This document shows, in pieces, positions 1-64,000 of a DNA stretch of 64,000 nt (within the stretch, counting starts at the first letter, position 1; every line of letters starts with the position of its first letter). A model generated the notes under the pieces. The model saw nothing but the letters and a program-made list of their open reading frames with translations, ran no database searches and was not told the origin of the DNA. The DNA is from Pristiophorus japonicus. Lineage: Eukaryota. The position numbers and the translations under genes were made by a program. The stretch is taken from assembly GCF_044704955.1 (NCBI RefSeq), contig NW_027252668.1, positions 3,534,001-3,598,000 on the forward strand, in the 5' to 3' direction.

Positions 1-810
1 AGAATAATACGCACAGAGATAGATACGTACTCCCATACCACAGATTGACTGGGCCAGAGATATGTACATACACCCATACCAGAGACTGACAGGCACAGAT
101 AAATACATAGTCCCATAGCAGAGTTACAGGCACACAGATAGATACATACTCCCAGACCAGAGACTGACAGGCATACAGCTAGATACACACTGCCACACCA
201 GAGACTGACAACACAGAGATAGATACATACTCCCATTCCATAGACTGACAGCATACAGATAGATACATACTCTCATACCAGAGACTGACAGGCACAGATA
301 GATACATAATCCCATACCAGAAATTGACAGGCACAGAGACAGATACAAACTTCTACACCGGACGTTGACAGGCAAACAGATAGATACATAATCTCATACC
401 AGAGATTGACAGGCACAGAGATAGATGCATACTCCCATACCAGAGACTGACAGGCACACAAATATATACATAGTCCCATGCCAATGACTGACAGGCACAG
501 ATAAATACATACTCCCATACCAGAGTGACAGGCACACAGATCGATACATACTCCCATACTAGAGACTGACAGGCACAGTGATAGATACATATTACTATAC
601 CAGAGACTGATGGGCACAGCGATAGATATATACTCTCATATCTGACACTGACAGGCAAACAGCGAGATACATACTCGCACACCTGGCACTGACTACTGAC
701 TGGCACAGAGATAGATATATACTCCCATACCAGATACTGACAAGCACAGAGATAAATACAAACTTCTATACAGGACACTGACAGGCATAGAGATAGATAC
801 ATACTCCCAT
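1..810 (+). repeat. 41-bp satellite array
   Basis: Tandem units close to ATACCAGAGACTGACAGGCACAGAGATAGATACATACTCCC; source of the spurious MYLSLCLSVSG ORFs on the minus strand. Confidence 0.95.
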
Positions 811-2778
811 ATTAAAGCCAAGGAAGTGGCATACAAATTGGCGAGAAATAGCAGCGAACCCGGGAACTGGGAGAAATTTAGAACTCAGCCGAGGAGGACA
901 AAGGGTTTGATTAGGGCAGGGAAAATTGAGTACGAGAGGAAGCTTGCAGGGTATATTAAAATGGACTGCAAAAGCTTCTATGGATATGTAAAGAGAAAAT
1001 GGTTTGTAAAGACAAACGTAGGTCCCCTGCAGTCAGAATCAGGGGAAGTCATAACGGGGAACAAAGAAATGGCAGACCAATTGAACAATTACTTTAGGTT
1101 CGGTATTCACTAAGGAGGACACAAACAACCTTCCGGATATAAAAGGGGTCAGAGGGTCTAGTAAGAAGGAGGAACTGAGGGAAATCCTTATTAGTCGGGA
1201 AATTGTGTTGGGGAAATTGATGGGATTGAAGGCCGATACATCCCCAGGGCCTGATGGTCTGCATCCCAGAGTACTTAAGGAGGTGGCCTTGGAAATAGCG
1301 AATGCATTGACAGTCATTTTCCAACATTCCATAGACTCTGGATCAGTTCCTATAGAGTGGAGGGTAACCAATGTAACCCCACTTTTTAAAAAAAGGAGGG
1401 AGAGAGAAAACAGGGAATTATAGACCGGTCAGCCTGACATCGGTAGTGGGTAAAATGATGGAATTAATTATTAAGGATGTCATAGCAACGCAGTTGGAAA
1501 GAGGTGACATGATAGGTCCAAGTCAGCATGGATTTGTGAAAGGGAAATCATGCTTGACAAATCTTCTGGAATTTTTTGAGGATGTTTCCAGTAGAGTGGA
1601 CAAGGGAGAACCGATTGATGTGGTGTATTTGGACTTGCAGAAGGCTTTCGACAAGGTCCCACACAAGAGATTAAGGGTAGTGTGCTGACGTGGATTGAGA
1701 ACTGGTTGGCAGACAGGAAGCAAAGAGTAGGAGTCAATGGGTACTTTTCAGAATGGCAGGCAGTGACAAGTGGGGTACCGCAAGGTTCTGTGCTGGGGCC
1801 CCAGCTGTTTACATTGTACATTAATTATTTGGACGAGGGGATTAAATGTAGTATCTCCAAATTTGCGGATGACACTAAGTTGCGCTGCGAGGAGGATGCT
1901 ATGAGGCTGCAGAGTGACTTGGACAGGTTAGGTGAGTGGGCAAATGCATGGCAGATGAAGTATAATGTGGATAAATGTGAGGTTATCCACTTTGGTGGCA
2001 AAAACAGAGAGACAGACTATTATCTGAATGGTGACAGATTAGGAAAAGGGGAGGTGCAACGAGACCTGGGTGTCATGGTACATCAGTCGTTGAAGGTTGG
2101 CATGCAGGTACAGCAGGCGGTTAAGAAAGCAAATGGCATGTTGGCCTTCATAGCGAGGGGATTTGAGTACAGGGGCAGGGAGGTGTTACTACAGTTGTAC
2201 AGGGCCTTGGTGAGGCCACACCTGGGGAGTATTGTGTCCAGTTTTGGTCTCCGAACTTGAGGAAGGACATTCTTCCTGTTGAGGGCGTGCAGCGAAGGTT
2301 CACCAGACTGATTCCCGGGATGGCGGGACTGACATATCAAGAAAGACTGGATCAATTGGGCTTGTATTCACTGAAGTTCAGAAGAATGAGAGGGGATCTC
2401 ATCGAAACGTTTAAAATTCTGATGGGTTTGGACAGGTTAGATGCAGGAAAAATGTTCCCAATGTTGGGGAAATTCAGAACCAGGGGTCACAGTCTAAGGA
2501 TAAGAGGTAAGCCATTTAGGACTGAGATGAGGAGAAACTTCTTCACCCAGAGAGTGGTGAACCTGTGGAATTCTCTACCACAGAACGTTGTTGAGGCCAA
2601 TTCACTAAATATATTCAAAAAGGAGTTAGATTTAGTCCTTACTACGAGGGGGATCAAGGGGTATGGCGAGAAAGCAGGAATGGGGTACTGAAGTTGCATG
2701 TTCAGCCATGAACTCATTGAATGGCGGTGCAGGCTCGAAGGGCTGAATGGTCTACTCCTGCACATATTTTCTATGTTT
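811..2778 (+). mobile_element. CR1-clade LINE, 5'-truncated, frameshifted RT
   Basis: ORF fragments with QHGF, KAFDKVPH, GVPQGSVLGP, FADD; 3' tail TTTTCTATGTTTCT. Confidence 0.95.
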
Positions 2779-3221
2779 CTATACCAAAGACTGACAGGAA
2801 CAAAGATAGATACATACTCCCATATCAGAAACTGACTTGTACACAGATAGATAAATACTCCTATACCAGAGACGGACAGGCACACAGATAGATACATAAT
2901 CCCATACCAGAGACTGACAGGGACAGAGATAGATATATACTTCCAGACCAGACACTGACAAGCACAGAGATAGATACATACTTCTATACCACAGACTGAC
3001 AGCACAGAGATAGATACATACTCCCACCCCGGGCACAGAGATAGATACATGCTCCCATATCAGATAGTGACAGGCACAGATAGATACATGCTCCCATACC
3101 AGCGACTGTCAGCACAGAGATAGATACATACTCCAAGACCAGAAAGTGACAGCACAGATAGATGCAAACTCCCATACCAGAGACTGACAGGCACACAGAT
3201 AGATGCATACTCCCAGACCAA
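2779..3221 (+). repeat. 41-bp satellite array
   Basis: Same unit as 1-810. Confidence 0.93.
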
Positions 3222-4490
3222 TACATAAGAATTAGGAACAGGAGTAGGCCATCTAGCCCCTTGAGCCTGCTCCGCCAATCAATAAGATCATGGCTGATCT
3301 GGCCATGGACTCAGCTCCACTTACACGCCCGCTCCCCGTAACCCTTAATTCCCTTATTGGTTAAAAATCTATCTATCTGTGACTTGAATACATTCAATGA
3401 GCTAGCCTCAACTGCTTCCTTGAGCAGAGATTTCCACAGATTCACAACCCTCTGGGAGAAGAAATTCCTTCTCAACTCGGTTTTAAATTGGCTCCCCCGT
3501 ATTTTGAGGCTGTGCCCCCAAGTTCTAGTCTCCCCGACCAGTGGAAACAACCTCTCCGCCTCTATCTTGTCTATCCCTTTCATTATTTTAAATGTTTCTA
3601 TAAGATCACCCCTCATCCTTCTGAACTCCAACGAGTAAAGACCCAGTCTACTCAATCTATCATCATAAAGTAACCACCTCATCTCCGGAATCAGCCTAGT
3701 GAATCGTCTCTGTACCCGCTCCAAAGCCAGTATATCCTTCCTTAAGTAAGGGGACCAAAACTGCACGCAGTACTCCAGGTGCGACCTCACCAATACCCTA
3801 TACAGTTGCAGCAGGACCTCCCTGCTTTTGTACTCCATCCCTCTCGCAATGAAGGCCAACATTCCATTCGCCTTCCTGATTACCTGCTGCACCTGCAAAC
3901 TAACTTTTTGGGAAAAGAGTTTCATGCACAAGCAACCCCAGGTCCCTCTGCATCTCAGCATGTTGTAATTTCTCCCCATTCAAATAATATTCCCTTTTAC
4001 TGTTTTTTTTCACCAAGGTGGATGACCTCACACTTTCCGACACTGTATTCCATCTGCCAAACCTTAGCCCATTCGCTTAACCTATCTAAATCTCTTTGCA
4101 GCCAATCTGTGTCCTCTCCACAACCCGCTTTCCAACTAATCTTTGTGTCATCTGCAAATTTTGTTACACAACACTCTGTCCCCTCTTCCAGGTCATCTAT
4201 GTATATTGTAAACAGTTGTGGTCCCAGCACCGATCCCTGTGGCACACCACTAACCACCGATTTCCAACCCGAAAAGGACCCATTTATCCCGACTCTCTGC
4301 TTTCTGTTCGCCAGACAATTCTCTATCCATGCTAATACGTTTCCTCTGACTCCGCGTACCTCTATCTTCTGCAGTAATCTTTTGTGTGGTACCTTATCAA
4401 ATGCCTTTTGGAAATCTAAATACACCACATCCATCGGTACACCTCTATCCACCATGCTCGTTACATCCTCAAAGAATTCCAGTAAATTAG
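3222..4490 (-). mobile_element. CR1 LINE 3' fragment with a 7-bp insertion at 3914-3920
   Basis: RT motifs GVPQGSVLGP and FADD in ORF 3997..5097; C-terminus in ORF 3311..3979; tail near 3222. Confidence 0.93.
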
Positions 4491-4504
4491 AAAATTCCAG
4501 AAAA

Positions 4505-7390
4505 AACAGAAACTGACAGCACAGAGATAAATACATACTCCCATACCAGAGTCTGACTTGCACAGAGTTAGATACATACTTCCATACCAGACAGTAACAG
4601 GCACACACATATATATATATATATTCAGCCATACCAGAGATTGACTGGGACAGAGATAGATACATACTTCTATACCAGACACTGACAGGCACACAGATAG
4701 ATACATACACCCATACCAGCAATTGACTGGGCCAGAAATAGATAAATACTCTCATAACAGAGACTGACAGGTACAGAGATTGATACATACGCCCATACCA
4801 GAAACTGACAGCACAGATAGATACAGACTCCGATACCAGAGAATTATAGGCACAGAGATAGATACATACTCCCACACCAGAGATTGACAGCACAGAGGTA
4901 GTTACATAATTGTATACCGGACACTGACGGGCACAGAGATAGATACATACTCCCATACCAGAGACTGACTTGCACACAGATAGATACGTACTCCCAGACC
5001 AGAGACTGACCGCACAGAGATAGATACATACTCCCACACCCGGCACAGAGATACTCCCATACCAGACAGTGACAGGCACACAAATGTATACATACAACCA
5101 TACCAGCTACTGACAAGCAGAAAGATAGATACAAACTTCTATACCGACACTGACATGCACACAGATAGATACATAATCCCATACCCAAGATTGACAGGCA
5201 CAGAGATAGATACATACTACCACACCAGAGACTGACTTGCACACAGATAGATACATACTCGCAGACCAGAGACTGACGGGCACAGAGTTAGATACAAAGT
5301 CCCATACCCGGCACTGACAGGCACACAGATAGATACATGCTCCCATACCAGAAACTGACAAGCACACAGATAGATACACACTCCCACACCAGAGACTGAC
5401 AGCACAGAGATAGATACATACTCCCACACCCGGCACAGAGATAGATACATACTCCCATTCCAGAGACTGACAGCACACACATTGATACATGCTCCCATAC
5501 CCGAGACTGACGGGCACAGATAGATACATACTCAAATACCCGACACTGACAGGCACAGACTGATACGTTCTCCCATAACAGAGACTGACGGGCAGAGGTG
5601 GATACATACGCCTATACCAGCGTCTGACAGGTACAGACATAAATAGGTGCTCCCATACCAGAGATTGACTGGCACAGATAGATACATACTCCCAAAGCAG
5701 AGACTAACAGGCACAGAGATAGATACATACTTCCATACCAGAGACTGACAGGCACAGATATAGATACATTCTCCCTCACATGAGACTGACAGGCACACAG
5801 ATAGATACTTACTCCCATATCAGAGACTGACAGGCACAGAGATAGATATATACTTCCATTCCAAGCACTGATAGGCACAGAGTTGGATACATATTCCATA
5901 CCAGAGAGTGGCAGAGACAGAGATACATACTCCTATACCAGAGACTGACAGGGACAGCGATAGATACATACTCCCAGACCAGTGAATGACAGGCACAGAA
6001 AGATACAAAGTCCCACACCAGAGACTGACAGGCACAGTGATAGATACATAATCCATATCAGAGAGTGGCAGAGACAGAGATAGATACATACTCCGATACC
6101 AGAGACTGACAGGCACACAGATGGAAACATCCTTACCAGACACTAACTGGCACAGAGATAGATACATGCTCCCACACCAGCGACCGACAGGCACAAAAAT
6201 AGATACATACTCCCGTACCAGACACTGACAGGGACAGAGATAGATACATACTCCCATACCAGAGACGGACAGGGACAGAGATAGATACATACTCACATAC
6301 CAAACACGGACAGCATGGATCGATACATACTCCCGTACTTGACACTGACCGGGACAGGCAGAAATGGATACATCCTCCCATACCAGAGACTGACAGGTAC
6401 ACAGATAGATACAGATGGGAGTACCAGATGGGTAGATCAGGGCCAAGGAGAGGCGAGGGCCCAGGGGCAGCATGGACCAGCCCACACTGCGATATGTGTG
6501 CGCACTAGGTCAGTGCCGCAGAGCTGGTCTCCAGTCGTCTTGGATAACCCTTGCCACTGGACCAAGACCTAGCTCTGTCAAGTCCGTGTGGTGGCTGGTG
6601 TGCAACTGCCACCACATGTTAAAAAAAAATCGACGCACAGGTACCTTTCACCCTTTAACATGTAGTTCGGGACCTGGAATATTAGGTCTTTCATTGAAAC
6701 ACCTGTGAACTTTTTGGCATGGAAGCAAGTCATCCTCGACTCGAGGGACTGCCTATGACGATGATGACTCCCATAACAGACACGGACTGCACGGATCGAT
6801 ACATACTTCCATAGCAGACACTGACAGGGACAGAAAGATACATAGTCCCACACCAGCGATCGACAGGTACAGAGATAGATACGTACTCCCATACCAGATA
6901 TTGACCGGCACACAGATGGAAACACCCTTAGCAGACACTAACTGGCACAGAGAAAGATACATACTCCTGTACCTGACACTGACAGGGACAGAGATAGATA
7001 CATACTCACATACCAGCGACTGAAAGGGACAGAGATAGATACATACTTCCATACCAGAGAATGGCAGGCACAGAGATGGATACATACTCCCAAAGCAGAG
7101 ACTGACAGGCACACAGATAGATATTACTCCCATACCAGTCACTGAATGCACACAGATAGATACGTACTCCCATACCAGAGACTGACAGGCACAGAGATAG
7201 ATACATACTCCCATACCAGACACTGACAGGCACAGAGATAGTAACATACTCCCATACTCGACACAGACAGCACAGATAGATACATACTCCCATACTAGAG
7301 ACTGACAGACACACCGATAGATACATACTTCCATACCAGGGATTGACAGGCACATAGATAGATACATACTCCCATACCAGAGACTGACAG
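4505..7390 (+). repeat. 41-bp satellite array, interrupted at about 6420-6766
   Basis: Dozens of diverged units. Confidence 0.95.
6424..6766 (+). mobile_element. Non-autonomous bipartite RTE-derived retroposon
   Basis: 6666-6686 reads FGTWNIR (APE N-terminal motif), followed shortly by a 3' end with a (TGA)n tail; related copies at 30998 and 33865. Confidence 0.65.
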
Positions 7391-7667
7391 ATTCAAAGGA
7401 AAACCATCTCTGAATTAGGTAGAAACTGGCAGTTATAGGATAAGACCCAGACTAATAAATCAGAAGATGACAAGGACAGAATAAAATCCAGATTCCCATA
7501 ACGGACACTGCCAGATACAGAATAAAGTCCACACGCACATACCAGAGACCAATAGATACAGAGCGACGCTCACGTACCAGGGACTGAGAGAAACAGACTA
7601 AAACCTACCATCGCAAAGCTGAAAATGACAGATACAGAGTACTCCCCTCTATTCCATATCAATAAAA

Positions 7668-7828
7668 GTGGAGAGAGGAACAGAGTTAATGTTTCAGGTG
7701 TATGAGCCTTTGTCATCGAACTGAAACGTTAACTCTCTCTCTCTCCACAGATGCTGCCTGACCCGCTGAAATTTCCAGCATTTTCTGTTTTTATTTCCAA
7801 TTCCAGCATCCACAGTATTTTGCTTTTA
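7668..7828. mobile_element. Palindromic Penelope-like terminal repeat relic
   Basis: Inverted arms GTGGAGAGAG..AGAGTTAATGTTTCAG / CTGAAACGTTAACTCTCTCT..CCAC; paralog at about 37045-37170. Confidence 0.5.
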
Positions 7829-8140
7829 TACTTGTATATCATAATAAAAATAAGAACATAAAAAATAGGAGCAGGACTGGTACGGAATAAAAAACACTGT
7901 CATATCAAACACTGACAGATACAGAGTAAAAGTCATAATCACATACCAGAGGTGGGCTGATACAGAATAAAGTCCATAATCATAAACCCGGTTTCAATAC
8001 AGTACATAGAAACCCCCCACAATAATCAGAGAATGTGTGCAAAGATTAAAATCCACATTCACAAACGAGAAATTCACAGGTATTGATTAAAACACTCACT
8101 TATATATCCCAAACAGAAAGTGGATTAAATTTTGACTGAA

Positions 8141-8213
8141 TCCTACGGCCATGAATTGAACCCAGATCAACGAGCTTGGAAGGCAGCTGTGCTCACCACT
8201 CTACCACCATCAC
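8141..8213 (-). pseudogene. tRNA-Gly(TCC) pseudogene
   Basis: Minus strand TGGTGGTAGAGTGGTGAGCACAGCTGCCTTCCAAGC..GGGTTCAATTC..GGCC matches vertebrate tRNA-Gly-TCC; acceptor stem is broken. Confidence 0.85.
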
Positions 8214-8258
8214 ACGCATCAAGCGGGAAAGCATCGCTTTCTGTTTTTACACGTGCCT

Positions 8259-8625
8259 GTCAATCCCACACTGACACATTGTACCAGAGAGTGACAGATA
8301 GTGTCTTTACTATACTCCCAGTCAATCCCACACTGACACACTGTACCAGACAGTGACAGATAGTGTCTTTACTATACTCCCAGTCAATCCCACACTGACA
8401 CACTGTACCAGACAGTGACAGATACAGTGTCTTTACTATACTCCCAGTCAATCCCACACTGACACACTGTACCAGACAGTGACAGATACAGTGTCTTTAC
8501 TATACTCCCCAGTCAATCCCACACTGACACACTGTACCAGAGAGTGACAGATACAGTGTCTTTACTATACTCCCAGTCAATCCCACACTGACACACTGTA
8601 CCAGACAGTGACAGATACAGTATCT
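8259..8625 (+). repeat. 62-65 bp tandem repeat, about 6 units
   Basis: GTCAATCCCACACTGACACACTGTACCAGACAGTGACAGATACAGTGTCTTTACTATACTCCCA at 8259, 8321, 8383, 8447, 8512, 8576. Confidence 0.95.
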
Positions 8626-9035
8626 ATCCTGCACTGACCAGTGAGTCCCACATTAGCACACAGTAGCTGAGTGACAGAGGCAGTGTCTGTTCCACACTCA
8701 ATGATTAACCCCAGCACTGTAGACGTCTCTGCAAAGACACGTTTGGTTGAAATGAATTGCCCAGTAATGTCTATCCCACACTCAGTGATTAACCCACTGT
8801 TCACACTACAATCGGGTGAGCGCCTCCACCTGCTTTTAATGGTTGTTTGGAGTTTTCAGCCGGACCAATAAAATACTTTGCAATAGTTTAAGCTGAACAT
8901 AAACATGGTTCTGAGCGATCTGTGGAATTTAAAATGGGTTCTGCTGAATGATTGTCACTTGTTGCAGCACTCGCTTTCAGCCAGGAGATGGCAGCAACCT
9001 CTAACAGTTAGGAGTGTACAGATTGTGTCCACACA

Positions 9036-9097
9036 TCTGGACGGCCATGAGTCTGGTACTACCCGGAGAGCTGGCCAAGCACACTAGCTCCAAGTAA
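9036..9097 (+). pseudogene. Histone H2B C-terminal relic
   Basis: Translates [20 protein letters not shown] versus [16 protein letters not shown][[12 protein letters not shown]]TSSK*. Confidence 0.8.
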
Positions 9098-9182
9098 ATC
9101 TCCACAAATTACTGACAAAAAAAAACAGAAAACACCACGATTCACATACAGGAAAATGACAGATGCAGGTTAAAATCCCAAC

Positions 9183-9420
9183 TCCAGTGATTCACAACCC
9201 TCTGAGTGAACAAATTTCTCCCAATCTCAGTTCGATATTATTGTACCAACACTACCTTACTCTTACACTCCAACCCATTTGCATTAAGGGCTAACATACC
9301 ATTTATCTTCCTAACTGTTTGCTGTAACTGCATGTTAACTTTCTGTGATTCATGTACAAGGACACTCAGATTCCACTCAATAACATTTACTAGTCTTTCT
9401 CTTTTAAATAAAGTCAGTTG
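9183..9420 (-). mobile_element. Old CR1 fragment
   Basis: ORF 9238..9426 VLVHESQKVNMQLQQ..NGMLA. Confidence 0.8.
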
Positions 9421-9955
9421 TTTCATTCATATAAAGTAAAATTCACACTCACATCTCAAAGTCTGAACAATACACAATAAAACCCACACTCACATATCAG
9501 TGACTGTCAGGGACAGAGTAAAACACACTCACATAACAGAAACTGACAAGTAGAGAGTAAAACATGCATTTGCATAACAGAAACTGACCAGGTACGGAAT
9601 AAAACCCACACACACATCCCAGGACAGCGAGACAATGTGAAAATCACACTCACATACTCGAAGCTGACAGGTGTATAATGAAACCCAAATTCGCTGAGCA
9701 GAAACTGAAGAAAAAACAACACTCACATAAATCATATTTCCAAATATGTTTATCAAAGTTAGGTGCGCCTTTGTCGAGCTGTGTCAAGTAAATAGCCCTT
9801 ACGTTTGAGAAATTCCTTGACCTGCAAGTCTAAATAAATATTTAATCACTTAACACAATGGTGTAATCAAATTCAGCTGTAAGAAATGGAAGAAGGCCAT
9901 AAGGCCCCTCGAACCTGCTCCACAATTCAATTGGATCATGGTTGAACAGCCAAAA

Positions 9956-10083
9956 ATCCACGCGGTGCTTCTGACAAAGAAATCCAATGCTGGGCCCAGC
10001 AAGAGCAAGTAAAATGGACAAGATTTAATCTAATACCACGTTGGTTCTTTTCAGAGCCACACACTCTATCTGTGAAAGGGCTG
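9956..10083 (+). pseudogene. Histone H2A C-terminal relic with stem-loop and HDE
   Basis: IHAVLLTKKSNAGPSKSK*; GGTTCTTTTCAGAGCC at 10043-10058; TGAAAGGGCTG downstream. Confidence 0.85.
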
Positions 10084-10124
10084 GTTACTGTCTGAAGAAA
10101 CTGATCTATTGATCACAATCTTAT

Positions 10125-10590
10125 CAGCTGTGCTTCAGTTGGTAGCACCCTTGCTTCTGAGTCAGAAGGTTGTGGGTTCAAATCCCTCTCCAGGGACTTG
10201 AGCACAAAAATCTAGGCTGACATACCAGTGCAGTGATGAGGGAGTGCTGCACTGTTGGAGGTGCCATCGAAAGGAAGAGACGTTAAACCGAGGTCCCTCG
10301 CTCTCTCAGGTGGATGTAATAGATCCCACGACCACTATTTTGAAGAAGAGCAGGTCAATTATGCCCGGTGTCCCGGCCAATACTTATCCCTCGATCAACA
10401 CAACACAATGGATTATCTGGTCATTATCATATTGCTGTTTGTGGGAGCTTGTTGTGCACGAAATGTCTGCCGCCGTTCCTACATTACTACAGTGTCTACA
10501 CTTCAAAAAGCACTTCATTGGCTGCGAACCACGTTCAGAAGTCCGATGGTCGTGAAAGGCGCAATATAAATCCAGGTCACTATTTCTCTA
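10125..10590 (+). mobile_element. tRNA-headed SINE resembling DeuSINE (SacSINE1/AmnSINE1-like)
   Basis: A/B-box head (CAGTTGGTAGC..GGTTCAAATCC), central GAGACGTTAAACCGAGGTCCC..GGATGTAATAGATCCCA region, tail GTGAAAGGCGCAATATAAAT; family assignment from recalled consensus. Confidence 0.75.
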
Positions 10591-10839
10591 CTTGATATTA
10601 AATCCCGACGGTTGATAAACTGGGAGTTTCCTGACCAGAAGTCACCCTCAGTCAATCTCGGTTATAAACCGGTCAATGTCTGTTAAACATGTAAAAATCC
10701 AGATCGATAAACAGAGCAGCGAGTTTGCTGTTCAGATTATTGAATATATACTAGAAGATTTATGAACCTTCCTCATAAGATTTTTGCCTGATAACAGAAC
10801 AGAAACACATAAAGAACAGAGTATAAATCAGGAGGTGTT

Positions 10840-11190
10840 TTTTTTTTTGAAATTCGTAGCCAATCGTTCCAATTCTTTGTCAAATCACAAACGCCAGAGG
10901 TCACCTTGCACACGCCAAGGATCACTCTGCGCCAATGCTCTTTGCCAAAAGGCCTAGAGCCACTGCACCGTTCGTGGAAGTACTGCATTACCAGGTTCGT
11001 GCCATGGAGGTGGATGGGTCAGGTCCCCCACACAACTCCGTGGAGGTGGATGGGTCAAGCCACCCCACCCACCTCCTATTTCCAAAAAAGCAAGCATATA
11101 CCTTCCTGATCCAGGGAGAACCACCTTAGGGTTATGGTGGTTACTCCCCTGTCAGGTCAGTTACGCATGATCTTAGCCAAAAGGCCGAGA
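10840..11190 (-). mobile_element. U2/U1 snRNA-derived chimeric retroposon (SINEU-like)
   Basis: U2 5' end, U1 5' segment, U2 3' half, second U2 5' segment, poly(A); TSD AGGAGGTGTT at 10830-10839 and 11191-11200. Confidence 0.85.
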
Positions 11191-11249
11191 AGGAGGTGTT
11201 GCAACACATGACCTCATTCAAGAATTTTAGATTGTGGCGAGCATAAATT

Positions 11250-11385
11250 TGATTGGTCTCTTTAAACATCCAATCAGAGAGATACAGAACAATGGTTTTG
11301 ACAAGCCAATCACAACCATTGCCTTCGCCCATCCCTCATTAGCATAGGGCTGTGGGCGGAGTGTGGAGCTGCCGATATAATGCGG
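11250..11385 (+). promoter_or_regulatory. H2B promoter
   Basis: CCAAT/ATTGG boxes, octamer variant ATTAGCAT near 11338, GC box, TATAAT near 11376. Confidence 0.7.
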
Positions 11386-11431
11386 GCTCGGAGCAAAGTT
11401 TCCCCAAATCTGCGCCTGACTGAACGAGACG

Positions 11432-11809
11432 ATGGCTGACGAAAAGAAAACAGGTCCCGCCAAGAAAGGCGCCAAGAAAGTAATCAAGAAAACCCCAGCG
11501 AAGAGCGGCAAGAGGCGCAGAAGGTCGAGGAAGGAGAGTTACGCCATCTACATCTACAAAGTGATGAAGCAGGTTCACCCCGACACCGGCATCTCCTCCA
11601 AGGCCATGGGCATCATGAACTCGTTTGTGAGCGATATTTTCGAGCGCATCGCGGGTGAGGCTTCCCGCCTGGCCCATTACAACAAGCGCCGCACCATCAG
11701 TTCCCGGGAGATCCAGACCTCCGTGCGCCTGCTGCTGCCCGGGGAGCTGGCCAAGCACGCCGTGTCGGAAGGGACAAAGGCGGTGACTAAGTACACCAGC
11801 TCCAAGTGA
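11432..11809 (+). CDS. H2B: Replication-dependent histone H2B, intact ORF
   Basis: 125 aa with [42 protein letters not shown]. Confidence 0.97.
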
Positions 11810-11849
11810 GAATGCCCGCTGTCCTGACAGATGAAACCCCAAACACAAC

Positions 11850-11890
11850 GGCTCTTTTAAGAGCCACCCACAATCTCTCTGAAAGAGCTG
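11850..11890 (+). terminator. Histone stem-loop and HDE (H2B)
   Basis: GGCTCTTTTAAGAGCC-ACCCA at 11850; GAAAGAGCTG at 11881-11890. Confidence 0.95.
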
Positions 11891-12031
11891 CACAAACGCA
11901 TCTCCCTTTACACTCTGTTTACTGTAATTATTTCCTGAACAACTTTATTTGAGAACTTTTACACTTCCAGTTGTAGATTTAGTTTTGAATTCTCAGATAT
12001 CAGTTTCACTGTCCGGTTCCACTTTAGCGTC

Positions 12032-12061
12032 GCCTTTTGGCTAAGATCATGCGTAACTGAC
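12032..12061 (+). mobile_element. 30-bp head fragment of the U2/U1 chimeric element
   Basis: GCCTTTTGGCTAAGATCATGCGTAACTGAC is the exact reverse complement of 11156-11185. Confidence 0.85.
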
Positions 12062-12545
12062 TGCGGGTCAGTCCGTTTATTAAGCCGAGACTCCCCGCAG
12101 TGTAACAACCCAGAATGGGAGTTCTTCCAGAGACCAGAACCGGGGCTGTTTGAATACTCTGTCCCTCTTTTTTCACAGAAGGACTCCCAATTCTGGGCTC
12201 ACTCCCGCCTTTGCAGGGGATCGATCGATAATCTGTGAAACCCAATTTTTACAAAGATTGAGTTGGAATGTGTCCGTTACAGAATCGGTGGGGATTGATT
12301 CCCGCCCATTAGACAGTTTGAAATAGTACCCGAATTTAATCCTGATTGTAACAGCCTGGCACTTGCAAGGGGAATGTGTAAAAGACAAAATTAATTACAA
12401 TGTGTTGGGAAATCTTTGACTAATGGTGAATTTATATTAACATAATCCGCTATTTTAAAATTTCTTGGCGGGATTTTTGAATTAAAAATCGATATTCTAA
12501 CTGTTGGAGACAGTAATTTCCGCCCTACTTCCATTGGTGGGCTAA

Positions 12546-13082
<537 letters not shown>

Positions 13083-13112
13083 AGCGGACAGGATTTAATC
13101 TAATAACCCAAA

Positions 13113-13153
13113 GGCTCTTTTCAGAGCCACCCACATTGTCTGTGAAAGGGCTG
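13113..13153 (+). terminator. Histone stem-loop and HDE (H2A)
   Basis: GGCTCTTTTCAGAGCC-ACCCA; TGAAAGGGCTG. Confidence 0.95.
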
Positions 13154-14248
13154 CTTTCTGTTCTGTGGAACATAATTGTCCAAGATTTAATTTAACATAC
13201 TATACTGTCATTAAGGTGGGAGTTTGCTGATCAGAAATGAGCCTCAGACATTCTCAGTTATAAGCATAACCATCTAGAAGTCCGGATCATCAAACAGTGC
13301 CGCATGTTTGTTGTTAGCCGATATTCTGATCAGCGATTTAATATAGAGGGGGTCAGGCTTCCGAGAAATGCAAAACAGACGGAAGCTGAACGTGAGACCG
13401 TTGGTCATTGAACATGTTGGGAGAGCCGAATATGAACCGGATGTTAAGAACTAAGTGTAAAGAGAATGAGCGGTTGATGGGCCCACCGTCTCCTATTCGG
13501 GCAATAATTCAAAAGGGAGAAGTATATACATCCTGAACACATTGATCCATGCAGACCTTTAACCTTTTAATTTTCTGGAGGGAACCAGAATTCCAGCTTT
13601 GGTTAATTCAAAATATCCCAAATAGTATCCCACCTGTGCCCGCATTAAGAGCTGGGTTAAAGGTGAGATACAGATTGCAGGCAGCTCGTCCCCTCTCTGG
13701 AATTTATCCATTCCATACTCCACACCCAGAGATGGCTATCAGAGAGAGCGATAGAGAGACAGACACAGTATCAGTTTTACACTTTGTATCAGTGTCTCCA
13801 TAATACGCTCAGTAACAGTGTCACACCTTCACGTATTGCACCAGAGAGAAACAGAGACATTATCAGTCTTGCACTTCCAACAGTGTTTCAATATCACGCT
13901 AAATAACAGTATCCCGCCTTCACAAACAGTAAGAGAGAGCGGATAGAAACTGAGAGGCAGAGAGAGGGGAGAGGGCTGAGCGAGAGACAGGAGAGTGCGA
14001 GGTAGGGCGATGAGGCACAGAAAGAGATGCAGTATCAGTTCCAGACTGACCGGTGAAGTCCCGTTTTATTCTGAAAGATCCCATTGGAGAGACAGAAGAT
14101 GCAGTTTCGTCTCTCACTGATATTGTACCAGAGACAGACACATTATTAATCCCACACTGCGGGCCACTGTCAGAGAGTGAGAGAAACAATGTCACACATT
14201 TATCACTCGCTTGCCTGTTGCAGTCTCTGCAATCTTGCAGCTCAGCGC

Positions 14249-16045
14249 CATAAGAACATAACAAATCGGAACAGGGGTAGGCCATTTGGCTCCTCGAGCC
14301 TGCTCTGCCATTCAATAAGATCATGGCTGATCTGATCATGGACTCCGCTCCACTTCCCTGCCCCCTCCCCATAACCATTTACTCCCTCATCGCTCAAAAA
14401 TCTGTCTATCTCCGCCTTAAATATATTCAATGACACAGCCTTCACAGTTGTCTGGGGCAGATAATTCCATAGATTTATAACCCTCAGAGAAGAAATTCCT
14501 CCTCATCCCAATTTTAAATGGGCGGTCCCTTATTCTAAAACTATGCAACCTAGTTTTAGTTGCCCCCATGTGGAAATATCCTCTCTGCATCCACCTTGCC
14601 AAGCCCCCTCATTATCTTATAAGTTTCAATAAGATCACCTCTCATTTTTCTGATCTCCAATGTGTACAGACCCAACCTACTCAAACCTTTCCTCATAAAT
14701 CAACCCCCTCATCTCCGGAATCAACCGAGTGAACCTTCTCTGAACAGCCTCCAATGTAAGTATATCCTTCCTTAAATATGAAGATCAAAACTGTACACAG
14801 TACTCCAGGTGTGGCCTTACCAATACCCTGTACAGTTGTAGCAGGACTTCTCTGCTTTTAGACTCTATCCCCCTTGCAATAAAAGCCAACATTCCATTTG
14901 TGTTACTGATTACTTGCTGTACCTGCACACTAACTTTTTGTGTTCCATGCACAAGGACCCCCAAGGCTCTCTGTACTGCTGCACATTGTAATTTTTCTCC
15001 ATTTAAATTATAATTTTCTTTTCTATTATTTCTGCCAAAATGGATAACCTCTCATTTTCCCACATTATACTCCATCTGGAAGTGGACCTGAGTCTATGAG
15101 CGGATCAGCCATGATTGTATTAAATGGTGGAGCAGGCTCGAGGGGCCATATGGCCTACTCCTGCTCCTATTTCTTATGTTCTTATCTGCCAAATGTTTGC
15201 ACACTCACTTAGCCTGTCGAGATCCCTTTGCATATCTACTGTGTCCTCATCACAATTTGCTTTCCCACCCATCTTTGTATCATCAGCAAACTTGGCTAAA
15301 TTAAACTCGGCCCCTTCATCCAAGTCATTAATATTGATTGTAAATAGTTGAGGACCCAGCACCGATCCCTGTGGCACCCCACTCATCACTGTTTGCCAAC
15401 CATAAAATGACCCATTTATCCTGACTCTCTGTTTGCTGTTAGTTAGCCAATTCTCTATCCATGCTGATATATTGCTCCCAATCCCATGAGCTTTTATCTT
15501 GTGCAGTAACCTCTTATGTGAAACCTTATCGAATGCCATCTGGAAATCCAAATACACCACATCCACAGGTTGCCCCTTATCTACCGTGCTTGTTACATCC
15601 TCAATGACTTCCAGCAAATTTGTCAAACATGATTTCCCTTTCATAAAACCATGCTGACTCTGTTTGATTGAATCATGCTTTTCCAAATGTCCTGCTACTG
15701 CTTCCTTAATAATGGACTCCAGCATTTTCACAACAACAGATGTTCGGCTAACTGGTCTATAGTTTCCTGCTTTTTGTTTGCCTCCTTTTTTAAACATTTG
15801 CAATTTTCCAATCTGCTTGTACCTCCCCAGAATCCAGGGAATTTTGGTAGATTACAAACAATGCATCCACTATCTCTACAGCCACATTTCTTAAGACCAC
15901 AGGATGTAAGTCATCAGGTCCAGGGGACTTGTCCGCCTTTAGTCCCATTATTTTACCGAGTACTACTTCATTAGTGACAGTGATTGTAATAAGTTCCTCC
16001 CTACCTATAACCTCTTGATTGTACACTTCGATATTACTCACAGTG
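14249..16045 (-). mobile_element. CR1 LINE fragment predating the duplication
   Basis: ORF 15174..15803 with RT motifs; paralog 41752-43755. Confidence 0.93.
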
Positions 16046-16344
16046 AGAGTGTTTAAACTAATCTCGGACTGTTTCTGTCAGATATTAACTCCTGCACGGT
16101 CCCAGCAAACACTCCCACTCCCTCGTCCCTCCGATGTTTCTGCAGGATTGCTTTGTGAAGACGGGCTCATGGAGAGAGAAACACCCTGCACAGAATGATC
16201 CCAAATTGAGCATCTCCAAGGGACAAGGCTCCCAGCTTTAATCATTCTCTGTCCTTTCCCCCCAGGCCCAGTTCCTTTGTTCAGATTCTGATAAAAGTAA
16301 ATTGGGAAAGGTGCATTTTGATTTTTACAGGCTGAATTATTGCA

Positions 16345-16517
16345 TAGAGCCGCACATGCGCGGCTCAGCCCCGCCCCCTGTGTCGATTCCCAGTGAGCAG
16401 AAGAGCGCATGCTCCCTCCCCTCCCCCAGTCCTGCCTGTGATCGCCATTCACTCAGTGAGCGGAAGAAGATGGTTTCAAACAGCCGGGAATGGAGAGCCC
16501 GCGGCTTTGGGGTAAGG
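16345..16517 (+). promoter_or_regulatory. Decayed paralog of CpG promoter and first exon
   Basis: Mutated GCGCATGCGC motifs, CGGAAGAAGATGG, donor GTAAGG at 16512. Confidence 0.5.
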
Positions 16518-17087
16518 CAGCGAGCAGCAGCCTCCTTACAGCAGCGCAGCGCTTTGGGAGCGTGTCCGCAGATGGGCTCAGAGACCGGCACTGAGTCCGG
16601 GGAGAGTCGGGGATCTGTGTGTAAGGGGCGGAGTGGAGCAAGAACCAGTGTCAGTGCGTGGTGTGATTGGGGGGATGGAGAGGCCATTCTCGGGCTGTGT
16701 GTGGACAGTGTGTGTCCAGGGGGAAGGGAGACAGAATGGGCAGAATCTGCTGTTTACAATCATTGCTGCTTTCGCTCTCCTAACCAGGACTGAACGTTCC
16801 TGGTTTAATTCCGTCGGGGGCTGTTTGTTTGTCAGAGGCAGAGTGGAGCAGGAACTAGTTCCGGAACATGGCGTGAGTGGGGGAAGGGAGAGGCCATTCT
16901 CGGGCTGTGTGTGGACAGTCTCTTACTTTCTAGTTGAGGATAAAATGGTCCTCTGATGACTCTGGTTGTAAGCAGATCTTACAGTAGCATCTCATGGTTC
17001 TCGGCATGCCGTTGCACATGAACCAATGAACGTTACTTGGCAGAGTTTGCTTGATGGCTCCTGCATAAGGGTGACACTCGTTAATCG

Positions 17088-17480
17088 TTTGCACTTCAGT
17101 CCCCCGCTCCTGATCTTTGGGCCCCCTGTGCGGAGGGGAGCGGGCAGATCGGAAGGCCTCCTCGTAGGACTGCTCCTGGGCATGGCCAAGGTAGCCATTA
17201 ACCGGTCCAGGCCACGGGCGGTCGAGGGGGTGTTCAGCCTGACTGCCTGCCTCTCTTCCACGGTTATGTTCGTGCCAGGGTGTCCCTGGAGATGGAGCAC
17301 GCGGTGTTCACCGCTATGCTCGTGGCCTTCCGTGAGAGATGGGCGCCAGAGGGACTGGAGTGCATCATCACCCCCAGGAACCAAATTTTAATTTGATCCA
17401 TTTAATGCCAAAGTTAAATTTGTCTGTTTTAATGCCCCTTTAATAAGGGGGCACTTGATTTATTGTTTTACTAAAATAGT
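17088..17480 (+). mobile_element. Tx1-clade LINE 3' fragment
   Basis: LHFSPPLLIFG..RSEGLLVGLLLG matches the ORF2 C-terminus of the element at 44206-51365. Confidence 0.9.
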
Positions 17481-18697
17481 TGTGTACACAGTGTGGGGTA
17501 ACAGTGAAAGTAAATCAACTCGCTCTTTCAAATCATTGCTGCTTTCTTTCCCCAAATCAGTAGTGAATGTTCCTGATTCAGTCCCAATCTCATCGTGTCT
17601 GTTGTTCTTCGACAGTGAACAGTGGAAACACAGCCTGACAGTGAGGATGTGAGAAGTTTCACAAAGTGTATCTATTGCAGACACCAGGTGAGGAGTGTGG
17701 GAGAAGACATTTCAAGCATCGGTTATTTTGTTTTGGTGCATTGAGTTGTCCAGAACCGTGTTGCTGGTGATCGAGAGCCTGTCGCTCCCTCAGATACATC
17801 AGGATCTGGGCCCTGTGACATTCTGTTAACTACACAGGCCCTCAACTCGGTTTCAAAAGTCTGAAAACAATTGTTGTACAGCCCAGGTACTATAGTTATA
17901 TTCCAGGAAGAGATTCAGAATTTTACAAGTAGTCCCATGGGAGTGGGAGATATAAACCTGAACTGTTCCAATCGGGTGGTCCTATTCATGGACCAGTGCT
18001 GTTCGTATCGTGGTTCCCCTCTCCAGATACTTTACTTTATTATAAACAAACATGTTAATTATAACTTTACTTTTTATAGTCTCCCACTCACCTGTCCATA
18101 TCATAACTAATAATGTTCTCGTATTATTATTCTCAGAGAGAAGTACTTCACTGAGCCTGAATAAATGTGATCTTTCCTCCACCCGGAACACAAGGAACAG
18201 TGCTGTCAGCTCCTTCTCACTCACAGTAAGTATATTATCACTTACAGAGCGCAGAGACACAAAACTGGTCTCAATCCTATTGTCATAGGCAGCAGAAGCT
18301 GTCAGTCCCACAGTGATCTGAATTTCCAGAGTTACATTATGAATCCCACAGTCACTTAGAGCAGTACAATAAGATGTTGTTTCAAAGTCCAAACATATCG
18401 CACTGAGAGACAGATCCATTTTCACTCACTTACTCACAAACACAGGAACAGATAGACACTGACACAGTGTCAATCCACACTGCTGGCATACACGGACTGT
18501 CAACCAGTGCAGGCAGCTCCTTCCCACACACAGTAAGTACATTATCACTCACAGAGCGCAGAGACACAGAACTGGCCTCAATCCTACTATCACAGGCAGC
18601 AGAAGCAGTCAGTCCCACAGTAATCCAGAGTACAAGAGTTACATTGTGAATCTTACAAGGAGCAGTAGAATCAGATGCTGTTTCACCATTGAAACAG

Positions 18698-20586
18698 ATA
18701 GAAACATAGAAACATAGAAAATAGGTGCAGGAGCAGGCCATTCAGCCCTTCTAGCCTGCACCGCCATTCAATGAGTTCATGGCTGAACATGAAACTTCAG
18801 TACCCACTTCCTGCTTTCATGCCATACCCCTTGATCCCCCGAGTAGTAAGGACTTCATCTAACTCCCTTTTGAATATATTTAGTGAATTGGCCTCAACTA
18901 CTTCCTGTGGTAGAGAATTCCACAGGTTCACCACTCTCTGGGTGAAGAAGTCCCTCCTTATCTCGGTCCTAAATGGCTTACCCCTTATCCTTAGACTGTG
19001 ACCCCTGGTTCTGGACTTCCCCAACATTGGGAACATTCTTCCTGAATCCAACCTGTCCAAACCCGTCAGAATTTTAAACGTTTCTATGAGGTCCCCTTTC
19101 ACTCTTCTGAACTCCAGTGAATACAAGCCCAGTTGATCCAGTCTTTCTTGATAGGTCAGTCCCACCATCCCGGGAATCAGTCTGGTGAATCTTCGCTGCA
19201 CTCCCTCAATAGCAAGAATGTCCTTCCTCAAGTTAGGAGACCAAAACTGTACACAATACTCCAGGTGTGGCCTCACCAAGGCCCTGTACAACTGTAGCAA
19301 CACCTCCCTGCCCCTGTACTCAAATCCCCTCGCTATGAAGGCCAACATGCCATTTGCTTTCTTAACCGCCTGCTGTACCTGCATGCCAACCTTCAATGAC
19401 TGATGTACCATGACACCCAGGTCTCGTTGCACCTTCCCTTTTCCTAATCTGTCACCATTCAGATAATAGTCTGTCTCTCTATTTTTACCACCAAAGTGGA
19501 TAACCTCACATTTATCCACATTATACTTCATCTGCCACGCATTTGCCCACCCACCCAACCCATCCAAGTCACTCCGCAGCCTCACAGCACCCTCCCCGCA
19601 GCTCACACCGCCACCCAACCTAGTGTCATCCGCAAATCTGGAGACACTACATCTAATCCCCTCGTCTAAATCATTAATGTACAATGTAAACAGCTGGGGC
19701 CCCAGCACAGAACCCCGCGGCACACCACTAGCCACCGCCCGCCACTCCGAAAAGCACCCATTCACTCCAACTCTTTGCCTCCCGTCCGACAACCAGTTCT
19801 CAATCCACGCCAGCACACCACCCCCAATCCCATGCGCCCCAACTTTGCACATTAATCTCCTGTGTGGGACCTTGTCGAAAGCCTTCCGAAAGTCCAAACA
19901 CACCACATCAACCGGCACTCCCCCGTCCACTCCACTGGAAACACCCCCAAAAAACTCCAGAAGATCCGTCAAGCACGATCTCCCTTTCACAAATCCATGC
20001 TGAATTGGACCTATCATGTCACCATCCTCCAAACGCGCTGCCACGACATCCCCAATAATTGACTCCATCACTTCACCCACCACTGAGGCCAGGCTGACCG
20101 GTCCACAATTCCCTGCCCTCTCTCTCCCTCCTTTTTTAAAAAGTGGGGTTACATTGGCTACCCTCCACTCGACAGGAACTGATCCAGAGTCAATGGAATG
20201 TTGGAAAATGACTGTCAATGCATCCGCTATTTCCAAGGCCACCTCCTTAAGTACTCTGGGATGCAGTCCATCAGGCCCTGGGGATTTATCGGCCTTCAAT
20301 CCCATCAATTTCCCCAACATAATTTCCCGACTAATAAAGATTTCCCTCAGTTCCTCCTCCTTAATAGACCCTCCGACCACCTTTATATCCGGAAGGTTGT
20401 TCGTGTCCTCCCCAGTGAATACCGAACCAAAGCACCTGTTCAACTGGTCTGCCACTTCCCCGCTCCCCGCCATGACTTCCCCTGACTCTGACCGCAGGGG
20501 ACCCACGCTTGTCCTCACTAACCCTCCTCTCTTTACACACCTATAGAAACTTTTGCAATCCGCCTCAACGTTCCCTGCAAGCCCCT
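18698..20586 (-). mobile_element. Young CR1 copy, A-to-G hypermutated in its 5' half
   Basis: 573-aa open ORF; (ATAGAAAC)n tail; absent from unit B (empty site near 54075). Confidence 0.96.
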
Positions 20587-20589
20587 GAC

Positions 20590-21622
20590 ATGTAGATTAA
20601 ACACCCGCACTCACTTGCCAGAAACTGGCAGGTAGACAATAAAACACACAATCACATATCTTAATATATAAGTTAGAAAGTAAAAACAATACTCTCATAT
20701 CAGAAGCTACGGGTACAGAGCAAAAGCAATAATCACGTATCAGGAAAGGAGAGATTCAGTATTAAGCCATCTCGAATATACCAGAAAATGACAGGTGCAG
20801 AATAAAACCCACACTCCTGTACCATAGACTGACAAATACAATCTACAACCCACACCCACATAGGTGAAAGTGACACGCACAGAGTAAACTCCACACCAGA
20901 GAGTGACAGGTAGAGTGTAAATCCCAGAGTCACATGTCAGAAAACAGAGGTAAAAAGTAAAACTGATACTTGCATTGCAGAATCTGACAGTTTCTGAGCT
21001 AAAGACATATTGCCATCTCATAAACTGGCAGATGCAGAGTGAAACCCACACACACCTATCAGAAAGGTAAAACCGTTACTCACGTATCAGACAAATTCAG
21101 GTAGAACATAAAACAGATATTCACGTTCACATACCAGAGACGGGCAGATAGAGTAAATCCCCGCTCATATAGCAGGAACTGACAGGTACAGTCTAAAACA
21201 TACACCCAAATTGCAGGAGCTAATAGGTGCTGATTAAACCCAGACTAACACACCAGAAACTGAGAGGCACAGATTAAACTCCCACACACATACCTAAATC
21301 TGACAGTTACAGAAATATACACAGACTCGCATATGAGAGACACATGCAGTATAAAGCCCATATTCATGTATCATACATAAAAGCTGACAGTTACAAGTTA
21401 AACTACCACTCATAAGCCAGAAACTGACAGGTACAGATTAAACCAACACTCACATATCAGAAACTGACAGGTTCAGAATAAAATCCACAATCACATACCA
21501 GAAACTGACCAGTACAGATTAAAACAATACTCATATACCAGAAACTGACAGGAACAGATTAAAACACACACTCAGATATGAGAAACTGACAGGTACAGAA
21601 TAAACCCCACTCTCGCATACCA
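20590..21622 (+). repeat. Older diverged ~41-bp satellite variant
   Basis: Units like CAGAAACTGACAGGTACAGAATAAAACCCACACTCACATAC; also about 9430-9720, 25630-25818, 54080-55560. Confidence 0.8.
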
Positions 21623-21624
21623 GA

Positions 21625-22404
21625 AACGCCTGGCTCACTTTAATTGCCTTCTGCAGTGTCACCATAGTGTCCACAGAGAGGAGGCACTCATGGCTGATTC
21701 CATTAACAAAGATGTCCCTCAGTGCTTCGGTGAGATGGTCGCCCAAATCACATGGTGCAGCCATTCGTCTCAGGTCTGCAGCATATTTTGCAATTTCTTG
21801 GCCTACGGGCCACCAGTGGATGTAGAACAAATGTATGGCTGTGAGGATGCTCTCTTTAGGTTTGAGCTGTTCCTGTGTTATTGTTACAAGCTCTGCATAC
21901 ATTTTGATTGTCGTCTTCACTGGGGCTAGCAGGTCTCTGACGAGGCCATGGACTGTGGGCAGGGCAGGATAGCTCTGCGCTTATCAGCCAGCGAGATCGG
22001 GTCGTTTCCTGCCAGGTCATTTGCAATGAAAACTTGTTCGAGCCTTTCCACAAAGGCATCCCAATCTTCCCCCTCAGCGAATTGTTGAAAGTTGCTAAGG
22101 TTAGCCATTTTGTGCATGGAAATTCATAATCTCCTCACGAGATGTTATGTGTGTAAGCACTCTAGTAAGGTAACACAAGGTAAGGTATTGTACTTGAACT
22201 GTTGTGACCTTTGTTCATTTATTGTAGCTCCTGAGTAAGGATACAGTGAAGTGCGCTCCCTTTTATACTTGGTTACCTGCAGTGTGCAGGTGAGCCTTAG
22301 GTCTCCACCAGTAGCACCCTCTGGTGGTACAGGTATAGTGTATACAGTGTGAAGATACATTCAGTGGTCTAATCTTACAGTACATACTTTATACATACAC
22401 AACA
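21625..22404 (-). mobile_element. Gypsy-like LTR retrotransposon fragment (5' LTR 22143-22404 plus broken gag)
   Basis: TGT..ACA termini, TATAAAA and AATAAA on minus; gag-like EGEDWDAFVERLEQVFIANDL and LTEALRDIFVNGI. Confidence 0.8.
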
Positions 22405-22906
22405 GTTTTGGTCTCCGCATTTAAGGAAGGGTATACTTCCATTGGAGGCTGTTCAGAGTTCTCTCGGTTGATTCCAGAGATCAAGGGGTTGACTTATGAA
22501 GATAGGTTGAGTAGTTTGGGCCTATACTCATTGGAGTTCAGAAGAATGAGAGGTGATCTTATTGAAACATGTAAGATAATGAGGGGGCTCGACAAGGTGG
22601 ATGCAGAGACGTTATTTCCACTCATAGGGGAAAATAAAACCAGAGGACATAGTCACACAATAAGGGGCCGCCCATTTAAAACTGAGATGATGAATTTCTT
22701 CTCTCTGAGGGTTGTAAATCTGTGGAATTCGCTGCCCCAGAGAGCTGTGGAAGCTGGGACACTGAATATGTTTAAGGCGGAGATGGACAGATTTTTGAGC
22801 GATAAGGGAATAAAGGGTTTTGGGGAGCGGGCAGGGAAGTGGAGCTAAGTCCATGATCAGATCAGCCGTGATCTTATTGAATGGCGGAGCAGGCTCGAGG
22901 GGCTGT
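22405..22906 (+). mobile_element. CR1 3' fragment, tail resumes at about 24818-24858
   Basis: ORF 22408..22848; 3' UTR split by the younger CR1. Confidence 0.9.
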
Positions 22907-24817
22907 ATAGAAACATAGAAACATAGAAAATAGGTGCAGGAGCAGGCCATTCAGCCCTTCTAGCCTGCACCGCCATTCAATGAGTTCATGGCTGAACATG
23001 AAACTTCAGTACCCCCTTCCTGCTTTCACGCCATACCCCTTGATCCCCCGAGTAGTAAGGACTTCATCTAACTCCCTTTTGAATATATTTAGTGAATTGG
23101 CCTCAACTACTTTCTGTGGTAGAGAATTCCACAGGTTCACCACTCTCTGGGTGAAGAAGTTTCTCCTTATCTCAGTCCTAAATGGCTTACCCCTTATCCT
23201 TAGACTGTGACCCCTGGTTCTGGACTTCCCCAACATTGGGAACATTCTTCCTGCATCCAACCTGTCCAAACCCGTCAGAATTTTAAACGTTTCTACGGTC
23301 CCTCTCACTCTTCTGAACTCCAGTGAATACAAGCCCAGTTGATCCAGTCTTTCTTGATAGGTCAGTCCCACCATCCCGGGAATCAGTCTGGTGAATCTTC
23401 GCTGCACTCCCTCAATAGCAAGAATGTCCTTCCTCAAGTTAGGAGACCAAAACTGTACACAATACTCCAGGTGTGGCCTCACCAAGGCCCTGTACAACTG
23501 TAGCAACACCTCCCTGCCCCTGTACTCAAATCCCCTCGCTATGAAGGCCAACATGCCATTTGCTTTCTTAACCGCCTGCTGTACCTGCATGCCAACCTTC
23601 AATGACTGATGTACCATGACACCCAGGTCTCGTTGCACCTTCCCTTTTCCTAATCTGTCACCATTCAGATAATAGTCTGTCTCTCTGTTTTTACCACCAA
23701 AGTGGATAACCTCACATTTATCCACATTATACTTCATCTGCCACGCATTTGCCCACTCACCTAACCTATCCAAGTCACTCTGCAGCCTCATAGCATCCTC
23801 CTCGCAGCTCACACTGCCACCCAACTTAGTGTCATCCGCAAATTTGGAGACACTACATTTAATCCCCTCGTCTAAATCATTAATGTACAATGTAAACAGC
23901 TGGGGCCCCAGCACAGAACCCTGCGGTACCCCACTAGTCACTGCCTGCCATTCCGAAAAGTACCCATTTACTCCTACTCTTTGCTTCCTGTCTGACAACC
24001 AGTTCTCAATCCACGTTAGCACACTACCCCCAATCCCATGTGCTTTAACTTTGCACATTAATCTCCTGTGTGGGACCTTGTCGAAAGCCTTCTGAAAGTC
24101 CAAATATACCACATCAACTGGTACTCCTTTGTCCACTTTATTGGAAACATCCTCAAAAAATTCCAGAAGATTTGTCAAGCATGATCTCCCTTTCACAAAT
24201 CCATGCTGACTTGGACCTATCATGTCACCATTTTCCAAATGCGCTGCTATGACATCCTTAATAATTGATTCCATCATTTTACCCACTACTGAGGTCAGGC
24301 TGACCGGTCTATAATTCCCTGCTTTCTCTCTCCCTCCTTTTTTAAAAAGTGGGGTTACATTGGCTACCCTCCACTCGATAGGAACTGATCCAGAGTCAAT
24401 GGAATGTTGGAAAATGACTGTCAATGCATCCGCTATTTCCAAGGCCACCTCCTTAAGTACTCTGGGATGCAGTCCATCAGGCCCTGGGGATTTATCGGCC
24501 TTCAATCCCATCAATTTCCCCAACACAATTTCCCGACTAATAAAGATTTCCCTCAGTTCCTCCTCCTTACTAGACCCTCTGACCACTTTTATATCCGGAA
24601 GGTTGTTTGTGTCCTCCTTAGTGAAAACTGAACCAAAGTACTTGTTCAATTGGTCTGCTATTTCTTTGTTCCCCGTTATGACGTCCCCTGATTCTGACTG
24701 CAGGGGACCTACATTTGTCTTTACTAACCTTTTTCTCTTTACATACCTATAGAAACTTTTGCAATCCGCCTTAATGTTCTTCTCGTACTCCATTTTCCCT
24801 GCTCTAATCAAACCCTG
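22907..24817 (-). mobile_element. Young 5'-truncated CR1 with an open 601-aa RT region
   Basis: ORF 23006..24811 with all RT motifs but no endonuclease; (ATAGAAAC)n tail. Confidence 0.97.
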
Positions 24818-24939
24818 ATTATGGCCTGCTCCTGCTCCTATTTCTTATGTTCTTATATAAAAGTAACTACCAAAATTACCAACAGATAGGTGGGCCCATT
24901 ACCAAACTTTACATAAACGGCAATTACTGAATTACCAAC

Positions 24940-25067
24940 AATAGCAGCGAACCTGGGGACTAGGAGAAATTTAGAACTCAGCAGAGGAGGACAAAGGGTT
25001 TGATTAGGGCAGGGAAAATGGAATACGAGAAGAAGCTTGCAGGGAACATTAAGGCGGATTGCAAAAG
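24940..25067 (+). mobile_element. Short internal CR1 fragment
   Basis: Matches about 848-975. Confidence 0.85.
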
Positions 25068-25074
25068 ATCACGT

Positions 25075-25205
25075 TTGATTCGCTGAGCGCGCTCTGCGCA
25101 TGTCCCGGATCCCCGGATGTTGACGGTTGGTGAAGGAAAAAGCAAAATGGCGGAAAGCAAGCGAAGAGAGCGCGGCCGGAGAGAGAGCCGGGGCTGAGGG
25201 TGAGT
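25075..25205 (+). promoter_or_regulatory. CpG-rich promoter and first-exon-like segment
   Basis: TGCGCATG, YY1-type AAAATGGCGG near 25144, donor GTGAGT at 25200. Confidence 0.55.
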
Positions 25206-25620
25206 GTCCCGGGGGGAGAGGGAGCCGGGAGCCGGGGGGAGAGGGAGCCGGGAGCCGGGGGGAGAGGGAGCCGGGAGCCGGGGGCTGAGGGTGAGTGTCC
25301 CGGGGGGAGAGAGAGCCGGAGGCTGAGGGTGAGTGTCCCGGGGGCTGAGGGAGCCGGGGGCTGAGGGTGAGTGTCCCGGGAGGGAGAGGGAGCCGGGGGC
25401 TGAGGGTGAGTGTCCCGGGGAGAGAGAGCGCCGGGGGCTGAGGGATAGTGTCCCGGGGGGAGAGGGAGCCGGGGTCTGAGGGTGAGTGTCCCGGGGGGGA
25501 GTGGGAGCCGGGGGCTGAGGGATAGTGTCCCGGGGGGAGAGGGAGCCGGGGTCTGAGGGTGAGTGTCCCGGGGGCTGAGGGCGTGTCCTGGGATGGGGTG
25601 CGGGGGGTGAAGAGGGAGCC
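25185..25620 (+). repeat. G-rich ~38-bp minisatellite containing GTGAGT
   Basis: Unit approx. GAGCCGGGGGCTGAGGGTGAGTGTCCCGGGGGGAGAGG. Confidence 0.92.
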
Positions 25621-25818
25621 GACACTTGCTCTAGTGCTAGAGACTGGCGGGTACAGAATATAACCAACACTCACATACCAATTACTGACAGTTACAGCTT
25701 TAATCCACACTCACAAACCAGATACTGACAGGTACATATTGAGCACCACACTTATCTACCAGAAACTGAGAGATGCAGAATAAAACCCGCACTCTTACAT
25801 CAGAAACTGACAGGTACT

Positions 25819-27036
25819 GAGTCTTAAGAGAAGTAGCGACAGGGATAGTGGAATGCATTGGTTGTAATTTACCAAAATTCCCTGGATTCTGGGGAGGTCC
25901 CAGCAGATTGGGAAACTGCAAATATAATGCCCCTATTTAAAAAAAGGACAAATAACAAAAAGCAGGAAACTATAGACCAGTTAGCTCAACATCAGTGGTT
26001 GGGAAAATGTTGGAGCCCATTATTAAAGAAGCAATAGCAGGACATTTGGAAAAGCATAATTCAGTCAGACAGAGTCAGCATGGATTTATGAAGGGGAATT
26101 CATGTTTGACAAATTTGCTGGTATTCTTTGAGGATGTAACGAACAGGGTGGTAAAGGGGAACCAGTGGATGTGGTGTATTTGGACTTCCAGAAGGCATTT
26201 GACAAGGTGCCGCATAAAAGATTACCGCACAAGATAAAAGTTCACGGGGTTGAGGATAATATATTAGCATGGATAGAGGATTGGCTAACTAGAGAGTCGG
26301 GATAAATGGTTCATTCTCGGGTTGGCAACCAGTAACTAGTGGGGTGCCACAGGGATCAGTGCTGGGGCCCCACTATTTACACTCTATATTAACGACTTGG
26401 AAGAAGAGACCGAGTAGAACATAGTCAAGTTTGCTGACGATACAAAGTTGGGAGGAAAAGATGTGTGTGATAAGTACACAAAAAACCTGCAAAAGGACAG
26501 ACAGGCTAAGTGATTGGGCAAAAATTTGGCAGATGGAGTATAATGTTGGAAAGTGTGAGGTTATGCACTTTGGCAGAAAAAAATTGAAGAACAAGTTCTT
26601 ATTTAAATGGAGAAAAATTGTAAAGTGCTGCAGTACTGGGGGTCCTGGTGCATGAAATCAAAAGGTTATTATGCATGTACAGCAAGTAATCAGGAAGGTC
26701 AATGGAATGTTGGCCTTTATTGCAAAGGGGATGGAGTATAAAAGCAGGGAAGTCTTGCTGCAGTTATATTGGCGAAGCCACACCTGGAATACTGTGTACA
26801 GTTTTGGTTTCCATATTTAAGAAAGGATATACTAGTTTTGGAGGCAGTTCAGAGAAGGTTCACTAGGTTGATTCTGGAGATGAGGGGGTTGACTGATGAG
26901 GGAACGTTGGCCTCTACTCCTTGGAATTGAGAAGAATGAGAGGTGATCTTATCAAAATTTATAAGATTATGAGGGGGCTTGACAAGGTGGATGCAGAGAG
27001 GATGTTTCCACTGATAGGGGAGACTAGAACTTGGGG
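25819..27036 (+). mobile_element. Degenerate CR1 fragment
   Basis: RT fragments (QSQHGFMKG; FADD region). Confidence 0.9.
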
Positions 27037-27037
27037 G

Positions 27038-27945
27038 CAGAGAAACAGAAAATAGGTGCAGTAGGTCATTTGGCCATTCGGGTCTGCACCACCATTCTGA
27101 TGGCTGATCATTCCCTCAGTACCCTTTTCCTGCTTTCTCTCCATACCCCTTGATCCCTTTAGCCACAAGGGCCATATCTAACTCCCTCTTGAATATATCC
27201 AATGAACTGGCATCAACAACTCTCTGCGGCAGGGAATTCCACAGGTTAACAACTCTGAGTGAAGAAGTTTCTCCTCATCTCAGTCCTAAATGGCCTACCC
27301 CTTATCCTAAGACTGTGTCCCCTGGTTCTGGACTTCCCCAACATCGGGAACAATCTACCCGCATCTAACCTGTCTCGTCCCATCCCGTCAGAATCTTTTA
27401 TGTTTCTGAGATCCCCTCTCATCCTTCTAAACTCCAATGTATAAAGGCCCAGTTGATCCAGTCTCTCCCCATATGTCAGTCCAGGAATCAGTCTGGTGAA
27501 CCTTTGCTGCACTCCCTCAATAGAAAGAATGTCCTTCCTCAGATTAGGAGACCAAAATTGAACACAATATTCCAGGTGAGACTTCCCCAAGGCCCTGTAC
27601 AACTGCAGTAAGACCTCCCTGCTCCTATACTCAAATCCCCTAGCTATGAAGGCCAACATACCATTTGCCTTCTTTACCACCTGCTGCACCTGTATGCCAA
27701 TGTTTCAATGACACCCAGGTCTCGTTGCATCTCCTTTTCCTAATCTGCCACCATTCAGATAATCTGTCTTTGCGTTTTAGCCCCCAAAGTGGATAAGCTC
27801 ACATTTATCCACATTATACTGCAATATGCCATGCATTTGCCCACTCACCTAACCTGTCTAAGTCACCCTGCAGCCTCTTAGCGTTCCCCTCACAGCTCAC
27901 ACCGCAACCCAGTTTAGTGTCATCTGCAAACTTGGAGATATTATA
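27038..27945 (-). mobile_element. CR1 3' fragment
   Basis: ORF 27246..27689; tail near 27040. Confidence 0.9.
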
Positions 27946-28215
27946 GGCATAATCGTAGAATTAGTGGCAGCCCATTTAAAACTGAGATGAGGAGGAATTT
28001 CCTCATATCAGAGGGTTGTAAATTCATTGCTTCAGAGAGCTGTGGAAGCTGGGTCATTGAATAAATTTAAGACAATTTCTTAACCGATAAGGGATTATGG
28101 CACGCGGGGAGGGAAGTGAAGCTGAGTCCATGAACGGATCAGGCAGGATCGTATTAAATGGCGGAGCAGGCTCGAGGGGCCGTATGGCCTACTCTTTTTC
28201 TCCTATTTCTTATGT

Positions 28216-29722
28216 AGACAGATACACACTCCCATACCAGAGACAGACTTGCACAGAGATAGATATACACTCCCGTAGTAGACACTGATGGGCACAGAAA
28301 TAGATACCTATTCCCATACCAGAGACTGACAGGCAAAGAGATAGATACATACTCCCATACCATGACAAGCATAGAGATAGATACATACTTCCATACCACA
28401 GACTGATAGGCACAGAGATAGATACATACTCCCATACCAGAGACTGACAGGCACTGAGATAGTTACATACTGACCAGCACACAGATAGATACATACTCCC
28501 ATACCAGAGATTGACAGCACAGTGACAGATACATACTCCCATTCACGACTCTGACTGGCACAGAGAATAGATTATTACTCCCATAGCAGATTCGCGTACC
28601 AGAGACTGACCGGCACAGAGATAGATACATACTCCCTACCAGAAACTGATCGGCACATGGATAGATACATAGTCCCATACTGGACACCACCGGACACAGT
28701 TACATTCTCCCACACCAGAGACTGACAGCACAGAGATATACACGTACTCCTATACCAGAGAATAACGGGCACAAAGATAGATACAAACTCCCATACCCGA
28801 GATTGACAGGCACACAGATAGATACATACTCCCATACCAAAGACTGACAGGCACAGTGATAGATACATGCCTACATACCAGGCACAGATAGATATATAGT
28901 CCCACACCAGACACTGACTTGCACAGAGATGGATACATATTCTCATACCAGACACTGACTGGCACAGATACATAGTCCCATACCGGAGACTGACAGCACA
29001 CAGATGGATACATACTCCCACACCCGACACTGACTGGCACAGAGTTAGATACATACTCCGATACCAGAGACTGACAGGCACACAGATAGATACTTACTCC
29101 CATACCAGAGAATGGCAGGCGCAGAGATAAATACGTACTCCCATACCAGAGATTGTAGGTGCAGAGATAGATACATACTCCCATACCCGACACTGACTGG
29201 CAGAGATAGATACATACTCCCATACCAGACACTGACAAGCACAGAGCTAGATACCAGGCCCATATCAGAGACTAAATGGCGCAGTGATAGATACATACTC
29301 CCAGACCATAGACTGACCGGCACACAGATAAATACATATTCCCATACTAGAGAATAGCAGGCATAGAGATAGATACATACTCCCATACCCAACTCTGACT
29401 CGCACAGAGATAGATACATAGTCCCATACCAGAAACGGACAGCACAGACAGATACATATTCCTATACAAGACACTAACCGGCACACAGATAAATACATAC
29501 TCCCATACCAGAGATTGACAGGCAGAGAGATAGTTACATACTCCCGTACAAGATACTGACAGGCACACAGATACATACATAATCCCATACCAGCGACTGA
29601 CTGCACAGAGATAGATACACTCACTCATACCAGACAATGACATAGATACATACTCCCACGCCAGAGACCGACAGCACAGAGATAGATACATACTCCCAGA
29701 CTAGAGAATGACAGGCACAGAG
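28216..29722 (+). repeat. 41-bp satellite array
   Basis: Same unit; preceded by a CR1 tail at about 27965-28214. Confidence 0.95.
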
Positions 29723-30900
29723 ATAGAAACATAGAAAATAGTTGGAGGAGTAGGCCATTCGGCCCTTCGAGCCTACACCGCCATTCAAAAGATCATGGCT
29801 GATCATTCCTTCAGTACCCCTTTCCTGCTTACTCTCCATACCCCTGGATCCCCTTAACCCTAAGAGCCATATCTAACTCCCTCTTGAATATATCCAATGA
29901 ACTGGCATAAACAACTCTCTCTGGCAGGGAATTCCACAGGTCAACAACTCTGAGTGAAGAAGTTTCTCCTCATCTCAGTCCTAAATGGCCTACCCCTTAT
30001 CCTAAGAATATGGCCCCTGGTTCTGGACTTCCCCAACATCGAGAACATTCTTCCTGCATCTAACCTGTCCAGTCCCGTCCGAACCTTGTGTTTCTATATG
30101 AGATCCCCTCTCATCCTTCTAAACACCAATGAATAAAGGCCCAGTTGATCCAGTCTCTCCTCATATAACAGCCCAGCCATCCCTGGAATCAGTCTGGTGA
30201 ACCTTTGCTGCACTCCCTCAGCAGCAAGAACGTCCTTCCTCAGACTAGGAGACCAAAAGTGAACACAATATTCCAGGTGAGGCCTCACTAAGGCCCTGTA
30301 CAATTGCAGTAAGACCTCCCTGCTCCTATATTCAAATTCCCTAGCTATGAAGGCCAACATACCATTTGCCTTCTTGACCGCCTGCTGTACCTGCGTGCCC
30401 ACTTTGTGACCGATGAACCATGACACCCAGGTCTCGTTGCACCTCCAATTTTTCTAGTCTGCCGCTGTTCAGATAATATTCTGCCTTTGTGTTTTTGCCC
30501 CCAAAATGGATAACCTCACATTTATCCACATTATACTGCATCTGCCATGTATTTGCCCACTCACCTAATCTGTCCAAGTCACCCTTCAGCCTCTTAGCGT
30601 CCTCCTCACAGCTCACACCGCCACCCAGTTTAGTGTCATCCGCAAACTTGGAGATATTACACTCGATTCCTTCATCCAAATCGTTAATGTATATTGTAAA
30701 GAGCTGGGGTCCCAGCACCGAGCCCTGCGGCAGCCCACTAGTAACTGCCTGCCATTCTGAAAAGGACCTGTTTATCCTGACTCTCTGCTTCCTGTCTGTC
30801 AACCAGTTCTCTATCCACGTCAGTACATTACCCCCAATACCATGCGCTTTGATTTTGTACACCAATCTCTTGTGCGGGACCTTGTCAAAAGCCTTTTGAA
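29723..30900 (-). mobile_element. CR1 3' fragment in satellite
   Basis: ORFs 30094..30426 and 30341..31045. Confidence 0.93.
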
Positions 30901-30997
30901 ATAGATACTTATTCCCATACCAGAGAGTGAGAGGCTCAGAGATCGATACATACTCCCATACTAGAGACTGACAGGCATGGAGATAGATACATACTAC

Positions 30998-31310
30998 CAT
31001 CATCATCATAGGTAGTCCCTCGAGTCGAGGATGACTTGCTTCCACACCAAAAAGTTCAAAGGTGTTTCAATGAAGGACATAATATTCTAGGTCCCGAACT
31101 AAATCTTAAAAGGTGAAAGATTGCTGTGCGTGGATTTTTTAAATGTTTGGTGACTGTTGCACACCAGCCGCCACACGGACATGACAGAGCTAGGTCTTGG
31201 TCCAGTGGCAAGATGACTGGAGACCAGCTCTGCTGCAAAGACATATTGAGCACACATATTGCAGTGTGGGCTGGCCCAAGCTGCCCCTGGGCCCTCGCCT
31301 CTTCTGGGGC
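30998..31310 (-). mobile_element. Bipartite RTE-derived retroposon, copy 2
   Basis: (CAT)n tail at 30998; homologous to 6424-6766. Confidence 0.65.
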
Positions 31311-32261
31311 AATACTCCCAAACCAGAGACTGTCTTGCACACAGATCGATACATACTCGCGTACCAGAAACTGACAGGCACAGTGATAGATGCATACTCC
31401 CATACCAGTGAATGGAAGACACAAAGATAGATACGTACTCCCATACCAGAGATTGACAGGCATAGAGATAGATATATACTGCCATATGCGACACTGACTG
31501 GCAAACAGAAAGATACATACGCCAGACCAGAGAATGAATGACACAGATAGATACATTCCCCCATACCAGAGACTGACATGCACAGAGATAGATACATACC
31601 CCCATACCAGACACTGACAGAGATAGATACATACTCCCATACCGGAGACTGATGGGCACACAGATAGATACTTAATTCCATACCAGGCACTGGCAGGGAC
31701 AGAGAGATACATACTGACAGGCGCAGAGATAGATGCATACTCCCAGACCAGAGACTGACTTGCACACAGATAGATACATAATCTCATACCAGAGATTGTA
31801 GGCGCAGAGATAGATACATACTCCCATACCAGAGAATGGCAGGCACAGAGATAGATATATATGCTCATTCCAGACACTGACTGGCACAGAGATAGATACA
31901 TACTCCCATACCAGAAAATGACAGGCACACAGATAAATACATATTCCCATACCAGAGAATAGCAGGCACAGAGATAGATACGTACTCCCGTACCAGAGAC
32001 TGACCGGCATAGAGGTAGATAAATACTTCCACACCAGACACTGACAGGCACAGAGATAGGTACATACTCCCACACCAGAGACTGATAGGTACAGAGTTAG
32101 ATACATACTCCCAGACCAGGGAATGACAGGTACAGAGATAGATACGTACGCTCGTACCAGAGACTGACAGGCACAGTGAAAGATACATACTCCCATACCA
32201 GAGATTGACAGGCATAGAGATAGATACATACACCCATACCGGACACTGACAGCACACAGAT
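31311..32261 (+). repeat. 41-bp satellite array
   Basis: Same unit. Confidence 0.95.
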
Positions 32262-33778
32262 AAAGATGAAATAGCAGCACATTTGGAAAGCAGTGACAGA
32301 ATCGGTCCAAGTCAGCATGGATTTATGAAAGCGAAATCATGCTTGACAAATCGTCTGTAATTTTGAGAATGTAACTAGTAGAGTGGACATGGGAGAACCA
32401 GTGGATGTGGTGTATTTGGACTTTCAAAAGGCTTTTGACACGGTCCCACACGAGATTGGTGTGCAAAATTAAAGCACATGGTATTGGGGGTAATGTACTG
32501 ACATGGATAGAGAACTGGTTGGCAGACAGGAAGCAGAGAGTCGGGATAAACGGGTCCTTTTCAGATGACAGGCAGTGACTAGTGGGGTGCCGCAGGGCTC
32601 AGTGCTGGGACCCCAGCTATTAACATTAATGATTGAGATGAAGGAATTGAGTGTAATATTTCCAAGTTTGCAGATGACACTAAACTGGGTGGCGGTGTGA
32701 GCTGTGAGGAGGACGCTAAGAGGCTGCAGGGTGACTTGGACAGGTTAGGTGAGTGGGCAAATGCATGACAGATGCAGTACAATGTGGATAAATGTGACGT
32801 AATCCACTTTGGGGGCAAAAACACGAAGGCAGATTATTATCTGAATGGCGGCAGATTAGGAAAAGGAGAGATGCAATGAGAGCTGGGTGTCATGGTACAT
32901 CAGCCATTGAAAGCTGGCATGCAGGTACAGCAGGTGGTGAAGAAGGCAAATGTTATGTTGGCCTTCGTAGCTAGGGGTTTTGAGTATGGGAACAGGGAGG
33001 TCTTACTGCAGTTGTACAGGGCCTTGGTGAGGCCTCACCTGGAATATTGTGTTCAGTTTTGGTGGTCTAATCTGAAGAAGGACGTTCTTGCTATTGAGCG
33101 AGTGCAGCGAAGGTTCACCAGACTGATTCCCAGGATGGCTGGACTGACATGAGGAGCCATGACCTTGTTGAATGGCGGAGCGGGCTTCAGAGGCTAGATG
33201 GCCTACTCCTGTTCCTAATTCTTATGTTCTTATGAAAGACTGGATCGACTGGGCCTGTATTCACTGGAGTTTCGAAGGATGAGAGGGAATCTCATGGAAA
33301 CATATAAAATTCTGACGAACTGGACAGGTTAGATGCAGAAGGAATGTTTCCGATGTTGGGGATGTCCCGTACCAGAGACTGACAGGCACAGAGATAGATG
33401 CATACTCCCATACCAGAGACTGACAGGCACACAGATAGATACATACTCCCAGACCAGAGACTGGGGAAGTCCAGAACCAGAGGACATAGTCTTAGGATAA
33501 GGGATAGGCCATTTAGGACTGAGATGAGGAGAAACTTCTTCACTCAGAGAGTTGTTGACCTGTGGAATTCCCTACCGCAGAGAGTTGTTGATGCCAGTTC
33601 ATTGGATATATTCAAGAGAGAGTTAGATATGGCCCTGACGGCTAAAGAAATCAAGGGGTATGGAGAGAAAGCAGGAAAGGGGTACTGAGGTGAAGGATCA
33701 GCCATGATCTTATTGAATTTTGGTGTAGGCTCGACGGGCCGAAAGGCCGACTCCTGCATCTATTTTCTATGTTTCTAT
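32262..33778 (+). mobile_element. CR1 fragment with nested CR1 tail (~33155-33233) and satellite insert (33368-33461)
   Basis: RT region with stops; tail TTTTCTATGTTTCTAT. Confidence 0.92.
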
Positions 33779-33864
33779 AGTCCCATACCAGAGACTGCCA
33801 GGCATAGAGATAGATACATACTCCTATACCAGAGACTGACGGGCACAGAGATAGGTACATATTC

Positions 33865-34190
33865 CATCATCATCATAGGCAGTCCCTCAAGTCGAGGATG
33901 ACTTGCTTCCACACCATAAAGTTCACAGGTGTTTGAATGAAGGACCTAATATTCCAGGTCCTGAACTAAATCTTGAAGGGTGGAAGATGCCTGTGCGTGG
34001 ATTTTTTTATCGTGTGGTGGCCGTTGCACACCAGCCACCACACGGACTTGACAGAGCTAGGTCTTGGTCTAGTGGCAAGGATTAACCAAGGCGACTGGAA
34101 ACCGCCTCTGCTGCAAGGACATCATGCGCACACATATCGCAGTGTGGGCTGGACCGTGCTGCCTCTGGGCCCTCGCCTCTTCTGGGGCGA
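33865..34190 (-). mobile_element. Bipartite RTE-derived retroposon, copy 3
   Basis: Same 5' endpoint and flank as copy 2. Confidence 0.65.
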
Positions 34191-34668
34191 TACTCCCAAA
34201 CCAGAGACTGACAGCACACCGATAGATACATACTGCCATACCAGACACTGACAAGCATAGAGATAGATACATACTCCCACATTTGACACTGACAGGCACA
34301 GAGACAGACTCGTACTCCCGTACCAGATCGTGTAGGTACAGAGACAGATACGTACTCCCGTACCAGATCGTGTAGGTACAGAGACAGATACGTACTCCTG
34401 TACCAGATCATGTAGGCACAGAGACAGATACGCACTCCCATACCAGAGATTGTAGGCACAGAGACAGATACGTACTCCCATACCAGAGACTGACAGCGCA
34501 GAGATAGTTACACAGTCCCATATCAGAGACTGACAGATACAGTGATAGACGCATACTCCCATACCCGAGACTGACGGGCACAGTTAGATACAAACTCCCA
34601 TACCCGACACTGTCAGGCACACAGATTGCTACATACTCCCATACCAGCAACTGACAGGCACAGAGAAA
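34191..34668 (+). repeat. 41-bp satellite with locally homogenised 40-bp sub-variant
   Basis: CGTACTCCCGTACCAGATCGTGTAGGTACAGAGACAGATA repeated at about 34310-34470. Confidence 0.9.
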
Positions 34669-36432
34669 GTTACTTGCAGTCGGATTCAGGTGAATTTATA
34701 ATGAGGAACAAAGAAATGGCAGATCAATTGAACAAATACTTCGGTTCTGTCTTCACGAAGGAAGACACAAATAACCTTCCGAATGTACTTGGGGATAGTG
34801 GGGCTAGCGAGAAGGAGGAACTGAAGGATATCCTTATTGGGCGGGAAATTGTGTTAGGGAAATTGATGGGATTAAAGGCCAATAAATCCCCGGGGCCTGA
34901 TCGTCTGCATCCCAGAGTACTTAAGGAAGTGGCCCTAGAAATAGTGGATGCATGGTGATCATTTTCCAATATTCTATTGACTCTGGATCAGTTCCTATAG
35001 ACTGGAGGGTAGCTAATGTAACACCACTTTTTAAAAAAGGAGGGAAAGAGAAAACAGGGAATTATAGACTGGTTATCCTGACGTCGGTGGTGGGGAAAAT
35101 GTTGGAATCAATCATTAAGGATGAAATAGCAGCGTATTTGGAAAGCAGTGACAGGATCGGGCCAAGTCAGCATGGATTTATGAAAGGGAAATCATGCTTG
35201 AACCTTCAAGATTTTTTTGAGGATGTAACGAGTAGAGTGGACAAGGGAAAACCAGTGGATGTGGTGTATTTGGACTTTCAAAAGGCTTTTGACAAGGTGC
35301 CGCACAAGAGATTGGTGTGCAAAATCAAAGAACATGGTATTGAGGGTAATGTATTGACGTGGATAGAGAACTGGTTGGTAGATAGGAAGCAGAGAGTCGG
35401 GATAAACGGGTCCTTTTCAGAATGGCAGGCAATGACTAATGGAGTGCCGCAGGGCTCAGTGCTGGGACCCCAGCTCTTTACAATATACATTAACGATTTA
35501 GATGAAGGAATTGAGTGTAATATCTTCAAGTTTGCAGATGACAATAAACTGGGTGGTGGTGTGAGCTGTGACTTGGACAGATTAGGTGAGTGGGCAAAGG
35601 CATGGCAGATGCAGTATAATGTGGATAAATGTGAGGTTATCCATTTTGGGGGCAAAAGCACGAAGGCAGATTATTATCTGAATGGCGGCAGATTAGGAAA
35701 AGGGGAGGTGCAACGAGACCTGGGTGTCATGGTTCATCAGTCATTGAAAGTTGGCATGCAGTTACAGAAGTCGGTGAAGGCGGCAAATGGTATGTTGGCC
35801 TTCATAGCTAGGGGATTTGCGTATAGGAGCAGGGAGGTCTTACTGCAGTTGTACAGGGCCTTGGTGTGGCCTCACCTGGAATATTGTGTTTAGTTTTAGT
35901 CTCCTAATCTGAGGAAGGACATTCTTGCTATTGAGGGAGTGCAGCGAAGGTTCACCAGACTGATTCCAGGGATGGCTGGACTGACCTATGAGGAGGGACT
36001 GCATTAATTGGTCCTTTATTCACTGCAGTTTAGAAGGATGAGAGGGGATCTCATAGAAACGTATAAGATTCTGACGGGACTGGACAGGTTAGGTGCGGGA
36101 AGAATGTTCTCGATGTTGGGAAAGTCCAGAACCAGGGGACACAGTCTTAGGATAAGGGGTAGGCCATTTAGGACTGAGATGAGGAGAAACTTCTTCACTC
36201 AGAGTTGTTAACCTGTGAAATTCCCTGCTGCAGAGAGTTGTTGATGCCAGTTCATTGAATATATTCAAGAGGGAGTTAGATATGGCCCTTATGGCTAAAG
36301 GGATCAAGTGGTATGGAGAGAAAGCAGGAAAGGGGTACTGAGGGAATGATCAGCCATGATCTTATTGAATGGCAGTGCAGGCTCTTAGTGCCAAATGGCC
36401 TACTCCTTCACCTATTTTCTTTGTTTTTATGT
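34669..36432 (+). mobile_element. CR1 fragment
   Basis: ORF 34952..35893 with RT motifs. Confidence 0.94.
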
Positions 36433-37193
36433 ACATATTGACAGGCACACAGATAGATACATACTCCCATGCCAGAAAGTGACACCACAGATAGATACAT
36501 ACTCCCATACCAGAGACGGACAGGCACACAGATAGATACATATTCTCATACCAGAGACTGACTGCGCAGAGATAGATATGTAGTCCCATACCAGAGATTG
36601 ACAGGCACACAGTTGGAAACATCCTTACCAGACAAACTGGCACAGATAGATACATACTCCCATACCAGAGACTGACAGCACAGAGACAGATACATACTCC
36701 CATACCAGGGACTGACAGATTCAAAGGAAAACCATCTCGGAATTAGGTCAAAAGTGGCAGTTATAGCATAAGACCCACAATAATAAATCAGCAGCTGATA
36801 AGTACAGAATAAAATCCAGACTCCCATAACAGACACTGCTAGATATGAGTAAAGCCCACACGCACATACCAGGGACCGATAGATACAGAGTGACACTCTC
36901 GCTCACGTACCAGAGACCGAGAGAAACAGACTAAAACCCACAATCACAAAGCTGAAAATGGTAGATACAAAGTAGTCCCCTCAATTCCGTATCAATAATT
37001 GACAGTTAGAAAGGAAAATGAATACTGGTATATCAAAGATATTGTTGGAAATCTCAGCGGGTCAGGCAGCATCAGTGGAGAGAGGAACAGAGTTTATGTT
37101 TCAGGTGGATGAGCCTTTATCATCGAACTGAAACGTTAACTAACTCACTCTCTCTCTCTCTCTTCACAGAAAGTGGATTAAAATTTGACTGGA

Positions 37194-37266
37194 TCCTACG
37201 GCCGTGAATTGAACCCAGATCAACTAGCTTGGAAGGCAGCTGTGCTCGCCACTCTACCACCATCAC
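37194..37266 (-). pseudogene. tRNA-Gly(TCC) pseudogene, unit B paralog
   Basis: Near-identical to 8141-8213. Confidence 0.85.
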
Positions 37267-37422
37267 ACGCATCAAGCGGGAAAGCATCGCTTTCTGTTTT
37301 TACACGTGTCTGTCAATCCCACACTGACACACTACCAGAGTGTGACAGATAGTGTCTTTACTATACTCCCAGTCAATCCCACTCTGACACACTACCAGAC
37401 AGTGACAGATACAGTGTCTTTA

Positions 37423-37506
37423 CAAGAGCAAGTAAAGCGGACAGGATTTAATGTAATAACCCAAAGGCTCTTTTCAGAGCCACCCACACTATCTGTGAAA
37501 GGGCTG
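37423..37506 (+). pseudogene. Orphan H2A 3' end with intact stem-loop and HDE
   Basis: AAGAGCAAGTAA (KSK*), GGCTCTTTTCAGAGCC-ACCCA at 37466; downstream flank matches about 13083-13700. Confidence 0.9.
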
Positions 37507-38113
37507 CTTTCTGTTCTGTGGATCACAATTGTCCCTGATCTAATTTTATACAAAATAGACGGAAGCTGAACGTCAGACCGCTAGTCATTGAACATGTTGG
37601 GACAGCCGAATGTGAAGCGGATAAGAGCCGAGTATAAAGGAATGAGCGGTTGATGGGCTCACTGACTTTTATACGGGCAATAATTCCCTAGGGAGAAATA
37701 TATGCATTCTGAACACATTAATCAATGAGGACTTTTATCCTTTTTTTAAATTTGCGTACAGAAGGATGGAATTCCAGCTCAAGGCTAATTTAAAATATCC
37801 CAAATAGTATCCGACCTGTGCCCGCATTAAGAGCTGGGTTAAAGGTGAGATACAGATTGCAGACAGCTCGTCCCCTCTCTGGAATCTGTCCCGGTATGTG
37901 CAGTGGGATCAATTCACTATCACATCTCCCACTCAGTTAGCGACCCACATTGGGCGGGTGTAGTCGGTATACTGGGCATCTGACTCGCATCTATACATGG
38001 ATCAAAGCCGCACCATCAGATAATCACCGCCTGCACTGCATAAAGCCCCAGTTATAGTAACACTACAAGACGTGTACGGTGTGTACACGGGACAGTTTGC
38101 GTGGAGCCGGTCG

Positions 38114-38154
38114 CAGCCCTTTCCTTTGCTGATTTGATGGCTCTGAAAAGAGCC
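38114..38154 (-). terminator. Histone stem-loop and HDE (H3)
   Basis: Minus GGCTCTTTTCAGAGCC at 38139-38154, followed by ATCAA rather than ACCCA; GAAAGGGCTG downstream. Confidence 0.9.
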
Positions 38155-38199
38155 GTTGTTGCACTTGGTGCGAAAGCTTGGAGCCCGGGCAGGAGTCGT

Positions 38200-38703
<504 letters not shown>

Positions 38704-39393
38704 TCACAGCCCGACGGCCAATCATGTTTCAACCAATCACCGAGAGCGAAAGGGAAGGGCGGGGATTACTGGGCCATGATTGACTGAAATGAAACTGACA
38801 GTTCGTCAATTTCAAACAGCCCGCCAATTTCAGAGTCTCAAGGAACAGGGATTAAAGAAACTCGAATTTCCCACCAGCAATTTAAGATTCCGGCTCTTTA
38901 TAACCTCGATGGTGCCCCATTATAAATCACCAATCCCATTCTCTTTAACATTCCGGTTTGAATTCTGTCCCATTAATGATGGGTCTGTAGCGGGCGGGAA
39001 TAATTCCCCGGTCACTGCATCCTGTAAACACAAAGTCCCGCATCCATCCCGCCAGTGCCGTCCCGTTTCATCAATTGTCACACACAAAGCTCACAACATA
39101 ACAGGATTATCTGTGAGGGGAGACTGTAATCCCGCCCGCTGATTGTGACCGGGACACCCGGAGTTTCTAATCTCATATTAAACTATTGTTCTAAAATATT
39201 TAATAGTTCCCATATTCCTACAGCGACTGCACTGCAAAAGTACTTTATTGGCTTTGAGAAGTCCGATGGCCGTGTAAGGCGCTACATAACTCGGCGTGTT
39301 ACTTTCCATTAAATAAATAACTCAAATAATTTCCCACCCAAATTGTCCACAGAACCATCCCCAAGTCATTGCTGTCTTTGTGAGGCGGTGGGT

Positions 39394-39409
39394 GGCTCTT
39401 AAAAGAGCC
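39394..39409 (-). terminator. Histone stem-loop (H4)
   Basis: Minus GGCTCTTTTAAGAGCC-ACCCA. Confidence 0.95.
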
Positions 39410-39443
39410 TTTGTGTTGTGCTGGATGGAAAGGGTGGAGTTGT

Positions 39444-39764
<321 letters not shown>

Positions 39765-40423
39765 TCACTCAAACTGTCGCTGAATGAGGAACCAACTGCT
39801 CCTGGCTCCTTTTTTATAGAGCCGGCCCCGACCTGACTGAGAAAGCGCAGAGTGAGAGAGGCGGGAAGGGGAGGAGACAGAGTGAGAGGTTAAACAGAGA
39901 GCGCGGCAGGGGAGGAGACAGAATCAAGATTGAGAGACAGAGCAGAGCGCCGCCTCTGATCTTCCAGCTCCACCTCCAGCTTGCTACAACCGCCAATTTC
40001 AAATTGTTTTCTCCACAATACAACCGATACACAGCGCTCCGCACGAACCCTTACAGACTCGGAATTCATATTCAAGGCTTCCAGGGACCAGAAGCTTTTA
40101 AATAAGGTCCTGGTACAATTAACAATCAGGAATATTCCCGCCTATATAGTCCGTTCCCTGTCAATCTCAGACCTTATTCCATCTCCTCTCACAGACCGGT
40201 TCAGCACTTTACAAACACCTTATTCCAGCTGATTTTGAGAATCTGAAGTTTGGGGTTTGAGTTGTGAGGCGAGATATCGCCGCCAGTCCCATCGTCTCAC
40301 AGAGACTCTTCCCCCTGAATCTGTGAAATGACAATGACCAGGAACTGAGACTGGAGCCGGACTCAAACCCCAGTTACAGTGAGGCCCGGTCCGGACATTC
40401 CATTCTCTGTGTTTTATTGTAGG

Positions 40424-40598
40424 CACTGGGGGAGGGGTGGGTGCAGACACTGGGGGAGGGGTGGGTGCAGACACTGGGGGAGGGGTGTGTGTTGGCACTG
40501 AGGCACTGGGGGAGGGGTGGGTGCAGACACTGGGGGAGGGGTGGGTGCAGACACTGGGGGAAGGGTGGGTGCAGACACTGGGGTAGGGGCGGGTGCAG
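40424..40598 (+). repeat. 24-bp G-rich minisatellite
   Basis: CACTGGGGGAGGGGTGGGTGCAGA about 7 times. Confidence 0.92.
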
Positions 40599-40692
40599 CC
40601 AATGGCAACGAGTCACGAGGGATCCCGGGGTCATTTTCAATTATTTCTATCTGGAATCTGAGCCCGGGACAGGGATTATTTGATTCCGGGAT

Positions 40693-40733
40693 CAGCTCTT
40701 TTCTGAGAGGCGTGGGTGGCTCTGAGAAGAGCC
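40693..40733 (-). terminator. Histone stem-loop and HDE (H1)
   Basis: Minus GGCTCTTCTCAGAGCC-ACCCA at 40718-40733; AAAAGAGCTG downstream. Confidence 0.93.
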
Positions 40734-40767
40734 TTTGGGTTTAAATGTTTAGAAGTTGCCTTTTTAT

Positions 40768-41286
40768 TTACTTTTTGGGCGCTGCTTTCTTGACCTTTGC
40801 TGATTTGGACGTGGCCTTGACCCTCTGGTTCTCCACCTTTTTGGCCGCCTTCACTTTCTTGGGACTCTTGGGCTTCTTCACCGCCGCCTTCTTCCCAGCC
40901 GGCCCTTTCGCTGTCTTTTTTGCTGTTGGTGCCTTCTTGGTGCTCGTTTTCTTAGCTGCTGCTTTCTTTGCTGGAGATTTCTTGGCTGCTGCTTTCTTTG
41001 CTGGAGATTTCTTGGCTGCTGCTTTCTTGGCTGCTGGCTTCTTCACCTTCTTTCCCACTTTCTCCTGGGGATCCGTCTTAGCGATTTTGAAGGAGCCCGA
41101 GGCGCCCGTGCCCTTGATCTGCTTCAGGGAGCCATTCATCACATTCTTCTTAATACTGAATATGATCTGGGACCCGCGCTTCTCCACATCCACACCTTTG
41201 GCCGCCAGAGCCTTCTTTATCGTGGCCAGGGACATTCCTCTGCGATCCTTGCCATCGGCCACAACCTTGAGGATGTTGGTCGCCCA
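40768..41286 (-). pseudogene. H1: Histone H1, 5'-truncated
   Basis: Globular domain (GMSLATIKKAL..KQIKGTGASGSFK) and K/A-rich tail with SPAKK repeats; N-terminal tail, start codon and promoter absent. Confidence 0.92.
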
Positions 41287-41751
41287 GACACAGACAGATA
41301 CAGTATCAGTTTTACACTTTGTATCAGTGTCTCCATAATACGCTCAGTAACAGTGCCACACCTTCATGTATTGCACCAGAGAGAGAAACAGAGACATTAT
41401 CCGTCTTGCACTTCCAACAGTGTTTCCACATCACGCTAAATAACAGTATCCCGCCTTCACAACCAGTACAAGAGAGAGCGAATAGCAACAGAGAGTCAGA
41501 GAGAGAGGGGAGAGGTCTGAGCGAGAGACAGGAGAGTGCGAGGTCGGGCGGTGAGACACAGAAAGACATGCACAGTATCAGTTCCAGACTGACCTGTGAA
41601 GTCCCGTTTTATTCTGGAGAGACAGAAGATGAAGTCTCCTCTCTCACTATATTGTACCAGAGACAGAAACATTATGAATCCCACACTGCGGGACAGTGTC
41701 AGAGAGTGAGAGAAACAGTGTCCCACATTTATCACTTGCTTGGCTATGATC

Positions 41752-43755
41752 AGAGCAGGAGTAGGCCATTTGATCCCTCGAGCATGCTCTGCCATTCAAT
41801 AAAATCATGGCTGATCTGATCATGGACTCAGCTCCACTTCCCTGCCCGCTCCGCATAACCCTTTTGTTATATCTGTATACTTGTATTTACTCTGTACAGT
41901 CACCGAGGGCTCATCCCATGGAGTCCCAAGGATCCCATAATCCTTTGGGAGCACAGGTATTTAAGGAGGCTTCCCAGGTTGGAGAGGCACTCTGGAGACC
42001 TGCAATCAAAGACAGAGGTCACACTTTACTTTGAGCTCACAGTGTTCAGTCTGACTCTTTCTCCACAAACAACAACTTTACTCCATTATCGCTCAAAAAT
42101 CTGACTATCTCCGCTTTAAATATATTCAATGACCCAGGCGCCACAGCTCTCTGGCGCAGATAATTCCATAGATTTACAACCCTCTGAGAGAAGAAATTCC
42201 TCCTCTTCCCAGTTTTAAATGGGCAGCCCCTAATTCTAAGATTATGTCCCCAAGTTTTAGTTGCCCCTATGAGTGGAAATATCGTCTCTGTATCCACTTT
42301 GTCAAGTCCCCTCATTATCTTATAAGTTTCAATAAGATCACCTCTCATTCTTCTGAACTCCAATGTTTTTAGGCCCAATCTACTCAAACCTATCCTCATA
42401 AGTCAATCGCTTCATCTTCGGAATCAACTGAGTGAACCTTCTCTGAACAGCCTCCAATGCAAGTATATCCTTCCTTAAATACGCAGACCAAACTGTACAC
42501 AGTACTCCAGATGTGGCCTCACCAATACCCTGTACAGTTGTAGCAGGACTTCTCTGTTTTTATACTCTATCCCCCTTGCAATAAAGGCCAACATTCCATT
42601 TGCCTTCCTGATTACTTGCTGTACCTGCATGCAAACTTTTTGTGTTTCATGCACAAGGATCCCCAGATCGCTTTGTACTGCTGCACTTTGCAATTTTTCT
42701 CTATTTAAATTATAATTTGCTTTTCTATTATTTCTGCCAAAGTGGATAACCTCACGTTTTCCCACATTATACTCCATCTGGAAGTAGACCTGAGTCCATG
42801 ATCGGATTAGCCATGATCACACTAAATGGCGGACCAGGCTCGAGGGATTATATGGCCTACTCCTGCTCCTATTTCTTATGTCCTTATGGGCCACATTTAT
42901 GCTCACTCACTTAGCCTGTCTATATTCCTTTGCAGATTTTTTGTGTCTTCCTCACAATTTGCTTTCCCACCCATCTTTGTATCATCGGCGAACTTGGCTA
43001 AATTAAACTCGATCCCATCATCCAGGTCATTAATATTGATTGTAAATAGTTGAGTACCCAGCACCAATCCCTGCGACACCCCACTAGTTACTGTTTGCCA
43101 ACCGGAAAATGACCCATTTATCTCGACTCTCTGTTTTCTGTTCGTTAGCCAATCCTCTATCCAAGCATATATTATTCCCAATCCCGTGAGCTTTTATCTT
43201 GCGCAGTAACCTCTTATGTGGCACTTTATCGAATGCCTTCTGAAAATCCAAATACACCACATCAACAGGTTCCCCCTTATCCACCCTGCTCGTTACATCC
43301 TCAAAGAACTCCAGCAAATTTGTCAAACATGATTTCCCTTTCATAAAACCATGCTGTTTGATTGAATCATGCTTTTCCAAATGTCCTGCTACTGCTTCCT
43401 TAATAATGGACTCCAGCATTTTCCCATTGATAGATGTTAGGTTAACTGGGTGATAGTTTCCTGCTTTTTGTCTGCTTCCTTTTTTAAATAAGGATGTTAC
43501 ATTTGCGGTTTTCCAATCTGCTGAGACCACCCCAGAATCCAGGGAATTTTGGTAGATTACAAACAATGCATCCACTATCTCTACAGCTACATTTCATAAG
43601 ACCACAGGATGTAAGCCATCAATTCCAGGCGACTTGTCCGTCTTTCGTCCCATTATTTCACCGAGTACTACTTCATTCGTGATAGTGATTGTAATAAGTT
43701 CCTCCCTACATATAACCTCTTGATTATCCACTTCGATATTACTCTCAGTGACCGA
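41752..43755 (-). mobile_element. CR1 fragment, unit B paralog of 14249-16045
   Basis: RT ORF fragments and the same nested tail. Confidence 0.92.
41865..42074 (+). mobile_element. Solo LTR inside CR1 3' UTR
   Basis: TGT..ACA termini, flanks CCTTT/ACTTT, absent from unit A near 14375. Confidence 0.75.
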
Positions 43756-43768
43756 GTGGTTGACTCTA

Positions 43769-44028
43769 ATAGAAACATAGAAACATAGAAAATAGGTGCA
43801 GGAGTAGGCCATTCGGCCCCTCCAGCCTGCACTGCCATTCAATGAGTTCATGGCTGAACATGCAACTTCAGTACCCCATTCCTGCTTTCTCGCCATACCC
43901 CTTGATCCTCCTAGTAGTAAGGTCTTCATCTAACTCCTTTTTGAATATATTTAGTGAATTGGCCTCAACAACTTTCTGTGGTAGAGAATTCCACAGGTTC
44001 ACCACTCTCTGGGTGAAGAAGTTTCTCG
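43769..44028 (-). mobile_element. Young CR1 3' end, unit B only
   Basis: (ATAGAAAC)n tail. Confidence 0.9.
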
Positions 44029-44449
44029 AACTAAACTAATCTCGAACTATTTCTGTCAGATATTAACTCCTGCGCGGTCCCAGCAAAAACTTCCACTCCC
44101 TCGTCCCTCCGATGTTTTTGCAGGATTGCTTTGTGAAGACAGCTGAATGGGGAGAAATTACAACATGCTGCGGTGCAGAGGGACCTGGGGATCCTTGTGC
44201 ATGAAACTTTTTTGGAGTTTACCTGAAAAACATAAACATTAATCTGTGCCCCCCGACCTGGATGACACACCAGACATTTACAAGGCCCTTTTTTCATTTT
44301 TTTTTTTTTTTGTGTTTTTCTTTTTTGGGGTTTTTTTTTTTGGGCACTAATATCACATTTTTTTTTTCCAGTGCCCCCTATAAAAGGGGAGGGGGACACT
44401 AAAAGCACCGGCAATTAAAACAAATTAAACTTTAAAACATAAAATCAAA

Positions 44450-47400
44450 TTAAAATTTGGTTGCCGGGCGTGATGATGCACTCCAGTCCCTCCGGTGCCC
44501 ACCTCTCGCGGAAGGCCACGAGCGTACCGGTGGACACCGCGTGCTCCATCTCCAAGGACACCCTGGACCGGATGTAAGAGCGGAAGAGAGGCAGGCAGTC
44601 AGGTTGAACGACCCCCTCGACCGCCCGCTGCCTGGACCGGCTGATGGCACCCTAGGCCGTGCCCAGGAGCAGTCCTACGAGGAAGCCCTCGGACCTACCC
44701 GCTCCCCTCCGCACAGGGTGCCCAAAGATCAGGAGAGTGGGACTGAAGTGCAGCCAGAATTTCAGGAGCAGCCCCTTTAAATAATAAAACAGGGGCTGCA
44801 ACCTCGTGCACTCAATAAAAACATGGAACACGGACTCCTCCAGACCGCAGAAATTGCAGGCGGCCTGGGAGTCCGTGAACCGGCTTAAAAATTTGTTGCA
44901 CGGCACTGCTCCGTGCACCACCCTCCAGGCCAAGTCCCCGATGAATAGTGGGAGGACTCCCGCATAGAGTGCCCTCTATCGGGGACCACTGCCTCCTCCG
45001 GACGGCAAGATGGTACGCCATGGCGTGTCCGGACGGCCGGCGAGGATGGAAAAGTTGAGAGTGTGCAGGAGCAGCCCATACAGGAAACCCCTCCGCGCGG
45101 AACTGAAAAGCACGGAGGAGATTTCCCCGAGGCGGCTCAAGTTGTGAGGCGCCGGCCCCCGAGGGAGGTTCCGGGGTTTGGCGCCGATGAGGAATTCCGT
45201 CCGGACGGGGGTCAGTTCGGACGGGATCTCCCCACGTGCTTGAGCCTCCTTGATGCACCTAACAGAGTCAGGGCCCAAAGCTGTTTTTAGCGACTCGATG
45301 GCTTTGGCCGCGCGGCGGACGTCGGCTGAATTTAGGCGCCACGCCAGCGTGCCTGGCGCCATCCAGCCCGCTCCTCCGCCATCGAGCAGGTCCCTGACCC
45401 TGGTCACCTCACCAGCCACAGCCCTCTCCTCCGACCGCCACATAAAACCTCGGTCGTGGAGGTACGGATTCCCGAGCAGCGGCTCCTGCAGGACAGCCGC
45501 CACTCCAGCCGGCGGAGAGCTGCGCTTGGTGGAGACTTTGTTCCAGACCCTGATGAGTTCCTTGTAAAAGACAGGCAGCTCCCGGAGGGCGGTCCTGACA
45601 CCCCCCAAGTTCATAAACAGGAGCTGCATGTCGTAATTGAGGTCGCGCTGCTGGCGGAAGAAATACGTCGCCAGAGCACACCACCTAGGAGGGGGCTCGA
45701 CGTAAAGGTATCTCTGCAGGGTCTGAAGACGGAAAGTCGCGAGCTGGGCGCTGACGCACACAACGACTGACCGCCCTCCTCAAGCGGGAGACTCAAGACC
45801 GCGGCAGAGACCCAGTGCTTCCTGTTGTTCCATAAGAAGTCCACCAGCTTCTTCTGTAACTTGGCGACAAACGCAGGGGGAGGGGTCAAAGTGACCAGCC
45901 GGTACCACAACATTGCGGCCACCAGCTGGTTTATGACTAGCGCTCGACCCCTGTAGGACAGCACTCGGAGCAGTCCTGTCCAGCGCCCTAGGCGAGCGAC
46001 GACCTTGGCCTCCAGCTCCTGCCAGTTCGCCGGCCAGGCTTCCTCGTCGGGGCTAAGGTAGACTCCCAGATAGAGGAGATGGGTCGTACTCCAGGCAAAA
46101 GGCCTGAGCTCCTCCGGCAGGGAGTCCACCCGCCACTGACCCACCAGGAGTCCGAAACATTTCTCCCAGTTGATCCTGGCGGAGGACGCGGCCGAGTAAA
46201 TCTCCTGGCACTCACACATCCTCCGCAGGTCAGCGGGATCCTCTACCGCGAGGAGCACGTCATCGGCATAAGCCGAGAGGACGACCTCCACGCCCGGCCC
46301 TTGCAGAGCCAGTCCCGTCAACCTCGTCCGCAGGAGGCGCAGGAAAGGCTCCACGCAGATGGCATATAATTGGCCGGACATGGCGCATCCCTGGCGCACC
46401 CCTCTCCTAAAGCGAAGGGGCGCCATCAAGGACCCGTTAACCTTAATCAGACACTCTGCGGCGGCGTACAAAAGTCGGATCCGGGCGACGAAATACGTCC
46501 CGAACCCGAAAGCGTGCAGAGTTCCGAGCAGATAGTCGTGATCCACCCTGTCGAACGCCTTCTCTTGGTCGAGAGATAGGAAGGCGACCGACAGACCAGC
46601 CTCCTGGGAATGATTGATGAGGTCCCGGACCAGATGGATGTTGTCGTGGATTGTCCGGCCCGGGACCATGTAGGACTGGTCGGGGTGGATCATGTGGTCC
46701 AGCACGGCACCGAGGCGAGCATACATCGCCCTGGCGAAGATCTTGTAGTCCGTGCTGAGGAGGGAGACCGGGCGCCAGTTCTTAAGGAGGTGGAGATTGC
46801 CCTTCTTAGGCAGCAGGACGATGACTGCCCTGCACCAAGAGAGGGGCATCTCCCCGGTCGCCAGACTTTCCCCCAGGACCCGCGCGTAGTCGCTCCCCAG
46901 GACGTCCCAGAATGCCCTGTGGAACTCCACGGTCAGCCCGTCCAGCCCCGGGGTTTTTCCCCTCGAGAGCCGGTCGAGGGCACCGGTCAGCTCCGCCAGG
47001 CTTAGCGGAGCTTCCAAATTTTCACCGCCCTCCGGGCTGACTTTCGGCAGGTCCTCCCACAAAACTCTATGCGCTTCCTCGCTGGACGGATCCGGAGAGA
47101 ACAGAGCCCCGTAATATTCACGGGCCCTGTTGTTGACGCCCTCCGGATCCAAGACGAGAGAGCCGTCGTCGGCCAGCAGCGTCAAGAGCTGCTTGCGGAC
47201 ACTCTGCCTTTTTTCCAGCGAGTAGAAGAATAGGGAGCCGCGGTCCAGATCCCACAGGAACCGGATCCGCGACCTCACGAACGCGCCTCGGGACCCGACG
47301 AGCTGCAGGTCCTTCAGCGTGGCCTTCTTCGCTTCGTACACCGTCCGCAGGGCCGGGTCCCCGACGACTTGACCGAGACGGGACTCCAGGTCGAGCACCT

Positions 47401-48343
47401 CTTTTTCTAGGCGCCTGACCCTGGCTGCCGGCCTCTTGGTCGACCCCCTCGCGTACTCTTGACAGAAGACGCAGACGTGAGCCTTGCCCACGTCCCACCA
47501 TAGCCTCAAGGAGGGGAAGCCCCCCTGCTTCCTTCTCCAGTTGGCCCAGAATCGACGGAACGAGTCCTGGAACCGCTCGTCCTCCAGCAGCCGGTTGTTA
47601 AAGTGCCAGTACGCGGACCCCATCCTTGCGCGGAGCGAAGCAAGCTCCGCCCACACCAGGTGGTGGTCCGAACACGGCACCGGCCGCATGGAGGCCGCCG
47701 GGACGCAGGAAACGTTCGCCCGAGACACGTAAAGGCAGTCGACTCTGGACCATCCTACTCCAGGCCTCACCCAAGTAAAGGCGCTGGAGTCGGGATGGAG
47801 ATTTCGCCAGACGTCCACCAAGTCGAAGGACCCGACCAGGTCCCTCAACTTCCCCATCGCCGTCATGCTCTGCGGGGCACCGGAGCGGTCCCTCGCCTCG
47901 AGGGTGCAGTTAAAATCCCCCCCGAGGACAATGCAGTCGCCGACGTCGACGGAGCCAAGAAGAGCGGACACCTCTTCGAAGAAGCGCATTTGCTGCGGGC
48001 CTGGCTGAGGGGCGTACACGTTCATGAGATGGAGCGGCACGTCCCCCAGGCGAACCGTTACGTGCAGCAAGCGGCCTGGCATGGGCTTCTCGACCCCCAA
48101 GATCTCCGGCTAAAAATGCAGGGCCAGCAAGATGGCCACCCCACTAGAAGTGGCGGTGAGGTGGCTCATGCGGACCTCTCCTTGCCATTCCAGGAGCCAC
48201 GTGGCTTCGTCTCCCGGAACGGTGTGGGTTTCTTGCATGAAGCACACCGCATATTTCCCCTCCAGCAGGAGCGAAAAATTGTTAAATCTACGGCGTGCCT
48301 CTTTGCCGCCGTTGATGTTGAGGCTGGCTATGGTTATCTCCAT
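44450..48343 (-). pseudogene. Tx1 ORF2 (APE endonuclease, RT, zinc ribbon), disrupted
   Basis: SLNING, QETH, GGDFN, SDH; WRPVSLL, KAFD, QGCAMS, YADD; CNFC..HVFIEC; stops at 48110 and 44976 plus frameshifts. Confidence 0.95.
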
Positions 48344-48368
48344 GACAAAAGCATAGTGTAACCTCTAC

Positions 48369-50470
48369 CTAACCTATTGTTGGGGGGGGGAGTGGAGTCG
48401 TTTGCTGACCTCCACTCCTTCAGCAGCCCAGCGAGGAACTTTTTGAGCCGGCGCAGCTCAAGGCCTTGCATCTTTGATAAGGGCCCGCCCGCGGCCATGG
48501 TTTTAGCGGCGGCGCGGACGGAAGCGATGAGCAGCCCCGGCTCGGATCATCTTTCCCGGACCAGATGGGCTCGGTTGCGGCGACCCTGGCTCTCGACAAA
48601 AAAGTCCCGGAGTACCTCTACGGGAATGAGGGGGGACTCAGCGGCGGGCACGAGGAGATCCACCGCCTCACTGGCGATGGACTCGAGATCTTCACCCGCG
48701 TCCTCCACCGAGTCCCCGTCCTCCTCCGGGAGGTCGCCGCTAGCAGCCGGCCCGTCGACCGCACGAGGTACGGCAAACGGCCCGGCCGCTCCATCCGGCC
48801 CTGGCTCTGCCCCGATCCCACCCCCAGGATCGTCGGCAGAGGAGTCCCCACTGGGCTCTTTTAGAATTGGTGCTGGGTCGGGGAGCGACAGCGGAAGGGG
48901 TTCCTCCTCCGCCCCAGGAACCGGGAAACACGGAGAGACCTGGTCAAAGAAATGAACCAGGTCCTCCAAGTCCCCCAGCCCCAAAGTAGGGGGCGAGGGT
49001 TGTTGTTTTTCCCCTTCTCCGCTGCCACCCCCCGGCCCAGCGTGTACAGATTCATTAAAATTGCTAATACTTTGTATTTCTGCCGGGTCGAGCAAGTCCC
49101 GGGGGAAGTTGGATATTGGCTGGGCGGGCTCGGGTTCGGCCTTTTCGGCCCCGCCCGCCTCAGTCCCCGGGACGCTCGACCCGGCGGCAACGCATTCCTC
49201 TGCTGGCCCCACGCCCCCCATGACAGGCAGATCTTTCACACCATCCCCGGGAGGCAGCGGCTGGGCAGCCTCGACTGTCCCACCCTCCCCGGGGACAGAT
49301 TCCTCGCGCCTATGGCACGGTTTGGGGGCGCCGGTGGGGGACGCGTGACACGCGGCGGGCACCGACTCCTCCGCGGAGGGATGTTGTTCCCCCCCCGCCT
49401 CATTGGAGCGGCGCCTCCTTTTGTTCCTGGGGGGGGCGCGGAGGCAGGGAGACCTCCATGTCTGCCGAAGCCTCCCGCTCCACCCACCCCTTTTTCTTGT
49501 CTTGCCCGCGCCCGAGCCCCTCTGTGATACTGATCAAGGGCTCGGGCACGGGCTCAGGGCACCCCGCGCTCGCCGGTGACGGGGTTGGGCCGAGCGCGGT
49601 AAATAGATTATCTGGTGCACTGAGGGGACCCGCCTCTAGATGTTTCGTCTTCTTCCGTGCCTTCTTTCCGGTCGGACGCTCTCCCTCCCCCCCACCGGAG
49701 GCCGTGAAAACAAAGGCCTCCGACGATGCCTGCGCACCTATGGCTCCCGGCACGCGGACGCAACTAGGGGGAGGGGTGGCGGCGGCGCCAGCCTTGGCCG
49801 CCTTTGGTGGTTTGGCGGCTTTGGAGGCGGGGCAGTTCTTGCGAACATGCCCCACCTCCCTACAGGCATGGCACCGCACGCCGTCCGATGTCCAGAAGAC
49901 ACGGTAGGCATTCCCCTCGTGCACCACATTAAAATTGCCCTCTGTTGTCTCCTCCCACGCCAGCCGGACAAAGAGCTGGCGGCGGAAGGAGAACACATGG
50001 CGCAGGCTGTTCTCCCTGAGGCCGAGCGGTATGGGGTTGATCCCCGACCTTACCTCCCCCAGTTGGTGTCGGTGAGGGAGGAGGAGCTCAGCGGGAACAA
50101 AGGGCGGGACATTCGATAGAATGACCCTCTGCGCGGTGGCCTCGAGAGGGTCCACCGGCAGGAACGCCCCGCCCACCGTGAGCCCCTTTTCAATGGCCAG
50201 GGACACCGCTCGCTCCGACCCCAGGAAGAACACGGCCTTCCCAGACATCTTGGAGGCTGCGACAATGGCCGAGGGGCCGACTACCCCAGCCATCGCCCGC
50301 ACGCACTCAATGCTCATTGTGGGGTGAGTGTAGCTCTTGACCCCGTTTTTCTTTGTAATGAGTCTGAAAGGTGGCAGGGCAGCAGGTGGCGCAGGAGGTG
50401 CCGTGGATGTGGACGCCGCCTGCGCATATGTCCTAGCTGGCCCTGCCACCGGCGTAGATGGGGTCGCCAT
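48369..50470 (-). pseudogene. Tx1 ORF1, frameshifted
   Basis: YAQAA motif, VILSNVPPF, zinc knuckle CHACREVGHVRKNC; continues in ORF 48547..49362; 3' end approximate. Confidence 0.9.
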
Positions 50471-51378
50471 CACGGGGTCCCTTTAAGGGCCACACCCACC
50501 CCAAAGTCACAGGCCTTAATGGTCTTAAGTGGCCTCGTTTGAATGTATGAACAGAGGGAGCTCTGAAAGAGGCACACCTCTCCCCTAGTTGGCAATTGGG
50601 GAGGGGCCTTGCTCCCTCTGCTCAGTTGTTTTAATTGTTTTTTATTAAAAAATTAGGAGGAAGGGCTCTCAGAGAGAGAGGGGAGAGACAGAGAGAGAGA
50701 GATAGAGTGAGGGGGTGTGGGAAAGAGGGAGGCTGCGAGGGCAGGTCTCCCCTCACAGCAATGGGTGGGTGCACTCCCCAGATGGCAAAACAAAACACAG
50801 TCTTTGGGGTGGGGGGAGAAGATGTCTTCACCTGGGGCAGCTGGAGCCACACAGGCACACACACCCAACGATGTTAACCAGGGTAATCAATAGTTATCAG
50901 CCTGGTAGCTCCAACTATCCCAGGCTAGGCAATGGGGGAGGGGAGCTTCAGTGGTGTGTGGGGCCTAGTTGTAAGCAAGAACCCCACACACACTTCCACA
51001 CACACACACCCCCCGCGATGTTCCGGCCCTTGAAAGGTCTTCCTTTCTCCCCCCACCAATAAAACAATGTCTTTCGGGGAATGCACCAACACCCACCTGC
51101 AGAATATTGCAGAATCTCCCTCCCTCCACACAGGTTGTTGCTCTTTCCACTCTCTCCAACTCTCTGTAGCAGTAATAAAGTTGGTAATTTTTCTGCGCTC
51201 CACCTCTCCCTCCGGATGTTGATTGGGTAGCAAGCCAGCCCTTCCCTCCTATTCCTGGGCTGTTCTCAGGGCTCACTCCAGACAGGAGCAAAGCAGGTAG
51301 CTCCTTCTCTCTCTGCAGCTTAGCTCCAACTGAATAGGCCACGCCTCCACTGCTCCACCATTGGCCCTTGTGCATGAG

Positions 51379-52020
51379 ACTCTTTTAGGAGTAAACAAAA
51401 AACATTAAACCGTGCCCCCCGATCTGGGGGAAACACCAACATTTACAATGCCCTTTTTTATTTAATTTTTATTTTTTGGGGTTTTTTTGGGCACAGAATT
51501 GAATTTTTATCCAAGTGCCCCCTACAAAAGGGGAGCGGGACACTAAAAGCACCGGCAATTAAAACAAATTAACTTAAAAACATAAAGTCAAATTAAAATT
51601 TGGTTGCCGGGCGTGATGATGCACACCAGACCCTCCGGTGCCCACCTCTCGCGGAAGGCCGCGAGCGTACCGGTGGACACCGCGTGCTCCATCTCCAAGG
51701 ACACCCTGGCGCGGATGTATGCGTGGAAGAGAGGCAGGCAGTCTGGCTGAACGACCCCCTCGACCGCCCGCTGCCTGGACCGGCTGATGGCCCCCTTGGC
51801 CGTGCCCAGGAGCAGTCCTACGAGGAGGCCCTCGGACCTACTCGTTCCCCTCTGCACAGGGTGCCCGAAGATCAGGAGTGTGGGACTGAAGTGCAGCCAG
51901 AATTTCAGGAGCAGCCCCTTTAAATAACAAAACAGGGGCTGCAACCTCATGCACTCAATAAAAACATGGAACACGGACTCTTCCAGACCGCAGCAATTGC
52001 AGGCGGCCTGGAAGCCCGTG
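51379..52020 (-). mobile_element. 5'-truncated second Tx1 copy, head-to-tail with the long copy
   Basis: ORF 51588..52133 closely matches the ORF2 C-terminus; 3' UTR is related but diverged. Confidence 0.95.
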
Positions 52021-52899
52021 GGTGATCCCAAAAAGTTAGTTTGCAGGTGCAGCAGGTAATCAGGAAGGCGAATGGAATGCTGGCCTTCATTGTGAGAGGG
52101 ATGGAGTACAAAAGCAGGGAGGTCCTGCTGCAACTGTATAGGGTATTGGTGAGGCCGTATCTGGAGTACTGCGTGCAGTTTTGGTGACCTTACTTCAGGA
52201 AAGATATACTAGCTTTGGAGAGAGTACAGAGACGATTCACTAGGCTGATTCTGGAGATGAGGGGGTTACCTTATGATGATAGATTGAGTAGACTGGGTCT
52301 TGACTCGTTGGAGTTCAGAAGGATGAGGGGTGATCTTATAGAAACATTTAAAATAATGAAAGGGATAGACAAGATAGAGGCGGAGAGGTTGTTTCCACTG
52401 GTTGGGGAGACTAGAACTAGGTGGCACAGCCTCAAAATACGGGGGAGCCAATTTAAAACCGAGTTGAGAAGGAATTTCTTCTCCCAGAGGGTTGTGAATC
52501 TGTGGAAATCTCTGCCCAAGGAAGCAGTTGAGACAAACTCATTGAATGTATTCAAATCACAGATAGATAGATTTTTAACCAATAAGGGAATTAAGGGTTA
52601 TGGGGAGCGGGCGGGTAAGTGGAGCTCAGTCCACGGCCAGATCAGCCATGATCTTTTTGAATGGCGGAGCAGGCTCGAGGGGCTAGATGGCCCACTCATG
52701 TTCCTAATTCTTATGTTCTTATATTATGTAAACACCCTGCACGGAATGATCCCAAATTGAGCATTTCCAGGGGACAAGGCTCCCAGCTTTAATCATTCTC
52801 TGTCCTTTCCCCCCAGGCCCAGTTCCTTTGTTCAGATTCTGATAAAAGTAAATTGGGAAAAGTGCATTTTGATTTTTATCGGCTCAATTATTGCAGAGA

Positions 52900-53068
52900 G
52901 CTGCGCATGCGCGGCTCAGCCCCACCTCCTGTGTCGATTTCCAGTGAGCACAAGAGCGCATGCGCCCTCCGCTCCCCCAGTCCTGCCTGTGATCACCATT
53001 CACTCAGTAAGCGGAAGAAGATGGTTTCAAACAGACGGAAATGGAGAGCACGCGGCCCCGGGGTAAGG
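52900..53068 (+). promoter_or_regulatory. CpG promoter and putative non-coding first exon
   Basis: NRF1-type GCGCATGCGC at 52903 and 52956, CGGAAGAAGATGG, donor GTAAGG at 53063. Confidence 0.6.
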
Positions 53069-55565
53069 CAGCGAGCAGCAGCCTCCTTACAGCAGCGCAG
53101 CGCTTTGGGAGCGTGTCCGCAAATGGGCTCAGAGACCGGCACTGAGTCCGGGGGGAGTCGGGGTCTGTATGCAAGGGGCGGAGTGGAGCAAGAACCAGTG
53201 TCAGTGCGTGGTGTGAGGGAGAGGCCATTCTCGGGCTGTGTGTGGACAGTGTGTGTCCAGGGGGAAGGGAGATAGAATGGGCAGAATCTGCTGTTTACAA
53301 TCATTGCTGCTTTCTCTCTCCTAACCAGGAGTGAACGTTCCTGGTTTAGTTCCGTCGGGGGCTGTTTGTTTGTCAGAGGCAGAGTGGAGCAGGAACTAGT
53401 TCCGGAGCATGGAGTGAGTGGGGGAAGGGAGAGGCCATTCTCGGGCAGTGTGTGGACAGTGTAAGATAACAGAGAAAGTAAATCACCTCGCTCTTTCAAA
53501 TCGTTGCTGCTTTCTTTCCCCAAATCAGTAGTGAATGTTCCTGATTCAGTTCCAATCTCACCGTGTCTGTTGTTCTTGGACAGTGAACAGTGGAAACATA
53601 ACCTGGCTGTGAGGATGTGAGGAGTTTCACAAAGTGCATCTATTGCAGGAGAGGAGTGTGGGAGAAAATATTTTAAAACTGGTTATATTGTCTGGTGCAT
53701 TGAGTTCTCCAGAACCATGTTGCTGGTGATCGAGAGATACATTGTTCTTCTCTCAGATCCATCATAATCTTCACCTGCATCTTGTGACTAATATTGTTCT
53801 TGTATGATTATTCTCAGAGCAATATTCTTCAACCAGCCAGAACAAATGTGAGCTTTCCTCCACCCGGAACATGAGGAACAGTTCAGGCAGCTCCTTCTCC
53901 CACACAGTAAGTACATTATCACTCACAGAGCGTAGGGACAAAGAACTGGCCTCAATCCTATTATCACAGGCAGCAGAATCAGTCAGTCCCACAGTGATCC
54001 GAAGTGGCAGAGTGACATTGTGAATTTTGCAGCCACATGGAGCAGTAGAATCAGATGCTGTTTCACCATTGGAACCGATCACACTGGCAGGTACATGAAA
54101 CACCCACACTCACTTGCCAGAAACTGGCAGGTAGAGAATAAAACCCCTATCGGAACAAATAACACAGATAGTATAAATCGTACTCTCATATCAGAAGCTG
54201 ATGGGTACAGAGCAAAAGCCATATTCAAGTTTCAGAATCTGATGGATTCAGTATTTAACCCCCAGAACATACCAGAAGATGACAGGTGCAGAATAAAACC
54301 CACATTCCTGTACCATAGACTGACAGATACAGTATACAACACACACACATATATATGAAAGTAACAGAATAAAATCCGCACTTGCACACCAGAGAGTGAC
54401 AGGTAAAGTGTAAATCCCATGTGCACATATCCAAAAACTGAAAGGCAGTAAGTAAAATTGGTACTTGCATCGCAGAAACTGAGAGGGGCAGAGTAAAACC
54501 CACACGCACACACCAGAAAAATGAAGGTAGAAGGCAAAATCTTCACTCCCATATCAGAGAAATACAGGTAAAAAGTAAAATTGATCCTCACGTTCACATA
54601 CCAGATACAGAGTAAATTCCACACTCTCACAGCAGGAACTGACAGGTACAGACTAAAACACACAATCAAGTAGCAGGAACAAATGGGTACAGGTTAAAAC
54701 CAGACCAACATAGCAGAAACTTAGAGGCACAGATTAAACCTCAACACACATACCAAAACCTGACGGGTACAGAAGAATACACACACTCGCACATCAGAGA
54801 CTGAGGAGACAGTATAAAACCCACACTCACATATCACAGGCTGAGATATAGTATAAAACCCACACTCACATATCAGAGGCTGACATTAAAATCCACATTC
54901 CCATAACATAAATTGACAGACACAGTGAAATGCCATACTCGCTTATCAGTACTTGACAGGTACAGAGTAAAGACATCTCTTCCATCGCAGAAACTGACAG
55001 GTACAAAGAAAAGCCCACTCTCAATTAAGCAGAAACTGGCAGGGAAAGAGTAAGGCCCACAATCACATATCAGAATTTGACAGGTACAGAATAAAACCCA
55101 GACTCCCATAACAGAAATGGAGAGATACAGAGAAAGGCCCACACTCACATACCAGAGACAGATAGATACAGAGTGAAAATCAGACTCATTTACCAGAGAC
55201 TGACAGATTCAGCATAAATACTCACCTCCATAACAAAAATTGACAGAAAGTAAAACGAATACCCTATCAGGAATTGGTGGTACACAGTAAAACAATACTA
55301 ACATACTGGAGAATGACGGGTATGAAGGAGAGCTCACATTCACGTAACAGAGATGGACAGATCGAGCACAAAACACACACACTCACACACCAGGAATGGA
55401 AAGATACAGAATGAAACCCACAGGCAATTACCAGAAATTGACAGGTACAGGATAAAACCCACACTCTCGTATTAGAAACTGTCACACACAGTAAAACGCT
55501 CATCCACATACCAGAGATGGGCAGATACAGAGTCAATCCACATTCATATACCAGACACCCACAAT

Positions 55566-56340
55566 ATAAGAAAATAAGAACATAAAAAATAGGAGCAGGA
55601 GTCAGCCATACGGCCCCTCGAGCCTGCTCCGCCATTTTGTACTGCAGCACTTTGCAATCTTTCTCCATTTAAATAATAACTTGCTCTTTGATTTTTTTTC
55701 TGCCAAAGTGCATGACCTCACACTTTCCAACATTATACTCCATCTGCCAAATTTTTGCCCACTCACTGAGCCTAACTGTGTCCTTTTGCATATTCTTTGT
55801 GTCCTCCTCACACATTGCTTTTCCTCCCATCTTTGTATCATCAGCAAACTTGGCTACGTTACACTCAGTCCCTTCTTCCAAGTCGTTAATATAGATTGTA
55901 AATAGTTGGGGTCCCAGCACTAATCCCTGTGGCACCCCACGAGTTACTGATTGCCAACCCGAGAATGAACCATTTATCCCGACTCTCTGTTTTCTGTTAG
56001 TTAGCCAATCATCAATCCATGCTAATATATTACCCCCAACCCCGTGAACTTTTATCTTGTGCAGTAACCTTTTATGTGGCACCTTGTCAAATACCTTCTG
56101 GATGTCCAATTACACCACATCCACTTTATCCACCCTGTTCATTACATGCTCAAAGAATTCCAGCAAATTTGTCAAACTTAATTTCCCCTTCATTAATCCT
56201 TGCTGACTCTGCCTGACTGAATTTTGCTTTTCCAAATGTCCTGCTACTGCTTCTTTAATAATGGACTCCCAACATTTTCCCAACAACAGATGTAAGGCTA
56301 ATTGGTCGACAGTTTCCTGCTTTTTGTCTGCCTGTTTTTT
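55566..56340 (-). mobile_element. Internally deleted CR1 fragment
   Basis: ORF 55669..56109 RT motifs joined directly to the 3' tail. Confidence 0.9.
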
Positions 56341-56367
56341 CACCGAGTGCGGCTCTCAGGCCCCAGG

Positions 56368-56457
56368 TAACACCCAGTGCACCTCTCGGGGCCCCGGGCA
56401 ACACCCAGTGCAGCTCTCGGGCCCCGGGCAACAACCAGTGCAGCTCTCAGGCCCCGA
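56368..56457 (+). repeat. ~30-bp tandem repeat, 3 units
   Basis: AACACCCAGTGCAGCTCTCGGGCCCCGGGC. Confidence 0.85.
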
Positions 56458-57028
56458 GTCAGAGCCGCCAAGCCTGGCACCAGCAAACCCTGGGGGCAGT
56501 GCCACCCGCACACCACTTGCATTTATGCAGCAGGCCCAGCAATTCCCAGTCGCTCTATCAGGGAGGGCGCTGGATGTGGAAGTCTCTCCCTGACCTCCTG
56601 TGTGGGTCTGTTCGTTGCATCAGTTTGAGCTGGAGTGGGGAGGAGGGAGAAGCTGCTGGGTTTCACCCCCAGTACTTCTGGGCCCAGTGGGACCAACAAT
56701 TTCCCATGTGGGACTGTCACGGGAGGTGGGTTCCCTTTCCTGAAGGACAGTCGTGACCCAGATGTGTTTTTATGACAATCCGGCAGCTTTCATTGTCACT
56801 TTTTTCTAGTGCTGGCCCCACAAATGACCAGATTCATCAAGCTCAATTTCACAAACTGCCTTTGTGTTTTTGTGGGTTCTCTCTCACACTCCCTTTTACC
56901 TGTTTGAAATTCACTTTATAGGGTATTAAAAGGGGAGGATTTGTAGACTGGAAGCTCAAACCAAACATCACTTCAAGATCTGACAGTCACTCGATACATC
57001 GGGACCGGAATATCATCAGCTTTTGACC

Positions 57029-58294
57029 ATGGAAGCAGAAGGCACCGTTCACAGTGGGGAGAAACGGTACACGTGCTCTGTGTGTGGACAAGGCTTCAGC
57101 CAATCATCCAACCTGGAGAGACACAAGCACAGTCACATTGGGGAGAAACCATGTAAATGTGAGGACTGTGGGAAACGATTCAACTACCCGTCCCAGCTGA
57201 AAATGCACCAGCCATTTACCTGCTCTGACTGTGGGAAGGGATTCACTGCATCATCCCACCTGCTGACACACCAAGTTCCCACTGGGGAGAGGCTGTTCAT
57301 CTGCACGGAGTGTGGGAAGGGATTCACTGTATCATCCAGCCTGCTGACACACCAGCGAGTTAACACTCGGGAGAGTCCGTTCACCTGCTCCGACTGTGGG
57401 AAGGGATTCACTGCATCATCCCACCTGCTGACACACCAGCAAGTTCCCACTGGGGAGAGGCCGTTCACCTGCTCCGACTGTGGGAAAGGATTCACTCAGT
57501 TATCCGCCCTACTGAGACACCAGCGAGTTCACACTGGGGAGAGACCTTTTAAATGTTCTGACTGTGAGAAGAGTTTTAAAAGCAAACAGCAACTCCTGAC
57601 ACACCAGCGAGTTCACACTGGGGAGAGGCCGTTCACCTGCTCCGAGTGTGGGAAGAGATTCACTCAGTCATCCAGCCTGCTGACACACCAGCAAGTTCAC
57701 ACCGGGGAGAGGCCGTTCACCTGCGTGGAGTGTGGGAAGGGTTTCACTGTATCATCCAGCCTGCTGATACACCAGCAAGTTCACACTGGGGAAAGGCCGT
57801 TCTCCTGCTCCGACTGTGGGAAGGGATTCACTCAGTTATTCGCCCTGCTGAGACACCAGCGAGTTCACACTGAGGAGAGACCTTTTAAATGTTCTAACTG
57901 TGAGAAGAGTTTTAAAAGCAAACAGCAACTCCTGACACACCAGCGAGTTCACACTGGGGAGAGGCCTTTTAAATGTTCTGACTGTGAGAAGAGTTTTAAA
58001 AGCAAACAGCACCTGCTGATACACCAGCGACTTCACACTGGGGAGAGGCCGTTCACCTGCTCAGAGTGTGGGAAGGGATTCACTCTGTCATACCACCTGC
58101 TGAGACACCAGCGAATTCACACAGGGGAGAGGCCGTTCAGCTGCTCTGAATGTGGGATGGGATTCACTCGGTCAGCCCACCTGCTGAGACACCAGCGAAT
58201 TCACACTGGGGAGAGGCCGTTCACCTGCTCAGAGTGTGGGAAGGGATTCATTCGATCATCCAACCTGCTGAGCCACCAGCGAGTTCACAAGTGA
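57029..58294 (+). CDS. Tandem C2H2 zinc-finger protein, 15 finger units, no KRAB visible
   Basis: Open ORF from ATG 57029 with TGERPF linkers; candidate splice acceptor at 56921. Confidence 0.93.
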
Positions 58295-58754
58295 CTGCAG
58301 GGGTTGGATTCTGCTGTTATTGCTGCTGTTAATCACATCCTGGACTGAATTGTGTTCATTCTGACAGTTGGGGTTTATATCTCTTGTAACGCTAATGTTA
58401 ATAACTCCTGTAGCTGGACTGGAATTTAATATTTGATATATCGACACATAAATTAGTGTTGCTTTCAACACATTGCTGTGGATTTTTGTCTTTCCCACCT
58501 GAATGTTTAGCATCACCTGGCTGGAGCTGAGAAAGGACAATCTGGGGGGAGGATCATACAGGGGGAACAGAATTTCAGCCTGGACACACTAAGATCACTT
58601 CATTCCTCTGAACTCAAATGTGTATAGGCCCAACCTATCGTCATAAGTTGACCCCCCTCATCTCCGGAATCTACAGCAGACATGAGCAAGGACCTGAGGC
58701 TTATTGAAAGACACATTTCATTACAGACAAGGTTACACTGGGAGAAATGTTCAG

Positions 58755-59292
58755 TTAGAACAGAAGAAATGGGAGCAGGAGTAGGCCATTTGGCCCCTCA
58801 GGCCTGCTCCGCCATTCAATAAGACCATGGCTGATCTGATCATGGACTCAGCTCCACTTCCCTGCCCGCTCCCCATAACCTTTTACTCCCTTATCACTCA
58901 AAAATCTGTCTATCTCTGCCTTAAATATATTCAAAGACCCAGCCTCCACAGCTCTCTTGGGCAGAGAATTCCATAGATTTACACCCATCAGAGAAGAAAT
59001 TCATCACCTCAATTTTAATTGGGCGGCCCCTTATTCTAAGACTATGTCCCCTAGTTTTAGTTTCCCGTATGAGTGGAAATATCCTCTCTGCATCCACATT
59101 GTTGAGCCCCCTCATCATCTTATATGTTTTGATAAGATCACCTCTCATTCTTCTGAACTCCAATTTGTATAGGCCCAACCTACTCAACCTTTCTTGATGA
59201 GTCAACCCTCTCATCTCTGGAATCAACCTAGTGAACCTTCACTGAACAGCCTCCAATGCAAGTATATCCTTCCTTAAATACAGAGACCAAAA
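58755..59292 (-). mobile_element. CR1 3' fragment
   Basis: ORF 58921..59226. Confidence 0.9.
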
Positions 59293-59669
59293 TACAGAGT
59301 CCATTACAGGCAAAATGCCAAGCAAACCAGCAGCACACTGGCACCTTAACTATGTCTCATCGGTCTACAGGCTTTTCTTAAATAGATTTGCTGAGTGGAT
59401 ATAAACTTATACAAGGTTTGCAGGCGTGATGCTCTATTCACATATTGGAGGTAGAAGAGATGCTGTGAGGTACTTTCAGCAGCTGAAAGTGACTAACAGA
59501 CTAGGTTTTGTGTTTAGTGAGCCTGGGCGTGTTACCAATACCAGCAAAATCGGGACAGTGCAGCATGGATATGAAAGTGGCTAAGTGACACAAACAGAGT
59601 AGTGGTGAACGGTTGTTTTTCAGACTGGAGGAAGTGGAGTTCCCCAGGGGTCAGTACTGGGGCCGCTAA

Positions 59670-60270
59670 TGTTGGTGAATCTGTCCTCCCAGGGGTTTTG
59701 TAGGATCTTGCGGAGACATCGTTGGTGGTATTACTCCAGCAACTTGAGGTGTCTACTGTACATGGTCCATGTCTCTGTGACATACAGGAGGGCAGGTATT
59801 ACTACAGCCCTGTAGACCATGAGTTATGTCACAAATTTGAGGGCCTGGTCTTCAAATACACTTTTCCTCAGGCGGCCGAAGGCTGCACTGGTGCACTGGA
59901 GGCAGTGTTGAATCTCGTTGTCAATGTCTGCTCTTGTTGATAAGAGGTTCCCGTATGGTCCACGTTGTCCAGGACCGCGCCGTGCATCCTTGATGACTGG
60001 GGGGGCGGGAGGTTTGTGGAGTACCTTTGTCTTACAGATGTTTAGTGCAAGGCCCATGCTTTCGTATGCCTCAGTAAATACCTTGACTATGATTTGGAAG
60101 TTCAGCCTCTGTATGTGCGCAGACACAGGCATCGTCCGCGTATGGTAGCTCGACGACCGAGGTTGGGGTGGTCTTGGACCTGGCCTGGAGACGACGAAAG
60201 TTGAACAGGTTCCCACTGGTTCTGTAGTTTAGTTCCACTCCAGCGAGGAGCTTGTTGACTGAGATGGAGC
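59670..60270 (-). mobile_element. RTE-clade LINE fragment between old plus-strand CR1 pieces (~59540-59668, 60270-60565)
   Basis: GNLFNFRRLQA..YADDA, MGLALNICKTKVL, SAAFGRLRKSVF. Confidence 0.85.
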
Positions 60271-60922
60271 AATTCTGGGTACCGCATTTTAGCAAGTATG
60301 CGAAGGCTTTGGAGAGGGTGCAGAAAAGATTTATGAGAATGATTCAGGGATGAGGGACTTCAGTTACGTGGATAGTCTGGAGAAGCTGAGGTTGTTCTCC
60401 TCAGGGCAGAGAAGATTGAGAGGAGATTTGACAGAGGTATTCAAAATCATGAAGGGTCTGGACAGAGCAGATGGAGTGGGATTAGCTGACGCTCTTGCAG
60501 ATAGCCGGCATGGGCTCGATGGGCAAAACGGCCTCCTTCCGTGTTGTAACCAGTCTCTGATTCTAAGATGAAGAAAAACCTGTTACCCAGGATGCTCCAT
60601 CTCCCGGACACTGGGACCCAGTTGGGAACAGAGACCCTGAAGCCCCGTCCATTCTCTGTTCCTGAACCAAGATGGCCATGCATGCGCCCTGATCCCGCCC
60701 TGTGCAAGATGGCGGCCAGTGACCCTGCTCACCCGGGCCTGTCACCATGGGGCATGAGGGCTCTAATTTGGGTTCTGAGATTTATCTGTATCTAAACCGT
60801 GCTGTACCTGCCCTGGGATTGTTTGATGAGATAGTGCAGAGGGAGCTTTACTCTGAATTTAACCAGTGCTGTACTTGCTCTGGTAGTCTTCGACAGGAAG
60901 GTGTCGAGGAAGTGTTTCAATA

Positions 60923-63500
60923 CATATGAAAAATGACGGACAGGGAAAGACCATCTGGTCCATCAAGCCTGTCCCACACAATTGCGATATATCACAGCAT
61001 ATACACTCCACTCCACCCGAATCCATGTGATCTCCTGGGAGAGGCAAAAAAACATTTAAAAAACCCAGGCCAATTTGGGAAAATAAAATATGGGAAATTC
61101 CTCTCCGACCCATCTAAGCGATCGAAACTAGTCCAGGAGATCACTCTGGCCATTAAATTCTCTGCAGTACCTACCTTCTGTAAGTGTTAATCTCCGCCGC
61201 AGCCACAAACAAATCCAGCTTTTGCTTGAAGGAATTCAGTGAGTCTGTATCCACCACATGAGAGGGCAGCTTGTTCCAGAGGTCTACTATTCTCTGGGAA
61301 AAGAACCACCTCCTGACATCTAACCTAGATGTAGCCTTATACAACTTAAATTTGTGCCTCTGGTCCTGCCTAACCTACTTCATTGAAATAAACGGTCAGC
61401 TGGAACACTTTCACGTTCATTATCTTATAAACCGCAGTCATATCCCCCTAAGTCTACGCTGATCTAAGGAAAAGAGTCCCAACTCTTTTAACCTATCTTG
61501 ATAACTAAGATACTTTAGACTTGGAATTAGTCTAGTGGCCCTCTTCTGCACCTTTTCCAGAGCCTCAATATCACCCACCTTGTGAGGAGACCAAAACTGG
61601 ACACAGTATTCCAAGTGCAGCCTGACTAAGGTATTGTATCAGGACAAAACAGTACGCCTCGTCTTATACTCCATTGTCCTATGGAAACACCCAACGCCCT
61701 ATTTGCTCTAGCTATCGCTGCACAGCATTGCTCATGTACCTTTAAGGATGTATGCACTAGAATGCCCAAATCTCTTTCCATCTCCACCAGCTTTAATGCC
61801 TTTCCCGAGAGGGTTTACGAATGTTGAGCATTTGCCCTGCCCACATGCATGCCACTGAACTTATCTAAGTTATACATCATTTTCCAGTCATGAGACCAGA
61901 CTCCCAACACCTTAAGATCTGCCTGAATCAGACGAGCCTATTCTACAGTTCCAGCACTTGCACAGATTTTCATATTTCCAAATTTGCAAACTGTGCCCCC
62001 AACCCCAAAATCCAGATCCTTAATATAATTAGTGAAAAGCAACGGTCCCAGCACTGATCCCTGCGGGACACCACTGGTGACCAGTCTCCAAACAGATCCA
62101 AATCCATCTATAACTGCTCTTTTCCGGCATCCTGCCAGCCAGATCTGAATCCAGCTCAATATATTTCCACTAATACCGGAGGCTCCCATCTCACAGAGAA
62201 GCTTCTTGTGTGGTATCCTCTCAAAAGCTTTTTGAAAATCTAAGTAGACAATGTCTACTGGGCTTCCCTCATCCACCAACTTTGTAACTTTTTCAAAAAA
62301 TATAATTAAAATTGTGAGACATGAACTCTTTTTTTTATGAAGCCATGTTGGGTGTCCCCAATATGTCCCTCCCTATCCAAGTATTCATATCTTGCATCCC
62401 TTATGATTCAAGCATCTTACCTATTGCTGATATTAAACTGATGGGCCTATAGTTACCCGGGTCTGCGTTGTCACAATTTTATAAAATGGGGACTACCTTA
62501 GCCTCCTTCCAGTCTGTAGGAACCATTCCAGATTGCAGTGAGCTATTTAAAATACAGGCCAGGGGCTCGCACAGCACATGTCCCATCTCCCGGAGGACCC
62601 TCGGGTGGGTATTATCCGGCCCTGCTGCTCGATCTATTTTCAAGTTCTTAATTTTTTCTAAAACAATCTGGTTATATAAGTTAATGTTACTGATAAAACT
62701 AGTATTATTAAATTCTAATATTTGAGCATGATTTTCAAGGGTGAATACTGATGCAAAGTACTCATTTAATATTTCCGCCATACTCAGTGAGTCCTTTGTA
62801 ACCTGTCCTTGAACACCCTTCAGTGGCCCAAAACAGTCTTTGATAGTTCTCTGACTCTTCACATAACTCAAAAAGCTCTTCCCATGACTGCCACAGTTGT
62901 CCACAATCCTTTTTCCCATTAGCCTTTTTGCTGATCGAATAGCAGCCTTCGTTTTCTTTAATTGTTCCTTGTATTCACCCTATTTATTTGAGTGTTAAAT
63001 GATTTAATTTATAGAGACATTTCTGTTTATATCTGATTTGTCTTTGTACAGAGCCAGTCGGCCACCTTGGCTTTTTCTCACCACATGTCTATCTTTTGAT
63101 TTTGTCGACATGTTGGTTTTCAACATTTTTAATCGTATTCTTAAAAACTTTCCATTTATATTCAACATCGGTCGCATCAGCACCGAGGGGGGTTGGCCAA
63201 TTTACCTGTTGCAAGTCCTCTGCCATTTTGGAGAAGTTTGCCCGTCTGAAATGTGGCGCGAGTCGCAGGTTCTCAGTCCCTTTGGTTCTCCCGGCCAATT
63301 GGGAGCGTATAATGTGATCAGTGTTGCCCAGATGTTCCCCCACACCAGGTCAGGCTCACCACTAAACACCAGGTCCAATATATAACTTTCCCCAGTGACT
63401 TCATTAACATGTTGAGTCAGGAAACAGTCCTGTATATTGTCAATAAATCTTTCAGCTGCACTTCCCCCAACAGCAGGTAAAGCAGCGTGCCCCTGAATGT
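60923..63500 (-). mobile_element. Divergent older CR1-clade LINE
   Basis: ORF fragments FLTQHV..ILDLVFS, AEILNEYFASVFT, GVPQGSVLGPLLF. Confidence 0.88.
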
Positions 63501-64000
63501 CAGGGCAATAACAATGAGCTTCCCTCAGGTTAATTCTCTCTCTGTCCCCCACACAAGCTGCCTGAGCGGCTGAGTGTTTCCAGCACCTTATGTCTTTATT
63601 CTCTCAGATTGCAGCATTCCCGCTGCTGAGCTCAGGGGCTGTGTGGGCGGGGCCCTGACGTCACACACGGCGGGCGGGGCCATGTCCCGCGCGCTGCCCG
63701 GCTCGCGAAGTAACAGTTCAACTGCCCCGGGTTCAAATCAGGAGCCACGTGACCCCGAGTGGTTCCTTCTGCAGTCCTCTGGGCGGGGCTCTGTGGTGGA
63801 GCGGATCTGGGATTGGTGCAAGGGGCTGTCAATCTCCTGTGTGCAGCCAGGGTTACCGGGGCCGCGCTCTGTCACTGGGGGAACTGGGCTCACGGACTGA
63901 GAGCGGGCGTCTCAGCCCGAGAGCTGAACAAACACTGGGAGGGACTTTAAAGTGTAACAGTGCCGCTTTGTAACTGTGCACAGAAAATGGCGCATTGCCA

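Follow-up and report, generated by a model that had tools for sequence, protein, structure and literature searches.

Short retroposons with U1 or U2 snRNA heads have been described as SINEU-1, -2 and -3, three families of crocodilians (Kojima 2015, PMC4494074). That study reported no SINEU outside crocodilians and named SINEU transcription as an open question, which the accessible passages of PMC5786205 repeat. Keno, a U2-specific LINE of the Tx1 clade with an APE endonuclease, is described in PMC4494074 and in the available parts of PMC4640811 and PMC6136364, the latter two placing its site at U2 nt 38/39. R2 and R2 SIDE are site-specific inhabitants of a tandem RNA-gene array, the rDNA, and are expressed from the host unit, according to the parts of PMC3414825 and PMC6895275 available to us. 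A search of openly accessible literature, which included parts of PMC8010984, PMC4758252 and PMC5753468, returned no non-crocodilian SINEU, and the available text of a study on shark SINEs (PMC5499810) has no passage on snRNA.

Structure and insertion site of the element

The sequence analysed here is a 64,000-nucleotide stretch of contig NW_027252668.1 of Pristiophorus japonicus (hereafter the window). It contains a retroposon of 355 bp on the minus strand (11192–10838), with the order U2-U1-U2-U2-tail-poly(A), which is positioned upstream of, and opposite to, the H2B gene of a histone cluster. An initial annotation had proposed a U2-U1-U2-U2 retroposon at 10830–11200, and all its parts were recovered in their places:

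11191–11200, minus strand: 5' copy of the target site duplication (TSD), 10 bp, whose final 2 nt double as U2 nt 5–6
11162–11192, minus strand: U2 head, U2 nt 5–35 (element nt 1–31), 5'-truncated by 4 nt and 29/31 identical to the genome's array U2, with nt 5–29 exact; proposed homology arm
11105–11161, minus strand: U1 nt 3–57, 5' end and stem-loop I (element nt 32–88), from alignment to the genome's U1 genes and fold
11039–11101, minus strand: U2 Sm-site region and stem III copy 1 (element nt ~92–154), from Rfam and the genome's own U2
10963–11042, minus strand: stem III copy 2 and stem-loop IV, U2 nt 109–186 (element nt 151–230), overlapping stem III copy 1, from Rfam and the genome's own U2
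10936–10958, minus strand: internal U2 head, U2 nt 7–29 (element nt 235–257), from alignment to the genome's U2
10849–10935, minus strand: hairpin-forming tail of 87 nt, origin not matched, with longer or shorter forms in all subfamilies
10838–10848, minus strand: poly(A) run, A11, read from the sequence
10830–10839, minus strand: 3' TSD copy, sharing 2 nt with the A-run

The perfect 10-bp TSD noticed at the outset is the word AGGAGGTGTT, found at both 10830–10839 and 11191–11200, where it overlaps the head by 2 nt. In 19/19 paralogous histone-cluster units (19 of the 39 other scored places were read) the insertion site is empty and the word is present once. The head, annotated as exact over U2 nt 5–29, continues as a match to nt 35 (29/31), and the U1 piece, annotated as about nt 3–55, aligned as nt 3–57 against the genome's U1 genes, with its stem retained and lengthened and its loop altered, as judged from alignment and fold. 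The partly duplicated stem III is likewise real, but what we take to be the core of the Sm site, also part of the original description, is missing in the window subfamily and kept in older subfamilies. Stem IV and the second U2 head are present as well; the 'decay' seen in both is mostly private to this copy, which differs by 6 substitutions from a related copy (L007). The tail, estimated at ~90 nt, measures 87 nt and ends in A11. The suggested search with Rfam models succeeded for U2 (49.0 bits, E 3.2e-8, gathering cut-off 46, span 11196–10958) but not for U1, whose 19.6 bits (E 0.031) fall below the gathering cut-off. The fold z-score of −3.9 is expected from the snRNA hairpins and was hence not counted as support.

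The surrounding histone cluster (11432–13082 and 38052–41343), with H2B, H2A, H3, H4 and H1 frames and histone 3' stem-loops, is one of many such units on the contig. Further family copies occur in paralogous units (L223, L220, L224 and L229), one of them in the H2B coding start with a TSD. Within the window, a 30-nt head piece of the window subfamily lies at 12032–12061 on the plus strand; it spans the U2-U1 junction, has neither TSD nor tail, and replaces about 175 bp found in most of the 16 paralogous units read. It possibly stems from break repair that used cDNA or RNA of the element.

A multicopy family with one chimaeric layout

A whole-element search of the 5.9-Gb genome gave 1,618 candidates, and 40/40 of those scored were near full length, with 96–100% identity, on 18 contigs. 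Exact-word counts, which are lower bounds and whose reversed-word controls gave 0 matches, amounted to at least 4,683 for the inner head-tail junction, at least 2,238 for the window-type U2-U1 junction, at least 388 for the sister head and at least 570 for the older tail. From these junction counts, many copies share one fixed chimaeric layout and are not independent chimaeras, and a one-off chimaeric retropseudogene is excluded. We also searched 57 loci for TSDs of at least 10 bp with at most one mismatch; the loci were not picked by target, and two duplicates and one window repeat had been dropped. Such TSDs were found at 34/57 loci compared with 1.55 for mismatched pairs; in a few of the 34, a local repeat or the A-run of an adjoining tandem copy forms part of the TSD. 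The genome-wide check called for in the initial annotation thus found a multicopy, SINEU-like, snRNA-derived family with independent TSDs, in which both 5'-truncated and tandem copies are common.

Six subfamilies, A to F, measure 262–347 nt excluding the A-run and differ by the U1 and U2 pieces that they gained. Subfamily A consists of a whole U2 (91–97% identical to the array type, with a few flank bases), followed by U2 7–38 and a short tail; its inner head ends at U2 nt 38, which is the nick position of Keno. Subfamily B is a decayed A. In subfamilies C and D, U2 1–52 is altered, U1 stem-loop I substitutes for roughly U2 53–90, stem III is duplicated and the tail is longer, while E and F, the latter including the window copy, have a fresher U1 3–26 piece. 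Across C–F the U1 stem is preserved and the loop varies. The order probably ran from A to F, as we infer from structure and likeness to U2 and not from a rooted tree. The U1 piece did not arrive by simple 5' addition, the mode of growth that the initial annotation gave for the crocodilian families: it is internal and replaces U2 nt ~53–90 of the older U2-only form. A copy tree was rough, its bootstrap not settled, and was used for near-identical sets alone; in the window head type it contained sets of 4 and 5 identical dispersed copies, and the most identical copies of the family reach 100%.

The family falls into the SINEU structural class, to which it was matched by description of the crocodilian families and not by consensus sequence. 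Like SINEU, it is non-coding and shorter than 500 bp and has a U1/U2 head, poly(A), TSDs, tandem insertions and internal T runs; both have no tail in common with a LINE, grow by snRNA pieces and share a target with a Keno-related Tx1 group, some members of which have U1/U2 heads. SINEU-1C/H show the order U2-U1-U2-tail, and in SINEU-2 the 3' half of U2 is fused to U1 stem-loop I. In contrast to SINEU, whose target is Mariner-N4, the family lives in a different host class, and the targets found are U2 genes and a Gypsy site; it also has an intact U2-targeting motor, candidate sources behind U2 flanks and copies up to 100% identical. That it is already catalogued in Repbase or Dfam seems to us rather unlikely, though by no means negligible.

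Insertion sites shared with a Keno-like Tx1 LINE

The genome contains a LINE of 5,720 nt with an ORF1 of 581 aa and an ORF2 of 1,147 aa, the latter with an APE-type endonuclease, reverse transcriptase (RT) and zinc domains. Its ORF2 is open in nine copies within the stretches read, and neighbouring copies are 98.7–99.8% identical. The RT is 39% identical to the Takifugu RT BAD04856.1, 37% to the Danio pol-like BAC82621.1 and 39% to a Danio "TX1", none of which is labelled Keno. Among long sequences, amphibian and fish RTs are nearest (37–49%, one named TX1); among short ones, fragments in shark proteins come closest to ORF2 (81% and 71%). Like Keno, the LINE has two ORFs, an APE-type endonuclease and an RT; its insertion point lies just ahead of U2 nt 39, with the 3' target word that has been published. 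We refer to it as Keno below. It differs from Keno as described in the available parts of the literature, where a dependent SINE is unmentioned, by being widely dispersed (487 matches to its 3' end) and by carrying its own altered U2 nt 1–44 head. This head belongs to the element, because in one copy (L300) it follows a non-seamless junction; Keno and the SINE both have a U2-derived 5' end. Of 30 Keno 3' ends read, 0 were within real U2 genes, 2 were inserted in a related Gypsy and 2 abutted family copies. An older relative with a U2 1–33 head was also seen (L098). The idea that altered heads escape the Keno cut was refuted, as Keno inserts in its own head at nt 39 and in the D head at nt 40.

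The SINE and Keno share two exact target sites. Junctions between an A-run and U2 nt 39 number 86, at U2 nt 38/39. The first 30 comprised 19 family copies (16 young copies in old ones and 3 in real U2 genes) and 11 Keno-type 3' ends, and 13 further regions contained the same two kinds only. The second site is one position in the pol region of Gypsy, at which 95 A-run junctions contrast with 6,710 empty sites. Here, 46/48 junctions read in list order were family copies and 2/48 were bare A-runs (L064 and L087, each with a TSD), and Keno occupies the identical position in L197 and L204, L197 having been chosen because the two match lists overlapped there. The target was assigned to Gypsy from putative RT, RNase H and integrase motifs in the frames read; the same recurrent upstream sequence had been considered as a LINE 3' UTR, which we discarded. 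The recurrent flanks identified were Gypsy, U2 and the family itself, in a comparison that included no Mariner consensus, and nested Keno/SINE insertions were also present.

We considered whether the main motor could be a different LINE, namely a second Tx1 family to which the tail belongs. The tail matched no small RNA in Rfam and neither Keno nor the Tx1 of the window beyond shuffles, the single above-shuffle score being due to the A-run alone; besides, Keno is rare at the Gypsy site, where 46/48 insertions are the SINE, and further Tx1 families exist (window 44300–50500). However, no LINE with this tail was found: among the first or best matches listed, 30/30 old-tail loci and the 29 tail-selected loci besides the window were U2-bearing SINE copies with no LINE end. 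Together with the two sites shared exactly with Keno and the nested insertions, this makes such a main motor highly improbable. The Tx1-like LINE of the window itself (about 44300–50500, minus strand, with pieces at 16930–17390 and 51400–52020) belongs to another family and has broken ORFs. Its ORF2 is just 32.5% identical to that of the U2-targeting LINE and the common tail consists of A-runs only, so that it was rejected as the partner. Tx1 mobilisation, which the initial annotation had linked to the window's Tx1 elements, is thus supported for the clade but not for these copies: the motor is likely the Keno-like LINE with intact ORFs, elsewhere in the genome's U2 arrays. We are highly confident that the family is a SINE with Keno-type mobilisation.

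Copies at the start site of U2 genes

The main U2 array has a unit of about 780 bp, with 257 intact units in the assembly, and 46/46 of its U2 copies read were identical. Some of the U2 array sequence is on short, unplaced contigs, and the assembled arrays may lack units; this was not counted as evidence. In 17 array units, a D-subfamily element immediately follows the U2 5' flank at +1, and its A-run leads into U2 nt 39, so that U2 1–38 have been replaced without a scar (an 18th match in this search, L137, was a dispersed chance match). The same arrangement occurs once in a second U2 type (L108), and 12 Keno heads occupy the same +1 position behind the U2 flank. Such replacement of the first bases of real U2 genes suggests how promoter-less elements become transcribed. 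Of the 18 copies of the newest variant, 16 lie in arrays. The 2 dispersed ones, L237 and L238, are identical over 339/339 and 341/341 positions to the array copy L153, L237 having a 12-bp TSD, and each of three array sequence types has a dispersed copy 0–1 mismatch distant; this identity gives no direction of copying, and array copies may have been amplified by recombination.

The second U2 gene type (L108–L120, L127–L131, L298–L299; 21 heads) differs in its flank, has stem IV altered by a compensatory change and is often trailed by a Keno 3' fragment. At a U2 array edge (L121–L126), 60 kb contain no intact U2, and each unit carries Keno or the SINE, some of them nested.

Outside arrays, 26/96 heads begin exactly at U2 +1, the commonest start, and these 26 have no common upstream extension beyond target words. 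This bears on a reading in which the family and its Keno motor are the same, but the sources are dispersed and read through from host or Gypsy promoters; +1 would then be reached by an RT jump onto U2 snRNA within the shared head, as in Kojima's SINEU model, and array copies would be favoured landing sites amplified by unequal crossing-over. PMC4494074 favours upstream promoters and template switches of this kind, and the U1 pieces were evidently gained through template switching or recombination. Moreover, the window head type, the largest with at least 2,238 copies, has 0 copies behind either U2 flank, all 17 array copies belonging to the smaller D subfamily; one copy of the window type (L107) lies inside a real U2 gene with the 5' flank deleted. 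Finally, 5/57 unselected copies sit at the single Gypsy site, and L004 and L023 have a common 30-nt Gypsy-derived 5' extension, so read-through sources may exist. Yet these 2 copies are the only ones genome-wide with that extension, and the 26 heads at +1 lack any shared upstream sequence. In thousands of copies, changes specific to a subfamily follow immediately on U2 nt 28, and the newest variant is array-resident in 16/18 cases; both observations also argue against dispersed sources, which we therefore consider unlikely, if clearly less so than a second motor.

Transcription signals

A search of the main array flank for PSE-like or octamer matches to U1 flanks found none (p 0.31–0.95), and the second U2 type flank gave p 0.07–0.29; U1 genes have what we take to be an octamer at about −205. 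CpG retention at the main array flank was 0.95 versus 0.46. In the absence of a PSE or octamer match, the term 'promoter' for this flank rests on its position, the 46/46 identical U2 copies and CpG retention. We rate capture of this external U2 promoter by the element as fairly probable. Keno may have a promoter of its own too, since its 5' UTR (L134) contains, just after the U2 head, words that we take to be an octamer and a CCAAT-type motif.

Alternatively, the element could be transcribed like an ordinary SINE from an internal promoter, either Pol III or an unrecognised Pol II element, with no need for a U2 gene. Thousands of dispersed copies in many sublineages would be compatible with this, as would a weak word within the U2 head that is presumably A-box-like. 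Two traits of classical SINEs (tRNA, 5S or 7SL) are absent from the family, an internal Pol III promoter without an early T run and a 3' tail in common with the partner LINE. Against an internal promoter, and judged by the box motifs as we assume them, seven representatives have no exact B box and no tRNA, and T4–T6 runs lie near the 5' end and in the middle in 7/7; T runs were noted at nt 15–18 and ~105. External promoters drive U1 and U2 genes (PMC4494074), and we regard an internal promoter as highly improbable.

A candidate life cycle in U2 arrays

We favour the reading, with a probability of about 0.62, that this is a young, non-autonomous U2/U1-derived family which a Keno-like Tx1 LINE mobilises in trans and whose sources reside in arrays. 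In this cycle, the LINE endonuclease would nick a U2 gene at nt 38/39 and the A-run would prime reverse transcription. The U2-head cDNA would then pair with U2 nt 1–28 upstream of the nick, similar to the proposal for R2 in the available part of PMC6895275, in which RNA derived from the target, at the 5' end, allows the cDNA to anneal to target sequence upstream. The element would thereby come to lie precisely at the +1 position of the external Pol II promoter of U2; array-resident copies would act as source genes, RNA starting at U2 +1 would restore the head, and this RNA would be copied back into other U2 units. We propose that relaxed specificity of Keno accounts for the genome-wide spread of copies, and the window copy, upstream of H2B, would be one of the dispersed daughters that lack a promoter. 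Going further, we see even odds that the U2 head serves as a homology arm and not as a promoter, that the array stores and amplifies sources, and that this is an independently evolved, still active SINE to which Keno supplies the enzymes.

R2 SIDE, as far as the accessible passages describe it, is a non-autonomous partner like the present element. It is an internal deletion of the LINE with a ribozyme and a Pol I co-transcript, whereas the present element has only the U2 head in common with its LINE, would be transcribed from a Pol II snRNA start site and is scattered across the whole genome. Our candidate cycle, if true, would mean that snRNA arrays, like rDNA, can sustain an R2-style lifestyle; it would also outline a general life cycle for SINEU-type elements, imply repeated invention of SINEs from Pol II snRNAs and provide a naturally occurring pair for RNA-templated insertion whose multicopy target is defined. 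One genome holds a young family together with an intact motor and with candidate sources behind U2 flanks, so the question of SINEU transcription becomes directly testable, and this would be the first such case. In addition, the presence or absence of the youngest copies may be useful as a marker.

Other features of the window

A CR1-like LINE copy at 18797–20596 (minus strand) differs from its twin at 23006–24844 by 110 substitutions in 1,777 columns, 95 of which are A-to-G and patchy in distribution. The copy resembles the product of an RNA that underwent A-to-I hyper-editing before its reverse transcription and insertion. At 56984–58294 (minus strand), an open frame of 436 aa contains tandem C2H2 zinc fingers.

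Follow-up and report, generated by a model that had tools for sequence, protein, structure and literature searches.

Sense-strand A-to-G clusters in CR1-type LINE copies of Pristiophorus japonicus as a probable genomic record of ADAR-edited RNA

We analysed a 64-kb stretch (the window) of the 5.9-Gb Pristiophorus japonicus assembly, which contains several copies of one LINE family. One of them, copy A (L001; 18,700 to 20,584, minus strand), is a 5'-truncated CR1-type insertion, delimited by family alignment and by empty sites, whose sense strand is hyper-edited from A to G. These changes very probably go back to a LINE RNA that was hyper-edited by ADAR and then reverse-transcribed and inserted, the enzyme and an antisense partner being deduced from genomic DNA.

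Results

Anatomy of copy A and its locus

Copy A holds only the reverse transcriptase (RT) part of ORF2, an open frame of 599 aa (18,797 to 20,596, minus strand) that matches Pfam RVT_1 with 74 bits, compared with 117 bits for the sister copy, and that retains the catalytic Asp residues. Relative to L009, a near-complete copy of the family, the frame carries 63 missense and 29 silent changes and no stop, in agreement with an earlier reading, made from the sequence only, that it had stayed open. The 3' UTR (18,698 to 18,796, minus strand) is unedited. Besides a short inverted repeat it has a tandem tail with an 8-bp unit, (TTTCTATG)n; a short stem was predicted, and the fold of the whole UTR was not significant against shuffled sequences (z -1.05). 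The first two inserted bases (20,583 to 20,584, minus strand) are GG where the family has AA; they are probably two further edits at the 5' junction, with untemplated bases as the alternative.

All ten flank units examined (L201-L210) are paralogous empty sites lacking copy A, as expected for a clean insertion, and the joint 18,699-20,585 is also present in contigs from the sequencing runs. Comparison with the empty site revealed microhomology to the element tail in the left flank (18,690 to 18,699, plus strand) and the loss of 4 bp (CAAA), and no target-site duplication was found when the flanks were compared with the empty sites. The differences between the flanks and their paralogs were mixed and unbiased, with no editing.

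The DNA flanking copy A recurs in approximately 40 scored places, nearly all on the same contig. The window also contains a C2H2 zinc-finger array of 436 aa (56,984 to 58,294, plus strand) and degenerate satellite arrays of approximately 40 bp, interrupted by LINE fragments, at 1-811, 4,495-6,413, 6,767-7,390, 28,216-29,733 and 31,312-32,262; it appears to be a single unit within a duplicated zinc-finger/satellite cluster.

Identity of the LINE family

Two further family copies in the window served for comparison, an unedited sister copy with 3 A-to-G changes (L008; 22,907 to 24,817, minus strand) and an older copy in the opposite orientation, used as an outgroup (902 to 2,782, plus strand), in which 76 of 92 edited sites read A. 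The older copy had been described as near-identical (at 811 to 2,778), and this was not the case: its identity to the sister copy is only 92%. L009 encodes an ORF1 of 312 aa with a Lipase_GDSL_2 match (E=1.2e-12) and an ORF2 of 1002 aa with Exo_endo_phos and RVT_1 in one frame; it thus has the APE endonuclease and RT joined in ORF2 and the esterase ORF1 of a CR1-type LINE. The esterase domain in ORF1 of such elements was reportedly described by Kapitonov and Jurka in 2003.

A hairpin and an 8-bp microsatellite tail in the CR1 3' UTR, both proposed as RT recognition sites, are described in passages of PMC8665684 and PMC4316615. The tail of our family has the same 8-bp unit length, but its sequence differs from the avian ATTCTRTG. 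The family fits CR1 as described in those passages, a label that is based on domains and descriptions. In about one family copy in five (18 of 89 among the unedited ones), a further family-like copy, mostly antisense, follows directly on the 3' side (L061-L090, L121-L180), possibly through a target preference mediated by tail microhomology.

Edit spectrum and clustering in copy A

The sequence-only reading had counted about 90 plus-strand T-to-C differences, that is A-to-G on the sense strand, and few others. We obtained much the same picture with three yardsticks. Against the sister copy, the sense strand showed 99 A-to-G, 7 G-to-A, 3 T-to-C and 3 C-to-T changes, a few of the 99 being misaligned columns at the 5' junction; against the column majorities of 28 family copies there were 95 A-to-G and 8 other changes (3 of them G-to-A), and the nearest neighbour gave 94 A-to-G.

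The 28-copy columns also bore out the description of two clusters separated by a nearly untouched gap and followed by a nearly untouched 3' part. The main cluster (19,551 to 20,118, minus strand) contains 63 edits, or 63 of the 167 As in 19,546-20,125, and the 5' cluster (20,374 to 20,569, minus strand) contains 28, out of 80 As in 20,366-20,582. In the gap between them (20,126 to 20,365, minus strand) a single A of 69 is edited, at 20,173, and in 18,698-19,545 only 3 of 241 As were changed to G. The 3' part of ORF2 (18,797 to 19,550, minus strand) is accordingly almost unedited; the column comparison places edits at 18,952 and 18,953, and 18,904 is an A-to-G column polymorphic within the family. 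The edits were distributed 27/34/31 over the codon positions.

The claim of an ADAR neighbour bias held in part. Avoidance of a 5' G was strong, with 8 of 70 As after G edited versus 83 of 176 others (p=7e-8), and As after T were favoured (27 of 45 edited). The predicted excess of a 3' G was not significant in copy A alone (p 0.09-0.2) and became so only on pooling (p=6e-12). APOBEC DNA editing, which leaves clusters of G-to-A on the sense strand, was considered and rejected: beside the low G-to-A count of copy A, 90 copies of an unbiased sample had at most 9 G-to-A changes per 300 nt.

The edits are part of the genomic DNA

The copy A locus is present a second time as an inverted duplicate 0.49 Mb away (L002), which is 98.7% identical to it, flanks included. 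The two have 90 of 91 comparable edits in common, whereas none of their other changes (8+8) is common to both; the edits therefore predate any background mutation and were present at duplication.

An assembly artefact, through polishing with edited RNA reads or through base-calling errors, is so improbable that it can practically be set aside. Systematic mismatch clusters are documented as artefacts (PMC2873906), and the public sequencing runs, whose kind (DNA) is a guess and whose listed pieces cover parts of copy A, may derive from the assembled sample. The runs nevertheless agree with the assembly: contigs of run X3 match 19,699-19,766 and 19,737-19,817 with 0 differences over 12 edited sites and two private copy A changes, and a contig of run X1 matches 19,531-19,636 with 2 differences over 10 edited sites; none of the pieces listed for runs X5 and X8 lies over the edited clusters. 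The edited letters had been predicted to appear in DNA reads, and X3 carries them. An artefact would also have to produce 90 of 91 common edits in paralogs differing by 1.3%, and to follow the same rules of strand and context at 26 or more loci on many chromosome-scale contigs.

Other edited insertions in the genome

A search for directional A-to-G clusters in other CR1 copies, as the sequence-only reading had proposed, was productive; edited copies used as queries already brought up more copies laden with A-to-G. Genome probes detected at least 26 independent A-to-G-clustered insertions of the family, on many chromosome-scale contigs. An event was counted from 11 A-to-G in 300 nt upwards; L004, L007 and L094 (8-16 A-to-G) lay under this threshold and were not counted, and of the 26 events 25 were pooled, L239 being left out. 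An edited copy that is present twice (L034/L035 and L091/L092; C1361 and C62; 99.87% identical including flanks) was counted once; the L091/L092 pair is a very recent duplicate or a haplotig.

The sense double-edit probe matched 18 loci, equal to 16 events, all of them hyper-edited; the 12 that were new carry 52-290 A-to-G each. A second probe matched 13 loci, or 12 events, of which 11 were hyper-edited and one was weak. The probes shared 3 events apart from copy A, and capture-recapture by hand gave at least about 45 edited copies. The change PQG to PRG, seen in most events, was required by the first probe and carries no evidential weight. To estimate the frequency, we used a sense-strand anchor free of A, and so unalterable by editing, which matched 5,835 places. 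Among the first 90 of 100 listed matches, all on contig C1, one was hyper-edited (1/90; 95% CI 0.03-6%) and none had more than 5 T-to-C per 300 nt, so that about 1% of the approximately 5,800 family copies are hyper-edited.

The non-A/G divergence of the edited events extends from 0.04% to 8%, which indicates that editing recurred throughout the life of the family. L231, L241 and L239 belong to older subfamilies, for which the yardstick is poorer. The events occur on different source lineages and each has an edit set mostly of its own (the median Jaccard index of 248 pairs is 0.24), with more overlap than expected by chance, reproducible hot sites (split-half residual rho 0.38) and, in heavily edited pairs, overlap of up to 0.8 of the smaller set. 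We read the overlap as site preference; partly shared ancestry could also produce it. If G were instead ancestral or typical of a subfamily, the rest of the copies having changed from G to A, an overlap above chance would be expected as well. This view is refuted by the column counts, since at 89 of 95 sites no more than 3 of the 28 other copies have G; at most of the sites the older family copies of the window carry A, and the edit sets differ among events on different lineages. We regard it as almost certainly wrong. None of the three outcomes that the sequence-only reading had named as contrary to its view (a G state that is ancestral or common to a subfamily, lack of an ADAR neighbour bias, DNA reads without the changes) was observed.

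L212 (C18:107691492-107701491) is a near full-length copy of 4.3 kb with 246 A-to-G relative to L009 across ORF1 and ORF2; its initial 400 nt and its final 300 nt hold few of them. The 5' ends of several insertions nearly coincide: those of L001, L183 and L166 lie within 4 nt at AAGCTT, and those of L186/L231 and of L181/L236 are identical. L181 and L236 also have 6 rare variants in common and may come from one source. Truncation hotspots occur in unedited family copies too, so that cleavage at a particular site of the edited RNA is no more than a possible explanation for the shared 5' ends.

Searches beyond the family gave no comparable clusters. A second LINE in the window (45,611-48,109 and 49,400-50,482, both minus strand), which we take to be Tx1/L1-like, is young, GC-rich and A-poor, has an RT frame of 832 aa and yielded about 5,000 first-look candidates. 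There was no A-to-G cluster in its 30 nearest copies, a sample biased to unedited ones, and one double-edit probe gave 0 matches, with the unedited denominator uncounted. An anchor for a third family matched 23 loci, of which 13 were aligned; these were too mixed for judging A-to-G clusters. Among other repeat families in 355 kb of flanking DNA (2,118 pairs), no stretch of at least 7 successive mismatches of one type was detected, at low power, and no same-type mismatch run was found in the other repeat pairs within the window.

Sequence context of the edits

When 25 events were pooled, the spectrum comprised 2,924 A-to-G, 246 G-to-A, 155 C-to-T and 76 T-to-C changes. In the edited zones, the edit rate by 5' neighbour was 0.50 for U, 0.46 for A, 0.30 for C and 0.16 for G (p 2e-127), and the rate was lower after G in 25/25 events. 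By 3' neighbour it was 0.39 for G (1079/2773), 0.37 for A, 0.28 for U and 0.26 for C, and the top triplet in the first 19 events was UAG (0.59). The order of 5' neighbours preferred by ADAR is U>A>C>G. The published motif, with upstream G depleted and downstream G enriched (Porath, Carmi, Levanon 2014; the motif description in PMC4365171), matches the pooled context. Background A-to-G changes in unedited copies also had a slight 5' G deficit (3.4 vs 3.9-7.7 per 1000), which was far weaker.

We also looked for the A_deamin domain in the genome and found six loci (C2, C3, C5, C13, C28, C32), presumably the number expected for ADAR1-3, ADAD1-2 and ADAT1.

The 3' end of the element is spared

Relative to the number expected from context, edits became rarer towards the 3' end. 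Downstream of the probe sites the observed/expected counts were 810/804, then 241/512, 134/356, 14/134 (the 70 nt before the 3' UTR) and 3/121 (the 3' UTR itself); upstream bins at equal distance gave 431/491 and 757/709. Edited 3' ends may fail to be copied, or a bound RT may shield the 3' end.

Both this sparing and the sequence context bear on the idea that bursts of G misincorporation opposite T by the LINE RT or a second-strand polymerase, for example during dATP shortage, produced the changes with no deaminase at all. Such bursts would be episodic, confined to the insertion and of the A-to-G type on the sense strand, as observed. They do not predict that As after G are avoided threefold and that UAG ranks first (slippage beside G should, if anything, favour 5' G), and they leave the spared 3' UTR unexplained. 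Misincorporation is thus a very unlikely source of the clusters.

Timing of editing and the duplex partner

Editing could in principle have taken place at each locus after insertion, by ADAR acting on the DNA of an RNA:DNA hybrid or by gene conversion with cDNA of edited transcripts. The same ADAR context would result, and inverted family copies are numerous in the region. Several observations oppose it. The flanks of copy A are unedited, and the edits extend to the first inserted bases and not beyond. The antisense family copies that host the insertions L188 and L184 have no excess of A-to-G or T-to-C. An antisense double-edit probe found 0 loci in the genome, against 16 events for the sense probe, with unedited denominators of 68/90 (antisense) and 72/90 (sense). 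Edited copies are not nested in family copies more often than unedited ones (4/19 vs 18/89), and nesting in inverted family copies was for that reason rejected as the cause of editing. The edits of L001 and L002, finally, were already there at duplication, with no background change in common. We therefore consider change after insertion highly improbable; the empty antisense probe, the clean antisense hosts and the lack of a nesting excess together indicate that editing occurred on the sense RNA before insertion. The proposal that an edited LINE RNA had been retrotransposed is in this way supported, by the strand-specific spectrum, the ADAR context and the unedited flanks.

The sequence-only reading had further taken the clusters and the gap as a map of duplexed regions, which we could not sustain. 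Other events are edited inside the gap of copy A (20,126-20,365), and the intrinsic fold of the RNA was rejected as the duplex: the longest self-inverted match is 14 nt, and residual editing did not follow predicted pairing (rho 0.06, p 0.21). Because the element lacks a long internal inverted repeat and its edits do not follow its own fold, the partner was probably antisense RNA of the LINE family. An A:C-mismatch test for a diverged antisense partner, limited to young events, was mixed: the two identity bins gave p 0.16 and 0.23, and pooling gave 0.003 on 13 sites.

Source of the reverse transcriptase

In L034, L188, L184 and L182 the catalytic FADD has become FADG or FSDG, and in L186 it has become FAGG. 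An RT without its catalytic aspartate cannot work. Five edited copies thus lack a functional catalytic site, which implies that the RT was made before editing or was supplied in trans; judged by these sequences, it likely came from unedited RNA.

Discussion

We propose the following course of events. RNA of the family would pair with antisense family RNA, given that the element cannot fold into a long duplex by itself. ADAR, to which the context points, would deaminate 10-60% of the As in a patchwise manner, the pattern that we observed. Only RNAs with an intact 3' end would then be copied, and the sparing of that end might reflect a need of the RT for hairpin and tail, or shielding by bound RT. 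As the catalytically dead copies suggest, the RT would have been translated before editing or provided in trans, and it would carry out target-primed insertion; at copy A the insertion is 5'-truncated, with a 4-bp loss of target. Inosine would be copied as G during reverse transcription and so enter germline DNA. The locus of copy A was duplicated soon after insertion, as its inverted duplicate shows.

On a broader view, which seems to us reasonably probable, ADAR hyper-editing has been a recurrent and heritable mutagen of this LINE, affecting approximately 1% of insertions throughout the life of the family. Many of the edited copies would be RT-incompetent; the enzyme that copied them would have come from unedited RNA and recognised the unedited 3' end, leaving dozens of dated single-molecule germline records. 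If this is true, the records also map the part of the CR1 RNA that must stay unedited in order to jump.

The usual fate ascribed to hyper-edited RNA is retention or destruction. Our data indicate that, in a vertebrate germline, LINE RNA can go through retrotransposition even when heavily edited, and RNA editing can in this way give rise to inherited changes in DNA. Each copy preserves the ADAR footprint of a single RNA molecule as a fossil, open to dating and to comparison between species. Together the copies amount to a mutational scan of the CR1 3' end performed by nature, in which edits in the last ~100 nt are almost never tolerated, and they allow cis and trans action of the CR1 RT to be tested against each other. 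Repeat annotation requires some caution, as edited copies appear 5-18% diverged and hence falsely old.

In the parts of the literature covered, we found no report of ADAR-edited LINE copies in germline genomic DNA. Related systems are known. ADAR hyper-editing of long dsRNA, in the portion of PMC4365171 concerned, is seen in RNA reads compared with an unedited genome; the edits of copy A are genomic, inherited and duplicated. In a mouse provirus with an excess of A-to-G, ADAR was considered and the context did not fit, according to a passage of PMC12548423. For human LINE-1, the sections of PMC5224506 concerned report no editing in over 2.5 kb of L1 RNA in cell culture and a restriction of L1 by ADAR1 that is editing-independent. 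There too ADAR meets LINE RNA or RNP, but the CR1-type copies differ in that they are massively edited and the edited RNAs were inserted; that ADAR1 spared L1 RNA in culture counts against our reading of an ADAR-edited LINE RNA.

APOBEC DNA editing of LTR retrotransposons (Knisbacher and Levanon, PMC4866542, in the part concerned) likewise leaves a strand-biased deaminase footprint in a minority of genomic copies. The screen described there covered LTR elements and DNA transposons and kept G-to-A-dominant alignments. APOBEC acts through C deamination of minus-strand cDNA, giving G-to-A in LTR elements, whereas the CR1-type copies carry A-to-G changes from the RNA stage of a LINE.

A further parallel is found in BLV. 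That reverse transcription can record ADAR hyper-editing is already known from somatic retroviral proviruses, as set out in sections of PMC8025556, which also cite ADAR-type edits in HTLV-2 and STLV-3 proviruses. In the U3 region of the BLV 3' LTR, as in our family, edited RNA was reverse-transcribed and integrated, so that A-to-G changes stand in the DNA. The BLV proviruses belong to somatic exogenous retroviruses and carry 7 or more edits in windows of approximately 70 bp; unlike them, the CR1-type copies are germline non-LTR LINEs in which 1-4 kb can hold as many as 290 edits; there are 26 or more such insertions, and their 3' end is spared.

Follow-up and report, generated by a model that had tools for sequence, protein, structure and literature searches.

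The window, a stretch of 64,000 nucleotides from Pristiophorus japonicus, carries at 44140-52720 a CR1 LINE interrupted by two Tx1-clade retrotransposons. The 5′ part of this host CR1 (44140..44205, plus strand) consists of ORF2 codons ending ...LQHAAVQRDLGILVHE, the frame being read directly, and is 96.8% identical to the CR1 ORF2 of locus L075. The 3′ part (52026..52720, plus strand) runs from SQKVSLQVQQ... to the tail repeats. The two parts, which end at 44205 and resume at 52026, are colinear at 94-95% identity with the CR1 at 3223-3982, and the split falls between the ORF2 codons for ...LGILVHE and SQKVSLQ....

The long element is a full-length Tx1-clade LINE of 7,159 nt without a poly(A) tail (44206..51364, minus strand). 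On this strand it includes a 3′ UTR with an A-rich tract and the AAAA(A)GAGT-type terminus of the family (44206..44447), an ORF2 encoding an APE endonuclease, a reverse transcriptase (RT) and a zf-RVT domain (44448..48343, delimited by a tblastn search in which L089, a natural copy with an open frame, was the query) and an ORF1 encoding a CCHC zinc knuckle (48346..50470). Both frames are interrupted, ORF2 by stops at about residues 78, 1123 and 1231 and a frameshift at about 857-872 (tblastn, L089 query), and ORF1 by a frameshift at about residues 319-352 and a stop at about 637. The second element is a 5′-truncated copy (51379..52020, minus strand). The colinear CR1 halves and the common minus strand of both copies bear out the original prediction of a CR1 interrupted by two head-to-tail antisense Tx1 elements. 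The two copies are 89% identical over 644 nt, and their 3′ UTRs differ, as that prediction stated. The sequence CCTTGTGCATGA is present twice on the plus strand, at the 3′ end of the long Tx1 (44193..44204) and between both elements (51366..51377). The proposed 12-bp target-site duplication is thus exact at both places, but the family norm is about 14 bp, of which 12 represents a shorter exact match.

The host CR1 was already 5′-truncated about 65 nt before the target site, so that no working ORF was broken at this locus. The earlier proposal that the family lands in CR1 and breaks its ORF therefore holds for the landing site and for the reading frame as such, but not for the host in the window. 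A 3.2 kb region around the 3′ end of the array has two further copies on the same contig (97.5-98.3% identity).

Classification and genome-wide target specificity

In a copy with an open ORF2 frame, this protein has 49% identity to its Xenopus Tx1L counterpart over 1,293 residues and 60% in the RT region, far above the 24-25% identity of the RT region to CR1, confirming the assignment to Tx1; E-values are 0 to Tx1L versus 1e-80 to human L1 ORF2p. In the L089 copy, ORF2 matches PF03372 (residues 6-227), PF00078 (512-761) and, under the curated cut-off, PF13966 (1131-1180). A match of ORF1 to PF00098 at residues 204-219 in another copy (L045) is barely over cut-off; the CCHC zinc knuckle in ORF1 is a feature of the Tx1 clade, as is sequence-specific insertion into a repeat, which is also found here. 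ORF2 frames are open in five sampled copies, and the endonuclease motifs of the family can be aligned with those of Tx1L. In an RT tree that included no L1 sequence, the family pairs with a stingray sequence (90/97), the tree supporting no one branch order relative to the Tx1L/turtle/sturgeon group. The host ORF2 shares about 44-52% identity with most matching bird and turtle LINE ORF2 proteins, the bird elements being CR1, and 61-68% with ray and bamboo-shark proteins; its assignment to the CR1 clade is based on this identity, none of the matches carrying the name CR1.

We gathered Tx1 3′ ends genome-wide with one tail pattern (n=2,508). Diverse flanks would have refuted the original prediction, but they are not diverse: the exact antisense CR1 12-mer directly follows 1,799 of the 2,508 ends (72%), for a chance expectation of 0.026 (about 0.03), an enrichment of about 68,000-fold over site abundance. 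With mismatches allowed, about 87% of the ends are on target, and scoring by eye placed 89/100 and 77/100 of the ends listed on target or in on-target tandems. No sense-direction Tx1 insertion in CR1 was found among the 200 matches listed. The same site is used by several Tx1 tail variants, and at least 11% of the 49,088 exact CR1 target sites are filled; insertion counts include passively duplicated copies (L005 and L016 of the window's contig, probably also some near the start of C1). A Tx1-clade family is thus present thousands of times, in antisense orientation, at one base of CR1 ORF2.

This site is a good harbour: it encodes a conserved ORF2 motif, exists in more than 100,000 copies and, with about 690 nt between it and the 3′ end of CR1, is retained despite 5′ truncation. 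Since the host in the window was already truncated and most host CR1 copies are, judging from CR1 biology, probably dead, the site looks like a safe harbour more than a proven brake on CR1.

Insertion junctions, tail-only insertions and off-target ends

At least 34 distinct 5′ truncation points, with CR1 resuming upstream, occur in 60 fetched loci. Target duplications of 13-18 bp (mode 14) were found at 27/39 scored outer junctions; none was scored at nine, two of which correspond to a mis-picked motif. As the CR1 flanks, moreover, have no variants in common, these insertions are independent events.

Eight sampled full-length copies group as a clade (100/100) and are alike in their 5′ junction, and the same deletion junction is present in 189 Tx1 copies. 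The CR1 flanks of this clade are nearly as divergent as those of other hosts (upstream 4.3% versus 4.6-5.0%, downstream 4.5% versus 4.5-4.6%) and have no variants in common; a G/A variant in the 5′ junction of full-length copies does not follow the tree (92/500 shuffles were as low). Array neighbours often have identical 5′ truncations but different subfamily markers, the truncation point being shared in 8/9 pairs, or 17/21 once locus L072 is counted. Recent tandem duplication was rejected as the source of the identical truncations in two arrays (L046 and L068), where 12-25 polymorphic sites distinguish the neighbours; it may explain others (L047, L069 and L052/L053, the last with 11 rare variants in common), and old duplication followed by gene conversion may also have contributed. 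Transduction of 5′ CR1 sequence was dropped as well because both candidates (L034 and L074), initially taken as off-target copies with 5′ CR1, prove to be on target, one as an array with a tRNA insert and the other as a copy followed by a CR1 deletion. A 5′-end pattern search was too loose, most rows coming from another repeat, and served as a lead only. No piece bridging the Tx1/CR1 junction was present among the matches listed from the contigs of four sequencing runs on other organisms. Among the sequencing runs listed for the sequence itself there was none of RNA, a result without bearing on expression.

A third occurrence reported in the window (3914..3920, plus strand), in the CR1 at 3223-4480 (minus strand), turned out to match the terminal 7 nt of the Tx1 tail, inserted as seven extra bases at the same CR1 position. 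With it, insertions of 4-13 nt at this site number 365. Among 100 small insertions listed, 93 open with the first three bases of the tail and four have the exact 7-nt form of the window; tail-only insertions account for 22 of 100 filled sites listed. Copies of tRNA and 5S sequences are also present at the CR1 site. The pile-ups preserve many half-finished insertions, and the tRNA/5S chimeras resemble raw material for new SINEs.

About 13% of Tx1 3′ ends are off target, and about 2% are at a second recurrent site. The geometry of insertion is kept, with duplications of 12-17 bp at 17/18 off-target sites, which have a T-C-A core and about three bases in common with the CR1 site. Of the 34 non-target ends listed, every one begins with T and 25 begin with TTC, as the CR1 site does; the first junction T is derived from the element, not from the target, at 6/18 sites. 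Where the duplication could be traced, at 18 off-target sites, no more than one junction base is unexplained by the site itself, and no longer CR1 piece is found at the junction. At one off-target locus (L072), a non-CR1 duplication is followed by a stack of at least 12 copies, among which several kinds of tail occur. The second target is set some 170 bp into a candidate Harbinger DNA transposon that has a putative Myb/SANT ORF (PF13873 match, E=1e-4); this element is common to six loci, begins about 170 bp before the site and has unrelated flanks beyond, and its site has only TTCA and the spacing in common with that in CR1. A match of about three bases would be weak for a protein reading at least 12, and plain recognition of CR1 sequence leaves the stacked copies of L072 unexplained; the off-target fraction, the second site and the 9/39 junctions without a scored duplication are further points against targeting by an enzyme.

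The related Tx1-like 3′ fragment at 17088-17480 (delimited here as 17090..17470, plus strand) indeed lies outside CR1, as had been cautioned. It has a different 3′ UTR, its best 40 matches are all on the window's contig, and 24/24 fetched matches share its flanks at 94-99%. Having spread by local duplication with another 3′ UTR, it is no counter-example to CR1 targeting.

Target choice and 5′-end joining

We consider it probable that the family inserts at the CR1 site by target-primed reverse transcription, its own APE endonuclease recognising and nicking the site; this enzyme likely sets the specificity. Its first nick would fall on the sense strand of CR1, after ...GTGCATGA(A), and expose a 3′ end that would prime copying from the tail of the Tx1 RNA. 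One or two bases of this tail probably pair with the target, as suggested by the element-derived first T. A second nick about 14 nt away would generate the duplication; since this would rebuild the site at both ends, later copies could stack head to tail, in agreement with the tandem re-use of the duplicated site. Copying that often halts within 4-13 nt would leave tail-only insertions, and a jump to another RNA would produce tRNA or 5S chimeras. The 5′ end would likely be joined by annealing to short target homology or to a neighbouring copy, which would explain why neighbours are truncated at the same point and how the deletion junction came to be inherited. The published work reports that purified Tx1L endonuclease nicks almost exclusively its own target (PMC1950540), and Tx1 target choice has been ascribed to the endonuclease (PMC4494074).

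More tentatively, and with somewhat less than even confidence, we propose a wider reading: the 5′ end may be completed by annealing to adjacent homologous DNA, including a resident copy, so that the new copy inherits its neighbour's truncation and a resident copy could serve as a target even outside CR1. The CR1 site may then be a register of thousands of reverse-transcription events that were arrested or switched template. The family itself would be a parasite with sequence specificity, filling more than a tenth of the intact sites of its host LINE.

Targeting could instead be guided mainly by RNA or cDNA, the ends of read-through transcripts pairing with a loosely nicked site or a resident copy and choosing where copying starts and finishes. 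Without a poly(A) tail, Tx1 transcripts would run into the duplicated target; the T and TTC starts of non-target ends, the element-derived T, the stack at L072, the matching truncations of neighbours and the 189-copy junction all fit this explanation, and R2 is described as setting uniform 5′ junctions by retained target RNA (PMC3774820). We nevertheless find it unlikely, given that the traced off-target junctions have at most one unexplained base and no longer CR1 piece, that the recurrent second target resembles the CR1 site so little, and that the endonuclease of Tx1L, the closest named relative, is specific (PMC1950540).

Passive copying of a few Tx1-in-CR1 insertions, by CR1 retrotransposition or segmental duplication, is true for a minority of cases, as indicated by the local duplication around the window's array, and could be suspected from the common junction of the eight full-length copies and the 189 such junctions. 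As the main cause it is very improbable and refuted by the many truncation points with fresh duplications, the divergence of the clade's CR1 flanks, hosts that span more than one CR1 subfamily and micro-insertions of many lengths. Finally, broad insertion followed by loss of copies outside CR1 through selection or deletion could be argued from the off-target ends but is refuted by the single-base precision of insertion, as survival could favour CR1 as a whole but would not yield an excess of about 68,000-fold at a single base in a single orientation.

Comparison with known systems

Known Tx1 targets comprise small-RNA genes, microsatellites, DNA transposons and LTRs. The CR1 site adds a LINE coding motif to these, with genome-wide numbers; we found no published LINE target for Tx1 in the literature, Repbase being outside the search. 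Thousands of events at one base make outcomes countable without flank noise, namely duplication length, tail-only insertions, template jumps to tRNA/5S and copied truncation points. Such counts bear on LINE 5′-end joining, described as still poorly understood (PMC6895275). For the study of specificity change, the open ORF2 copies would provide an APE endonuclease from a vertebrate whose putative target is new.

Tx1L (YTX2_XENLA) of Xenopus laevis inserts into the piggyBac-type DNA transposon Tx1D and shares with the present family the APE-RT layout and a fixed site within another transposon (PMC4494074, PMC6719617). Unlike this DNA transposon, the target here is LINE coding sequence, and the hairpin loop of the endonuclease, to which DNA reading is ascribed (PMC1950540), is shorter and different. 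Published Tx1 families already target DNA transposons and LTRs (PMC4494074): in crocodilians, which likewise have Tx1-clade LINEs preferring another transposon, Tx1-Mar targets Mariner-N4_AMi, Tx1-8_Crp and Tx1-4_AMi LTR retrotransposons, and Tx1-9_AMi the 5′ region of Harbinger (PMC4494074). They differ from the present family in that we found no LINE among their targets as described (PMC4494074); the minor target here inside the putative Myb/SANT element may be set beside theirs. For Tx1-Mar, mobilisation of the small-RNA-headed SINEU to its own target has been proposed (PMC4494074), with which the tRNA and 5S copies at the CR1 site may be compared. As an analogy of working only, the 189-copy deletion junction appears to behave like the uniform inherited 5′ junctions of R2, which are described as arising when the first DNA strand anneals to the target (PMC3774820); R2 differs by a restriction-like endonuclease and an rDNA target, and it uses a ribozyme.

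The split CR1 of the window and its two Tx1 copies

Direct sequence comparison recovered the arrangement behind the original prediction of a CR1-specific Tx1: a CR1 is interrupted between 44205 and 52026 by two minus-strand Tx1 copies, one long (7,159 nt) and one 5'-truncated (642 nt), which are 89% identical to each other, with an exact 12-bp target-site duplication. The same position in a second CR1 of the window (3914-3920) holds the final 7 nt of the Tx1 tail. The interruption lies in CR1 ORF2, between ...RDLGILVHE and SQKVSLQ..., ~30 residues past the Pfam RT domain and ~690 nt before the CR1 3' end; this host CR1 begins just ~65 nt upstream of the target site. The long Tx1 copy contains stops and frameshifts in ORF1 and ORF2 alike, and its first 13 nt (51352-51364) match, possibly by chance, another very abundant and presumably L2-like repeat on its opposite strand. 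The 3.2 kb surrounding the 3' end of the array occurs twice more on the same contig, and passive duplication of Tx1-in-CR1 copies is real but minor. Elsewhere in the window, open frames encode ~15 C2H2 zinc fingers (56984-58294, plus strand) and a match to core histones (38200-38703, minus strand; Pfam PF00125).

The assignment to the Tx1 clade holds. ORF2 frames without stop span 1,291-1,315 codons in five sampled copies, and the protein of one natural open-frame copy (L089) contains endonuclease and RT domains, with a weak zf-RVT match, and is 49% identical along its length to the ORF2 of Xenopus Tx1L; a CCHC knuckle is found in Tx1 ORF1. In the RT tree, the family pairs with a stingray sequence, beside a Tx1L/turtle/sturgeon group, in a branch order that is not fixed. 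The closest named relatives of both Tx1 and host CR1 come from rays and bamboo shark, indicating a cartilaginous fish, and the host ORF2 is ~44-52% identical to most of its bird and turtle LINE matches, which we take to be CR1. Sequencing runs labelled as three other organisms (X5, X12 and X13) contain at least a quarter of the ORF2 words sampled; the junction was not confirmed in them.

Genome-wide target preference and independence of insertions

The assembly (5.92 Gb) was searched with a 16-17-nt Tx1 tail pattern without flank, covering some tail variants only, which matched 2,508 places (2,112 + 396), against 0 for the reversed control. The exact CR1-site 12-mer directly follows the tail in 1,799 of these; since this word occurs 124,358 times in 1.18 × 10^10 strand positions, 0.026 such junctions would be expected, an enrichment of ~68,000-fold. 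The first 100 matches listed from each of the two pattern searches were classed by eye. Among those from the 2,112, 76 run into CR1, 13 into the target and then another Tx1, and 11 elsewhere (two of the latter turned out on-target once their loci were fetched); among those from the 396, 77 are on target or in tandem and 23 off target. Weighted, ~87% of tail ends are on target, and none of these 200 is a sense-orientation insertion at the CR1 site. The expected enrichment of 3' flanks for one CR1 site and antisense orientation is thus borne out, and site- and orientation-specific insertion of Tx1 into CR1 is strongly supported as real.

At least 5,351 of the 49,088 exact 21-mer target sites are filled, a minimum, since the pattern constrained one trailing base; 15 of the first 100 listed sites are filled. 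Filled sites carry several different tails, so that several Tx1 subfamilies use the same site. Near the start of contig C1 of assembly G000 (its first 4 Mb), an identical rare tail or identical CR1 variants recur at several filled sites, suggesting segmental duplication there.

We fetched 60 loci (the first 40 listed tail matches and 20 picked as off-target or absent from that list). In their Tx1 segments of at least 250 nt, 5' truncation falls at no fewer than 34 different positions, leaving out those at locus edges or internal deletions. An on-target junction is present in 50 loci, 39 of them scorable: 27 have target duplications of 13-18 bp (mode 14), three an exact match of 5-8 bp and nine no duplication (two of these scores stem from a mis-picked motif). 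Eight full-length copies, which form one clade when the first 900 nt are compared (100/100), have in common a 5' junction deleting ~18 bp of the target, of which 189 copies exist. Their CR1 flanks have no common variants and diverge almost as much as those of other hosts, indicating that these copies were not carried inside one CR1.

Small insertions, chimeras and other sites

The CR1 target site also carries 365 insertions of 4-13 nt. Of 100 small insertions listed, 93 share their first three bases with the start of the reverse-complemented tail and 99 their first two, and tail-only insertions with longer duplications account for 22 of 100 listed filled sites. The 7-nt match, originally counted as a third hit, belongs among the 365; given their number, their tail-initiated starts and the frequency of tail-only insertions, it is a common abortive product. 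Four small-RNA inserts at the site are all joined to a Tx1 tail or truncated Tx1: a tRNA-Asp followed by the tail (L034:8485-8556), a 5S rRNA between a SINE-like head and the tail (L116:859-978) and two weak tRNA-like pieces (L032:5677-5747 and L064:8218-8282; E ~0.2).

The fragment at 17088-17480, originally a caveat, is indeed related (86% match to Tx1 ORF2) and has its own 3' UTR. Its 40 best matches all lie on the window's contig, with common flanks in 24 of 24 fetched matches, and it is a single old insertion, then copied locally. The region is heavily duplicated: the unit at 17090-17470 and in L091-L115 has at least 40 copies on this contig (92-99% identity).

Off-target insertions have duplications of 12-17 bp in 17 of 18 cases and keep a T-C-A core, the first junction T being contributed by the element in 6 of 18. 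One second site receives 7 of the 200 listed tail ends (L071 and L117-L122); it lies ~170 bp into an element that contains a Myb/SANT ORF and is probably a Harbinger. Locus L072 (6560-9501) holds a stack of 12 or more short Tx1 copies, whose tails are of several kinds, behind a non-CR1 duplication of 15-16 bp; within this array, one unit and one micro-insertion carry the CR1 site instead.

Proposed insertion mechanism and relation to known elements

Published Tx1 targets, according to excerpts of the sources, include U2 snRNA genes, microsatellites, piggyBac, Mariner, Harbinger and LTR elements (PMC4494074, PMC4640811, PMC6719617). A full-text literature search found no CR1- or LINE-specific Tx1, nor do excerpts of PMC7265360, PMC13269885 and PMC3747384 mention one; an entry in Repbase, Kojima and Fujiwara 2004 or Christensen 2000 is possible. 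CR1 is a new target class for this known clade, and the second target resembles the situation of crocodilian Tx1-9_AMi.

Insertion would start with a nick on the CR1 sense strand, reverse transcription would be primed on the Tx1 tail through pairing of 1-2 bases, and a further nick ~14 nt away would restore the target site. By analogy with Tx1L, whose purified endonuclease is specific (excerpts of PMC1950540), we favour targeting set by the Tx1 endonuclease. Enzyme-set targeting fits poorly with the stack at the non-CR1 site of L072 and with the exact 5' end common to adjoining truncated copies, which holds for 8 of 9 pairs, or 17 of 21 if L072 is included; neighbours in L046 and L068 have the same 5' end despite 12-25 polymorphic differences and different tails. 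The simplest reading is that a new cDNA would anneal to a neighbouring copy and take over its junction. Old duplication plus gene conversion may instead explain these common truncation points, and L052 and L053 do have 11 rare variants in common. These mechanistic side findings are testable, and the proposed annealing has a parallel in R2 elements, whose 5' junctions are likewise set by annealing, according to excerpts of PMC3774820.
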